From NCBI GenBank assembly GCA_963702845.1, contig OY969763.1:4160001-4224000 (forward strand): a DNA stretch of 64,000 bases. Direction: 5' to 3'. Position numbers and translations under genes: made by a program. This document shows positions 1 through 64,000 of this stretch, one piece after another. Origin of the DNA: an uncultured Verrucomicrobiae bacterium. Its GTDB lineage: Bacteria; Verrucomicrobiota; Verrucomicrobiia; Limisphaerales; Palsa-1400. The notes beneath the pieces were generated by a model. That model was given only the letters and a program-made list of their open reading frames with translations, made no database searches and was not told the origin of the DNA. How positions within the stretch are numbered: the stretch's first letter is position 1; each line of letters begins with the position of its first letter.

Positions 1-7
1 GCGGTTT

Positions 8-787
8 ATGACGACCATCGCACAACAATTCGTTCGGGAATGGCTGGTTGGCCTCGGGCGCGGCGCCCTCCTGGTCTGGGAGACGGTGTGCTCGATCTTC
101 ACGCGCAAAACGAACTGGCGCGACGTCATTCGTCAGATGTATTTCATCGGCGTAAAATCGCAGTCGGTGGTGCTCATCACTGGCGCGTTCACTGGAATGG
201 TTCTTTGCGCGCAAACGTATTTCCAATTTCACAAGGTCAAGATGGACACTGCCACGCTGGCTGTGGTGGCCGTCGCGATGGGAAGCGAACTCGGACCAGT
301 GCTGACCAGTTTAATGGTCGCTGGACGTGTCGGCGCAGCCGTCACGGCCGAACTCGGCACGATGAAAGTCACCGAACAAATCGACGCCTTGCGCACGCTG
401 GCGGCGCATCCCATCGATTACCTCGTCGTGCCGCGATTCCTCGCGATGTTTCTCGTGATGCCTTTGTTAACCGCTGAATCGATTTGCATCGGTATCTCTG
501 CAGCATATTTGATCGGCGTCTACCTACTCGGAATCGACCCTACTTATATTTGGTACAACATGCTTCGTTACGCCGGGGCGACCGACATGATCACCGGCAT
601 CATCAAAGCCTTCGTGTTCGGCGCGATCATCATTATCGTCGCGTGCGATAAAGGTTTGAATTGCCCGCAAGGTGCCGAAGGTGTTGGACAGGCGACCACC
701 GAATCGGTCGTTTACGCATCGATCACCATTCTCATCAGCAACTTCTTCCTCACTATGTTGCTTAACCGCATTTTGACCGGCCCATGA
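8..787 (+). CDS. mlaE: MlaE-family ABC transporter permease
   Basis: ELGPVLTSLMVAGRVGAAVTAELGTMKVTEQIDAL motif, GAEGVGQATT; first of three adjacent mla-type genes. Confidence 0.93.
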   Translation: MTTIAQQFVREWLVGLGRGALLVWETVCSIFTRKTNWRDVIRQMYFIGVKSQSVVLITGAFTGMVLCAQTYFQFHKVKMDTATLAVVAVAMGSELGPVLTSLMVAGRVGAAVTAELGTMKVTEQIDALRTLAAHPIDYLVVPRFLAMFLVMPLLTAESICIGISAAYLIGVYLLGIDPTYIWYNMLRYAGATDMITGIIKAFVFGAIIIIVACDKGLNCPQGAEGVGQATTESVVYASITILISNFFLTMLLNRILTGP

Positions 788-1530
788 TCGAAGTGCGCGA
801 TTTAAAGAAGAGTTTTGGCGACCATTGCGTCCTGGATGGCGTCAATTTTCGCATCAACAAAGGCGAGGCTGTCGTCATCATCGGCGCCAGCGGTGGCGGC
901 AAAAGTGTTTTGTTGAAGCACCTCATCGCGCTGCTCGATCCCGATTCGGGCGAAGTCGCGATTGATGGGCAGACCATCACACATATGAACGAGCGCCAGC
1001 TGATCGATGTGCGGCGCAAGTTCGGCATGTTGTTCCAAAGCGCAGCGCTGTTCGACTCCATGACCGTCGAAGAAAATGTCGGCTTCATGTTGCGACGCGA
1101 AGGCAATCGCACCGAGAAAGAGATTTCCGACGCCGTCGCGGAAGTTTTAGACATTGTGGAACTGAGTGGGACGCAAGCCAAAAAACCAGCCGAACTATCT
1201 GGCGGCATGCGCAAGCGCGTCGGGCTCGCGCGCGCCGTCATTTATAAACCAGAGATCCTGCTTTACGACGAGCCGACAACCGGCCTCGATCCGATTGTGT
1301 CGGACAGCATCGATCAATTGATTGCCAAAGTGGTGCAACAATTGAAGGTTACCTCAATCGCAGTGACGCACGACATGCGGAGCGCGAAGCGGATTTCACA
1401 ACGCATTTTGATGCTGCACGAAGGCAAGATTTACGCCGACATGCCCACGGAACAAATCTTTCAATCGCAAGACCCGGTGATTTATCGTTTCGTCAACGGA
1501 ATTGCCGATGTGAAACACTTTGCTTTGTGA
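784..1530 (+). CDS. mlaF: MlaF-family ABC transporter ATP-binding protein
   Basis: Walker A GASGGGKS, signature LSGGMRKR, Walker B LLYDEPTTGLD; ATGA overlap with mlaE. Confidence 0.93.
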   Translation: MIEVRDLKKSFGDHCVLDGVNFRINKGEAVVIIGASGGGKSVLLKHLIALLDPDSGEVAIDGQTITHMNERQLIDVRRKFGMLFQSAALFDSMTVEENVGFMLRREGNRTEKEISDAVAEVLDIVELSGTQAKKPAELSGGMRKRVGLARAVIYKPEILLYDEPTTGLDPIVSDSIDQLIAKVVQQLKVTSIAVTHDMRSAKRISQRILMLHEGKIYADMPTEQIFQSQDPVIYRFVNGIADVKHFAL

Positions 1531-1562
1531 AGTCGAACCAACAGTAATTTGAAATTTTACGC

Positions 1563-2573
1563 ATGAACAAATCAACGCGCACGGAGTGGAAAGTGGGGCT
1601 GTTCGTTCTCATCGGCCTGGTGCTGGTGGCGGCGCTGATGCTCAACTTCAGCAAAGGCATCACCCGCTTCCAATCTACTTACAACGTTCACGTCATCATG
1701 ACCACCGTGTCCGGCCTCAAGCCGCACGCCGACGTGATGATGTCAGGTGTTCCCGTAGGCAACGTCATTGACAGCGAACTGGTCGATGAAGGTAGTGCCG
1801 TTGACATCACCGTCCAGATCCTTTCCAAATACCGAATCCGCACGAATGCAAATTTTCACATTGATGCCCTCGGATTCCTCGGTGATCAATACATAGCCAT
1901 CGCTCCGGCCACCAACGCATTGGCTCCTTACCTGACGAATGGCGCGACCGTCATCGGCGAATCGCCGTTTAATTTGCAGGAAGCCGTCAAATCGACCGCC
2001 GGTTTGCTCGCGACGGCAAAAACAACTTTGCAAGACCTCGACCAGGCGATCACCAACGTCAACCGCACGATTTTGAACGAGCAAACCCTGACCAACTTCG
2101 GCCTGGCTGTGAGCAACTTCTATTCGCTCACGGCCGATGCGGGAACTTTGGTTCGTCAAATCGGCGGAATCATCACGACAAATACCGATCCCATCAATGG
2201 AACAGTTAAAAGTCTGCACCAGGTTTCCGACAAGCTCGACAAAATGGCCGACGAATTGCGCGTCATTATTTCGACAAACTCAACCGATCTAGCGCAAGCG
2301 GTCGATAATTTTCGCGATACTTCTGCCAGCTTGAAACAAACCACTGAAGACTTGCAGAAAGGCAAAGGCCTTGCCGGTATGTTGCTCAAAGACGACCGCA
2401 TGAAGGGCCAGGTGCAAGACTTGCTCCAGAACCTGAACTCCATGTCCGCCAACTTCGCCATCTTCGGCAGCAACCTCAATCAAAGGGGCCTTTGGTCCAT
2501 GTTGCGCACTCCAAAGTCTAGGCCGCCGCAGGCGCCCGCACCGGCTCTCGGCGGCCCGCCCCGGGTCCATTAA
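1563..2573 (+). CDS. mlaD: MlaD/MCE-domain protein
   Basis: N-terminal TM (KVGLFVLIGL), GL..V.MSGVPVGNV and LGFLGDQYIAI MCE motifs, helical C-terminus. Confidence 0.88.
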   Translation: MNKSTRTEWKVGLFVLIGLVLVAALMLNFSKGITRFQSTYNVHVIMTTVSGLKPHADVMMSGVPVGNVIDSELVDEGSAVDITVQILSKYRIRTNANFHIDALGFLGDQYIAIAPATNALAPYLTNGATVIGESPFNLQEAVKSTAGLLATAKTTLQDLDQAITNVNRTILNEQTLTNFGLAVSNFYSLTADAGTLVRQIGGIITTNTDPINGTVKSLHQVSDKLDKMADELRVIISTNSTDLAQAVDNFRDTSASLKQTTEDLQKGKGLAGMLLKDDRMKGQVQDLLQNLNSMSANFAIFGSNLNQRGLWSMLRTPKSRPPQAPAPALGGPPRVH

Positions 2574-2620
2574 CCTTGCAATCCGCCATGGGAACTCCAA
2601 AATCGGCAACCACCTAGAAC

Positions 2621-3631
2621 ATGCCCTCGATCTGGCCACTCCGAATTCTGTTCCTGATTTTATGCACCGTTGGCGGTTATGCGGTCAGTCAGGTTCGACC
2701 CGACTTGGTGCAGAAAGGGACGTATGGCTGGATGATTGGATTTGGGCTTGGCTCGATTCTAATCGCGGTCGACGAAATGTTGAAAGGTTTCTCCTTGCGC
2801 GCCTTCTCGGCGGCGACGTTCGGCCTCGTTCTCGGAACCATTATCGCGTGGTTGATTGACGTCTCGGGTTTGTTCGTTTTCGCCGATGAAAATCAGCGTT
2901 GGATGATCCGCCTCGCGCTGTTCCTGGCGTTTGGTTACATCGGCATGATCCTCGCATTGCGCAGTAACAAAGAAGATTTTTCGCTCATCATTCCTTACGT
3001 CCGATTCGCCTCACAATCGAAACCCGAGAATCTGTTGCTGCTTGACACCAGCGTCATCATCGACGGCCGTGTCGCCGATTTAATTGAAGCGCGATTCATC
3101 GAAGGGATGTTGGTTGTTCCTCGCTTTGTCTTGCACGAATTGCAGCGTCTTGCCGATTCGAATGACCCGATCATTCGCGCCCGTGGTCGTCGCGGCTTGG
3201 AAATGCTTACGCGCCTCCAGCAGGGAAAACGAAACGAGCTAAAAGTTCACGAAGGCGATTTTCCGGATGAGCCGGAAGTCGACGCAAAGCTAGTTCGCCT
3301 TGCCCGCGCGTTGAACGCCAAGCTTTATACGAACGATTATAATCTGGGCAAAGTGGCCGAGTTGCAGTCTGTCCCATACATCAACATCAACGAGATGGCC
3401 AACGCCTTGAAGCCAGTCATCTTGCCGGGTGAAGTGTTCAGCATCCGCGTCGTGCGTGAAGGAAAAGATAAAGGCCAGGGCGTCGGTTATCTCAACGACG
3501 GCACAATGGTGGTGATCAACAATGCGCAGAGTCTAATCGGCCAGCAGGCGACGGTGAAGGTCATCAGTCTGTTACAAACCGGCGCTGGAGTGATCGTCTT
3601 CGCTGATTTAAAAACGCCGGTCGCAACTTAA
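2621..3631 (+). CDS. Membrane PIN/TRAM-domain protein (YacL-like)
   Basis: Four N-terminal TM segments, LLDTSVIIDGR, RGRRGL, TNDYNL, QGVGYLNDGTMVV. Confidence 0.9.
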   Translation: MPSIWPLRILFLILCTVGGYAVSQVRPDLVQKGTYGWMIGFGLGSILIAVDEMLKGFSLRAFSAATFGLVLGTIIAWLIDVSGLFVFADENQRWMIRLALFLAFGYIGMILALRSNKEDFSLIIPYVRFASQSKPENLLLLDTSVIIDGRVADLIEARFIEGMLVVPRFVLHELQRLADSNDPIIRARGRRGLEMLTRLQQGKRNELKVHEGDFPDEPEVDAKLVRLARALNAKLYTNDYNLGKVAELQSVPYININEMANALKPVILPGEVFSIRVVREGKDKGQGVGYLNDGTMVVINNAQSLIGQQATVKVISLLQTGAGVIVFADLKTPVAT

Positions 3632-4716
3632 CTCGGCCGTTGGGGTTGCACCACCGCTAATCCCTTTAACAAATCCAAACCGCGCAACAACGCGGGATCT
3701 GACAAAACGGGGACTTCGTCAGTTTTGCTCTTCGGACGTTCTGTGGCAAGGTCGGTCTCAGGATCAACTCCTTCACGTTGTGCCCGCACCAGTTCAGCTT
3801 CATTCATGCGACGGCGAATCGGCGCGTTTGAGGTGCCTTCACCGGCAATCGAATCAGCATCGGCATCTTTCGCCGTTTCAGTCTTGTGCAGCACTTGATA
3901 TGGATCAGCCATCCATTTTCTTTCATCGTCGGCAGCGACATCCACCGTGATGTCGGGCTTCAAGGGGCCGGACAGAACCTTCTTACCAGCGACTTTGACC
4001 TGAGCAGTCGCAATGCGAAGTTTTTCACCATCGGACAATGGGAACATTTTGTAAACATTCGCGTGACCAGCGGTCGCACTACCGATGAGTAAACCAACAT
4101 TGGTGTCGCGCAATACGCCAGCCAACGCTTCCGCAGCACCGGACGTTTCGTGATTCACGAGAATCGCCACGGGAACTGTGATAGCGTTGCGTTTCTTCGT
4201 GGCGTGCACTGAGTTCGTGCTCCACTGCAATAGCAATTGCTCGTTGTTGAGGAAATCGTCAGCTGTCTTGGCCGCAGCAGCGAAATCGAACCCCGTCGCA
4301 AAACGCAGGTCTATGACAACGCCTTTGATTTTTGTTTTGTTCGTCGCCGCGACGTCGCGATAAGCGGCCAACAATTTATCGGCAAGTTCGTCCGTGATGT
4401 GACTGACCTGCATGTAAAGAAAGGCGTTGTCGTAAACCTGAGTTTTGGCCAAGCCCGCCACATTGGGCGCTCCAGCAGGACTGACGTCGCCGAGCAATGC
4501 CTGCGGCTTCAACTGATTGATCAGCCCTTTAACCGCCGCCTGGTCGAGCTCGGATGCGCTGACACCGCCCACATTGTCACGAAGCAGTTTGTAAACTTCT
4601 TCAAAACGCGGGAGGTCATTGGTTACCGATGCTTGGGCGAAATTGGGAGCTGCCAATAGCAATCCAACGCAAAAGTACGAAATCCGAAATCCGAAATCCG
4701 AAATAAATGTACGCAT
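3628..4716 (-). CDS. S41 (tail-specific protease)-like secreted protein, apparently lacking catalytic residues
   Basis: Signal peptide, GVVIDLRF, VAILVNHETSGAAE, LLIGSATAG, PDITV, C-terminal DPALLRGLDLL. Confidence 0.7.
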   Translation of the reverse strand: MRTFISDFGFRISYFCVGLLLAAPNFAQASVTNDLPRFEEVYKLLRDNVGGVSASELDQAAVKGLINQLKPQALLGDVSPAGAPNVAGLAKTQVYDNAFLYMQVSHITDELADKLLAAYRDVAATNKTKIKGVVIDLRFATGFDFAAAAKTADDFLNNEQLLLQWSTNSVHATKKRNAITVPVAILVNHETSGAAEALAGVLRDTNVGLLIGSATAGHANVYKMFPLSDGEKLRIATAQVKVAGKKVLSGPLKPDITVDVAADDERKWMADPYQVLHKTETAKDADADSIAGEGTSNAPIRRRMNEAELVRAQREGVDPETDLATERPKSKTDEVPVLSDPALLRGLDLLKGLAVVQPQRPS

Positions 4717-4814
4717 GGGTGAAATTTCAACCAAACGCAGTTTGTGTTGTTTTTGATATTTTGTCATTTCAGTTTGAAATTCGTTTCGGATTTCGATTTT
4801 CGGATTTCGAATTT
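4679..4814. repeat. Heptamer tandem repeats (GAAATCC)n and (TTTCGGA/TTTCGAT)n
   Basis: gaaatccgaaatccgaaatccgaaat at ~4679-4704 and tttcggatttcgattttcggatttcgaattt at ~4784-4814, in opposite orientation. Confidence 0.75.
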
Positions 4815-6108
4815 ATTTTGTTAAAGCTTTCGCCCCAATATCATGACGAAACTGCGCTCCGTCGAACTCAATCTTCTCAACCGCAGCGTAGGCTTTGGCG
4901 CGCGCTTCCGTCAATCCGTTCGCCCATGCGGTCACTCCCAATACGCGCCCGCCGCTCGTCACCACATGGTCGCCGTCGCGCGCGGTGCCGGCATGAAAAA
5001 CTTTTGTGTCGGGCAAACGCGCCGCTTCGAAAAGCCCTTTGATCGTTTTGCCTTTAACCGGAGTGCCGGGATATCCGGCCGCAGCCAGGACAACGCAGAC
5101 CGACGATTGCGCGCTCCAGCGCAATTCAACTTTGTCGAGCGTGCCGCTGACACTCGCTTCCAGCATTTCCACCAGGTCGCTTTCCAAACGTGTTAGATAA
5201 ACCTGCGCTTCCGGATCACCAAAGCGCGCGTTGAACTCCAGCACTTTGGGGCCGTCTTTCGTCAACATCACGCCCGGATAGAGTATCCCGCGAAAAATAA
5301 TTCTCTCCTCCGCGCAGCCTTTCAGCCACGGATTCAAAATTTGTTTACCGACCTCCGCAAGCTGCCCATCACTCAGAAACGGCGCCGGCGAATACGTCCC
5401 CATCCCGCCGGTGTTCAGACCGGTGTCGCCGTCGCCGATGCGTTTATGGTCCTGGGCTGTTGGAAAAAGTTTGGCGGTTGTCCCATCGCACAGCGCATGA
5501 AGGGAAATTTCCATTCCTTCGAGCAATTCCTGGATGACGATCTGTTTTCCGGCAGCGCCGAATTTTTGCGAGACCAACATCTCCTCAATCCCGAGATACG
5601 CGTCAGTGATCGATTTCGAGATGAGCACTCCTTTGCCGAGCGCCAGCCCATCGGCCTTGATCGCGCACATACCGTTCAGCGACGCGGCAAAATCCTTCGC
5701 CTGTTTGGCATCGCTGAAAATCCCGGATCGTGCCGTCGGAATCCCGTGCTTTTCCATGAACCGTTGCGAAAAAACTTTCGACGATTCAAATTGCGCCGCT
5801 TTTTGGTTCGGCCCCCAGATGCGCAACCCATTCTTTTCAAACAAGTCGACGATGCCGAGTGCCAACGGGTTGTCGGGCCCAACCACCGTCAGGTCAGGTT
5901 TATTTTCTTTCGCGAACGCCAACAGCTTCGGCAAATCCTCCGCGCCAATTGGGACACACTCGACGAGTGATTGGTTGCTGACCAGTTGCTCCTGCGCAAT
6001 GCCGGCGTTGCCCGGCGCACACCAGAGCGTGCGCAGGCGCGGCGATTGGGCAAGTTTCCATGCCATCGCATGTTCGCGTCCACCAGAGCCAATCAGCAGT
6101 AGTTTCAT
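4813..6108 (-). CDS. purD: Phosphoribosylamine--glycine ligase
   Basis: GSGGREHA, APGNAG, KADGLALGKGV, QDHKR, NTGGMG, EFNARFGDPE, GGRVL. Confidence 0.97.
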   Translation of the reverse strand: MKLLLIGSGGREHAMAWKLAQSPRLRTLWCAPGNAGIAQEQLVSNQSLVECVPIGAEDLPKLLAFAKENKPDLTVVGPDNPLALGIVDLFEKNGLRIWGPNQKAAQFESSKVFSQRFMEKHGIPTARSGIFSDAKQAKDFAASLNGMCAIKADGLALGKGVLISKSITDAYLGIEEMLVSQKFGAAGKQIVIQELLEGMEISLHALCDGTTAKLFPTAQDHKRIGDGDTGLNTGGMGTYSPAPFLSDGQLAEVGKQILNPWLKGCAEERIIFRGILYPGVMLTKDGPKVLEFNARFGDPEAQVYLTRLESDLVEMLEASVSGTLDKVELRWSAQSSVCVVLAAAGYPGTPVKGKTIKGLFEAARLPDTKVFHAGTARDGDHVVTSGGRVLGVTAWANGLTEARAKAYAAVEKIEFDGAQFRHDIGAKALTK

Positions 6109-6227
6109 TTTCCTCGCGAAGTGAAACAGGAAACCCGTTTAGAGGAAAGAGCGCTCTTCCAGCGCTTCGCGATACACACGTTGTAGCATTGCAAACCGCG
6201 GCATTTCGTCATTACACTAGCTGTTCT

Positions 6228-7910
6228 ATGAAGTGGAGTTTGACCCTTATTCTATCGTTGTTTGTCGCAAGTATTGCGATGGCCGCTGGTCCGGATGAAC
6301 AGTATGTCGCCATTTATGATCTGATCCAACAGGGCGATTCTTTCGGCAAGACGCAACCGCAGATGGCCGCGCAGAAATATCAGGAAGCGCAGACGCAGCT
6401 CAAGTCTCTGCAAAACGTCGCGCCTAATTGGAACAAGGAAGTCGTCTCGTATCGCTTGAATTACCTCGCTGAGAAAATGCAGGAATTCGGCAAATACGTT
6501 CCGGCAGAACCCGTAGTCGCGGTCGCGACAAACGCAGTTCCCGCACTACCGACCCAGCACAGCCTGGAACAGCAGTTGAACGGTTTGCAGCAACAGGTCG
6601 AACAACTTTCCTCAGACAAATCGAAGCTCGAAGCCAAACTGAAAGAAGCCCTGTCCGCGCAGCCAGCAGCCGTTGACCCGCAAGAATTGGCCAAAGCAGA
6701 AGTAAAAATTACCGCGCTCACCAAAGAACGTGATTTGCTCGCGGCGACCTTGGAGCAGGAAAAACAGAAATCACAAAGCGCGTCCAAGTCGAACGCCGAT
6801 CCGGAAGTCGCTGCGCTGCGCCAACAACTCGCCGCGGCCAAAGACGAACTGGCCAGTTTGAAAACACAATCGCAGCAGGACCACGCTGCGCTCCTGGCCC
6901 AGATTGCTCAACTCAAGAGCTCCGAACATTCAACGACTCCGCAAGTCACGCTCGCGGAATCCGAGCAAATGAGCGCCCTGTCGCGTGAACGTGAAGATCT
7001 CAAGAAACAGGTCGACAGTTTGACCAAGGAACTCGCCGATGCCGAAGCCAAACGCGACGAGGATGTGCTCGCCGCAAAGAGCGACATTGAAAAAATGCGA
7101 GCCGAACTGAAAGAGGCCCAGGCACAACGCGCGCAGCTCGAACAACAAATTACGGCGCTTAAAAACGAGCAACCCAACACGCAAAACAACGGGCGCGTGG
7201 CGGAGTTGCAACAGCAAGTGGTTCAGTTGACCGACCGCATTGCTGTTTACGAAGCCAAGCCGATCGCCCGCACGCCGGAAGAACTCGCGCTCTTTAAGAA
7301 AGCGGATGCTCAACCTGGCCCTGGCCTTAAGATCGTGCACTCCGTCAAAGATCTTTCCGCTGACTCCCGCGGCTTGATGGCCGAAGGTCAGCGCCTTTAC
7401 TTGGTGAAAGATTATGCAAGCGCCGAAACGAAGTTTCGCGACGCCATGAAAGACGATCCAAAAAACATCTACGTCATCGCCCACATTGCCAACGTCCAAA
7501 TGACCTCGGAAAAATACGACGCTTGCGAACAGACGTTGAAGCAAGCTCTGGGCGTCGATCCCGATGACGCCGCATGTTTATACATCCTCGGCAAACTCCG
7601 TTTGCGTCAGGATAAAGTCGACGAAGCACTGGATGCATTGAGCCATTCCGCTCGTCTCAATCCGACGAATGCGATGACCGAAAACGCCCTGGGCAATGCG
7701 CTCAGCCGAAAAGGCATGCGCCAACCCGCCGAGACCGCCCTGCGCAAAGCTCTCCAAATCGAACCCGACTACCCCGACGCCCATCACAATCTGGCCCTCG
7801 TCTATGCCACCGACACCCCGCCTTCCGTCGAACTCGCCAAGTGGCACTACAAGAAAGCCACTGATGGCGGTTTTCCAAAGGACCCGGATCTCGAGAAGTT
7901 GTTGAAGTAG
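6228..7910 (+). CDS. Secreted coiled-coil plus C-terminal TPR protein
   Basis: Signal peptide MKWSLTLILSLFVASIAMA, long Q/E/K heptad region, TPR repeats (ALGVDPDDA, ALQIEPDYPDAHHNLA). Confidence 0.8.
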   Translation: MKWSLTLILSLFVASIAMAAGPDEQYVAIYDLIQQGDSFGKTQPQMAAQKYQEAQTQLKSLQNVAPNWNKEVVSYRLNYLAEKMQEFGKYVPAEPVVAVATNAVPALPTQHSLEQQLNGLQQQVEQLSSDKSKLEAKLKEALSAQPAAVDPQELAKAEVKITALTKERDLLAATLEQEKQKSQSASKSNADPEVAALRQQLAAAKDELASLKTQSQQDHAALLAQIAQLKSSEHSTTPQVTLAESEQMSALSREREDLKKQVDSLTKELADAEAKRDEDVLAAKSDIEKMRAELKEAQAQRAQLEQQITALKNEQPNTQNNGRVAELQQQVVQLTDRIAVYEAKPIARTPEELALFKKADAQPGPGLKIVHSVKDLSADSRGLMAEGQRLYLVKDYASAETKFRDAMKDDPKNIYVIAHIANVQMTSEKYDACEQTLKQALGVDPDDAACLYILGKLRLRQDKVDEALDALSHSARLNPTNAMTENALGNALSRKGMRQPAETALRKALQIEPDYPDAHHNLALVYATDTPPSVELAKWHYKKATDGGFPKDPDLEKLLK

Positions 7911-7914
7911 AGCG

Positions 7915-8772
7915 CTACTTCTTTCCGTACGCCTTAACGAAATCAACGCACTCCTTAACTTCAGGCACCGAGTGAAGCCAGTTGTATTCGTATTCGATGG
8001 AAATGTTTCCCTTGAAACCCTGGGCTTTGAGTTCGTCCAAGATTTCTTTGATGCGACCGCCGCCTGTGCCGTACGGAACGTCGTGGCCTTCGTGACCCTT
8101 TTCGTTTTTATCTTTGAGGTGACAGCTAATGACGCGGCCTTTGAGAATCTTGATGCCTTCGAGCGGATCAAGGCCAGAGGTTTGCCAATGACCCGTATCG
8201 GCGCATGCACCAATGCGTTTGTCACGATCTTTGACGACTGATAGAACGTAGTTGGGATCCCAGACTTTATAGTTCGGGTTATCGTCGCGGCGGGCGTGCT
8301 CGTGGATGCCGACGTGGATATTGTATTTTTTAACGAGCTTTTCAACGAGGTCGAGATCCTGGACGGATTCGGTGGTGATACCGTAGAGGCCCATCTTTTT
8401 GGCGAACTCAAAAATCTTGCGCCAGTCTTCGGGATTTTTGCCGCCGACGACGCCGTAATTAACGGCGCGAATCTTGTGCTTCTTCAGCTTGGCCTTGAGC
8501 AGCTTGATATTGGCATCCGACAGATTATGGTCGAGACTTAACATCGGGCTGATCAGCACTGAGTTTTTGGCCTGGAAAAAATTCGATGCACTTGCCTCCG
8601 GCTTCAGCAGTTTTTTCAATGGCTTCAAAGGTCGTGAAACGATTGAAGGTGTAAGCCTGGCAGCCAATGGCGAAGCCGCTGATCTTAGAGCTATGGGGAT
8701 ACTATTTTCAGCGCGAGCTGCGACTGCGGTGACAACGCAGGCCAACAGAACGCTAATAAATACATTCTTCAT
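7915..8772 (-). CDS. Secreted sugar-phosphate isomerase/epimerase (xylose-isomerase-like TIM barrel); two compensating indels near the N-terminus
   Basis: GIHEH, ACADTGHW, HLKD, SIEYE metal motifs; an alternative frame at ~8540-8690 reads GCQAYTFNRFTTFEAIEK...IEFFPGQ. Confidence 0.85.
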   Translation of the reverse strand: MKNVFISVLLACVVTAVAARAENSIPIALRSAASPLAARLTPSIVSRPLKPLKKLLKPEASASNFFQAKNSVLISPMLSLDHNLSDANIKLLKAKLKKHKIRAVNYGVVGGKNPEDWRKIFEFAKKMGLYGITTESVQDLDLVEKLVKKYNIHVGIHEHARRDDNPNYKVWDPNYVLSVVKDRDKRIGACADTGHWQTSGLDPLEGIKILKGRVISCHLKDKNEKGHEGHDVPYGTGGGRIKEILDELKAQGFKGNISIEYEYNWLHSVPEVKECVDFVKAYGKK

Positions 8773-8816
8773 GCCCGACGTTAGTGGAACGGCGCGCGTC
8801 GCGGCAATGATTTTAG

Positions 8817-10946
8817 TCAGGCTTTTGACAATTCGATATAAAACCGGCTGCCTTTGCCGAGTTCGGATTCGACGCCGACTCGCCCGTTCATCCTCTCAAC
8901 ACAGCGACGAACGATAGCGAGACCAATACCTGTCCCAGGATAGCGGCCTTTTTCTAGGCGCTCGAAAACCCCGAAGATGCGGCTGTGGTAAGCGGGGGCG
9001 ATGCCAACACCCTTGTCTTCAACCCAGATGCGAACGTAGCCGTCGGCCACTTGCTCAGAATAAAGGCGAATGTCTGGTTTGGCGTTTGGTTCAACAAACT
9101 TGATCGCGTTCGAAAGCAGATTCATGAGCGCCTGCCACAGAGTCGGTTCATGGGCCATAACAGACAGCCGGTTCGATTCGACGTGCAGAGAGCCATGCGA
9201 ACGAAGGATTTCCGGTTCAAGTTGCACGCGGATTCTGTCGAATAAAGAATTAATGCTTACGGGTTCAAGCGCGGACGGCGTTCCGCGGCTGATTTGACTA
9301 TACGCTAATAGATCTTTGATGAGTCGGTCCATTTCTTCGGCGGAGCGCATGATTCTGTCGACATAATTGTTTGCGTTCGCGTCCAGTTGTGCAGCGTATT
9401 CTTCCTTGAGGATTTCGGCAAAACCGCGCATCGATCGCAACGGTGCCCGCAAATCGTGTGCAACAGAATAGACGAAAGCTTCCAACTGAGAATTGGTTTC
9501 CTTGAGTTCGGATGTTCGTTCTTCGACGCGGCGCTCCAATTCGCGGTTGAGGTTCTCAATCTGTTCCCGCGCTTTCTTGCGTTCCGTGATGTCTCGCACC
9601 GTGCCCGTGAAAAGTCGTCCAGATTCAGAACGGATTTCGGCGAAGGAAATTTCCACGGCAAACTCGCTGCCGTCCTTGTGCAACGCGGGCAACTCGACTC
9701 CAGTCCAGGGGATATGACGTTCGCCAAGGGCAACATAACGAGAGAGACCGTGCCGATGACGCTCACGCATGCGCTCCGGCATCAGCATGGTCATTTCTTT
9801 CCCGAGCATCTCTTCTCGCGCATAGCCGAAAATCCGTTCCGTGGACGGATTGACTGAGACGATGGTGCTTTGCTCGTCGATCACAATGATGGCATCGCTT
9901 GCGGTCTCGGAAATCGCGCGATGACGCTGTTCGCTTTCGCGCAAGGCCGCGCCCCGCCGCAACAATTCCTCGCGTTGACGCACCAAATAAGCGGTGAAAG
10001 CAAACAGGACAAAGCTCACAACATTCCGGTCTGCGGCGTCAACACTGACGTATTGCTGCCCAGGGTCGTTTCGAACTGCGGGGTGGTTTGATAATGGATC
10101 GTCCAATCGTGCTGGGCGGGATGTAGAACCCGGGTCGTGCTGAAGAGCGGAGCGGATGAAGTTGGCCGGTCGGTTTCGTATAACAATTGGTGAGGGTCGA
10201 TTTGTGGGCCATCGTAAATCGCCCAGTGCAGACGCATGTCCGGCTTGTTACGAACGATGCCTTTGAAAAAGTCCTCGCCTCTGAATGCGGCCATAAACGA
10301 AGCCGCGCACCTCCTGGGCTCCGTGCGTCAGGTTATCAGGCAAGGCTCCGTCTGCAAAAACTGTTGCGTAGATCAAAAAACCTGGTTGTTTTTTTTGCTC
10401 CGTTTCCTGGACGAGAGTGACCCGACCGGATGCCGCCGAGCCGTTCGTCATCGCTTGTAACATGGCAGCCCGGCGCACCGGTTCTGAAAACATGTCGTAG
10501 CCGATAGCAACCTGATTTCGGCGATCCTGAGGTTCCAAATAAAGGATTGGAAACAGGACATTGGTCTGGCCGATCGGATGAATGGTGAAATTTGTTTGGC
10601 CACCAGCCCGAATTCGTTGCTCGAACGCCGCGCGTTCGGCTGCGAGAATTTTTGGAGCGAAACCTAGGCCTTGGACATTCGGATAGAATTTAGACAATCG
10701 AAGCCGACCGACGCCGGTAGCAAATTCATCGCGGCTGATATTTGGCTTGGTGGCAAACATTCCCGCAGCAGTCCGGACGATGGCGATGAAGTTGTCGAAT
10801 TCGTCGGAGATGCGGTCGTCCACTTGATTAACCGCATCATTAAAATGCGATCGGTTTCTTGCCCGCAATACAGTGGTAAGGCGCCAGCTGGCACCGAAAG
10901 TAAACGTCAGCAAAATGCACAAAACCAACGGCGGCAGTAGTCGCAA
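8817..10946 (-). CDS. CHASE-PAS sensor histidine kinase (frameshifted over ORFs 10248-10946, 10016-10294, 8817-10106)
   Basis: CHASE motifs (FPILYLEP, AIGYDMFSEPVRRAAM), PAS, H-box VAHDLRAPL, NLLSNAIKF, GTGIGL, GSRF. Confidence 0.85.
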
Positions 10947-11018
10947 CTGTACGCTTCTTCAAATAGCGAAATAACGCTCACGCAATGTATCCCCGAAAGG
11001 CCCAATAAAAAACCTATC

Positions 11019-12301
11019 CTACTTTCCGGATAAGTCGAAGCAGGCGGCTTCTTTGGTGCTGCGAACGTAGAGGCGGCCATCGCTCAGAGCGGGCGCGTTC
11101 CAGCACTTGCCGGTGACAGCTTCGAACTTTGCGATCTCGCTGATACGACCTCGGATCGGCTCGCACCAACGACAACCTGACCGGCATCGCCGAGAACAAT
11201 CAGCGTGTCACCGGCGAGAATCGTTCCGCCGGGGCCAAAGCCTTCTTGCGACCAATGAACATTGCCGGTGGAAAGCTCAACGCATTTCAATGGGCAGGTG
11301 CCGAATTCTTTGAAACCGAACAGGCCATAGAGAAAACCATCACGGACGGTGGGTGTGCTCCAATGATTGTTGATAACGCTCGCCGGTTGTTTCCAAAGTT
11401 CGGTCGAGGTGAATTTGTCGCCCGATTTGCTGATACGATAGGCGGCGGAACCAACTTGATAACCGGCCGAGCAATAAACGATGTCGCCGACGACGAGCGG
11501 ACTCATCGCGGTCGAGACATTGAAATGGAACGGCTGTTTCCATAGGATTTTGCCAGTCTTCTCGTCGACGGAGACGAGACCGGACTTGAGGAAGAAAATG
11601 ACTTGGCGCGTCCCAGCGATCGTCGCCACCGTCGGAGTCGAATGAGTGATCGTTTCGTTTCCCACTTTCCATGCAACGCGACCGGTGCCTTGGTCAAAGG
11701 CGAGCAGGGACTGTCCTTCCCCGCCACCAGCCATGAACACGAGGCCGTTGTCGATCACCGGCGACGCGGCGTTGTTCCAATGGATATTTTGACCCGCGAA
11801 TTCTTTGACGAGGTCGTGTTTCCAAATTTGCTTGCCGGTTTTTGCGTCGAAACAAGCGATGGCGAGATTGGCGCTGGTCGCGAAGACGTGGCCGTTGGTG
11901 ATCGCCGGAGTGGAGCGCGGGCCATCACCGCCCTTATTTTCGCCTTTTCCGGAGTTCGCTCCACCGCCGCCATGTTCAAGAAAATTGGCGACACCAAAAG
12001 GCTGCCCCCAAATTTCCTTGCCGGTTTTGGCGTCGAGCGCGAGGCAGATTTCCTGTTCCGCCCCGCCGATTTCACGGAGGGTCATCGTCGCGGCTATGCC
12101 ATTGCCGATAGCGAAGGAACTGAAACCACCGGGCGTCGGGTGTTGCCACAACTTGCGCGGGCCGCTCGACGGAAATTTTGCGACGACCGTTTCGGTGCTG
12201 ACGCCGTTGCGCGTCGGGCCGAGGTATTGCGTCCAGTCGGCGGCTTGCGCGGACGCGGTGAGCGCGAGCGCGAACGAAAGATTAAGCAATTGGCGCAGCA
12301 T
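11019..12301 (-). CDS. Secreted PQQ-like beta-propeller protein (BamB-like family); C-terminal frameshift
   Basis: ADWTQYLGPTRNG start, repeated A.DAKTGK.IW motifs; alternative frame ends LYVRSTKEAACFDLSGK*. Confidence 0.85.
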
Positions 12302-13080
12302 GATTTTTCTTCAGCCGTTGCAGCAACTCCTCGGTCAGGACTTCATAGGCTGCTGCGCCGGCGCTGTATTTATCGTAGTGGATAATTGGTTTTCCGAAAC
12401 TCGGGGCTTCGGCCAATCGCGTGGTGCGGGGAATGACGGTGTCGAAAACGGTATCTTTAAAATGGTCGCGGACGTCGCTGACGACTTGCGCGGAAAGGCG
12501 CGTGCGGGAATCGAACATCGTCATGATGACGCCGAGGAGTTGCAGGCGCGGATTGATGCCGCTGTCGCGGACCTGGTTCAAAACGCGATGGCTCATCGAG
12601 ATTCCTTCGAGCGCGTAATATTCGCACTGGAGCGGAATCATCAGGAAATCGGACGCGGCAAAAGCGTTCAGCGTCAAAATGCCAAGCGACGGCGGGCAAT
12701 CGATCAGGACAAAATCGTAACGATTTTCGGCGATGATCGGCTGGAGCGCCGTGGTCATGCGCTGGAGATGGTTTTCGGCGCGGGCGATTTCAATTTCGGC
12801 GCCGCACATGTCGACTTCGCTGGGGACGATGTCGAGGCGTTCGAAAGCAGTCGCTTTTATTTTTTCCGTCGAGCGTCGTTGAGCCGAGCAGCGCCTGATA
12901 TGAGCTTGCGCCTTCGATTTTGTCGATGCCAACACCGCTGGTGGCGTTGGCCTGGGGATCGAGGTCGATGAGCAGGACGCGTTTGCCGACTTGAGCAAGG
13001 CAGGCCGAGACATTGACGGTGGTGGTTGTTTTGCCCACGCCGCCTTTTTGGTTGGCCACGGAAATTACTTTTGTCGGCAC
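12282..13080 (-). CDS. parA: ParA/Soj chromosome partitioning ATPase (one frameshift near 12870)
   Basis: [56 protein letters not shown]. Confidence 0.92.
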
Positions 13081-13147
13081 GGTGGGATTAAACGCAATCC
13101 ACGGCGAGTTCAAAGTTCAAAGTGCGAACGATGGTTTTCAACGGCTT

Positions 13148-13304
13148 TCCGTTACCCCAACGCACCATCCGTTGTTCCCAACGCGTCTTCCTTGGCCCCA
13201 ACCGATCGCCGGAAAGGTTCATACGCGCCATCCGTTGGCCCAACGAGCCATCCGTGAAGCCCAACGAGGGTCCGTTGGCCCCAACGCGCCGTCCGCAGAA
13301 CCCC
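13148..13304. repeat. Degenerate ~20-22 bp tandem array, consensus ~TCCGTTGGCCCCAACGCGCCA, 7-8 units
   Basis: Units tccgttaccccaacgcacca / tccgttgttcccaacgcgtct / tccttggccccaaccgatcg / ... / tccgttggcccaacgagcca / tccgtgaagcccaacgaggg / tccgttggccccaacgcgccg. Confidence 0.8.
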
Positions 13305-13375
13305 TCATTTTATCGCTAAACGCCTAAAATATAGAAACATAGGACTAAAACAAAGGACACATATGTCACGACGCG

Positions 13376-14026
13376 TCAGTCGAAGAGCAGTTCGCCTTGG
13401 GACGGTTTGGCTGGGGGAGGAGGTGCGCCGTCGGGGACTAATGGCTTGCTCGGGGCGGCTTGCAAGATGGCGGCGTTTGGGTATTTGAACAGGTGTTCGA
13501 TCTGGTCCTCGGTCGTGACCGGGTCGAGCCAGGTGTCGTACTCGTCGGGCCGAACGATGAAGGGCATGCGTTTGTGGAAGGGGCTGACGACTTCGTTGGC
13601 GGCGGTGGTGATGATCGTGCAGCACGGCACTGGCGGTTTGTCAGGCATGGTCCATGAATCGATGATGCCGGCAAAATAAAATGGTTCGTGATCGGGAAAG
13701 GTGAAATGGAACGGCGTTTTGCCCTGCCATTCGTAGAATCCGTCGGACGGCATCAGGCAACGGCGTTGGAGGACGCTTTGGCGGAAGGCGGGTTTCTTGA
13801 GAATGCCCTCGCATTGAGCATTGATAATCGGGGCTTTGGACCAAACGGGTTGCAGTCCCCAACGGATTTCTTCGCTGATGAGTTTACCGGCAATGATGTA
13901 GATGATCGGAACGGTTTGAGTAGGCGCGATGTTGTAGCGTTCCTTCAAAAAAATCTGCAACTCCTCGTGCGAGAAGCGCGAGGCGAAGCGGAGTTGTTTC
14001 TTAGTTAACGTGTAACGGCCGCACAT
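13376..14026 (-). CDS. SOS response-associated peptidase (SRAP/YedK, abasic-site crosslinking protein)
   Basis: N-terminal MCGRY, RYNIAPTQ, RRCL.P.DGFYEW, IITT.AN, H.RMP. Confidence 0.93.
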   Translation of the reverse strand: MCGRYTLTKKQLRFASRFSHEELQIFLKERYNIAPTQTVPIIYIIAGKLISEEIRWGLQPVWSKAPIINAQCEGILKKPAFRQSVLQRRCLMPSDGFYEWQGKTPFHFTFPDHEPFYFAGIIDSWTMPDKPPVPCCTIITTAANEVVSPFHKRMPFIVRPDEYDTWLDPVTTEDQIEHLFKYPNAAILQAAPSKPLVPDGAPPPPAKPSQGELLFD

Positions 14027-14141
14027 ACGAACAATGCTAAAGCTAACGGCTAAATGCTAAAGTGAACGCAACAATTCCGCACGTTGGAAAGGCTTGCCAT
14101 GGGCAATCGGCAGGTTCACTCTCGCGACCAGGAGAGGTTGC

Positions 14142-16517
14142 ATGAGGACACGATGGATTCTACTTGTATTCGCTTCGATTTCGATCTTTGCCGTGTTGTG
14201 CCCGTCCTCACGGGCGGCGGATGAACGGGCTGCTTTAGAGAAAAAGCGTCAGGAGTTGCGGGCCAAGGGTTTTAAAACCGATCTTTCCGATTTCAACTTT
14301 TCCGCAACGCCTGATGAGTTCAAGCGATCACAATTGGTCAAAACAATTGACCCGCATCTTTGGGCGCGTGCGAACGCCCGTGGCATCAGCGCCTCGTTCA
14401 CCGGCTTGAAATTACGGACGCTGGTCACGTCAAACACCGTGTTGGTCTTTTGGAATTCGCCGTCGATCGGAGATAGCGATTCGCAGGAAAGCGACTGGCA
14501 ATCGTTGCAAGAAACTTTTACAGAACACGGGACGCAATTGGACGAACTCGCGCAATCAATGGCAAAAGGTCCGTATGCATTCGACCTGCAGGCGCGCGCC
14601 GGTAACTCGATGTTGTTACCGCATGTCGCGCAAATCAAAAGTCTGACGCAAGCATTTGCAGCGAGAGCGATGTTGGAGTTGCACGACGGACATGCCGATG
14701 CGGCATGGTCGAATCTACTGGCTGCGACAAGGCTTTCTACACGGTGGCGCATTGAACCGGTGGAGATCTCATACATGGTCCGGTACGCATGCGCGACGAT
14801 TGCCTTCGATGCAGCATGGCAGGCATTGCAAACCAACTGTTGGAATGACGAACAATTGCTCGCGCTCCAGAAAGAATGGGAATCGGTAAATTGGTTTGCT
14901 GGACTTGAAGAGATGGCCGCGTTCGAAGGTGCGTCGGCGGCAGATATGTGCCGAATAGACCGGACTAATTCGCTGAGCCTGAAAATCCCGTTGCAGGACG
15001 CGCTGCGCCATCCCACATACGCAGTCGAGGAGGTAAAGTATTATCGGCAGCAAAAGGATTATCAGGAGCACGGCTCTTACGACGATGAGAAGGGTTTGTT
15101 GGAGTTCTTCTATCAACGGCAGCAAGAGACTCGACGCGCGCTCGAAGGCAAGACGTGGACAGAAATGCAACAGATGCCGGGCGTGATGAACTTTTCGGAA
15201 TTCCAATCGAAGCACCGGTCGCGTGTGCAGTCTCAACTGAATATGAAATCTGTGCGACATAGGGCGTTCTCGTTGAACGGGCAGCCGCAAACCATCCTCG
15301 GACGCGCCGCCGACATGGTAGCGCGCTGCCGGGTGTTGGTCACGGCTGTTGCGTTGGAGCGATATCAACTTCGACATCACGAGTATCCCGCGCGTCTGAC
15401 GCAATTGGCACCGGAAGTTTTAGACACGGAGCCGTTGGATTTTTGCGATGGGAAACCATTGCGCTATCAACCGACACAACCACGTTACGCTTTGTATTCG
15501 ATAGGTCTCGACGGAGTCGATGATGGCGGTGCGCTCGTCGATCATACGTCGCGAGCGTTTCGGGAAGCGGAGCGATTGAACAAGCATGAACCCGAAGATA
15601 TCGTTTGGCCTCGACCGCCCACGGGCGATGACATGCGCGAGCAGAGAGAGAACTGGCGCGACAAAACGAAGAACATCTGATGAAGGGGATCCAGTGGCGA
15701 CGCCGCGCTGCGTTGGAAAACAAAGCGCATGTGGAGGAATTGAGTCGATTGTTTGGCAGGCCAAGAATTCAGATGACCAATGAACCGAAGTATGCGGGAC
15801 GTCCGCTGAAAGGGCTGCTCGGCATCAGAAATGCACTCGGCCGCACGAACGCGAGTCTCGAAGAACTGTTGACACTGAAACAGGTCAAGACGGAGCAGGA
15901 ACCGGAGGTCGTCACGTTTGAGTTACCGATTCAGTACCGATGTCATGACGAATCTGGGTTCGCTGCGGTTATTGATTGATCCAGAAGCGCGCCGAGCGGT
16001 CCGCGCGCGGGACACTGAATCGCCGGCCGATCCGGAGTTTCATCGCGTGATCCAAGGGAGCAACGGGTTGGCCAGGATTGAATGGAGCACGATTTTTATA
16101 CCCCCAGGAAAGCACTTTCTAATGACGGAGTTCACAGTCGAAGGACGGACTTATTCGCGAGCGAACTCACGAACCTTTTCGGAAGAAGAAAGTTACGTCG
16201 TCCATGGACCAATGGTGCCGTTTGAAATAACAAACGTTTGCTACTTCGACATCGTGTCCACCACTTACGACCCGACAAATGGTGGGCCTTTGTATGCGTT
16301 TATCGCTGAATCGAACGCGACTTACACCGCAGAGTTAAAAGCGCCTTCCGGCCAGCACATCCGAAGTTTCAAAGGCACAACGACGAATGGAGTAATCGAT
16401 ATTCGCTGGGATGCAAAGGATGAACAAGGTCGGTATTATGGAAGCGGATGGGTGGACACGTTTTTCGATATCACGCTGACCGATTCCGGACGTCACCAGA
16501 AACTCAAAGGACCGTGA
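14142..16517 (+). CDS. Large secreted hypothetical protein, probably one gene split by indels (ORFs 14142-15680, 15680-15979, 15918-16517)
   Basis: RBS aggagagg, signal peptide; DFCDGKPLRY...LYSIGLDGVDDGG motif resembling pseudopilin-like C-termini; distal beta-rich domain (IRWDAKDEQG). Confidence 0.55.
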
Positions 16518-16638
16518 GACTTCGGTTGACACACGCAGGCATCAAGAACGCAACCCGCCACTCATCCCGCCTTCTGCAATCGCCGACCTTATCTCCGGGC
16601 AGGTCAGTTGTTTTTCGAACGCGGGTGCGATGGTCCGT

Positions 16639-18399
16639 TTACTTCGTTGCCATCAATGCCGCGAAGGCGATGGTGTTTTGGAGCATGTGAATGGCCATGG
16701 GGAACCAGATGGATTTGGAGGTGTGACGAGCCCAGCCAAGGAGTAGCCCAATCAGGAACAGCGGGAAGAAATAGATCAGGTCCATGTGGACTGCGCCGAA
16801 AATGGCGGCTGTGATCAGGATTGTCCAAATGGGTGTTAGCCATTTGCTCAAGGCTCCATAGAGCAGGCCGCGAAAGAGCGTTTCTTCGGAGAGGGGAGCG
16901 ATGATGGCGACGGCGATTGCGGCCAGCGCGCGGTGTTCGTGGACGAGGTCGAGGATGAAACGGATATTGCGCGGTTCGGGTTTTGTGTGGGTGATGGAGT
17001 TGATGACGGTTGCGTAAACGCCGGCGATTACGGCAATCCCGACCCAACCCGCAAAGGCCAAGCCGATTTGTTTCCACGCCACAGAAACTGGTTTGAAGGG
17101 TTGGCCCCACGGTTGTTTTGGGAAGGCATGAAACGCGGCGAACAGGAGCGGAACGGGTGCGAGGAGGAGGCCTGCGATTAAATTTGCGGAGGTGAACAGG
17201 CCGGCGAAGAACATCAACGCGACCTGACTTTCGAAATATAACAGGAGCCAACCGATGGCAAAAGCGAGGTGCGGGTGGTCGGCGGTGGATGCCCGGAAAC
17301 TTTTACGCAAGAGGAATACCGACCCGACGACGTAGACGAGGCCGAGAAGAATGGCGGCGCCGGCAAATATTACAGGATAGAGATCGTTGGCTTTCTTGTA
17401 GTCGTGGTTGATCAGGTAGGCGGCAAGCAAGGTCAGTCGGATCGTTTTGTTGGAGGCAGTATTGGACACGGGCTCGAGGACTTTGATGGCCTCAGGAGCG
17501 CGATGGGCCTGGATCAATGCATACGCTTGTGATTGCTGGTTGCGAAGATCGTCTGGCTTGATCTGAGCAGCTTTGGCGAAGGAATCGGCGGCACGGTCGT
17601 ATTGGTCGAGCTTCAGATAGGAGTAGCTAAGCCATGTTCGCAGAAAATAGTTCGTGGGCTCAATCTTCAGCCCGTTGGTGAAGGTGGTGATGGCCGGGGA
17701 GTATTCATGGAGGTGAAACTGCGAGAAGCCGAGCCATTCAAGGGCGAAAATATTGGTGGGTTCGAATTTTAGGGTGTGATTGAGGAGTATCTCGGCCCTT
17801 CGATAATTCTTGGTGTGCGCGTGGGCCATGCCGCCACGCTCACAGCGATAGGCTGTTTCACCACCAAACTGAATGGCCCGATCAAAGGCAAAGGCGGCTT
17901 GCGCGCTGTTGGTGCGTCGTTCGTAGATGTAGCCGAGTTGGTCGTAGACGTCCGGAGAATCTGTTTTGAGTTCGACGGCAATGTTTAATTCGCGCTCGGC
18001 ATCGTCGAATTTCTTCAGCAGCGACAGACAGATACCGAGCCATTCGTGGCCGTCGGGAATTTGGGGATGGAGCGCGGTGTATCGAGCAAAGGCGCGAGCG
18101 GCGGTATCGATTTTATCCTGCACGTAACAGCAATAGGCCAATCGCCACATCGAAGCCGAGTCGTTGTTGTTTTGCTTCAGGACCTCAGTGAACAGTTTTT
18201 CGGCGGCGGCGTAGTCCTTGTTTTCGTAGCGCTCGAGCGCTTTTTTGCGCAAAGCGATTGTCTTGGGCGAATCGTTGGCGGATTCGTCGTTGTGAATATC
18301 GAGCACGGGCGGTTGCAGGAGGCGCGTGGCTGGATTGGTCTGCGCGAACGCGGCTGTGCTGAGCAAAACCAGCAATGCAAGTTGGCGCAGGAATGTCAC
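16639..18399 (-). CDS. TPR-repeat protein fused to a CPBP (CAAX/Abi) intramembrane metalloprotease
   Basis: Signal peptide, multiple TPRs, then TM domain with EETLFRG, FGAVH and HMLQN CPBP motifs. Confidence 0.85.
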   Translation of the reverse strand: MTFLRQLALLVLLSTAAFAQTNPATRLLQPPVLDIHNDESANDSPKTIALRKKALERYENKDYAAAEKLFTEVLKQNNNDSASMWRLAYCCYVQDKIDTAARAFARYTALHPQIPDGHEWLGICLSLLKKFDDAERELNIAVELKTDSPDVYDQLGYIYERRTNSAQAAFAFDRAIQFGGETAYRCERGGMAHAHTKNYRRAEILLNHTLKFEPTNIFALEWLGFSQFHLHEYSPAITTFTNGLKIEPTNYFLRTWLSYSYLKLDQYDRAADSFAKAAQIKPDDLRNQQSQAYALIQAHRAPEAIKVLEPVSNTASNKTIRLTLLAAYLINHDYKKANDLYPVIFAGAAILLGLVYVVGSVFLLRKSFRASTADHPHLAFAIGWLLLYFESQVALMFFAGLFTSANLIAGLLLAPVPLLFAAFHAFPKQPWGQPFKPVSVAWKQIGLAFAGWVGIAVIAGVYATVINSITHTKPEPRNIRFILDLVHEHRALAAIAVAIIAPLSEETLFRGLLYGALSKWLTPIWTILITAAIFGAVHMDLIYFFPLFLIGLLLGWARHTSKSIWFPMAIHMLQNTIAFAALMATK

Positions 18400-18678
18400 G
18401 TCGGCGACAACGTAAGCTGAAGCACTGTTGAGAAGGAACTGCAAACTGTGAGGAAGCGTGGAAAAGCGTTAACCGTGGTTGGCGTGTGCAGTTTAGTTCG
18501 CTTCGCGCTGGGAAACGTCAGCAAACTTTCGAAATTTCTTTCGGTGATCGAGTTGCTGCGGACTGAAAGTCCGCACTCCGTCGAAAACGGCGCGCGCGAA
18601 ACGACGCGGCCTACCGCTTGCCGTCAAACGCTTGATTGTTGTTTGTGGAGGTTTGGTTTAGCTTCGCCGCCAACGATC

Positions 18679-19692
18679 ATGACTACACCGTCGATTATTT
18701 GCGTTTCCTTGTTCATTGCGGCTTTCACGGCTTTGTCGATTGAGGCCCAGCCGAACAAATCCAAAGGCCTCCTCCTAGTTTGCAATAAAGGGGACCACAC
18801 ACTTTCGATTTTTGACCCCGAATCCGGCGAGCAACTCGCAGCCGTACCAGAAGACGGAATAACAGGACATGAAGTCATCGCGTCGGCAGATGGTAACCTG
18901 GCGTTTGTGCCGATTTACGGGAACGCGGGTGTCGGCAAGACCGGGACGGATGGGTCGCTGATTCGCGTGATTGATCTGGATAAGAAAGCAGTCGTTGGAA
19001 GCATCGATTTTCACAAGGGCGTGCGACCGCATTGCGCGGTTATCGGACCGAAGAACCATCTGCTCTATGTTTCGACAGAGTTGGAGAAATCGATCAAAGT
19101 GATGGATCCGAAGTCGTGGAAGATCCTGGGCTCGATTCCGACGGGACAAACAGAGTCGCATATGTTTGCGATTACGAGCGACGGTAAGACGGCCTATTCC
19201 GCGAATGTCGGGCCTGGAACGGTTTCCGTGATCGATATTAAGGCGAAGAAAGTTTTGAAAGTAATTCCGATTTCCGCAAAGACGCAACGCATCTCCATTT
19301 CGCCGGATGACCGCTGGGTTTTCACTGCCGACCAGACGAAGCCGCAACTGGCTGTGATCGATGCGAAGAAGAATGAAGTGGTGAAATGGGTCGAATTGCC
19401 GGCGACCGGTTATGGCACGGGGATCACGCCTGACGGCAAGTTGTTGATCATCGCGATTCCGAAATTGCACCAGGTTGCGGCGGTGGATTTGAACACGTTT
19501 ACGGTAACAAAGACGGTTGAAGTGCCGAAGACGCCGCAATTTGTTTTGGTTAGACCGGATGGAAAAATGGCTTACGTTTCATGTGACGCGAGCAAGCAGG
19601 TCACGGCCATTGACGTGGAGACTTTCAAGGTCCAAAAGTTGATCAATGCGGGTGCCGGCGCGGATGGGTTGGCGTGGGCTGCGCGGAAGTGA
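18679..19692 (+). CDS. YncE/YVTN-type beta-propeller secreted protein
   Basis: Signal peptide; repeated SVID..KKV...I, TPDGK, SPDDR blades. Confidence 0.8.
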   Translation: MTTPSIICVSLFIAAFTALSIEAQPNKSKGLLLVCNKGDHTLSIFDPESGEQLAAVPEDGITGHEVIASADGNLAFVPIYGNAGVGKTGTDGSLIRVIDLDKKAVVGSIDFHKGVRPHCAVIGPKNHLLYVSTELEKSIKVMDPKSWKILGSIPTGQTESHMFAITSDGKTAYSANVGPGTVSVIDIKAKKVLKVIPISAKTQRISISPDDRWVFTADQTKPQLAVIDAKKNEVVKWVELPATGYGTGITPDGKLLIIAIPKLHQVAAVDLNTFTVTKTVEVPKTPQFVLVRPDGKMAYVSCDASKQVTAIDVETFKVQKLINAGAGADGLAWAARK

Positions 19693-19792
19693 TTTTGGCA
19701 GTCCAAAATTCCTCAAAAATAATCAAACGAATTGGGCCCAAACCGGTCTAATTTTCAGGTCGTTTCAGGTGGCCAGGACAAAGGGACACATA

Positions 19793-19872
19793 CCACAACA
19801 TCTAGATTCCGACTTGGGAAAGCTCCACAACTAATGGCGTTTTTGAGAGGAAAAAACATCAATATAAAGGTT
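19793..19872. promoter_or_regulatory. Three NrdR-box-like sites at 32-bp spacing upstream of gyrB
   Basis: ccaCAAcATcTAGatt (19793), ccaCAActaaTgGcgt (19825), catCAAtATaaaGgtt (19857) versus the NrdR consensus acaCwAtATaTwGtgt. Confidence 0.5.
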
Positions 19873-19977
19873 GTCGGAACGAGGGGTTTTTACTAAAGTT
19901 TTTTGTCCAAAAGGACCGAATAAACCTACAGTGGTTTTTGGCCGATTTTACGGCCTCGAAAAAGAGAGATTTTTATA

Positions 19978-22449
<2,472 letters not shown>

Positions 22450-22534
22450 GTCTGAATTACCAATTACAGATTACAAAATTGCGGGCTCTGAATCGCTATA
22501 ACGTATCAATCGGTTGAATTGAGATTTTTCCCCC

Positions 22535-25234
22535 ATGCCTGACGATAACGAAAAGACACCACCGCCCGAGCAACCATCCGGTTTCGGTGCTACCCCGCTT
22601 TATGCGGCTAATGAAAAAATCGAGAAAATCAACGTCGCGGACGAAATCAAGAACTCGTTCCTCGACTACTCGATGTCCGTCATCATTTCCCGCGCGTTGC
22701 CCGATGCGCGCGATGGTCTGAAACCTTCGCAGCGCCGCATTCTCTACGCGATGCACGATCTCTCCCTGTTCCCGAACAGGCAGCATCGTAAATGCGCGAA
22801 GATTTGCGGTGACACCAGCGGTAACTACCATCCGCACGGTGAAGCGGTCATTTACCCGACGCTCGTCCACATGGCCCAACCCTGGGCGATGCGCGAACGA
22901 TTGGTCGATGGCCAGGGCAATTTCGGTTCCGTCGAAGGCGATCCACCGGCCGCCATGCGTTATACCGAAGCGCGCATGACGCACCTCGGTGCCGCGCTGA
23001 TGTATGACATGGACAAAGATACTGTCGATTTTGTCCCGAACTACGACGAAACGCGCACCGAGCCAACAGTATTCCCGGCCGCATTTCCGAACCTGCTCGT
23101 CAACGGCGGCACCGGTATCGCCGTCGGTATGGCGACCAACATGGCGCCGCACAATCTCGGCGAATGCATCGATGGCATTTGCGCGCAGATCGATAACCCG
23201 AACATCACGATCCCTGAGTTGATGAAGTTCATCAAGGGCCCGGATTTTCCGACCGGTTGCACAATTTGCGGCGTCGAGGGCATCAAACAATATTTCAAAC
23301 CGGCCGCGGCGCGGTCAAGATTCGCGGCAAAATCGGCGTTGAAGAAATCAAAGGCGGCCGCGAATCGATCGTCATCACGCAAATTCCGTATAACGTCAAT
23401 CGCGCGACGTTGGTCGAGCGCATCGCCGAGTTGGTCAACGAAAAAGTCCTTCCTGACATCACCGGCATTCGCGACGAATCCGATGAAAACACGCGCGTGG
23501 TCATCGACATCAAGCGCGATGCCATCGCCAAGGTCGTCATCAACAATCTATACGAGCACACCGCGCTCGAAACCAGTTTTGCGGTCAACGCGCTCGCCAT
23601 CGATCATGGCCGGCCGAAGACGCTCTCACTCAAAGAGCTGATCAATTGCTACATCGAGCATCGCCGCGAAGTCGTCTTGCGCCGCACGCGTTACGAACTG
23701 CGCAAAGCCGAAGAACGCGCCGAGATTCCTCGAAGGTTACCTCATTGCCCTGGCGAACATGGATGAGTTCATCCGCATCATTCGCGAATCGCGCAACAAA
23801 GATGAAGCCAAGATCAAGTTGCTGGCGTTTGACTTTTCACGCGCCAACAAGTCGAGCGACTTTGCTGTCATCATCCGCAGCGAAGCGCGCCTGACCAACG
23901 GCCGCTATTCCTTCAGCGAAGCCCAGGCCAACGCGATTTTGGAACTGCGCCTCTATCAACTGACCGGCCTGGAAGTCGACAAGATCAAAGCCGAATACAA
24001 CGAAGTTGCTTGAGAACGCATCGTCGACCTGCAGAGACATTCTCGCGAAAGAATCGCGCGTCTTCGCGATCATCAAAGCCGAGCTGCAGGAGATCAAAGC
24101 AGAAATACGCCACGCCGCGTATGACCGAGATCGTTCCCGACGAGGGCGAAATCGCGATCGAAGACCTGATCGCCAACGAAGGTGTCATCATCACCATCAC
24201 CCACGCCGGCCTGATCAAGCGCACCAACGTCAGCGAATATCGCGCGCAACGGCGCGGCGGCAAAGGCGTCATCGGCATGACCACGCGCGAGTCGGCCGCT
24301 GCAGGCGAAGCCGGAAGATTTCATCGAACACCTGTTCACCGCCAGCACGCACGATTACCTGATGTTCTTCACGAACACCGGCCGTGCCTACGTCGAGCGC
24401 GTGCACGAAATTCCCGACATGGGCCGCACCTCAAAAGGCCGCAGCATCGCGAATATTCTCGAATTGAAAGCCGACGAAAAAATCGCCGCGCTCATCCGCG
24501 TCGAGTCCAAGGTCAACGAGAACAAAGGAAGACATCACCTGGACGCAGTCGCAGCACGTGTTCTTTGCCACCCAAAAAGGCACGGTGAAAAAGACTGCGC
24601 TTGAAGATTTCGCGAACATCCGCAAAGGCGGCATCATCGCCATCGGCATCGAAGAAGGCGACAAGCTGATCGAATGCCGGCTCACCAGCGGTCAAGGACG
24701 AAGTCGTCCTCATCACCAGAGAGGGCATGAGCATCCGTTTCTCCGAAGAAGACGTGCGCTCCATGGGCCGCCCCGCCACTGGCGTTCGCGGAATCAATCT
24801 CGATGCAGAGCGACGAACTGGTCGCCCTTGCCGTCGTCGTGCCAGATGCGACGCTGTTGGTCGCCGGCGAACGTGGCATCGGCAAACGCACCGATTTCGG
24901 CGAATACCGCCAGCAATCCCGCGGCGGCAAAGGCATCATCACCATGAAGACCAGCGACAAAACTGGTTGCGTCGCCGGCGCGCTGACCGTGAAGGACGCC
25001 GACGAAATCATGCTCATCACCGTCGGCGGCCAAATGGTCCGCACCCGCGTGCAAGACATCCGCGAAGCCGGCCGCAACACCCAAGGCGTGAAACTGATCA
25101 ACCTTGAAGGCGAAGACAAACTCCAAGGCATCGCCCCCGTCATCAGCGAAGAAAAACAAGACGCCGAAGCCGAAGAACCACCGGCTGCAGAAGGTGCCAC
25201 TCCCACCGAGCCACCCCCTGCTCCCCAGAGCTAA
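22535..25234 (+). CDS. gyrA: DNA gyrase subunit A (several indel frameshifts)
   Basis: [25 protein letters not shown], GyrA-box QRRGGKG, C-terminal pinwheel repeats. Confidence 0.97.
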
Positions 25235-25250
25235 ATTAAAATTCTCACAA

Positions 25251-25280
25251 GGCGCCGAGCAAAACTCGGCGCCTTTTTTT
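25251..25280 (+). terminator. Intrinsic terminator after gyrA
   Basis: ggcgccgag-caaaa-ctcggcgcc followed by T7. Confidence 0.9.
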
Positions 25281-25402
25281 GTGGGAGACGAGGTAACGAA
25301 TCTCGAGTGCATCTACCTGCGTCCTGAGCCACGGGTGTTTCCGTTTGCTCCTTTCAGCCTTGCAATCCCGGCCATCTCAGTCAAAAACACAACCACAACC
25401 AG

Positions 25403-26268
25403 ATGAAAAAAATCGGTTTAAGTTTGTTCCTCGTGCTTTCGGCGGTGCCTGTTTTCGCGCAGACAAAAACTTCCGCTACACAACTCCCCGAAGTCACTGT
25501 TCATGGCACAAACACCATTTCCGAAAATGATCTCGTCGGAGACAACCATCAACCGGAATGGACCACTCAACGGCGCTTTCCCACCACCCGCATTTACGTC
25601 CTCGCTCCCTGGCAGGCCGAATTCGAGCAATGGTGGAAAGGAAAATTCCTCCGTGGGGGCGGACACGACCACCTTTTCCAATCAGAAGTTGAACTCGGTT
25701 TGCCGCACCGTTTTCAGTTGGATTTTTACGAAAACGTCGCAGTGCCCGACAAAAGCGGTCCAGTCACGATGGCAATCAACTCGAACTCCGTTACGCCCTC
25801 GCCGACTGGGGCAAAATCCCACTGAACCCGACCCTATATGGCGAGTGGAAATTCAACGAACACGATGCCGACGCCTATGAACTCAAACTTCTCCTGGGCG
25901 AAAGCTTTTCCAGCCGTGTGCACTGGGGATTCAACGCATTCTACGAACAGGAAGTGGGCGGTGGCCGTGAATCCGAAACCGGTTTTGCGCAAGGCATCAG
26001 CTACACCCTCATCGATCAAAAGTTGAGCGCTGGAGTCGAAATGAACTTCGAACGCACCTCCGGCCCGAATTTCGACGGCACACCCAACGTCGAATTCCTT
26101 CTCGGCCCCAGCGTGCAATGGCGTCCGACCGCTCGCACTCATCTGGACCTCGTCCCGCTCTTTGGACTCACCCATGATTCCCCGCGCGTGGAAGCCTTCA
26201 TCGTCTTCGGCATCGATCTCGCGCGCGGCCAGAGCCACTATGTCCCGACCTCCGCGTTGTCACGCTGA
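25403..26268 (+). CDS. Secreted/outer-membrane beta-strand-rich hypothetical protein (frameshifted)
   Basis: Signal peptide; amphipathic beta strands across three overlapping ORFs (SEVELGLPHRFQLDFY, EFLLGPSVQWRP). Confidence 0.6.
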
Positions 26269-26302
26269 CAGCTTTCGGGTGTGTCTTTTGCGACGAATTG
26301 CG

Positions 26303-29147
26303 TCACCTTGGCACCTCTCGAAGACGATAAAATTTTTCCGCCTCGAGTCCGTTAGGATCAAGCAAAGTGTTGTTCGAACCAGTTCCTGCCATCGGATCGC
26401 CAAGCGGAAACCAGCCATTGATAAAATCATCACTATATTCCGGCCTGATAAGCTTTCGCCGCATCCGAATTCCATCGAACAAAATCGAACCGCCATCGAT
26501 CATTTGGAACTTAAATGAAGGCCGGTGCAACGCGCACGTATTCGTAAACAAGGAACATTATACCCACTGACGCGCACGACGGATTTAGACCACCCAGCGC
26601 CGAACTCGCATACTCGCCGCAATCGTCTTCGATTCTCCCGGCCAAAGCGAAATATAATTATCCGAGTAAACAACCGGCAGCACCTCGAACCCACCATCGC
26701 CAGCAGTAACTTCGGCACGGACGAAATAAGCGATATTGCTTGGGCTCGAATTCGTCAAAAAAATCGTCGCCATTTCCTGCCCATCCGCCAATCTGCCGGC
26801 AGGCAAACACGATCAGGTTAGTGTTCGACGGAAGATTATTCAGCCCGGTCAAGTTCGCATAACTGCTCACCGACGTATGATACCAATTGGTTACCGTCCC
26901 TAGTTTATCCGGCAAGATGGAATACGCATAAACATTGTCACTCACATTGTGTCCGATTGAATCCGCCAACCGCAATCGAATAAGATAAGTCGTTGTCAGC
27001 CCGCTCGCCCCCGAAATATTCATCGCAGTCGTCGATGTATTCGCCGGAAAATCCATCGTCACCGAATTCGTATAATTCAGCGTTAAAGCAGGGAAGTATA
27101 AACCGACTTCGAAGCAGTAAGATTCGTCGCTGCCACAACGTCGATTGAACACCTTAATATTCGTCGTTTTGTAATCGTAAAGAATGTGAAGCGGCTCCAG
27201 CGCCTTTTTCGTTCCGAAATAACCTCCGCCCGGCTTGAGAAAGTAATCGTACAAATTCCAGTGAACCGATGGCCACGCATTGTTCATCATCCAAAAAATC
27301 GTCCCCTGCGGGAGCGTATACGCGTTTGCTCCAAACGCCTCAAACTGCGCCCGCTGCGTTTCATAATTCAGCATCTGTGCCCGTTGCGCATATTGCGTGA
27401 TATTCGTACAGTCGTTCCATAACGACTCATCACACCCGGCGAATAAAAACTCAGTCCCGCAAAAATTCCCGCGCCAGCGTGATACCCATACACACTCCCG
27501 ATCGGCCACAAATCCGCTGGCGCAATAAATTTCCTCAAACTTTCCTCCGGCGGCACAACCTCCGTCCCTTGCTCAACACAAATCCCAAACGCTCCACCAA
27601 GATTCGTATCCGCATACCAATAAACCGGCGGCTCCCACACATACGGCCCATTCATCTTCGGAACACTCCCGCTCGAGTTATTATAAGAGGCGACATTATC
27701 GAGCGTCGGATTTTGCCAATGCAAAGTCGTCGCGATGTTTTTATACCCCGACAGCACCGAAGGTTTGGCAACTCATCACTCCCATAGGCCCACACCAACG
27801 CGCTCGGATGCGCCCGCATCAAGCCGCATTTGGCTGTTCAGCGAAGCATTCGCCACCGACAAATCTTCCGCACTCCACAAACTCCATTCCGCCCAATACG
27901 TGCAACACACAAATCCCGGCATCAGCATGACACCTGCCCGATCGGCATCCGCGTAAAAATCGTCATTACCGAGAATCCCTTCAAACCGAACCACATTCAG
28001 CCCCATATCGCGCGCATAATTGATATGCGTCTGGTTGATGTTCGTGTCCCAGCGCATGAACATATCCCAAACATACGCCGCGCCGCGCAGCAACAAGATT
28101 CTGCCCATTCACCTTATAGCCGCTGTAAGTCGCCCCATATTCCGACGCCGTCAGATAATCGGTAACCTGACGGATCCCAAAATTCACCGACGCCGCATCA
28201 CTCTGCGTGCCATTAACAGTGAACGTCAGTTGCAGATTATATAGCTCCGGACTGCCCAGCGGAATCGGCCACCACAACGCCGGATTCGTCACCTGCAATT
28301 GCGAAAAAATCGTCGGATCAAAAACAATCTCCCGACGATCATTGGGATTAAGCGTTACATTTTGCGAAAAATTGATGCTCGGATACCCTTGTTTCGTGAT
28401 CAATCCGTTCAAAGTCCCGTTCACCACATTGGTAGTCCCATTCGATGCGTCCACATAAACCGTCAAACTCGCCGAATTCGTCGCCGGCAACGGAAGCACC
28501 GTCTTCACATAAGGATCACGCAACGCCACCGGCCCGGTTGCATCCAATAGCACCTTCCCCCACAGCCCGGCATTCCAATCCGGCGGTTTCGGATTCCAAT
28601 CTGCATACCAAAACGAAAGGTTTGTCCCCGCGCTGCTCGGCGGAGTGATCAGAATAGCCAACACATTCGACCCGCCGTTATTGATGAGACTCGTCACGTT
28701 ATACTCATGCGTGACCATCGTGCCGACCGCATTCGTATCAAGTTGCGTTCCGTTGAGCCAAATTTTCGCCCGATACGCGATGCCCCTAAACCGCAGCCAA
28801 TACTGTCCGCCGGGCGTTGTATTTGTCGGCGCAACAAACTGTCCGCGATACCACCACGTCTGCTTCGTCAAATCCGGCACCGCCTGCAGGTTCGTCCCAA
28901 AAAATAAATTCGTGTAAACATTATTCGTCACCAACCCCGCCATCACCGTCGAGGGCACCGAAATCGGATACCAACCCGAAACGCTATAACCCGGTTGCGA
29001 AATCATCGCGCCACTATCCGCAAGTCCCGTTTGCGTGCGCAGTGACCACCCCGTCGAAAGCTCGGTCGTCTGAGCGCCCAATCGCGCCAACACTGAAAAT
29101 GCCACCACAATGGCTAACAGCTTTCGAAGCACGGAGACAATATTCAT
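26303..29147 (-). CDS. GH2 glycoside hydrolase, exo-beta-D-glucosaminidase (CsxA)-like, multiply frameshifted
   Basis: WYPISVPSTV, WWYRGQF, DWNPKPPD.N.GLW, LWWP..LGSPELY, FGIRQV, MGLNVVRFEG, KMNGPYVW.PP.YWY, WMMNNAWPSVHWNLYDY. Confidence 0.85.
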
Positions 29148-29365
29148 CGCGGTAAAAAGGAGCCAAAAGGCCAGTGGTTGGGTACGGCGTCCATTCGGCC
29201 TGACCATGGTCAATTTTGCAATCCATTTTGCTGACGGTAATTGCTCGCCACATTAAAGGTGAGTTGCGCTTCTCGTCGGCCCCCATCCGCATTTATCCCA
29301 AACGCATAACCGGTGGCACAATCGCCGTTGCGACAGACCGTGGTGAGTGGGATAGATTTCTACAT

Positions 29366-29737
29366 ATGGACATCAACCGAGTTGGTTCACAGCCGTCCGC
29401 TAAAGGCCCGGCGGATTGGTTCACAGGAACGGTACGAATTGATCCGTTGTTCTCAACGACCCCGCCAGCGCGAGTCGCTGGCGCGCGCGCCGCGTGGCAC
29501 ACTCATCCACTTGGCCAGACGCTCATCGTAACCGCCGGATGCGGATGGGCGCAACGCGCGGGCGGCCCAGTTGAAGAAATCCGTCCCGGCGGCACCGTCT
29601 GGTTTCCACCCAGCGAAAAACATTGGCACAGCGCAACGCCCACCACCTCGATGACCCACATCGCCATTCAAGAAAATCTCGACGGAACAGTTGTCGATTG
29701 GATGGAGCACGTCACCGACGCCCAATATCGCAAATGA
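29366..29737 (+). CDS. Cupin-domain protein
   Basis: [45 protein letters not shown]. Confidence 0.85.
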
Positions 29738-29744
29738 CTGAGCG

Positions 29745-31019
29745 ATGAAGTTTCGTCCGCCATCAACACCGACACAACGCGACGCAAAAACGACGCAACC
29801 AATCGCTGATGATGAACCGACCGCACCGCCAGATTCCGTCGCCGTAGCTTTGCTGCCGAATATCGGCGCAGTGTTTATAAGTTTTCTCGTCATCGGATTA
29901 GCCATGCCGGTGCTGCCGTTACACGTCCATCAAACACTGGGTTTTGGCGCTTTCATTGTCGGACTCGTTGCCGGCAGTCAATTCACTGCCTCCCTGCTTT
30001 TGCGATTATGGGCAGGCCATTTCGCGGATACACGCGGGGCCAAACGCGCCGTCGTCATCGGGCTGTTGATCGCTGCGTTTTCCGGCCTGATTTATTTGCT
30101 CTCATTCTACCTCGCGCGCGTGCCGGTCACGTCCGTCACTATTTTGATTGTCGGCAGAGGATTCCTCGGTGCCGCAGAAAGCTTTATCATCACCGGATCG
30201 CTCGGCTGGGGAATGGCGCTGTGTGGCCGGTCGAATGCAGGAAAAGTCATCTCTTGGGTTGGAATGGCAATGTATGCCGCGTTTGGCATTGGAGCGCCGC
30301 TTGGCAGTTTAATCTATGAACGCTATGGATTCATTGCCGTTGCGCTCGCGACGTTGATCCTGCCGTTAGTCGCGCTGTTCGTCGCCGCTCCGGCGCGCGG
30401 TGTCACTCCCATCCCGACCGCGGCTCGCTCGTCCTTCAGCGCCGTGGCAGCAGCCGTCATGATTCCCGGCATTGGCCTTGCGTTTAGCAGCGTTGGCTTC
30501 GGCGCGATCACGACATTCATTGCCCTATTGTTTGTCAAACAAGGCTGGGGACCTGTCTGGTTGGCGTTCACCATCTTGAGCATCTCATTCATTTTGTGTC
30601 GCCTGTTCTTTAGTCAGCTTCCGGACAAACTCGGTGGCGCAAAAGTCGCTTTGGCCTTCGTGATTATTGAAACCATCGGCCAGGCATTGATCTGGCTTGC
30701 GCCTACAACCCCAGTGGCCCTCATTGGTGTAGGGCTGACAGCGTTCGGTTACTCACTCGTCTACCCGGGATACGGACTCGAAGCCGTCCGTCGCGTCCCG
30801 CCTGAAAACCGCGCCTTGGCCATGGGCACCTTCACCGCATTCCTCGATTTAGCCTTGGGACTCTCTGGCCCCGCGTTAGGCCTCATCGCCGGCGCATACG
30901 GTTTCCGTTCCGTCTTCCTCGTCAGCACAATGCTCGTCCTCGGCTCCGCCGCCATCGCCATCTCACTCCTGTTCACCAACCGAAAAAATGCGGACGTTCG
31001 CAGCGCTGGAGGTCATTGA
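29745..31019 (+). CDS. MFS transporter (YfcJ/YhhS-like)
   Basis: About 12 TM segments, G.FAD.RGAKR motif A, GYSLVYPG.GLEA, AFLDLALG. Confidence 0.88.
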   Translation: MKFRPPSTPTQRDAKTTQPIADDEPTAPPDSVAVALLPNIGAVFISFLVIGLAMPVLPLHVHQTLGFGAFIVGLVAGSQFTASLLLRLWAGHFADTRGAKRAVVIGLLIAAFSGLIYLLSFYLARVPVTSVTILIVGRGFLGAAESFIITGSLGWGMALCGRSNAGKVISWVGMAMYAAFGIGAPLGSLIYERYGFIAVALATLILPLVALFVAAPARGVTPIPTAARSSFSAVAAAVMIPGIGLAFSSVGFGAITTFIALLFVKQGWGPVWLAFTILSISFILCRLFFSQLPDKLGGAKVALAFVIIETIGQALIWLAPTTPVALIGVGLTAFGYSLVYPGYGLEAVRRVPPENRALAMGTFTAFLDLALGLSGPALGLIAGAYGFRSVFLVSTMLVLGSAAIAISLLFTNRKNADVRSAGGH

Positions 31020-31307
31020 CTCCCCTGCGTGGTAGAGTTCCGTGGGATTACACGGTTAGCATCAACAGAACAAATTTCGTCGCGTAGTGACGATGAACCC
31101 GTAATTAGAAGCTAAGCACCAAATGGCTGCCACCCTTTCACCCAACACAGGTGAGGAACAGTTCGTAATAGAACTTAACGCGCCTGCGGGGTATGCAACT
31201 GACGCGGGATATGAAGATCGATCCACCTGCGCGGAAAACACTGGGATGGCGACCACACGTTTCCACTCAACACCTCGGTTTGCGGCATCTGGTTGTGAGC
31301 AGCCGAT

Positions 31308-31598
31308 TTGAAGACACTTCGAGACCACATTTCGAATTGGCTTCGTCAGCCGCTACCTCTTCTGAACGGTAATGAGTTGGCTTCGGAATTCCAGTTGGCC
31401 CGCCTCCCCGGCCAGAGCCTTCGCATTCACTTCCGTCCAAAGATCGATACGACTTATGACCCAATTCCCGTAGTCACAATTGCGTTCTCAGCCGGAGGAT
31501 TGCAGGGAGAGTTTCACTTTATCACCGACCAATCCTGTCTCGGATTATTCGTGCAGGAATTGTCAGCGGAAGTGCGGGAGAACAAAAACTCAGTCTGA
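31308..31598 (+). CDS. Small hypothetical protein
   Basis: 96-aa ORF with protein-like composition; no recognisable motif. Confidence 0.3.
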   Translation: MKTLRDHISNWLRQPLPLLNGNELASEFQLARLPGQSLRIHFRPKIDTTYDPIPVVTIAFSAGGLQGEFHFITDQSCLGLFVQELSAEVRENKNSV

Positions 31599-31626
31599 TT
31601 GCCAAACCGCAGACAATTACCTGCGT

Positions 31627-32173
31627 TTAGCATTGGGCGGCTTTCCACTTCCGCATGAGCTCATCTCGAAACCAAGCAGCATGTTCAGGACTAGAAAAGC
31701 AGCTACGTGGGAAGTAATGAACATTGTTATCGGTTACGAAAACGAAAAGGTAGTTTCGACTGCCCGCTATGCGATGAAAGCCAGCCCACCTGTAAACAGA
31801 CTCATTGACTCGTGTTTTTTCGAGCAGACCGTCCTCGCGAATCTCATACTCGTGTTCGCCAACTACGCCACGGTTGTTATTCGTCAACAGGAGAACAAAT
31901 TGTAGTGCCACGTTGCAAACCAACATTACACACAGCGCAATGCAGGCCGAAATAGCAACGTAGAACACCTTAAAAACAATCGACTCTTGCGTGTTTTCAG
32001 GATTGTTCAGGTTCAAAAGAGGAATAGCCAAAGCCATTCCGACACAAAAACGTCATCAGCACTCGGTGATGCAGCACATACCACATTCGGCACTTGAGCA
32101 CGTCCCACCTAGTAAGCGTGCATCGAATCACGTGCGTGTGGGACAGTATTGGCGGAACGGTTGGTTGATTCAT
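31627..32173 (-). CDS. YcxB-like membrane protein (probable frameshift near the 5' end)
   Basis: TM segment then GVVGEHEYEI.EDGL.E...W......Y.FV......FPR..F pattern. Confidence 0.6.
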
Positions 32174-32406
32174 GATTTTTGACCCGGTTGTCTAGGCAAC
32201 AATACTAAAACCACTTGGCAAACTGGAAAGCAAATCTATCGTTAACCTCATCAGTCTGCCATGGCCGCGATTTTCATCACATCTTTCGACAACTCAGGGC
32301 AGGCAAATCGATTCAGCAACTCATTCGGTCGGATCAGCCATTTACGAAATAATGTCCACAGGACCGCAAACCGAACACAGCATTTCGGGATTCTGTTGAC
32401 GGAAGT

Positions 32407-32948
32407 TCAAAAGGCAACCTCTCCGCCAGCGCTCCGCAACGATGGTTCCGCCAACGCATCACGAATCGTTTTCACCGGCAGAAACAACTCAAGCTCATTC
32501 GACGGCATCGAAATAAATCCGAATTGCTCGTAATATCGCTTGGCCTGTTGATCTTTCGCATCCACAAAAAGACCGATCCCACCCGCCGAGTTGAAATTTC
32601 CATAAACTTCTCCATTGCCGCAACCAACAATATTTTCCCGATGCCTTGCCGTTGCGACATCTTGGCAACGGCCAATCGCCCCAACCGAATGCCAGCTACA
32701 TCCCGCGGCAGTTTTTTCGCCTCAACCGGCGTGAGTGACTCTGACTTTATTTGGCAAATGTTCAGTGAAAAGAAACCAAGAATCGGCTTCGGCTCGACTG
32801 CCTCCGCATCGATCAAAACGAATGTGCGCGAAATTCCCCGCTCCGCGTGTTGCCGCGCCGTCTGTTTCAGAAACAAGTTCAGAGGCTCACTCCCGCAGTC
32901 GAACCCGTCTCGATCGTGAGACTTCGCCAGCAATTCAATCTTACGCAC
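32407..32948 (-). CDS. GNAT acetyltransferase toxin (TacT/AtaT-like); C-terminal frameshift
   Basis: HDRDGFDCGSEPLNLFL, LGRLAV, QRQGIG; corrected frame gives LFVDAKD...YYEQFGF. Confidence 0.88.
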
Positions 32949-33225
32949 GCACCGTGCCCTTAAACGCTTTCACGGCGTCCTTCAAACGCGTGTTGGGTTT
33001 GGGCGGATGATCCAGCAGGGCCAGCACTTGGCGCGCGTCTTTCTGGGAAAGTCGAATGACCGACTCGCGCTCAATCACCCGTTGCGCCTCCAAATACGCC
33101 GTTTGCACTACGAACTGGTTCACCGTCGAACCCAATAGCTCCGCCGCCTGCTCCAACGTGTCTCGCACGCTATCAGACACGCGAGCGGTAATCCTCTTGC
33201 GAGGCTCTTCTAATACACGTTCCAT
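32941..33225 (-). CDS. DUF1778 ribbon-helix-helix antitoxin (TacA/AtaR-like)
   Basis: RITARV....LEQAA.L.G.TVNQFV....A..VI.....I.LS.......L..PP.PN.RL; overlaps toxin start. Confidence 0.9.
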   Translation of the reverse strand: MERVLEEPRKRITARVSDSVRDTLEQAAELLGSTVNQFVVQTAYLEAQRVIERESVIRLSQKDARQVLALLDHPPKPNTRLKDAVKAFKGTVRA

Positions 33226-33232
33226 ATCTACA

Positions 33233-33251
33233 TGGTGTCACTTTGGCACCA
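33233..33251. promoter_or_regulatory. Inverted repeat, probable TA operator
   Basis: tggtgtca-ctt-tggcacca (one mismatch), 7 bp upstream of the antitoxin start. Confidence 0.6.
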
Positions 33252-33318
33252 GCTCGTCAACCGTGAAGGTATTGAACGCTGATCTTCGGCTCCAGTTGAT
33301 TGGTCCCTTCGCGAATCT

Positions 33319-33957
33319 CTATTCCTGCGCCTTCACCGTGGCAGCAACCTTCATCACTTCCTTTGTCAATTCCGTGATCCGCCCCCAATTCCTCTCCGCA
33401 ATCAACTTCCGATCCGCCAGCCACGTCCCACCGATCGCCGCCGTCGCCGACATTGAAAGATACTCCGCCGCATTCGCCTGACTGACACCGCCCATCGGAA
33501 TGAACTTCACACCCGTGTGCGCAAATGGCGCAGCCAAAGCCTTCAACATCGCCGGCCCGCCAAGCACGCCCGCGGGGAACAACTTCAAAATGTAGCACCC
33601 CAACTCAATCGCCCGATCCGTTTCAGTTGGCGTCATCACCCCGGGAATAAACGGCACCTTCAAATCGCGCGCCGCCGTAACGACTTTTTCATTCAACCCC
33701 GGAGCAACAGCAAAAGTAGCCCCAGCATCAATCGCCTGCTTAAGCTGATCAGTCGAAAGCACAGTCCCCGCCCCAACATGCATCTGCGGAAACGTTTTCC
33801 GAATTGCGGCAATACTCGCCAGCGCACAACTAGTCCGCAACGGCACCTCGAGCATATCGAGCCCGCCCGCCAACAACGCTTCACAAACCGGCAACGTATC
33901 TTCGATCCGATCAAAGATGGCGATGTAGATGACCCTACGCTGCAACAGCACTTTCAT
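33319..33957 (-). CDS. eda: KDPG/KHG aldolase
   Basis: EVPLRT, VGAGTV, F.V.PG, PGVMTPTE, KLFPA, P.GGV. Confidence 0.92.
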   Translation of the reverse strand: MKVLLQRRVIYIAIFDRIEDTLPVCEALLAGGLDMLEVPLRTSCALASIAAIRKTFPQMHVGAGTVLSTDQLKQAIDAGATFAVAPGLNEKVVTAARDLKVPFIPGVMTPTETDRAIELGCYILKLFPAGVLGGPAMLKALAAPFAHTGVKFIPMGGVSQANAAEYLSMSATAAIGGTWLADRKLIAERNWGRITELTKEVMKVAATVKAQE

Positions 33958-34089
33958 ATCTCCGGCAATTATGAATTAAGGAACGAACGTTTCCAAGATG
34001 ACAAAACGCTGCGTTGCATCCCCGAAATCATTTCCCTCACTTTGCGCCTTTGCACCTCCGCGTCTTTGCGTTGAACAACACCTTCAATG

Positions 34090-34235
34090 TTGCAAACTTA
34101 GCTACTTCACTGTAAAACAACAAATGCCGACCAACGATGGTCGGCGTGTGGGCCTGACTCCCTTCGAAACGACGAATCCAAGCCCAGCCGCCAGCGGTGC
34201 GCGAAGGCGGATGCTCTTTGAAAATCAACAACTTA
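34090..34235 (+). promoter_or_regulatory. Putative promoter, hairpin, boxA-like motif and IHF-consensus site
   Basis: TTGCAA-17-TAAAAC (34090-34118); hairpin gccgacca-acga-tggtcggc (34126-34145); TGCTCTTTGAAAA (34212-34224); AATCAAcaacTTA (34223-34235). Confidence 0.45.
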
Positions 34236-34363
34236 GATCAAAATTGCTAGCGAGAACCCTTGTAGCAACATTCCCGCATCACAATGGGCAACAATATGAT
34301 CGGACTTCGCCACCCTATTTGACTGGCGAAACCACCGCTATGGGCACACACTTAAGGTAAGGA

Positions 34364-36329
34364 ATGAGCGACCTTCAAGCCATCGAAGCCGCCTTGGTTC
34401 GGGCTGTGCGCCGTCGGCGTTTGCAGCGCGCCTGGGCAAACTTATGGCGTGGGGTTTTCATCGGCGCGCTCCTCTGGCTCGTTGCTCTCTCCGTTTACAA
34501 ACTCGCCCCGGTTCCGTTCTCCATTGTTCCCATCGCGGGTGTTGCTGGACTTGTTTGCGTCATCGCCGGGTTTCTTTATGGCTGGTTTCATCGTCAAACC
34601 ATTCAGCAAACAGCGCGGTGGCTGGATGAAAAACAAAACCTCCAACAACGCCTCAGCACCGCCTTGGAAATGGCCGAAGGCAATCGCGATGAAAATTGGC
34701 GGCAGCTGTTGATTTCCGATGCCGCAAAGTTTGTGGAGAAGTTCGACCCGCGCAAGCTCCTGCCGTTTCACTTGCCCCGCATCAGCCGATGGTCCTTATT
34801 GATTCTCGCGCTCTGTGCCGGCTTGGGTTTCGTGCCCGAATATCGCAGCAAAGCTTATCTCGATAAAAAGCAGGATGCCGAAGTCATCAGAGCAGTCGGC
34901 GACAAACTGGTCGAACTGACCAAACAAAACCTGCAACGCCGCACGCCGATGATGGAACCGGTTCATAAAGCCGTCGAAAACGTCGAGAAAGTCGGTTTGC
35001 AACTTGGCAAGAATCCGATTACCCGCAGCGACGCGCTGAAAGACCTCGCCAAGGTCCAGGAACAGTTGAAGTCGCAAATGAAGGAGCTGGTCAAGAGCCC
35101 GGCCTATAAAGCGCTCGAACGCTCCGCCCGCAATGAAACCAAAGGCGGCAATACGTTGCCCGACCTGCAAAAGAAAATCGACGCCATGCAAAAGGCGCTT
35201 GGCGACAAAGCTAGCGCTGATGCGATGGACAAGCTGAATCAGAAAATGCATCAGGCCAAAGCCGCCGCCGCCGCGATGCCTAACGATGGCTCGGCAAAAT
35301 CCCAAGAGGCCAAAGCCCAGATGGAAAAGATGCTTTCCGAGCTGAACAAGGAAGCAAAGGACATGGGCCAGCAAATTCCAAATCTCGACGCCGCGATTGA
35401 AGCGTTGAAAAAGGGTGAAACAGAAAATTTCGCGAAGGACATGGAAGCAGCCACAACCGATTTGGAAAAGCTGAAGGACATGGCCAAGCAACTTGAATCG
35501 ATGCAGAAGGAAGCCGCGCAGATGGGCAAAGATCTTCCGCAACAATTGCAACGCGGCCAGGCCGAAGCGGCGCAGCAGACTTTGCAGAAGATGATCGAAC
35601 AATTGAAGTCCGGCAAACTGTCCAAGGAAGATGCACAGAAGATGCTCGACGAAGTTTCGCGTTCGGTTGATCCGGCGAGTCCTTACGGCAAAGCGGCAGA
35701 CTTTCTGAAACAAGCGACCAAGGAAATGCAGAACGGACAAAAGCCCGACGCAGCACAATCGCTCGCCAATGCTTCGAAGGAACTTCAGAACGCGATGGAA
35801 CAAATGCAGGACGCTCAATCGATGATGGCGTCGTTGGACGCACTGGACAAAGCCGAGACTGCCATCGCCAATCGCAAGGCATTTGGCACATGTCCGTGGT
35901 GCGGCAAGAAAGGTGGTACGTGAAGCGGTGGCATGTGCGCGAACGGTCGTTCGCGATCAGGCCCGGGAGGGCGAGGCGGGAATGGTGTCGGCACATGGGC
36001 CGATGAAAATGGTTTGTATCCCGGTTGGGCGAATGGCGAGAACACCGAAAACCGACCGGACATGGCTGGTAAAGGCCAGACGGACCGTGGCGATGGCCAA
36101 CTCGCCCAAAACCTGAATCCTGAAAAAGTTCACGGACAAGTCAGTCCTGGCGGCCAGATGCCGAGCATCACGCTCAAAGGTTTAAGCATCAAAGGAAACA
36201 GTTCAGTGGAGTAACCAGGAAGCCGCCAGTGCCGCACAAAGCGAAGCGCAGAGCGCGCTGAATCACGACCAGGTGCCGCGCGCTTACCAAGGCGCGGTGA
36301 AGGATTACTTCGACGATCTCAAGAAGTAG
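34364..36329 (+). CDS. Membrane-anchored long coiled-coil protein (DUF4175-like) with in-frame TGA at 35921 (possible selenocysteine) and a +1 indel at ~36213
   Basis: 3 TMs, RLSTALE motif, Q/K/M-rich coiled coil, CPWC...(TGA)...C cluster, Gly-rich linker; corrected end VPRAYQGAVKDYFDDLKK*. Confidence 0.75.
35938..35955 (+). other. Candidate bacterial SECIS hairpin
   Basis: cgcgaac-GGTC-gttcgcg, perfect 7-bp stem; the loop begins 21 nt after the in-frame TGA. Confidence 0.5.
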
Positions 36330-36332
36330 AAC

Positions 36333-37184
36333 CTAGGAGTTAGGCTCAGTCTCCTCAGTGTCCTCTGATACCGATTGCGCATTTCCAGAGGCGTAACGGC
36401 GCAAATATTTAACAGCAACTGCGATGTCCCTCGGCCACGGCGCTTCGATCTTTACTTCGGCTTTGGTGATCGGATGAGTGACGATCAATTTTTCGGCGTG
36501 CAAAGCCACTCGATCCATCAGCGGTCGCTCGGTCTTACCTGGCTTCAGCCGATAGTCATGTTTCAACGACGAAAGTAGCAACGGTTGTCCGCCATAATCT
36601 TCGTCGCCGACAATCGGTAACCGCACGTGTCTCAGATGAATGCGAATCTGGTGACTGCGCCCGGTGAGCGGCCGGCATTCGATCAACAGAACTCTGCCGA
36701 ATTTTTCGCGAATCGTGAATTGCGTTTTGGAGCGTTTGCCGTTTTTCGGATCAATGCGCATCAGTCCAAGTCGTAGTTCGTTCGGGGCAAGCTTTGCGTC
36801 GACCTCAAACGTGTCACCCGGCGGAGTTCCACGAGCGAGTGCAACATAGACTTTGTGCGGTTTTTCCGAACCGAACTGAGCCGCGAGATCGATGAGGGCG
36901 GGTTTGTCTTTCGCGAGCAGGATGACACCGCTGGTTTGGAAATCGAGCCGGTGCGCGTTCATCAGGTAACTGAGGTTGCGCGACTTCGCCCACGGCTTCC
37001 CCTGCTCTATTCCGGCATGGAGTAGTTTCATCAGGTTGGGCCGATTCGGATCATAACGATCGGGAGAAACGAGCAAGCCCGCCGGCTTATCAACAGCGAG
37101 CAGGTGTTCGTCCTCGTACAGAACCGGGATTTCCCAGAACTCTTTTGTGGCCGGCGAAGAAAGTTTAATCATGTCTCCAGCCAC
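36333..37184 (-). CDS. RluA-family RNA pseudouridine synthase
   Basis: VDKPAGL, HRLDFQTSG (catalytic Asp), TGRSHQIR, PIVGD.DYG, LHA. Confidence 0.93.
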   Translation of the reverse strand: MAGDMIKLSSPATKEFWEIPVLYEDEHLLAVDKPAGLLVSPDRYDPNRPNLMKLLHAGIEQGKPWAKSRNLSYLMNAHRLDFQTSGVILLAKDKPALIDLAAQFGSEKPHKVYVALARGTPPGDTFEVDAKLAPNELRLGLMRIDPKNGKRSKTQFTIREKFGRVLLIECRPLTGRSHQIRIHLRHVRLPIVGDEDYGGQPLLLSSLKHDYRLKPGKTERPLMDRVALHAEKLIVTHPITKAEVKIEAPWPRDIAVAVKYLRRYASGNAQSVSEDTEETEPNS

Positions 37185-37366
37185 TCAATCTGACACCGAC
37201 GCGACTTGCTTCAAGCCTAAATCGAGCCCAATCAATCCTACAATTCGCTTTAACAATCCCCCGATCGATCAACGCCTCGACACTTTGCGGAAGCGTCGCT
37301 CTCGGTGCCCTGTCAAGTTCGCGCATTGCGCGTTGCAGATTGCGGCGGTTGTGTCTAATTAACTGC

Positions 37367-37825
37367 ATGACGACGAGCACCACCCGCGGGCGAACGCCCG
37401 AAGGGGTCAAGCAATTCTCGATTTTCACGCCCAATCGGATGGGGCGTCTGTATGATTTGATTACGCTGCTGAGCTCGCACGCAATCACAGTGCTGGCGAC
37501 CACGGTGCTGGACACAACCGACAGCTCGATCATCCGTATCATCGTCGATGACCCGGACAAAGCCCGCGAGCTGTTGACCAAAGAAGGATTTGCTTTCACC
37601 GAAAGCGAAATGGTGGTCGTCGAAATCGATGCTGTGACGAATCTGAACAAGTTGATGGCCGCACTGCTCGAGGCGGAGCTGAACATGAATTACATGTACT
37701 CGTTCATCCCGCAGTCGCAGGGTAAATCGATGCTGGCGTTGAACATGGAAGACAATGATATCGGCGAGAAGGTTTTGAAGAAGCACCAGTTTCACGTCTT
37801 GAGGCAGTCGGACATCAGTCGCTGA
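37367..37825 (+). CDS. Tandem ACT-domain protein
   Basis: KQFSIF..NRMGRL, IRIIVDDPDKA, N.NYMYSF. Confidence 0.8.
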   Translation: MTTSTTRGRTPEGVKQFSIFTPNRMGRLYDLITLLSSHAITVLATTVLDTTDSSIIRIIVDDPDKARELLTKEGFAFTESEMVVVEIDAVTNLNKLMAALLEAELNMNYMYSFIPQSQGKSMLALNMEDNDIGEKVLKKHQFHVLRQSDISR

Positions 37826-37942
37826 TCGGGGATTGCCTGAGGGCGGGAACACGTCTTGGGAACAAAAAGTCATTGACCCGAATCAATGCTGTTTTAAGCT
37901 CCCCCTTCGCAGACTTTAACCAACACACACGCAATATTATTT

Positions 37943-38380
37943 ATGAATACGATTGTTCCATTGATTAGTTCTGGTGTCGCAGGTCCCTTGGGCGTTTTGC
38001 ATCTGCCCCGCCTGTGGCTGAAAGCTTCTCTCGAAGCATGCGGCAAACTCGCTCCCGGTTATCCCGGCGCCGGCCAAGGTTATGACCAGATGGTCATCAG
38101 CGGCCTCGGCCTGCAGCGTGACGCGGTTTTGAATTTCATCAAAACCAGCAAGCCGACCTATCCGCAATTCGAAGCTTGGGTCAAGAGTCAGCCCGGCGTG
38201 AAGCTCGACAAGGCTTCGATCGACAAGCTTAACGGCTCGATCGTCGGTTACATCCATGACGATGCGACTCGCAAAGAAATCCTCGGCGCCAGCGGTCTGC
38301 CGGACGGATCGCCTCGCGACGCCGTGAACCTCAACAACCTCGACGACTGGCAATGTTTCCATGCGGCGGTGTTGAAGTAA
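37943..38380 (+). CDS. DUF5069-like protein
   Basis: GPLGVLHLPRLWLK, GYDQM, LDDW..FH; upstream TTGACC-16-TAAGCT. Confidence 0.7.
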   Translation: MNTIVPLISSGVAGPLGVLHLPRLWLKASLEACGKLAPGYPGAGQGYDQMVISGLGLQRDAVLNFIKTSKPTYPQFEAWVKSQPGVKLDKASIDKLNGSIVGYIHDDATRKEILGASGLPDGSPRDAVNLNNLDDWQCFHAAVLK

Positions 38381-38399
38381 TCGCAGCACAAATAAGTTT

Positions 38400-38437
38400 G
38401 GCCGGCGCGAGAGACAATCTTGCGCCGGTCTTTTTTT
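38400..38437 (+). terminator. Intrinsic terminator
   Basis: gccggcgcgaga-gacaa-tcttgcgccggt followed by a T tract. Confidence 0.8.
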
Positions 38438-38528
38438 GGCTAGAACTGCGCATCAGCAAGCGGCTGTTTTGAAACTGCGCGACTTAACCCGCTTGCTCAC
38501 GCGCGCGGCTCTGTTATTGGTTACTAAT

Positions 38529-39071
38529 ATGAAACCGGAAACTCTTCACGTTGGAATGAAAGTGCGGCACCCCGATTACGGGCTCGGCACAGTCAAAAGC
38601 GTTTCAGAACATTTTGCTGATATTAGGTTTGATGAAGGCCTCAAGACAATCGCGCCGGATCAAACCGATTTGCAACCGGCCGAAGCGCAGGCCGAGATCA
38701 CCGGAAGCTCCGTTCCGCTGAGCGTCATCATTGGCGAAACGGTGGCGGCGCTGGCAAAGGAACTTGGATTCGAAAAAGACGACAGCATTGTAGAAGAATT
38801 GGGCGCACGCTGGCAAAAAGGCACGATGGTTTTGCGTCCCGCCGATGGGAGTTTGCAGCCGAAAGAGATTCCGCTGGAAACGTTCTTCCACAAGATCGTC
38901 ATGATGCGGAACAATTTTCGCGTGCTGGAACAAAAGATCAACGGCCACCCGCAATTGAGCGACGCGGAAAAGGTTGAGATGCAGCAATACATCTCACGCT
39001 GCTATGGCTCGATGACGACGTTCAATATTTTGTTCAAGCGTGAGCGCGACCAATTCAAGTCGGGGATGTAA
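38529..39071 (+). CDS. Conserved hypothetical protein
   Basis: N-terminal V.HP.YG.G.V SH3-like motif; FFHKIVM.R...RVLEQKIN, YI..CYGSMTTFN. Confidence 0.7.
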   Translation: MKPETLHVGMKVRHPDYGLGTVKSVSEHFADIRFDEGLKTIAPDQTDLQPAEAQAEITGSSVPLSVIIGETVAALAKELGFEKDDSIVEELGARWQKGTMVLRPADGSLQPKEIPLETFFHKIVMMRNNFRVLEQKINGHPQLSDAEKVEMQQYISRCYGSMTTFNILFKRERDQFKSGM

Positions 39072-40995
39072 TTGGGTTGGGTTGAGTATTGCGTTGCTGC
39101 TCGCGTTCGTTGACGTGAACGCAGAATCGTTGCCGAAAGGCTACACGGCGATCAAAGCGTCGGCGCATCGGCTTCAAACAGGCGAGCGTGTTACCGAACT
39201 GGGGGAATTCGTTTTACCCACGCAGATTACCGCAAAGCAAAACGCACTGCTTGTTTCGCCGATTCGGCTCAAGATCGAGTGCGAGTCGGAGGTGAAAGGC
39301 ACCTCGAAACTCGTCTCGAAAACGAAACAAACCGCGACGTGGACCTGGAACGGCGATTCAAGCGACATCTCGACTGATGTGAAAATGACGGGCGAGTGCG
39401 ATGGATTTTGCTGGTATGAAATCCGTGTCACTCCAAAACATCCGGTGAAGGTTCGTTCGATCGCTCTCGAAGTTCCGCGAACAACCAATACCGCTCGCTT
39501 CCTGCACACCGCGAACTATTCGTGGTCGAATCCGTCGGGCGGCTTTCCGGAAATGGGTGGGAAATGGAATGGGGCGTTCATGCCTTACATCTGGCTGGGC
39601 AACGAAGATTGCGGTTTGGCGTGGTGTGCGGAATCGGATCAAAGTTGGAATCTGCGCGATGCATCGCATGCGCTCGCCATCACGACGCGAACGAACGATG
39701 TATTGTTTAAAGCGACTTTCCTCGACCACGAAGAAACCATCACGAACGCACTCACTTTTCGTTTCGGTTTGCAGGCAACTCCAGTGAAACCGGTGTCGTT
39801 TGCGTGGCGCGCGAATGCGCGGATTTTGCACGACATTCATTTTGAATCTGCCGATGTCGGCACGAATGGCAGATGCGAATTGGACGACATTGCAGCGGGT
39901 GGCGCTAAGACAGTCGTGATCCACGATTCGTGGACAAAATATTTCGGACAAATAGTTCCAGCGGATGCGGCGCGCTTTCGCAAATTGATCGATGTCTGCC
40001 ACACACGCGGGATGCGCCTGCTCGTTTACATTGGATACGGTGTCGCGCGCACCGCGCCCGAATTGCAGGGCAAGCATGACGAATGGTCGACTGTTCCTTT
40101 GATCCCGTGGGACCCGGGTTACAAGCCTGAGATGCGCGCGTTCGACGCGACGTGTCCGCGCAGCGGTTGGTCGGATTGGCTCGTGGCTGGCACGGATAAA
40201 TTGTTCACCGATTTTGATTTGGATGGTTTGTATTTCGATGGCACGAGCGAAGCGTGGGTTTGCCATAACCAGGCGCATGGCTGTGGGTGGAAAGATGCCA
40301 GCGGCAATTTACATTCAAACTACCCAATGCTCGACTCGCGCAAACTGATGCGCCGGATGGCGGACACGGTTCATCGCCACAAACCGGATGCCATTCTCGA
40401 TGTGCACATGTCATCGAACTTCACCGTGCCGACCCTTTCGTTTTGTGACAGCATTTGGAACGGCGAACAGTTCGAAGGCCACACCGTCGGTGAAAAGTTC
40501 CAGGTACCGTTGCACGCATTCCGCACCGAATTCATGGGCTACGCGCAGGGTCTCGATGCGGAATTTCTCTGTTACGAAAATCGGCCGTTCACTTTTGACG
40601 AAGCCATTGCACTGGCATGGTTGCACGGGGTCGAGGTGCGTCCCTATCCGAAAACATTGGTCAAGGTCACGCCAATCTGGCGCGCGATGGACCGATTCGG
40701 GGTCACGAAAGCCGAATGGAAACCGTATTGGAACACACCGATTGTGATGCCCAATTCAGCGGCCGTGAAGATTAGCGCGTGGACACGCACCAGTTCAGCG
40801 CTGCTTTTTGTCAGTCATCTGGAGCGCAAACCGGAAGTCGTGCATATCACGCTTCCAGGAAAGAAGGTCAGCGTAACCGACGCTGTAACCGGCGCGCCGG
40901 TAACGGTCACCAACAAAACCGTGACGATCGACTTTTCAGGAATGACCTATCGACTATTGGAAGTGCGCGGGATCAGTCGGAGTTTTCGTGACTAA
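39040..40995 (+). CDS. Secreted putative glycoside hydrolase (DUF6067-like TIM barrel)
   Basis: FGLQATPVKP, H.RGMRLLVY, DGLYFDG, PYW motifs; start codon uncertain. Confidence 0.65.
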   Translation: MSATNSSRGCNWVGLSIALLLAFVDVNAESLPKGYTAIKASAHRLQTGERVTELGEFVLPTQITAKQNALLVSPIRLKIECESEVKGTSKLVSKTKQTATWTWNGDSSDISTDVKMTGECDGFCWYEIRVTPKHPVKVRSIALEVPRTTNTARFLHTANYSWSNPSGGFPEMGGKWNGAFMPYIWLGNEDCGLAWCAESDQSWNLRDASHALAITTRTNDVLFKATFLDHEETITNALTFRFGLQATPVKPVSFAWRANARILHDIHFESADVGTNGRCELDDIAAGGAKTVVIHDSWTKYFGQIVPADAARFRKLIDVCHTRGMRLLVYIGYGVARTAPELQGKHDEWSTVPLIPWDPGYKPEMRAFDATCPRSGWSDWLVAGTDKLFTDFDLDGLYFDGTSEAWVCHNQAHGCGWKDASGNLHSNYPMLDSRKLMRRMADTVHRHKPDAILDVHMSSNFTVPTLSFCDSIWNGEQFEGHTVGEKFQVPLHAFRTEFMGYAQGLDAEFLCYENRPFTFDEAIALAWLHGVEVRPYPKTLVKVTPIWRAMDRFGVTKAEWKPYWNTPIVMPNSAAVKISAWTRTSSALLFVSHLERKPEVVHITLPGKKVSVTDAVTGAPVTVTNKTVTIDFSGMTYRLLEVRGISRSFRD

Positions 40996-41052
40996 TAATT
41001 CATTTGCGCCTGATTGACGATGGGCCGTTGGTGCAGTTGTATTCGAGGCGTG

Positions 41053-42042
41053 ATGAAATGGACCTTTACCATTGGTTTCGCGTTCGGGTGTTTAATTCTG
41101 AATTCCGCAACTGCGGCATTGCTCGAGAAAGTCGCGGACGTTCCTCTTCCCGGAGGCGCCACACGTTTTGATTATTGTTCGTTGGATGCCAATGGCGCGC
41201 GACTCTACTTCTCGCACATGGGCGACGGTGAGTTGATGGTCTTCGATACAAAGACCGATAAGTTGGTGGCGCACTTGCCCGGGTTTCCAACGATAACCGG
41301 CGTGCTCGTCGTGCCCGAGCTGAAGCGGGTCTATGGCTCGGTGACTAAAAATCATGAAGTCGCGGTTATCGACACCGATACGCTCAAAGTGGTGAAGAGG
41401 GTTCCGGACGGAAAATTTCCAGATGGCTTGGCGTTCTCACCTGAAACACAAAAGCTCTACGTGTCCGACGAGGCGGGTGGCGTTGATACCGTCATCGATA
41501 CGAAAACGAATCAGAAACTGCGCACGATTGATTTAGGAGGTGAGGCTGGGAACACGCAATATGATCCAACCTCGCATCTGATCTTCGTCGCGGTGCAAAC
41601 GCGTAACCAGATGGTCAGCATCGATCCGAAGACCGACAAGATTGTCGGTCGCATCGATTTGAAGGGAGGCAAACATCCGCACGGCTTCTATATCTGTGCC
41701 GAGGCCAACCGCGCTTTCATTTCATGCCAGGACGACAACAAATTGGTCGTTTTCAATTTGGCTTCGCACGCTGAAGAACAGGTGTTTGACGTTGGTCGCG
41801 ATCCCGACGTGCTCGCGTTTGATGGTGATTTAAAACTGCTCTACGTCGCCTGCGAAGGAGGCGGTGTTTCCATTTTCAAATGGCGCGGTGACAAATTGAC
41901 GAAGGAGGGCGACGAGGAGGTCGGCCCCAACTCGCACACCGTGGCGGTCGATTCCAAAACGCACAAATCCTATTTTCCGCTAAAGAACATCAATGGAAAA
42001 CCAATCCTGCGCATCATGCATCCGGGCGCTGCGCTACAGTAA
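41053..42042 (+). CDS. YncE-family beta-propeller secreted protein
   Basis: Signal peptide, RFDY, PDGLAFSP, AGNTQYDP, PDVLAFD, HTVAVD. Confidence 0.8.
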   Translation: MKWTFTIGFAFGCLILNSATAALLEKVADVPLPGGATRFDYCSLDANGARLYFSHMGDGELMVFDTKTDKLVAHLPGFPTITGVLVVPELKRVYGSVTKNHEVAVIDTDTLKVVKRVPDGKFPDGLAFSPETQKLYVSDEAGGVDTVIDTKTNQKLRTIDLGGEAGNTQYDPTSHLIFVAVQTRNQMVSIDPKTDKIVGRIDLKGGKHPHGFYICAEANRAFISCQDDNKLVVFNLASHAEEQVFDVGRDPDVLAFDGDLKLLYVACEGGGVSIFKWRGDKLTKEGDEEVGPNSHTVAVDSKTHKSYFPLKNINGKPILRIMHPGAALQ

Positions 42043-42116
42043 GCTGCCACTTAACGTGTAATGTATTGACTCACAGGTTTGTCGGTTTATGATGCGTAAG
42101 TTGTTCCACGTGCCCA

Positions 42117-45100
42117 TTGAGTACATTAGCTTCCACTTCTTGCCGTTTGTATGTTCGATTGTTCGGTCACCGATTAATTTGGTTATTTCTCCTGGTTTGC
42201 TTTGCACCCAGGCTTTACGCACAAACTGTCGTTGTCACTAATTCGAATCTTGCGCTGACGATCAGTGGCAAACCGGTTTTCGGTTTAGCCGTTTCGCCCG
42301 GACCACCGGTGGGTGCTGTGGCAGCAACCGGCATCGATGCGCTGGACGAGCTTCGTAGCGGCGGAATCCAGCTTTATCGAATTCCGGTATCGCCGACGTG
42401 GAAGGCGACGTCGAACACGTTGAACTCGGCGATGGTCGCGACGAATCAAGCGGCGCTGGATTGGTGTGCGGCGCACGGGATGCTGTCGTTGGTGAATCTC
42501 AATGACCTTTCCTCCTTCACCTCCAGCGACACGAACACACCGGCGCTCCTTAGAACAATTCTCAACATGTGGCAGAACCATCCCGGACTGGGGATGTGGA
42601 AAAACAAAGACGAAGCATGGTGGGGCGGCACCTCTGAAGCCGATCTGCAGCGCGGCTTTGACATCATCCGCACGCAGGATCCGAATCATCTCGTCGAACA
42701 AACGCACGCGCCGCGCGGCCAGGTTTCCGATCTTCAACCGTACAACAACGCCGCCAGCGTGTTGATGGTGGACAACTATCCGGTTGTGATTCCTGCCGGT
42801 AGCGCATCGAATCCGCCGATCACCAATACGCAAGTCAGCCAGTTCGGAGATTGGACGCACGAACTGTCTCAAGTCGCCAACGGCACACGAACATTTTGGA
42901 TGGTCGAACAAATTGCCTTCAGCGGCACAGTGCCGCCGAGTCACGTGCTCGTGTTTCCAACATTTCAACAGGAACGGTTCATGGCGTATCAAGCAATCGT
43001 CAACGGCGCGCGCGGGTTGATGTTTTTTGGCGGTAACGTCGCGAGCACTTTGACTAATTCGACTGATTTCGCTCTCGGATGGAACTGGAGTTTTTGGACG
43101 AACACACTCAAGCCGCTCACGCTTCAACTCACGACCAACACACCGCTTTCCGATGCGTTGGTTGCGCCGGAAAGTTCTGCATTCATTACGATATCCGGGA
43201 CATCGTATCCGGACATTGAATTCTGCGGTCCGCGAATCCGGCACGAACCTTTATATTCTCGCAACGAAACGCGAGGGCGCGACGGTGGATGTTACGTTCA
43301 GCGGGTTGCCGAATTGGGCAAATTCCGGCGCAGTGCTGTTTGAATCGAATCGGACGGTGAGCGTTTCCGGCGGGCAGTTCACTGATTCTTTTGCGCAATG
43401 GGATGTGCACGCCTACAAATTTACTTACACCGGCACTGCGCCAGTGTTCGATTTGATACCGTCGAGTCGCACCAATGTGACGAACTCGACGTCGGTATTC
43501 ACTGCGTCGGCAATTGGCCCCGGCACGTTGTCGTATCGCTGGCGCAAAAATGGCACGCCTCTGACTGATGGTGCGAACGTCGCTGGTTCGCTGACGGCGA
43601 AGCTAACAGTTTCGAATATCGCGCCGACTGATGCCGGAAGTTATGACCTCGTTGTGACGGGCACAGCGACGATCACGAGCGCGCCTCCTGCGGTGCTGAC
43701 TGTCGTGACGGATTTGCCGCCTGTCTTCGCGACTCAACCAAAGGGCCAGACGAATTATCTCGGCAATCTGGCAAACTTTTCCGTGACCGTCTCGAACGCG
43801 ACTTCTGCGACGTATCAATGGCGTCATAACGGAACGAACATTTCCAACGACGCACATGTTTTTGGCAGCACAGCGAGTTCATTGACGATTAGTCCACTGA
43901 CGATTTCAGATGTGGGCAGTTATTCCGTTGTCGCCGTGAATGCGGCTGGTTCTACGACCAGTTCAGACGCGGTTCTCGGCGTCGTGGTTCCACCCAGCAC
44001 CGCGAATTGGATCGCGATGTGGTCGTGCACGCCTGGCGTGAATGCCTGGTCGACTGCGAATGGCGGTGCGAACACGCCGAACGAACGCACGATTGGCTAC
44101 AGCGCTCTTTCAAACCAGCTCTTCATCGTCCAACGCAGCGGGTCAAATCCGACGATCTACGTGCTCAACGCGACGAACGGAACATTTCTCTACACGCTCA
44201 ATACGAATGGTCTCAACTTCACCAATTACAATGGAAACATTCCGCTTTGTGGAATCGCGGTCGCTGATGATGGCACGGTTTACGCCTGCAACAACGACAC
44301 GTCCGGCACCGGTTTGCCGACATTGAAGATTTATCGTTGGCCAAATTCCGCGCCGACGACGCGACCATTACTAATTTATTCCGGCGATCCGCTCGGTGGC
44401 GTGAATGCGCGTTGGGGCGACTCTTTCGACGTTCGCGGCAGCGGCATGAGCACGGTGCTAATGACCGACAATCATCAGCCGAACACTTCGAATAATTCGC
44501 TCAATCCAGACATCTTTGTGCTGACACCATTGGAAGTGACGCTCAGCAATTGGACGGGAAAATATTACGCTGAAGATATCGTTAACAATCCGTCCTTCAG
44601 TTCCACCATTGGTCACAGTCTTCAATTCGACAGCACTGGAACGAATTTCTGGCAGAAACATTCCGGCCAACCACTCGCGAAAAATTCATACAACCCGAGC
44701 GGCACAAACGGCAGCTCTGCGAAATGGGTCACCAACTACACCACGTGGCCAGCGAATGAAGGCCCGGTCGCCTATGTGACTCAAAGCAACTTGGTGGCAG
44801 GCATCAACTTCTCCGGAACGGCAGGCACCTCGCCGGACACGATTGAACTTTACAGCGTTACAAATTTCAACTCCCCCACCCTGCTTTGCTCGGCGAATTT
44901 TCCCGTGAACGAGGTGGTGAATGTAAATCGCATCGGACAGGTGATCATCACAACCAACTACGTATTCGCATTGGACGCGAACAACGGTTTGCTCGCCTTC
45001 CGTCTGACCGGACCAGCGGCACCAAGTTTTCTTTTGCAGCCGCAGTCCCAGACGGTCCCGACTAATACCGCAGTCACGTTCAGCGCCGTGGCACAAGGAA

Positions 45101-46974
45101 CGGATCCGCTGATTTACCAATGGAAACTCAATGGCTCACCCATTTCAGGTGCGACCACCAACGTGTTTGCCATTGGTTCAGCGCAAACAACGGATGCGGG
45201 AACCTATTCCCTTGTCGTTACGAACCAATATGGTTCGGTCACCGCGACCGTAGTTATTGTTGTCACCGTTCCACCGGCTATCGCTACGCAACCAACTGAC
45301 CAGACGGCAAACCTTGGCGGCCCGTTCGAATTTTCGGTTTCGGCTACCGGCACACCTGCGCCAAGTTACCAGTGGTTTCACGACGACGTTGCAATTGCGG
45401 GTGCAACCACCTCGGCCTATTCCAAGAGTAACGCGCAACTAAGCGATTCGGGCATTTACTACGTCGTCATCACTAACCTCGCCGACGAAATCACGAGCTT
45501 CGAAGCAATGCTCGCGATCATTCCGCAAATTACAACGCAGCCACAAAACCAGACTGTCTTGCAGGGGAACACAGCCGCGTTCAGTGTTAGTGCGCAAGGC
45601 ACGGCCCCGCTAAGCTATCAATGGAATTTCAACAACGCTCCAATCGCAGGCGCGACCACGCCCACTTACACACTTGCAAACGCGCAATTAGGTAACGCTG
45701 GGAGCTACTCGGTTGCTGTTTCCAATAGCGCTGCGTTGGTAACGAGCGCAACAGTGACACTGTCCGTCGTCCCTTCGGCGACGCGTCTGCTGAACATCAA
45801 CGTCGCATCAAATCACACCGCCACGATGCTTTGGAACACGGACATCGCCGCGAACTACACGCTCCAATACAAAAACAGTCTTCTCGACGCGCAGTGGACT
45901 TCGCTCTCAAATATCACCGCGTCCACATCAACAATCTCAGTTTCTGACAGCGCTGGCACGAACAGGCAACGATTCTACCAGTTGAATCGAGCGGGCCGAG
46001 CCAGCGACATTGGCGGGTTCGTCACAGTCGATTTACTCGGCAATTCCGACTCGTATGTATCGCACGCCTTCGTCCGTCCCGCCTCGACAGTCACTCTTGT
46101 CGGATCGATTGGCGGAAACATAATCACTGTCAGCGATGCACCAAATTGGATAGCAAACCAGTTCGTTTACGCCTCGGGTTCTCAATCGAATACCTATTAC
46201 GTTCGATTCACCTCCGGTGCAGCCGAAGGCCGGATTTACACGGTCACGGCAAACTCAGCCAATTCGGTAACATTGAATCTCGGCGGCGACACGTTGGCAG
46301 GAGTGCAGGCCAGCGACGGATTCTCGATTGAACCGTATTGGACGCTTGGCACGGCTTTCCCGAATGGCGCCGGCATTTTTGCATCGCCCACCCCGGGCAA
46401 CCGCTTCACAGAAATTCTTCTGGCCTCCACCAACAACGGCGTGAACCTCAGCGCGTCGGCCGTTTGTTTTTTTAACGCCGGGATCTGGAAAGAAGTCGGC
46501 CTGGGCAACACAAGTGAAAATGATTTAGTTCTCCCGTTGAATTCGCATTTTATCGTGCGCCACAATATTCCGACAAATTCGACCATGATTTGCGTCGGGG
46601 TCGTCGCCGGATCGAAGCTCATTCTTCCGCTGCGCACCGGAACGACGACAGCGCAAGACAACTACGTCAGTCTAGCACGGCCTCTACCGATCACTCTGAG
46701 TGATTCTGGACTCATTTCGAGCGGCGCGTTTTCCGCGAGTCCATTGCCCGGAAGCCGCACCGACGAATTGCTCTACTTCGACAACACCATCGCGGCGCGA
46801 AACAAATCGGCAACCGCTGTTTATTATTATTGGAGCGGAGCTTGGCGGCAGGTGGGTGTCGGCACGGTTGACGTTGGTTCGACTCCAGTCTTCGGCGCGG
46901 GCAACGCTGCTATCATTCGCAAAACGACCAATAACGTCTCGCCGGTGTTTTGGACGAACGCGCCGAATTGGTAA
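42117..46974 (+). CDS. Very large secreted protein: GH-like TIM barrel, Ig-like repeats, propeller-like region, FYxL-type domain, TIGR02597-like C-terminal domain (frameshift ~43210-43230)
   Basis: DE active-site-like motif, D.YP, GARGL.FF; Ig repeats QP..QT...YQW..NG...D.G.Y; upstream promoter TTGACT-16-TATGAT (42066-42093). Confidence 0.7.
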
Positions 46975-46976
46975 AG

Positions 46977-47933
46977 CTACACGGCAAGAATGTCGCGCAT
47001 GACATCTGCGTCCACATTGCCGCCGCTGAGAATAATCCCGACCCGTCCTTGCACCTTCACCGCTTTGCTTAAAATCGCAGCCAGGCCGAGCGCGCCCGAC
47101 GGTTCCACGACCAACTTCATTCGGTAAAACAAAAATCGGACTGCATCTTTAATTGCCGCCTCCGAAACCGTGTGCATTGCATCCACGTTTCCGAGAATCA
47201 ACTTAAACGTGTGATTACCCAGCGACGGCGTGCGCACACCATCCGCGATCGTTTGCGGTTTTTCAACGCGCTGCAATGTCTTCGAGTAAAATGATCGATT
47301 GGCATCGTCAGCACCGACCGGCTCAATTCCAATCACGCTGCATTTCGGCGCGAGATGCTTTGCGGCCACTGCGGTCCCGCTGAGCAAGCCACCGCCACCA
47401 CATGGCGCGAGCAGACAATCAAGGGACTTCACCTCGTCGATCAGTTCTGCGGTCGCGGTGCCCTGCCCGGCTATTACGTTCAAATCATCAAAAGGTGGCA
47501 CCATCGTGTAGCCCTGCTGCGCTTGCAAATCGTTCGCGAGTTTCTCGCGTGTGTTCGTGTCGCCGTCATACAGTACCACTTCAGCGCCGTATCCCTCAGT
47601 CGCAGCGCGCTTGCTGGCGGGAGCCGTTCGCGGCATGACGACACTGGCGTGGATCCCAAACATTTTACACGAGAGCGCTACCGCTTGCGCGTGATTGCCG
47701 GAAGAATAAGTCACCACACCACGCTTTTTCTGCCCAGGCGTGAGTTGTGAAATCGCGTTGTAAGCGCCGCGGAATTTGAACGCGCCAATCCGTTGCAGGT
47801 TCTCACACTTGAAGAAAACTTCCGCTCCCATCATTTCATTGAGAGTCCGCGAAGTGGCAACGGGCGTCACATGAGCCTGCCCACGCAAACGTTCGCGAGC
47901 CTCGCAGATTTTTTTAAAAACTTCAGATGACAT
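46977..47933 (-). CDS. PLP-dependent Ser/Thr dehydratase family (threo-3-hydroxyaspartate ammonia-lyase-like)
   Basis: FKCENLQRIGAFKFRGA, SSGNHAQ, GGGGLLSG, VEPSGA, LSGGN; no ACT domain. Confidence 0.9.
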   Translation of the reverse strand: MSSEVFKKICEARERLRGQAHVTPVATSRTLNEMMGAEVFFKCENLQRIGAFKFRGAYNAISQLTPGQKKRGVVTYSSGNHAQAVALSCKMFGIHASVVMPRTAPASKRAATEGYGAEVVLYDGDTNTREKLANDLQAQQGYTMVPPFDDLNVIAGQGTATAELIDEVKSLDCLLAPCGGGGLLSGTAVAAKHLAPKCSVIGIEPVGADDANRSFYSKTLQRVEKPQTIADGVRTPSLGNHTFKLILGNVDAMHTVSEAAIKDAVRFLFYRMKLVVEPSGALGLAAILSKAVKVQGRVGIILSGGNVDADVMRDILAV

Positions 47934-47954
47934 CGACGCCTGACAGACTAGCAG

Positions 47955-49535
47955 CTAAGCAGCGCCAACGTCCACACCGGTCGCGCGCGTATTCAAAACC
48001 CGGCGCTGAGCTTCGTCGCGTCGCACGCGCGCCGGCGATGCAAACCAGGTTCTCCAACCTTCCGTCAACTCGATCCGAAACCAATCAATCATCGCCCAGC
48101 CAACGCGTTTGCCGGTTTCAAAACCGAAGTTGAATCCGGGCACCAAATAGCGCCGGCCGACGTTCGACTTTCCGCGCACGCCGCGCGCGCGTCGGTCACG
48201 AGCGATTGCGGCAAGTCGTCGATTATATTGCCGCATCAGCATGTAAACGGGATTGGCTGGCGCCGTTGAAAACACTGGTTCGAGAAAACTTTCCGTGCCA
48301 CGCCGAAACGGCTGCGCCACCACGCCCATGTAATACAGACCGATATCCATCGCGAACGCCAACCGCATCAGATCGTATTCGCCCATGTAATCGTATTTAT
48401 CCTTGTAGACGGCGCGGAACCAACGGTCGTAACTGCGGGCGAAGCGCATGTTATGCCGCACCAAACGCTCTTTGATACACTCGCCGTTCAACTGCGGGAT
48501 GATCAGTTTCACCGTCGAGATAGTTGTAAACGAAACCCAATCCATTCCCGGACTGTAAAACGGATCAAGAAAGGCCGACGCGTCGCCGACCAGCGCGAAG
48601 CCGTCTCCGGCGAACACGTTGCTCACGTAGGGCAAGTTCTTGCGCCAATGCACGTCGCCTTCGAGCCACTGCGAATCGCACATGATCTCGCGACCGACCG
48701 GATGTTCGCACAAAAACTTTTTCAATCGTTCTCCGAGCGAGCCGCCTTCCGGGATCTGCACGGTGCGTTGATCGAACACCACGCCGATACTGGTGTCCCC
48801 GCCCTTAAGTGGAATCAGCCAGGCCCACCAGCCATCGCCGACCAGATGATTCGTCGCCGTGGTGCGAGTTCCGAAACAGGCCTGGCGCCACTTCGGAAAT
48901 TTCTCAGCCAGTTCGCGCCCGTCCCAATCCTTCACGCCGCGCCAACGCGACCACAGTGCAGCCGTCGGGTGTTCGGTATTCGGCTTAAGCCATCCATTTT
49001 TGCGTGCCAGCAACGCGCCGACACCTGAGGCGTCGATCACCCAACGCGCTTCCACTGTTCGCAACTCGCCGTTGACCTTGGCATGTACTTTCTGCACGCC
49101 CCCGGATTTCAACTCAACATTCTGAACGTCTGCCGGACGCCAAAGCTCCGCACCCGCGGCACAAGCGCGATTCAACACTTCCTGGTCAAGCACCGAGCGG
49201 TCCACCTGAAATGCCGGCAATCGCGCCAACGATAATCCACCGACTTCGCTGCATTGATCGAGCGATTTGGTGTGTTCGTTAAAAAACCAAAACCGCATCC
49301 CCTGTTTCACGAGATGCGATTCGTTCAAGTGCTGCGTCAGCCCGAGAACCCTAGTGAGGAAATAGCCGCTGACCTCAACCGTCGCTTCACCCACGCGTCG
49401 CCCGAACGCTTCCGACTTCTCCATCACGAGAATGCGCAGGGTCGGCTTCTCGCGCAGGAGTAGCAACGCCGCTGAAGCTCCGGCTAAAGCACCGCCGATA
49501 ATGGCCACGTCATACCTGTGCGATTGGGGTTGCAT
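47955..49535 (-). CDS. FAD-dependent halogenase-like oxidoreductase
   Basis: IIGGALAG, VGEAT, IDASG, WWAWLIPL (WxWxIP), VGDA.AFLDPFYSPG. Confidence 0.8.
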   Translation of the reverse strand: MQPQSHRYDVAIIGGALAGASAALLLLREKPTLRILVMEKSEAFGRRVGEATVEVSGYFLTRVLGLTQHLNESHLVKQGMRFWFFNEHTKSLDQCSEVGGLSLARLPAFQVDRSVLDQEVLNRACAAGAELWRPADVQNVELKSGGVQKVHAKVNGELRTVEARWVIDASGVGALLARKNGWLKPNTEHPTAALWSRWRGVKDWDGRELAEKFPKWRQACFGTRTTATNHLVGDGWWAWLIPLKGGDTSIGVVFDQRTVQIPEGGSLGERLKKFLCEHPVGREIMCDSQWLEGDVHWRKNLPYVSNVFAGDGFALVGDASAFLDPFYSPGMDWVSFTTISTVKLIIPQLNGECIKERLVRHNMRFARSYDRWFRAVYKDKYDYMGEYDLMRLAFAMDIGLYYMGVVAQPFRRGTESFLEPVFSTAPANPVYMLMRQYNRRLAAIARDRRARGVRGKSNVGRRYLVPGFNFGFETGKRVGWAMIDWFRIELTEGWRTWFASPARVRRDEAQRRVLNTRATGVDVGAA

Positions 49536-49631
49536 GAGTTCCTTCTATCACGTTCCCACCTGCTCGGCAATCAGGGGTGAAAACCTTATATTGACAACCA
49601 ACGACTGACCACGGACAACTGACAAACATTT

Positions 49632-50378
49632 ATGAGCCAACTTTCCAACCAGGTTGCTGTTGTTACCGGAGCCGGTCGTGGTATCGGTCGCGCTATTGCT
49701 TTGAAATTCGCAGCTGAAGGCGCGGACATCGTCTGCGTCTCGCGCAGCGCGGAAAACGCTGAGAAAGCCGCCGATGAAGTCCGCGCCACTGGCCGCAAAG
49801 CCTGGGCGCATGCCGTCGATGTTTCCGATACTGCTACTGTCGCGGCGGCCGGCGAAAAGATTTTAGCCGAAGCCGGCAAAGTCGACATCCTCATCAACAA
49901 CGCCGGGGTCACCCGCGACGGCTTGCTCATGCGCATGAGCGACGCCGATTGGGACGCAGTGCTCGACACCAATTTGAAAGGCGCGTTTTCTTTTACGAAA
50001 GCGTTCACCCGCGCGTTCCTCAAACAACGTTCCGGCCGCATCATTAATATCGCGAGCGTCATCGGCCTCATCGGCAATGCCGGCCAGGCCAACTACAGCG
50101 CCAGCAAAGCCGGCCTGATCGGTTTCACCAAAGCGTGCGCCCGCGAAATGGCATCACGCGGCGTGACCGTTAACGCCCTCGCTCCCGGTTTCATCGAAAC
50201 CGACATGACCAAAGTCTTGAAGGAAGAAATGCGCGCCGAGTTGTTGAAGCACATCCCGCTGAATTGCTTCGGCCACCCCGACGACATCGCCAATGCCGCG
50301 CTCTTCCTCGCCAGTCCTGCCGCCCGTTATATCACCGGCCAGGTGCTGACCGTCGACGGTGGCATGGTCATGTCCTAG
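49632..50378 (+). CDS. fabG: 3-oxoacyl-ACP reductase
   Basis: TGAGRGIG, NNAGVTRD, GNAGQANYSASKAG, APGFIETDMT, VDGG. Confidence 0.95.
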   Translation: MSQLSNQVAVVTGAGRGIGRAIALKFAAEGADIVCVSRSAENAEKAADEVRATGRKAWAHAVDVSDTATVAAAGEKILAEAGKVDILINNAGVTRDGLLMRMSDADWDAVLDTNLKGAFSFTKAFTRAFLKQRSGRIINIASVIGLIGNAGQANYSASKAGLIGFTKACAREMASRGVTVNALAPGFIETDMTKVLKEEMRAELLKHIPLNCFGHPDDIANAALFLASPAARYITGQVLTVDGGMVMS

Positions 50379-51028
50379 AAGTGAAACGTATACGTCGCCA
50401 CCGCCGCGTGGTTGTTGGCCATACTCCCATTCAAAAACACCCCGAGATATTTGTAACCGATTCCAATCTCTTGATTTGGCAATAGCAAATACCGCACGCC
50501 TCCCATCGCTTGAACCGCGCCGTCGATTGCGCTGCTACTTCTATTCCCACCCATCACGTTATCGATCGCGTGCTCGTGCAACCCGCTAAAAACCCCGCCG
50601 CCACCGCCACCCACATAAAACGACCATCTCGGCGCTGGATGACAAACCAACACGCCATTCACAATAAACGGCAGTTGAAAATAATACCCTTGCAGGGCCG
50701 CCGACCGCGCGACGCCACCAGCCATGCCTGAAATGTTATTCAGCGAATTCACCAACGCGCCCGTTTCAAACTCCAGCCCGACACTCGTCTTCCCCATCAA
50801 CGGCACCATGTATCCGACTGACGCAGTGCCACGCACGCCCGGATGCGTCGAAAGCGTTCCTGAAATACCACCGACCGACGCTGTGATATTCTGCATGACA
50901 TTCGCGCCCGCGTTCGCATGCACATAAAACCCCAGCAACGAATCATCACGCTGCTGCTGCGCGCGAGCGCTCGCAGCCAGGGCGAGAGCCGTAAGAGTGG
51001 TTGCGGCAAAAACATTCAGCAATTTCAT
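50375..51028 (-). CDS. Outer-membrane beta-barrel protein (OmpA/Opa-like), paralog 1
   Basis: Signal peptide, amphipathic strands, C-terminal YTFHF. Confidence 0.82.
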   Translation of the reverse strand: MKLLNVFAATTLTALALAASARAQQQRDDSLLGFYVHANAGANVMQNITASVGGISGTLSTHPGVRGTASVGYMVPLMGKTSVGLEFETGALVNSLNNISGMAGGVARSAALQGYYFQLPFIVNGVLVCHPAPRWSFYVGGGGGGVFSGLHEHAIDNVMGGNRSSSAIDGAVQAMGGVRYLLLPNQEIGIGYKYLGVFLNGSMANNHAAVATYTFHF

Positions 51029-51298
51029 AGATGCTCCCTCCCTGTTGGTATGTTGCCCGTATTAAAACCCGATGCGGCATTCAAAACCGCGTAAGCCACT
51101 CTCAAACCAAATTCAGTCCTGTCAACCAGCCGTTCAGGTGCGGGATTCGACTATGCCTCCTGTCCAGAACGCCAGTTTCCAACCGGCGTTGTCCCCTGAT
51201 CGGCCTTCCAGCCCGCTTGTCCCAACATGAATCCGCCGCAATGTTTACATCATTGCGGCGGCTCTTTATTTGAGATTTGAAATCTGAAATTTGAAATC

Positions 51299-51955
51299 TT
51301 AGAAATGAAACGTATACGTCGCCACCACCGCGTGGTTGTTGACCGTATCCGTATCTTTCACAAACACCGCGAGATACTTGTAAGCGATGCCGACCTCGCT
51401 GCACGGATTCAACTGATAACGCGCGCCGCCCATCGCCTGGAAAGCGGCGTCCGTCTCCTCGCTATCCGCGTCCACTTCCACGTCATTGATGCGATGGAAA
51501 TGCAACCGGCTGTAAACCCCACCGCCGCCGATGCCCGCATAAAACGTGAACCTCGGCACCGCATGACAAACCAACACGCCATTCACCAGGAACGGCAATT
51601 GATAATAATAACCATCTAGATCATCCGTCGTAGTGATGCCTGGCGACGTTATCGTGCGCTTATCCAACGCGTTCACGATTGCTCCCGTTTCAAACTCAAG
51701 TCCAATACTCGTCTTCGACGCCAGCGGCACCGTGTAGCCGACGCTGAGCGAGATGCGTTCACCGACATCGGTTTTCAACTTCGCTTCCGCATCGCCGAAC
51801 GACGCTTTGATGTCGCCCAAAATATTCACACCGATGCCCGCGTTCGCATAAAACCCATTCAACGGATCTTTATAATAATTGGCCTGCGCCCGAGCTGATA
51901 CAGCCAGTGCGAGAGCAGTGAGAGCGATTGCACTAAATACATTTAGAAGTTTCAT
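51299..51955 (-). CDS. Outer-membrane beta-barrel protein, paralog 2
   Basis: MKLLNVF start and NNHA.VATYTFHF end shared with paralog 1. Confidence 0.82.
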   Translation of the reverse strand: MKLLNVFSAIALTALALAVSARAQANYYKDPLNGFYANAGIGVNILGDIKASFGDAEAKLKTDVGERISLSVGYTVPLASKTSIGLEFETGAIVNALDKRTITSPGITTTDDLDGYYYQLPFLVNGVLVCHAVPRFTFYAGIGGGGVYSRLHFHRINDVEVDADSEETDAAFQAMGGARYQLNPCSEVGIAYKYLAVFVKDTDTVNNHAVVATYTFHF

Positions 51956-52160
51956 TGGTAGTAATCCTGTTCGTTGTTTGTTCCAGACCGATGCGCGTAT
52001 CAAATGCGCGGCCACCATTCTCAAACTTTAGCGGCACCTGTCAACCAACCAAATTGTGGCCACAGAAGCAGACGTTGGTCAGGTCGCGCCCATTCACCAA
52101 AAATGTCACAGCAAACGGCCAGAATCCCACGTAATCGCGCCTCGCACAAAAAATTTCATC

Positions 52161-52410
52161 GGAATGTTTCTACTTCCGGCAACTTCCTTCTACTTCCGGC
52201 AATTAGTTGCCAAGTGGAGAAAATTAGGAGAAGGAAATGTTTCTACTTTTACCAAAGGCCGAACGTCGGCCTCGCAACGCGGACTCCGGAAGAAAATATC
52301 ACGGAAAGTCGCACATTGCCCCACATTCCCGCACATTGTCACACTTTGGTGGGAATTAAGTTGCACATTGGTGCAGTTTTCAAAGAACGAACCCGGGAAA
52401 GTCGCACATT
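52161..52410. repeat. Two blocks of 10-bp-periodic repeats
   Basis: tttctacttc/cggcaacttc/cttctacttc/cggcaattag; gcacattgcc/ccacattccc/gcacattgtc/acactttggt; ggaaagtcgcacatt occurs twice (52303, 52396). Confidence 0.75.
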
Positions 52411-52480
52411 CGCGACCGCCCCTAGGGCCGGTAAGGACCGACAGCCGAAGGAATTATAGCGTGAAGCTACGGCGTGTCAA
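52375..52480 (-). promoter_or_regulatory. Consensus sigma70 promoter followed by a hairpin and a boxA-like motif
   Basis: Minus strand TTGACA(52480-52475)-16-TATAAT(52458-52453); GTTCTTTGAAAACT at 52388-52375. Confidence 0.65.
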
Positions 52481-52576
52481 CGTCGCGTAGCAAACACCTC
52501 AGGGTTTCCCGAAGATTTGCCTGGATCCTTGCCTCATCCGCGCTTGAACCCTCTCGACTGACTCCCAAAGGGATAT

Positions 52577-52900
52577 TTACACAGGCTGTGATGGAGAAGA
52601 ACGCGCTGCCTGCGCCATTTCAGCAACAATCCGCCCGAAGTCCTCCAAACCGGTGGATGGAACGATGACGTTGTCGCGGCGACCGTTGACATCCTCGGTG
52701 ATGCGCAGAAAACGACCGCGAGGATTTTCCTTCAGGGTGAGTATGAAGGTCTTGCGCTCGATCTGGATAGTTACCCTTTGAAGGGTGTCCTCCTCAACAT
52801 ACGGCTTTTGGGGTCCCGATTGATAGGAGCGTTCAGCACTATGGGAACGCGCCTTATAAGCGGGACGCAATGAGGAGTTTGAGTGTTCGTTCGATAGCAT
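52577..52900 (-). CDS. PUR-family (Pur-alpha-like) ssDNA/RNA-binding protein
   Basis: IERKTF.LTLKENPRGRFLRITE..NGRRD.VIVP..GL..F single PUR repeat. Confidence 0.85.
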   Translation of the reverse strand: MLSNEHSNSSLRPAYKARSHSAERSYQSGPQKPYVEEDTLQRVTIQIERKTFILTLKENPRGRFLRITEDVNGRRDNVIVPSTGLEDFGRIVAEMAQAARSSPSQPV

Positions 52901-53083
52901 ATAGCCCTTCGCTTTTTGTCTCCGGTATTCTCTTGACAGCAGGAACGTAACTGTGAGATCGCACAAGGGCTATCACTCAAATGAGTGACTATGTGGCGGA
53001 TTCCACAGGTGGATTCTCATTCAAGAAAGCAGCATTTCAGCATGCTAAGGGCCCGGTTAAACCGGCCTGAACTGCAAACCGCT

Positions 53084-54590
53084 CTACGGTTTCCCCTGCG
53101 CATCGGAGATCTTTGTTCCCACCTCAGAAGCAAGTTTGACTACTGCAGCATTAGGATCTTCCTTCAGCGCTACAATTGCCGAAAGAGCGGATTTTGCATC
53201 AGGACCAATTTCCCCCAGAACTCCAAGCGCCTCCCGTTGGGTTTGGGAATAGTAATAGGATTGGTATTTTGACCGGTCCAATGCGTCGACGAGAATTGGC
53301 ACGACAATCTTAGCATCGCGATGTTTGAGCCAATGGATTTTTGCAGCGTCAACCCGAACACTGACATTGTCATCGCGAAGCAGAGCGCCTTCATTTAAGT
53401 CGGCGGTTGGGCGTTTTACAGCGACATCCGCCAACAATCCGGCGGCTTGAATACGATAGTAATCCTCGCTGTAGCCCAACCCATCGCGACAAACTTTAAC
53501 GCACTTTTCTGTCGGATAACCAAGGTCGAGCATGGCAGGAAGAAGCAGCATGCGGATAAAAATGCGTTTCGATTTTTTTTCGGCGAAGGTCCGCAGGATC
53601 GACAAAGCTTTGGCCCGTTCCGGATCCTTTAGATTCATTTTTTGGAACAACCCCGCGGCTTGAAGAATATTCTCCTCGTGCTCGTTGACACCCTGGCCGC
53701 CCTCGTCACCCCCCGAAGAGAATGACGCAAACTGGTTCAACACCGTTCCCAAAGCTTTGAAAACCATATCGAACGATTCTTTAGAATCCCTTTTCCAGGT
53801 CCCACAGCGCACTGGAACAATTGATAATCACAGCGCTGCTGGTCGAGGAAGACCGCGCCAGTTTTAGAGCCGACACGACTTCGGGACTATTTACGCCAAG
53901 TTCGCCCAATGATCGCGCGGCCCGCGGCTGCATCTGCGTCAATGGGCTTTTTAACGCCGCCAGCAGCACTTTCGTCGTGCGCGGGGAAGGCGGCTTAACC
54001 GTACCGGCGATCATAACAATGGAGTAACTTGCGAAGTTGGTAGGATAATTTTCAAAAACCTCGTCGAGCCGGTTACAGATATCCGCATCGAAGCCGATTT
54101 CCGAAAGCGCCATCATCACACCATTCACTTCTGTTGGGTTGTTTTCGTTCAGAATCGCAACGAGCTCGGGCACAGCCGGACGAGCGCTCGGGCCAAAACT
54201 TTCCAACACCTGACAAGCCGTCCAGCGACGTTCGGTCAACAGGTTTGGGTCGGGAAAAAACGAAAAACGTTTGGCGACTTTGGGCCATTTAGCTTTTATC
54301 CAAAGCAAGGTGCGAACCGACGCGCTGTTTTTTTCCCGCAACACAGAACGCAGTAAAGGGATGGCCTCCGGCCCGAGTTGCCGGATTTTAAGTAGATCAG
54401 GATTAGCCCAGCGTTCTGAGAGCGTTATCTTTGAAAGACGATCCAGCGCCGGGCGCATCACATCGTCGGGAGTCGGTCGGAAAAACAGGTATCCTCCCAA
54501 AATCAACACCAGCACAGCCGCGACAATCCACCACAGCCGACGAGAACGAACTTGAATTAACGATGATCCACCCGCCACTTCAGCGCACAA
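53084..54590 (-). CDS. Membrane-anchored HEAT-repeat protein (frameshift ~53800)
   Basis: N-terminal TM; GP.A..AVP.L, AA.SLGELG, LGEIGPDAKSA HEAT/PBS-lyase motifs. Confidence 0.7.
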
Positions 54591-54719
54591 TTACAGCTTG
54601 GATTACGAATTGCAAGCTACAGGTGGCACTCACCTTGATCCGAAACAAAACGGCTCGGTCCATGGTGTTGAAATATTTCAACAAGCTATCAGAGCATCCC
54701 GTTTTCTGTCTCTCGAATT

Positions 54720-54772
54720 CCGGCAAGGACCGGCGGTCGAAAGGATTATAAAGTGCATCGGCGGCTCGTCAA
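54720..54772 (-). promoter_or_regulatory. Second copy of the promoter+hairpin element
   Basis: Minus strand TTGACG-16-TATAAT; 39/53 identical without gaps to 52428-52480. Confidence 0.65.
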
Positions 54773-54980
54773 TGTAGTGTAGGTAACCAGGAGTTAACTG
54801 CCACCACTCTTTTTATTCGCATTGTCTCACGCCTCCGCCGTCTTGACTCTCAACCCTCAACCATCAACTCAGTCGGGGTTCAGCAGTAGGACAATTGGTC
54901 GTGGACATCGCAGCCCACGAGCAATCGTTTATCTTTGACAGACCGACCACAAGGCAGTGCAATCACCTCAGGAGGAACCT

Positions 54981-55730
54981 ATGCGATTTCGAAAGCTTTT
55001 TATCCGGCGCGGATTCACCGCAATCGAACTAATGGTTGTTATCGGCGTAATCGCGGTTCTCACGGCGATCTTACTTCCAACGTTGGCTCGTAACCGCGAA
55101 AAGTCGAAACGCATCCAATGCGTCAGCAACCTGAAACAAATCGGTACTGCCTATCGAATTTGGCCCGAGGTTTCGGACAAGTATCCAGCGCAGACTGAAT
55201 TCAGCCGAGGCGGATGGCAAAATTACCTGGAACAGACAAACTCCGGCCAATATTGCTGGACGAACTATGCGCTCATGCGAAACGAGCTCGGGGGGTCACC
55301 ATTGATTCTCACCTGCCCTGCAGACGAACGTCAACCGGCGCCAAACTTCGGCACCCTCAGAAACACGAATGTCTCTTACTTTGTCGGAGCCGATGCAAAC
55401 GAGAATTGGCCGTTGTCGATATTGGGCGGCGACCGCAACCTCGCGCGCGGTCGGACACCAAAGGAGGACTATGGCTTTTCTAAGCCAAACGGCGAAGGCA
55501 ATGATGTTTGGATAAAAACAAACTCCGCGATCGACCCGATTTGCTGGTCGCTCAAGATGCATTCCCACGGTGACACAAACGGAGCGGGCAACATTCTGTT
55601 AGGCGACGGCAGCGTTCAGCAATTGTCCTCGGCCAACTTCCGCACCGACTTTCAAACAAACGCCGCGGTGGCGTCGGGATACAATCCAGCTGAACAACAT
55701 CAGATTTCATTTCGGCTAATCTTCCCTTGA
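54981..55730 (+). CDS. Prepilin-type N-terminal cleavage/methylation protein with H-X-DG C-terminal motif
   Basis: RBS ggagg; RRG|FTAIELMVVIGVIAVL, C.SNLKQIG, CP.D, H...GNILLGDGSV. Confidence 0.88.
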   Translation: MRFRKLFIRRGFTAIELMVVIGVIAVLTAILLPTLARNREKSKRIQCVSNLKQIGTAYRIWPEVSDKYPAQTEFSRGGWQNYLEQTNSGQYCWTNYALMRNELGGSPLILTCPADERQPAPNFGTLRNTNVSYFVGADANENWPLSILGGDRNLARGRTPKEDYGFSKPNGEGNDVWIKTNSAIDPICWSLKMHSHGDTNGAGNILLGDGSVQQLSSANFRTDFQTNAAVASGYNPAEQHQISFRLIFP

Positions 55731-56025
55731 AAGGTTTTTCGGTTTCCAATCCGTGTTTCATCAGTGGCTAAAAACCCACCCAGCAACCTTCGTGCCTTGG
55801 CGTCGTATTGGCTGAATTTAGTGCAGAAAAAGTGCTGCTTCTTTCCCTCCTTTCCTTGGCTTCCCTACATTTTTTTACGAGTAGCACCTTTATGTCATCA
55901 TCACTCGCATTATGCGAACGATACAACATAAAGAATACAGTAAGCCGTTAACCGAAGGTCTCGCTCAACAAAGCGCGGCTCACCCAACCCTTGTCTGCTA
56001 CTCGCGACCACCCGTAGCTGCAAAG

Positions 56026-56110
56026 TGTCTCGGTTCGTCATCACTCAGTCTCAGGACGTCATCACACGTCCTCGGTTGTCATCACTTGTCACGACTTGTC
56101 ATCACATTTG
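56026..56110. repeat. 10/20-bp-periodic GTCATCAC array
   Basis: gtcatcactc, gtcatcacac, gtcatcactt, gtcacgactt, gtcatcacat. Confidence 0.7.
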
Positions 56111-56345
56111 CCCAATAGAAATAAATTCCCATAACCACCCTATGTACACCGAAACGATTATTAACGAGCCAATTACAACCGCCGCACCATCTGAAACGAA
56201 CTGCGTCGTTGCCACCATTTCAACTCCGTCCATTGTGCCAGCTCCGGAGTTACCAAAGCCTTCCACTTGGAGTTTGAAGTTTGAAGGTTCCCCGTCCTCA
56301 CTTTCACTTTCACTTTACGCGCACAGCCGCTATGTTGCCCCTCCT

Positions 56346-57125
56346 GTGACAAAACCGCTCGTCATCGCCGGTCGCCAATTCAGGTCCCGACTCTTCGTCG
56401 GCACCGGCAAATTTTCGTCGCCCGAACTGATGCGCGACGCGCTCGAAGCCAGTGGCGCGGAAATCGTTACCGTGGCCCTGCGTCGCGCCGACCTCTCGGG
56501 CAAAGGCGATCCGTTCGCCAATATTTTGGAATTCGTTGACCCGAAACGTTTCCTCGTCCTTCCCAACACAAGCGGCGCGATGAACGCCGAGGAAGCCGTG
56601 CGCCTGGCCAAACTCGCTCGCGCCGCCGGTCTGCCGAACTGGGTGAAGCTCGAAATCCATCCCGACCCGCGCTATCTCTTGCCCGACCCGGTCGAAACTT
56701 TGAAAGCCGCCGAGATTCTCGTCAAAGACGGTTTCGTGGTGTTGCCATATATAAATGCCGATCCTGTCCTGGCGAAACGTTTGCAAGACGTCGGCACCGC
56801 CACGGTCATGCCGCTTGGTTCGCCGATTGGTTCTAATCGCGGTCTCGAAACACGCGAGCAACTCCTCATCATCATCGAACAGGCCACTGTGCCTGTCGTG
56901 ATCGACGCCGGTATCGGCGCGCCAAGTCACGCGGCTGAAGCGATGGAGATGGGAGCCGACGCCGTCCTGGTCAACACCGCCATCGCCATCGCCAACGATC
57001 CGTGCCGCATGGCGCGCGCGTTTGCCGCAGGCGTCCAATGCGGTCGCGACGCTTACGAGTGCGGTCTGCCCGGCGCGCAACTGAACGCCGCGCCGACGAG
57101 CCCTCTAACTGCTTTCCTTCAATGA
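56346..57125 (+). CDS. thiG: Thiazole synthase
   Basis: [55 protein letters not shown]. Confidence 0.96.
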
Positions 57126-58150
57126 AAAAGCGAGCCGAATCCACACGCCATTTGTCTGAAAAGCGAGTCACACAAATACTCGCCGCCGCACCGCGCACGC
57201 GCGTCTTTGTTGTTGGCGACGTCATGCTCGACCAATTCGTCTGGGGCAAAGTCGCGCGCATTTCACCCGAAGCTCCCGTGCCGGTGGTTGAATTCGAACG
57301 CGAAAGTTTCATTCCCGGTGGCGCTGCCAACGTCGCGCGCAACCTGGCCGACCTGAAAGTTTGCACACAGATTCTCGGAGCAGTCGGTCACGACGATGCC
57401 GCCGCCAAATTAAAAGATTTGCTCCGCGCCGGCCACATTGGTTGCAGCGGATTGCTTTCATTTGACGGCCGCGCGACTAGCATCAAAACGCGTATCGTTG
57501 CTCATCGACAACAGGTCGTGCGCATTGATCGCGAAACCCGCAGCGACATCGACTCGAAGCTGACCGATAAATTGATTAGCACCCTCGAAGGCGACTTGAG
57601 AAAAGCCGACGCGCTCATCATCGGCGACTACGCCAAAGGCACCGTCACGCAACGTTTGCTCGAGGAAGCCAAGCGCATCTGCCGCGCGCGCGGCGTGTGG
57701 CTGAGCGTTGATCCCAAGCCGTCGCACAAATTGGACTTGAGCGGCGTTTCGTTGCTGACGCCAAATCGCAAAGAAGCTTTCGAACTCGCCGAAATGGTTG
57801 ATGACAACACAGGCGAAATTCCATCACGTGATCCGATTTTGCTGCGAGTCGCCGACAAACTTTTGCACGACCTGCACCCGGCGTTGCTGCTGATTACTTT
57901 GGGCGAACAAGGAATTTTGCTCTGCCAACGCGGCCAAAAACCATTTCACATCCCGACTGTCGCCCAGGAAGTGTTCGATGTTTCGGGTGCCGGCGACACG
58001 GTGATTGCGTCGTTTACGTTTGCCATCGCCGCAGGCGCATCGCCCATCGAAGCTGCCATATTCTCGAACCACGCCGCTGGTGTTGTTGTAGGAAAACTCG
58101 GCACGGCGACGGTGCAACCGGAAGAGTTGCTGGCCAGTTTTCAGTGGTAG
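57122..58150 (+). CDS. rfaE1: D-glycero-D-manno-heptose-7-phosphate kinase (HldE kinase domain, PfkB family)
   Basis: [43 protein letters not shown]. Confidence 0.92.
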
Positions 58151-58162
58151 ATTGGAGCTTGT

Positions 58163-58941
58163 ATGAGCACGAGGAAGATCACTGCCGCTGACATTCAAGC
58201 GATGAAAGGCCGCGAACGCATCGCCGCTCTCACTGCTTACGATTATGCGATGGCGCGCCTGCTCGACGACGCAGGCATACCGCTACTGCTCGTGGGCGAT
58301 TCGCTCGGCATGGTTGTTCTCGGCTATCCGGACACGACGCACGTGACGCAGGCCGAAATGGAACACCACGTCCGCGCCGCCGCTCGTGCCAAGCCCAACG
58401 CGACTGCTCGCCGCCGACCTGCCGTATCGCAGTTACGAAACAGTTGAAGACGCAGTCAAAAACGCCAAAGCACTGGTCGCCGCAGGCGCTGAAGCAGTGA
58501 AGGCCGAAGGCGGTCGGAATATTCTGCCGCAAGTGAAAGCGATCATTGCCGCCGGCATCCCGTTCCTCGGCCATTTGGGAATGTTGCCACAACACGTGCT
58601 CGAAGAAGGCGGTTATCACATCAAAGGCAAACAGGAATCCGAACGCACCGATTTGCTGGCGGACGCCGAAAGCGTTGGCCGATGCGGGCGCGTTCGCGAT
58701 CGTGCTCGAACTCGTCACCGGCACAGTCGCCGCGGAGATTACGGCTCAAATTCCGATTCCAACAATCGGCATCGCTTCAGGCCGCAATTGTGATGGCGAA
58801 ATTTTGGTGACGACCGATCTGCTCGGCACGTCGCCCGACTACATTCCGAAGCACGCCAAAAACAACGCGCATCTGGGAGACCAGATGCGCATCGCGGTAA
58901 CAGACTGGAAGAACAGCGTTATCTCAGTGCCTCGAAAATAA
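58163..58941 (+). CDS. panB: 3-methyl-2-oxobutanoate hydroxymethyltransferase (frameshifted)
   Basis: LTAYDY, LLVGDSLGM, ADLP..SY, GHLG.LPQ, IPTIGI.SG..CDG. Confidence 0.93.
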
Positions 58942-59695
58942 GCCGAAGATTTTGCGGCTCATCGGCCGTTCCGATTCCAGTCGAGCAACTCGTTTCTGAA
59001 GACGTTCGGTGCGGCGCTCGGTTCTCGCCGCTGACACGATTCTTCAAAATGCGGCCACCGAGATATCCGGTCGCCAAACTCGCGGCGAGCGTGCGCATCG
59101 GATGCGAGTGAACATTGCGCGCGACCGCAGCATTAAGGTTCGTTCGCTGGCGGAGTTCTTGCGGTCGTGCGCCGAACTTCCGCGCGTGTATGTTCAAAGC
59201 GTTTGCGCAATTCTGCGGAGCTCTCGTGATGGTCGCCGTTATGTCTATGGGCCTTTTTTGTCTTTCACATCGACCTTCGGTGCATAGCGTTTGCCGGTCA
59301 GTTCGCGCATCGTATCGATGGTCTGCTGCGGCGCGAGGCTCTTCGCGCTAAACGCCTTGATGCCTTTCATCAGGAACGCCAACGCCAATGAGCGCAACGA
59401 GGATTCCCATGCCGCCGATTCCCACTGCATAGGAAAGACCGGGATCCCACCCGAGTTTCGTGAATCCATAACCCGCCACAACGCCAATGCCGAGAAAGAG
59501 CAACTCCGCACCGATTAACGCGACGATTCCGCCCGCCGCCGCATAGATGGCGTTGCGCATCATTTTGGAAACTTTTTCCATGATCTCCGTTTTGGCGAGC
59601 TGAACCTCCTCGCGGATTAGTCGCATGACCTCGTGTCGCCAATGGCCGAGCAGTCCGAAAAATGAACTTCTGTGGGTCGTTTCAGTGGTTTCCAT
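58919..59695 (-). CDS. Phage-holin-family (YqjE-like) membrane protein with C-terminal extension (frameshifted)
   Basis: RBS ccaggagg; LIREEVQLAKTE, two TMs, L.P.QT..T motif; 3' end uncertain. Confidence 0.6.
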
Positions 59696-59860
59696 AAAAA
59701 TCCTCCTGGACAAAACGTCACGCTAAAACTGGTCTTTTTCAAGGCAGGCCGACCTGAAAGAAAATCGGTAATTGCCCGATTACTGGAAAGGAATTTGCCC
59801 CATCGGTTTTTAAACAACGCAGGGTTTCGCGGGCGCGCTAAATTTGAACCGGGTGGAACC

Positions 59861-60892
59861 ATGACGGCAAAAAAACTTCTCGGTATCGGCAAGCAAACTT
59901 TCAAATGTTTCGGTGAAGACAAGGCGATGCGCCTCGCCTCTTCGCTCGCGTATTACGCTATTTTTTCGATCGGCCCGTTGATGTTCATCATGCTCATCAT
60001 CGCCGGGGCGATCTTCGGCGAGGACACGGTCAAACAGACATTGCATCAGCAAATCAGCAGCATGATGGGCGAGAAAGCCGGGAGCACAATTGAATCGATG
60101 ATGAACGCGCGCAAGATTGGTGGCAGCGCTGTCACGACGATTATTGGAATGGTGACGCTGGTGTTTGGCGCGACCGGGGTGTTCGGCGAGTTGCAGGATG
60201 CGTCTGAACACGATCTGGGGCGTGAAAGCCAAACCGAACGCCGGAATTTGGACTTATTTGCGCAATCGGTTTTTGTCGATGAGCATGGTGCTTGGTCTGG
60301 GTTTCTTGCTCCTGATTTCAATGGTGTTGACCACGGTGGCGTAGGCGGCATCAAATAGTGTTGAGCGCGCATGTTCCATGTTCCACAGGCGATGGTGTGC
60401 GGGTTTAAGCGCGTCGGTCAGTTTCGTTGTCGTCGCAATTTTCTTCGCGTTGCTCTTCAAGTATTTGCCTGACGTGAAGGTTCGATGGAGACCGATTTGG
60501 CTGGGCGCGATCGTGACAGCGGCCTTGTTCACTATTGGTAGATATTTTTTGAGCATGTATCTGGGCAAGCAGGCGACGAGTTCGAGCTATGGCGCTGCAG
60601 GTTCTGTCGTCGTGATATTGCTGTGGGTGTATTACGCGTCGGTGATAATGTTCCTTGGCGCGGAGTTCACGCAAGGCTTATGCGAACGAAACGGGAGGCG
60701 ATGCAACCGGACGAATACGCCGTGCGGACCGACCAGGACGCCAACGGCCAACCGAAACGCCGAGGGCAAGGTGAGCGCGAGAAGGTTGATGTTCGACCGG
60801 CAAGCTGTCGCACCAGTCGCGCCGATGGTTGCATTTGCTGTTGGCTTGGGCGCAGCGTTCGGGTTCCGGCGGCAAGCGCTAATTTGCTGTAG
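59861..60892 (+). CDS. YihY/BrkB-family membrane protein (frameshifted)
   Basis: A.SLAYYAIFSI.P, GATGVF.ELQ, LFKYLPD, YGAAGSVVVILLWVYY...GAEF; 3' end uncertain. Confidence 0.85.
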
Positions 60893-60923
60893 TTCTAGGC
60901 GACGGTTTAGTAAATGTTTGCGC

Positions 60924-62297
60924 GTGTCGCGACCACCGAAACTCGAAAAAATTTCATCCGTTGAAGCGCTGAAGTCCGCCCGCGAAACGCGCGGCCTGCT
61001 TGTTGCCGCAGGTGCATTGGACAAGCACTGCGGAATTTTTTCAAAGCTTATTTCCAGGTCGCACGGCTGCGGTCGATTGCTGACACGAAAACGTTCGATG
61101 TCGCAGGCCGGACCGTGCTTGCAAATCCTGCAAAAGAATGGCGTCAAATGCATTCAGCCGTACATCTTCACCGACCCAAAATTTTACGCCGCTTACAATT
61201 ATGTGGAGGAACTCGAACACGAGTTGAAGTCGCACGATGCGGTGCCGGTGGCCGTTGGCTCCGGCAGCATCAATGACGTGACAAAGCTCGCGTCGCACCA
61301 AAGTCGGCCGACAATACATGGCGGTCGGCACAGCTGCTTCGATGGACGGCTACACCGCTTCCGGCGCGTCGATCACTTACAAAGATTCCAAGCAGACATT
61401 CGGTTGTCCTGCTCCGTTGGCTGTTTTGGCTGACACAGAAATTCTTGCGCCGCGCGCCGCGCGAAATGACGGCCTCGGGTTACGCCGATCTTGTCGGCGA
61501 AACTGACTGCCGGCGCAGATTGGATCGTTGCCGATGCGCTCGGAATCGAAGCAATTGACACAACGGCTTGGCGATTGGCTCAAGCGGGTTTGCGCGATGC
61601 TTTGGGAAGTCCGGATGAAAATTTCGCGCGGCTGACGCTGCATGCGATTGGCGGTGTTGACCGAAGCATTCATGCTCGGTGGTTTCTCGATGCAATGGAG
61701 CAACACCAGCCGCCCGGCGTCTGGCGCGGAACATCAATTCAGCCATTTGTGGGACATGCAACATCACACCCACAAGGCAAAGCACCGTCGCACGGGTTCA
61801 AAGTCGGCGTGGCCACAGTGACAATCACTGCGCTATATGAATATTTGCTGACTCAACCGATCGAGAAATTGGACGTCGAGGGTTGTTGCGCGAAGTGGCC
61901 GAGTCTTGCGGAATTCGAAAAACAAATCCGCACACGTTACGCAGCGGAAAATTTTGTCGAAAAGTGGTGGAGGAATTTCGTGCGAAATATCCGACGCCTG
62001 AAATATCTGCGCGAGCGGTTGAACAAACTGCGTTCGCAGCCTGGCCGCAGATCCGCGAGGAAATCCGCCAGCAATTGATTCCTGCAGCAGCAGTTAAAAT
62101 CGATGCTGCAAAACGGTCGGCGCTCCAGTTGAACCGGAGCAAATCGGAATTACCGCGCACGCGTTTGCGCGACAGCTTCGTGCAGGCGTGGTATATTCGC
62201 CGACGATTTACCGTGCTCGACGTCATTTACCAAACGCAACTCGCTGACCAGTGTCTTGAACATTTGTTCGGCGCGAACGGCGCCCTTGCGCGCATGA
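60924..62297 (+). CDS. sn-glycerol-1-phosphate dehydrogenase (AraM/EgsA-like), multiply frameshifted
   Basis: VAVGSGSINDVTK, TAASMDGYT, K.TAGADW, ASGAEHQFSHLW (alternative frame), HG.KVGV. Confidence 0.8.
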
Positions 62298-63600
62298 ACC
62301 CGCAGACCGGAACATACGATTACTGCACCATCACCTGGGTCAACAACGAATTCCGCTACTGGCAACGCCGCATCCTCATCACTAGCCTGGTCGGTTACGC
62401 GTTTTTTTATCTCGTTCGCAAAAACATCAGCTTCGCGATGCCTGGCATCAAAGCACAACTCGGGCTGACCAAAGCTGATCTCGGACTTTTCCTCACGTTG
62501 CACGGCGTTGTATACGGACTTTCGAAATTTCTTAACGGGTTTGTCGCGGATCGAGTGAATGCCCGATGGTATATGGTCATCGGGCTTGTTCTTTCTGCGG
62601 CGATGAATATTTGTTTCGGGTTCGGCTCGGCCGCGGTGACGCTTGGGCGTTTTTTGGGTGCTCAATGGCTGGTTCCAAGGGATGGGTTTTCCACCGTGTG
62701 CGCGATTAATGACGCACTGGTTTTCGCCAAAACAACTCGCAACAAAAATGTCGATTTGGAACACGTCGCATTCGTTCGGCGCCGGGGCGGTGGCGATTTT
62801 TGCAGGGTATCTCGCGGCTTACGGATGGCGCTATATGTTTTTGGGTGCCCGGTGGACTGGCGATCGTAGCCGCAGATTGTGATGGCGTTCCGACTGCGCG
62901 ACACGCCGCAATTCGGTTGGTTTGCCGGAATTGCCCGACACGCACATCGCGGATGCCGGGCCGGAAGATACAAACCGATTTTAAACGATTCATTTGGCGT
63001 CAGGTCCTGACGAATCCCGGAATTTGGGTTTTTGCGGTCGCGAACTTTTTCGTCTACGTCCTGCGTTATTCGATTCTTGACTGGGGCCCGACTCTGCTGG
63101 CAGAAACGAAAGGCGTGAAACTACAGGAAAGCGGCTGGATGATTGCGGCGTTCGAAGCGTCTGGCGTGGCTGGAATGTTGTTGAGCGGTTGGATCACGGA
63201 CAGGGTTTTCGGCGGACGCGGGGCGCGCACGTGTGTGTTTTGCATGTTCATGGCATCGGTTTCTGCACTGGCATTTTGGTATGCCCCGTCTTCGACGCTC
63301 GTCAACGCGGTCTTGCTGGGATGCGCGGGATTTTTCATTTACGGTCCGCAAGCGCTGGTGGGCATTTGCGCTGCCAATCTCGCGACCAAAAAAGCCGCTG
63401 CAACGGCAGTTGGTTTCACAGGCGTCTTCGGTTACTTGAGCACGACGCTTTCCGGTTGGGGCCTCGGCAAATTGGTCGATTCGTTCGGATGGCACGCCGG
63501 TTTTCTCGCAATCATTGCATTCGGCATCGTCGGCACGGCAATCTTCGCTTTAGGCTGGAACCTGAAACCACACGGTTACGCAAACACGCCAACGCACTAG
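62294..63600 (+). CDS. OPA-family MFS sugar-phosphate transporter (GlpT/UhpC-like), frameshifted
   Basis: GYAFFYLVRKN, YGLSKF..G..AD, LNGWFQGMG.PP, WNTSH, GFFIYGPQ.L, A.TA.GF.G.FGY. Confidence 0.88.
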
Positions 63601-63647
63601 TTTTTCTTTTCGGAATCGCAGACAGGGTTCACAATGCGCCTGCCGCA

Positions 63648-64000
63648 ATGTTAAGCACGTTGCGCATCAAAAATCTTGCCCTGGTCAGCGACCTCACGCT
63701 GCACCTCCAGCCCGGCTACAACGTCATCACTGGTGAAACCGGCGCGGGGAAGTCGATCATCATCGGTGCGCTCAATCTAGTGCTTGGTCAACGCGCTGAT
63801 CGCGATGCGATTCGTGCCGGGGCGGATCAATGCTCGGTCGAAGCGGTGTTCGAAATCGGAAAGCGCAAAGTCGATCGATACACTGCTGGAGGATAACGGC
63901 GCGGAACCGTGCGCCGATGGCCAACTTATCATCAAACGAACGTTCAGCGCGGCTGGTTCGAATCGCCAGTTCATCAACGGTTCGCCCACCACTTTGCAAA
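63648..64000 (+). CDS. recN: DNA repair protein RecN (5' part, runs off the window)
   Basis: MLSTLRIKNLAL, ITGETGAGKSIII.AL.L.LG.RAD. Confidence 0.92.

Follow-up and report, generated by a model that had tools for sequence, protein, structure and literature searches.

The window analysed here, a stretch of 64,000 nucleotides from an uncultured Verrucomicrobiae bacterium, contains a long reading frame that continues beyond an in-frame TGA codon. This raises the question of whether the codon is read as selenocysteine (Sec), as a stop or as another amino acid, or whether it is an error in the sequence. An earlier note on this DNA had put the gene forward as a candidate selenoprotein. Reading the frame that opens at position 34364 confirms the observation on which that proposal was based: codon 520 is TGA, at 35921-35923 on the forward strand, in the context C-P-W-C-G-K-K-G-G-T-(TGA)-S-G-G-M-C. 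The frame then stays open for 96 more codons, matching the approximate figure originally given, and the CxxC-x6-U-x4-C spacing assigned to the surrounding residues is correct. The features of this region are as follows.

34364..36214, + strand: reading frame of a membrane-anchored helical-rod protein (P0001), with one TGA read through; 616 codons to the TAA at 36212-36214
35891..35938, + strand: Cys/Sec cluster C510-x2-C513-x6-U520-x4-C525, including a GGT-U motif; opens a Gly-rich linker modelled with low confidence
35921..35923, + strand: TGA, the putative Sec codon
35938..35955, + strand: SECIS-type hairpin cgcgaac-GGUC-guucgcg, with a 7-bp stem and a GGUC loop (35945-35948) 21 nt past the UGA
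35984..35998, + strand: conserved GVGTW motif that closes the linker, from homologue alignments
36212..36215, + strand: one-base insertion giving a false TAA, seen as a single gap in a blastn comparison with contig L213
36216..36329, + strand: C-terminal tail in a displaced frame, with the motif [VI]P..Y...V..YF common to the whole family, from near-invariant columns of alignment A5

The TGA had been described as a single in-frame stop, unlike the frameshift lesions nearby. The gene as a whole nevertheless has a frameshift as well, as a one-base insertion relative to L213 produces the TAA at 36212-36214. This insertion, which is probably an assembly error, shifts the last 37 conserved codons into another frame that ends with the TAG at 36327-36329; full-length homologues of the Cys form are 640-675 aa long. 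The conservation of GVGTW downstream of the TGA implies that selection acts on the part of the protein reached by read-through.

The source genome (G000) is assembled as one 6.03-Mb contig, is 89.8% complete and has a high indel error rate. With so many frameshifts in the assembly, it was necessary to rule out that the TGA itself arose in the same way. An origin of the codon in sequencing error or in the decay of a pseudogene would accord with the state of the assembly and with the frameshift in this very gene, but the same TGA is kept at this codon in assemblies made separately, with a DNA identity of 74-83%, and seven further protein clusters end at it, making such an origin extremely improbable. 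A genome of a second species of the genus (G002), 87% identical and assembled separately into 680 contigs, has TGA at codon 520 followed by the hairpin, as do the metagenome contigs L213 and L214. From four soil DNA runs, one contig (X4; 151 nt, 35783-35933) is without a single difference across the TGA, although it ends 10 letters beyond the codon and was not counted as support. The gene is flanked by those for a KDPG aldolase (33319-33957, - strand) and an RNA pseudouridine synthase (36333-37184, - strand), an order also kept in L092 and L213.

The best seven of the 120 protein matches listed (75-94% identical) are 518-519 aa long and end right before codon 520; one of these shortened database proteins is assigned to Limisphaerales, an order of Verrucomicrobiota. 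The remaining 113 span the linker, and all but one of these (592 aa) are 640-675 aa long. Relatives within the host's taxonomic family have Cys at the column of U520, in the pattern CPxCGDxSG[KR]C-x4/5-HC, such that Cys or TGA is what alignment of the homologues reveals at this position. In a quick tree, the ten rows that carry U or are shortened form one clade with a support of 100.

The genome also encodes the means of decoding UGA as Sec. The genes for tRNA-Sec (selC), SelD, SelA and SelB are all present, in one operon at C1:2.713-2.719 Mb, with selA, selB and selD scoring above cut-offs. The selD gene has an in-frame TGA of its own, with a hairpin 32-33 nt downstream. A transglutaminase-core gene (PF01841) is situated between selA and selB (G000:C1:2713000-2718700; L001, L002, L010, L013), and a similar gene is mentioned in a planctomycete Sec operon in the accessible text of PMC4807772.

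Elsewhere in G000, UGA is an ordinary stop, terminating 634 of 1752 long ORFs. Reassignment of UGA to Trp throughout the genome would not be without precedent, as UGA-to-Trp lineages have been reported from this phylum (accessible part of PMC13462651), but it is scarcely conceivable here given this use of TGA as a terminator. Furthermore, the gene itself has ten TGG codons against one TGA, tRNA-Sec(UCA) and tRNA-Trp(CCA) are both present, and the column is occupied by Cys in relatives.

Searches of G000 for other Sec proteins detected no in-frame TGA in its matches to AhpC-TSA (14), thioredoxin (9) or rhodanese (10), and a CMD search returned no match. A TGA in a molybdopterin match (L226), considered as a possible Sec-containing formate dehydrogenase, was ruled out as a frameshift in NuoG; the nuo operon at this locus (C1:1433000-1441500) has many frameshifts, affecting NuoF, NuoG, NuoH and others. 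In this non-exhaustive survey, made up of searches for five families and a scan of the genome, the only selenoproteins seen were SelD and P0001.

The 7-bp hairpin reported downstream of the TGA, with its GGUC loop 21 nt after the codon, was found as described, with a stem energy of -9.6 kcal/mol. Compared with shuffled sequences, the stability of the 70-nt fold is unremarkable (z = -0.79). The hairpin was assessed against a bacterial SECIS model (loop of 3-9 nt, stem of 4-16 bp, G in loop position 1-2, spacing of 16-37 nt and energy <= -7.5 kcal/mol), the values and consensus of which come from section 5 and the Fig. 2A legend of PMC13188914, and which was scored with our own implementation using ungapped stems rather than with bSECISearch. 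With a loop of 4, a stem of 7 and a spacing of 21, the window hairpin agrees with the model in all respects. Of the 634 long ORFs of G000 that terminate in TGA, 14 agree with the model at that codon, or 2 with a stricter version; the rare feature is the position plus the G-containing loop, not a hairpin alone. A genome-wide scan of G000 for read-through placed the locus first among 14 TGA candidates, while missing selD through its spacing filter; run with stricter thresholds, the scan missed the locus. A search of Rfam gave no match. The codons TCG CGA TCA near the hairpin had been thought atypical for the gene, and this is true of CGA, with 1 occurrence among 25 Arg codons, and of TCA, with 0 among 26 for Ser, but not of TCG, which accounts for 9 of those 26.

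All nine distinct TGA loci from the host's order agree with the SECIS model, compared with 13 of 154 Cys codons in the linkers of Cys forms. A stricter test of shape without an energy term also admitted 14 of the 154 Cys codons, all with hairpins weaker than -7.5 kcal/mol. Seven of the nine have the loop 21 nt from the UGA, while in the other two the distance is 22 and 18 nt; between G000 and G002, the spacer is one codon shorter and the stem longer, leaving the 21-nt spacing unchanged. The hairpin is kept in homologues with differing stem sequences: five distinct stems have 2-4 pair types per position, and arms crossed between them pair in 44 of 100 cells, a soft control in that the stems had been chosen for pairing. 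These pairs were counted by a script anchored on the loop, as MAFFT failed to bring the hairpins into register.

The relationship between the TGA and selA, the one Sec machinery gene searched for beyond G000, was studied in 401 genomes of the order, of which 261 have the protein family, 140 have selA and 111 have both. Whether the linker contains a stop could be seen in 111/111 selA-positive and 149/150 selA-negative genomes with the protein, G187 being unmatched by the second query. A linker TGA is present in six of the 111 selA-positive genomes (G000, G048, G130, G182, G364 and G106) and in none of the 149 selA-negative ones (Fisher p = 0.0056, with kin not independent); the sample consists of incomplete MAGs, and one selA-negative member (G334) is an unpublished genome. 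The six represent only four lineages, and the chance that all four would be selA-positive at the base rate is 0.03. Two further candidates were dropped: a TGA in G174, as a frameshift artefact, and a stop in G186, as the terminal TAA. Although most copies of the protein are Cys forms, selA is also commoner alongside the family (111/261) than in genomes without it (29/140), an enrichment that may reflect only genome size or lineage.

These distributions bear on the possibility that UGA is a true stop, in either a split gene re-initiating at the ATG at 35933 or a truncated allele. This would make use of an ATG only 9 nt past the TGA, and would take at face value the gene calls that end seven database proteins at this codon. 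However, the restriction of the TGA to selA-positive genomes would then go unaccounted for, homologues are single ORFs, and the ATG lies inside the Cys motif, with none after the TGA in the forms from family f19 or G364. Termination here is accordingly regarded as highly improbable.

Within the order, the Sec codon is not fixed in place. It lies 19-26 codons before GVGTW, after KKGG[TR] in the host genus, IGSGK in family f19 and IGNGR in G106, and as UxxC after GHGWG in G364; Cys counterparts exist for these TGA positions. The rows with U fall into four groups in the quick tree, the starred branches of which require at least two changes. In 105 of the 111 selA-positive genomes with the protein, the linker has Cys or no Cys, not Sec, and across homologues the number of linker Cys ranges from 0 to 8. 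As most Sec-capable genomes do without Sec here, and some homologues do without any linker Cys, Sec and even the linker thiols are dispensable. A scan of the genome contigs with a degenerate pattern proved unspecific, with only L133 (the same sequence as L022) belonging to the family among the loci examined; a scan for the linker motif gave at least 190 rows, mostly noise.

Beyond the order, a profile search of 250 other genomes of the host phylum found the protein in only one. Profile A3 matches 93 of 151 genomes of Planctomycetota (the phylum of G670), many of the matches covering the N-terminal membrane part only. Fifteen full-length planctomycete genes read through TGA to a shared [IV]P..Y...[VI]..YF tail, a number that is not a frequency, as the loci were partly chosen for signs of a stop. 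They contain 19 TGA sites, of which 16 agree with the SECIS model, compared with 5 of 68 Cys codons. In four of the genes (L300, L389, L391 and L404, from G818, G738, G708 and G707, respectively) there are two TGA codons, with a distance of 8-15 codons between them; L391 has its second UGA within the loop of the hairpin belonging to the first. selA is present in each of the 16 TGA genomes tested, whereas 9 of 37 genomes from the same search lack it. Other planctomycete sequences (L275, L276, L279 and similar) are much longer paralogues, with open frames of 1000-1900 aa, and have no more than the N-terminal membrane region in common with the family.

The family is also found in 61 of 101 genomes of the phylum of the Abditibacterium genome G825, Abditibacteriota according to NCBI and, we believe, Armatimonadota in GTDB. 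Of the best 30 loci, 28 are full length and 13 of these have a TGA, in every case after GG[TG] or AGT; 11 of the 13 agree with the SECIS model. selA is present in 13/13 TGA genomes, as opposed to 10/15 non-TGA genomes. The GGT-U motif likewise precedes codon 520 in the window, GG(T/G)-U being frequent in distant homologues, and in L429 and L425 AGGT-C forms have Cys in place of Sec.

The codon, the hairpin, the machinery, the conservation and the co-occurrence strongly support recoding, and on this sequence evidence the UGA at 35921-35923 almost certainly encodes Sec; the gene product is very probably a selenoprotein of an uncatalogued family. The original proposal is thereby supported, the sel genes being present, the homologues having Cys or TGA in this column and the hairpin being kept over differing stems. 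Incorporation would follow the ordinary bacterial route, with SelB and Sec-tRNA binding the GGUC hairpin 21 nt downstream of the codon. The predicted product has about 655 residues, with three transmembrane helices and a long helical rod, after which come a flexible Cys/Sec linker and the conserved tail. The N-terminal part of this architecture is encoded as follows.

34439..34837, + strand: three predicted transmembrane segments (approximately residues 26-47, 50-75 and 140-158) around a conserved helical hairpin, from hydropathy, charge and models
34850..35872, + strand: long all-helical rod (approximately residues 163-503), from AlphaFold2 (pLDDT 72; 80 in a Cys homologue)

The linker and tail have pLDDT < 50, and the models contain two final helices in the tail but no folded knuckle. 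The net charge is +2.7 before the third transmembrane segment and +0.6 after it, which, together with hydropathy, suggests an N-terminus inside and a C-terminal rod outside the membrane.

Neither P0001, the 47 members of A3 nor 13 distant homologues matched anything above cut-off in NCBIfam, and the same was true in Pfam of P0001, family members and distant homologues; PDB sequence and Foldseek searches gave nothing at E <= 0.001. The protein had been called DUF4175-like, and a faint resemblance exists, in that both have N-terminal membrane segments and long helical low-complexity regions, but it remains below cut-off and the protein is not a member of that family. P0001 does not match DUF4175 (PF13779), one of ten members does so at E 0.004 and none of 47 at E <= 0.001, while one distant homologue scores 21.6 bits against a cut-off of 27.3. 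DnaJ-like CxxCxGxG repeats occur in the linkers of L043, L048, L271 and L292. The DnaJ zinc finger (PF00684) was not detected in P0001, and its best score among distant homologues was 21.9 bits (L292, E = 2e-4; cut-off 32.7).

Of the 80 best-scoring order loci (out of 261), five have too short a flank; among the other 75, all distinct, 50 have moxR no more than 1.4 kb downstream. The neighbours were typed as AAA_3 (MoxR), DUF58 and BatA-vWA, with DUF58 and BatA-vWA following in some loci. In the phylum of G825, adjacency to moxR is seen in 17 of 30 loci and in Planctomycetota, with short flanks only, in 1 of 16 regions. The direct upstream placing of the gene in those 50 order loci is the likeness to MoxR AAA+/DUF58/BatA-vWA modules; the differences are that the window protein matches no Pfam or NCBIfam family, and that in the host's taxonomic family the gene is not beside moxR, an 83%-identical MoxR and a DUF58 protein being encoded in G000 at C1:1.19 Mb, some 3 Mb away. 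Among 80 MoxR loci from many phyla, a full-length homologue was found nearby in 20, with a linker TGA in 0/20. MoxR-vWA pairs have been described as capturing and remodelling peptides for complex assembly or metal insertion (section 8 of PMC7159879). Gene order in the relatives points to a membrane partner of a MoxR-DUF58-vWA chaperone module, with which the protein may act jointly.

Our tentative preference as to its role, held with rather less than even confidence, is for the Cys/Sec linker as a periplasmic arm, held in position by the rod and active in thiol/selenol redox chemistry or in metal binding. During envelope protein assembly driven by MoxR/vWA, such an arm might make or rearrange disulfide and selenenylsulfide bonds, or it might bind Zn. 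Sec would then be an optional, more reactive substitute for one Cys, with several gains or losses. A fixed metal/redox site, as originally envisaged, goes beyond what the sequences indicate, given the variable number of linker Cys, the moving position of Sec and the low confidence with which the linker is modelled. The many homologues lacking a linker thiol, and the 105 of 111 Sec-capable genomes of the order in which this gene is without Sec, speak against a conserved chemical role. An analogy, though no more than that, can be drawn with PSA2, LQY1 and CYO1, luminal DnaJ-like zinc-finger membrane assembly factors for which disulfide-isomerase activity has been proposed (accessible text of PMC4806229). 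These are membrane or luminal assembly factors that have a thiol cluster of the CxxCxGxG type in common with the window protein. Beyond the motif, however, the two are not homologous; P0001 has only one CxxC, and the motif is missing from many of its homologues.

Alternatively, the linker could be cytoplasmic and form a Zn knuckle of purely structural importance, Sec being one of the ligands and having no part in redox chemistry. The CxxC and two further Cys/Sec residues would supply four ligands in the window protein and in family f1, and the DnaJ-like repeats noted above could be seen in the same light. This nevertheless seems doubtful, as many homologues have only 0-2 Cys, the charge bias favours an outward tail and the models lack a folded knuckle.

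Recoding might also be real but mainly regulatory, with the selenium supply determining whether a truncated rod or a full-length protein with its tail is produced. All Sec sites found are upstream of the conserved tail, and both the movement of Sec relative to GVGTW within the order and the several U sites without a nearby Cys (L293, L302, L421 and the second U of L300) would be compatible with this. However, Sec replaces Cys wherever columns are comparable, including the AGGT-C forms, which fits a chemical role, and double-Sec genes are hard to account for by a switch alone; regulation as the main function is consequently judged decidedly unlikely. A bolder reading can be imagined, although as a whole it is improbable: these would be widespread non-enzymatic envelope selenoproteins in three phyla, in which the mobile GG(T/G)-Sec serves both as the reactive arm of MoxR-vWA machines and as a selenium-dependent switch for a docking tail, and they may be the main reason that the Sec machinery is kept in genomes such as this, where the searches turned up SelD as the only other selenoprotein.

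To our knowledge, redox enzymes and proteins with a thioredoxin fold make up almost the whole of the bacterial selenoproteins catalogued so far. The window gene resembles those decoded by SelB through a SECIS within the ORF, of the E. coli fdh type, in its UGA, in a stem with a small G-containing loop 16-37 nt away, in the presence of SelA, SelB, SelD and tRNA-Sec, and in having Cys homologues. It differs from known bacterial selenoproteins in that its product is neither an oxidoreductase nor a metalloenzyme and has no thioredoxin fold, and in that Sec is situated in a Gly-rich flexible linker of a membrane-anchored helical rod, shifts in position by lineage and is doubled in some Planctomycetota. 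The family had been said to be unfamiliar as selenoproteins, and in agreement with this it is absent from the 119 prokaryotic selenoprotein families in Table 1 of PMC13188914. No description of it was found in the accessible parts of BSepDB (PMC13326102), deep-Sep (PMC12013277) and bioRxiv 10.1101/2022.07.06.499078, or in a wider literature search, which returned no paper joining selenocysteine, MoxR and UGA. One 'hypothetical' planctomycete Cys/Sec candidate with a SECIS, in Table S9 of PMC4807772, could be a member. While the decoding route is known, this is a high-confidence candidate for an uncatalogued, non-enzymatic, multi-phylum family with a mobile and sometimes double Sec.

The replacement of Cys by Sec marks a chemically active spot in an otherwise featureless protein, and so offers a handle on the function of the MoxR/vWA operons. 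It also calls for a correction of annotation, as databases contain the genes in shortened or divided form (7/7 of the closest clusters among the matches listed). More generally, Sec appears to arise or persist at several positions, twice per chain in some cases, across three phyla, and the family may explain the Sec machinery of genomes without a Sec-containing formate dehydrogenase.

Two other loci in the window were noted. A two-gene unit at 32472-33225 (- strand), presumably a DUF1778 antitoxin and GNAT acetyltransferase toxin pair, has a GNAT frame that is apparently shifted near its end. A gene at 26658-29213 (- strand), which we take to be glycoside-hydrolase-like, is in several frame pieces, probably through further assembly indels.
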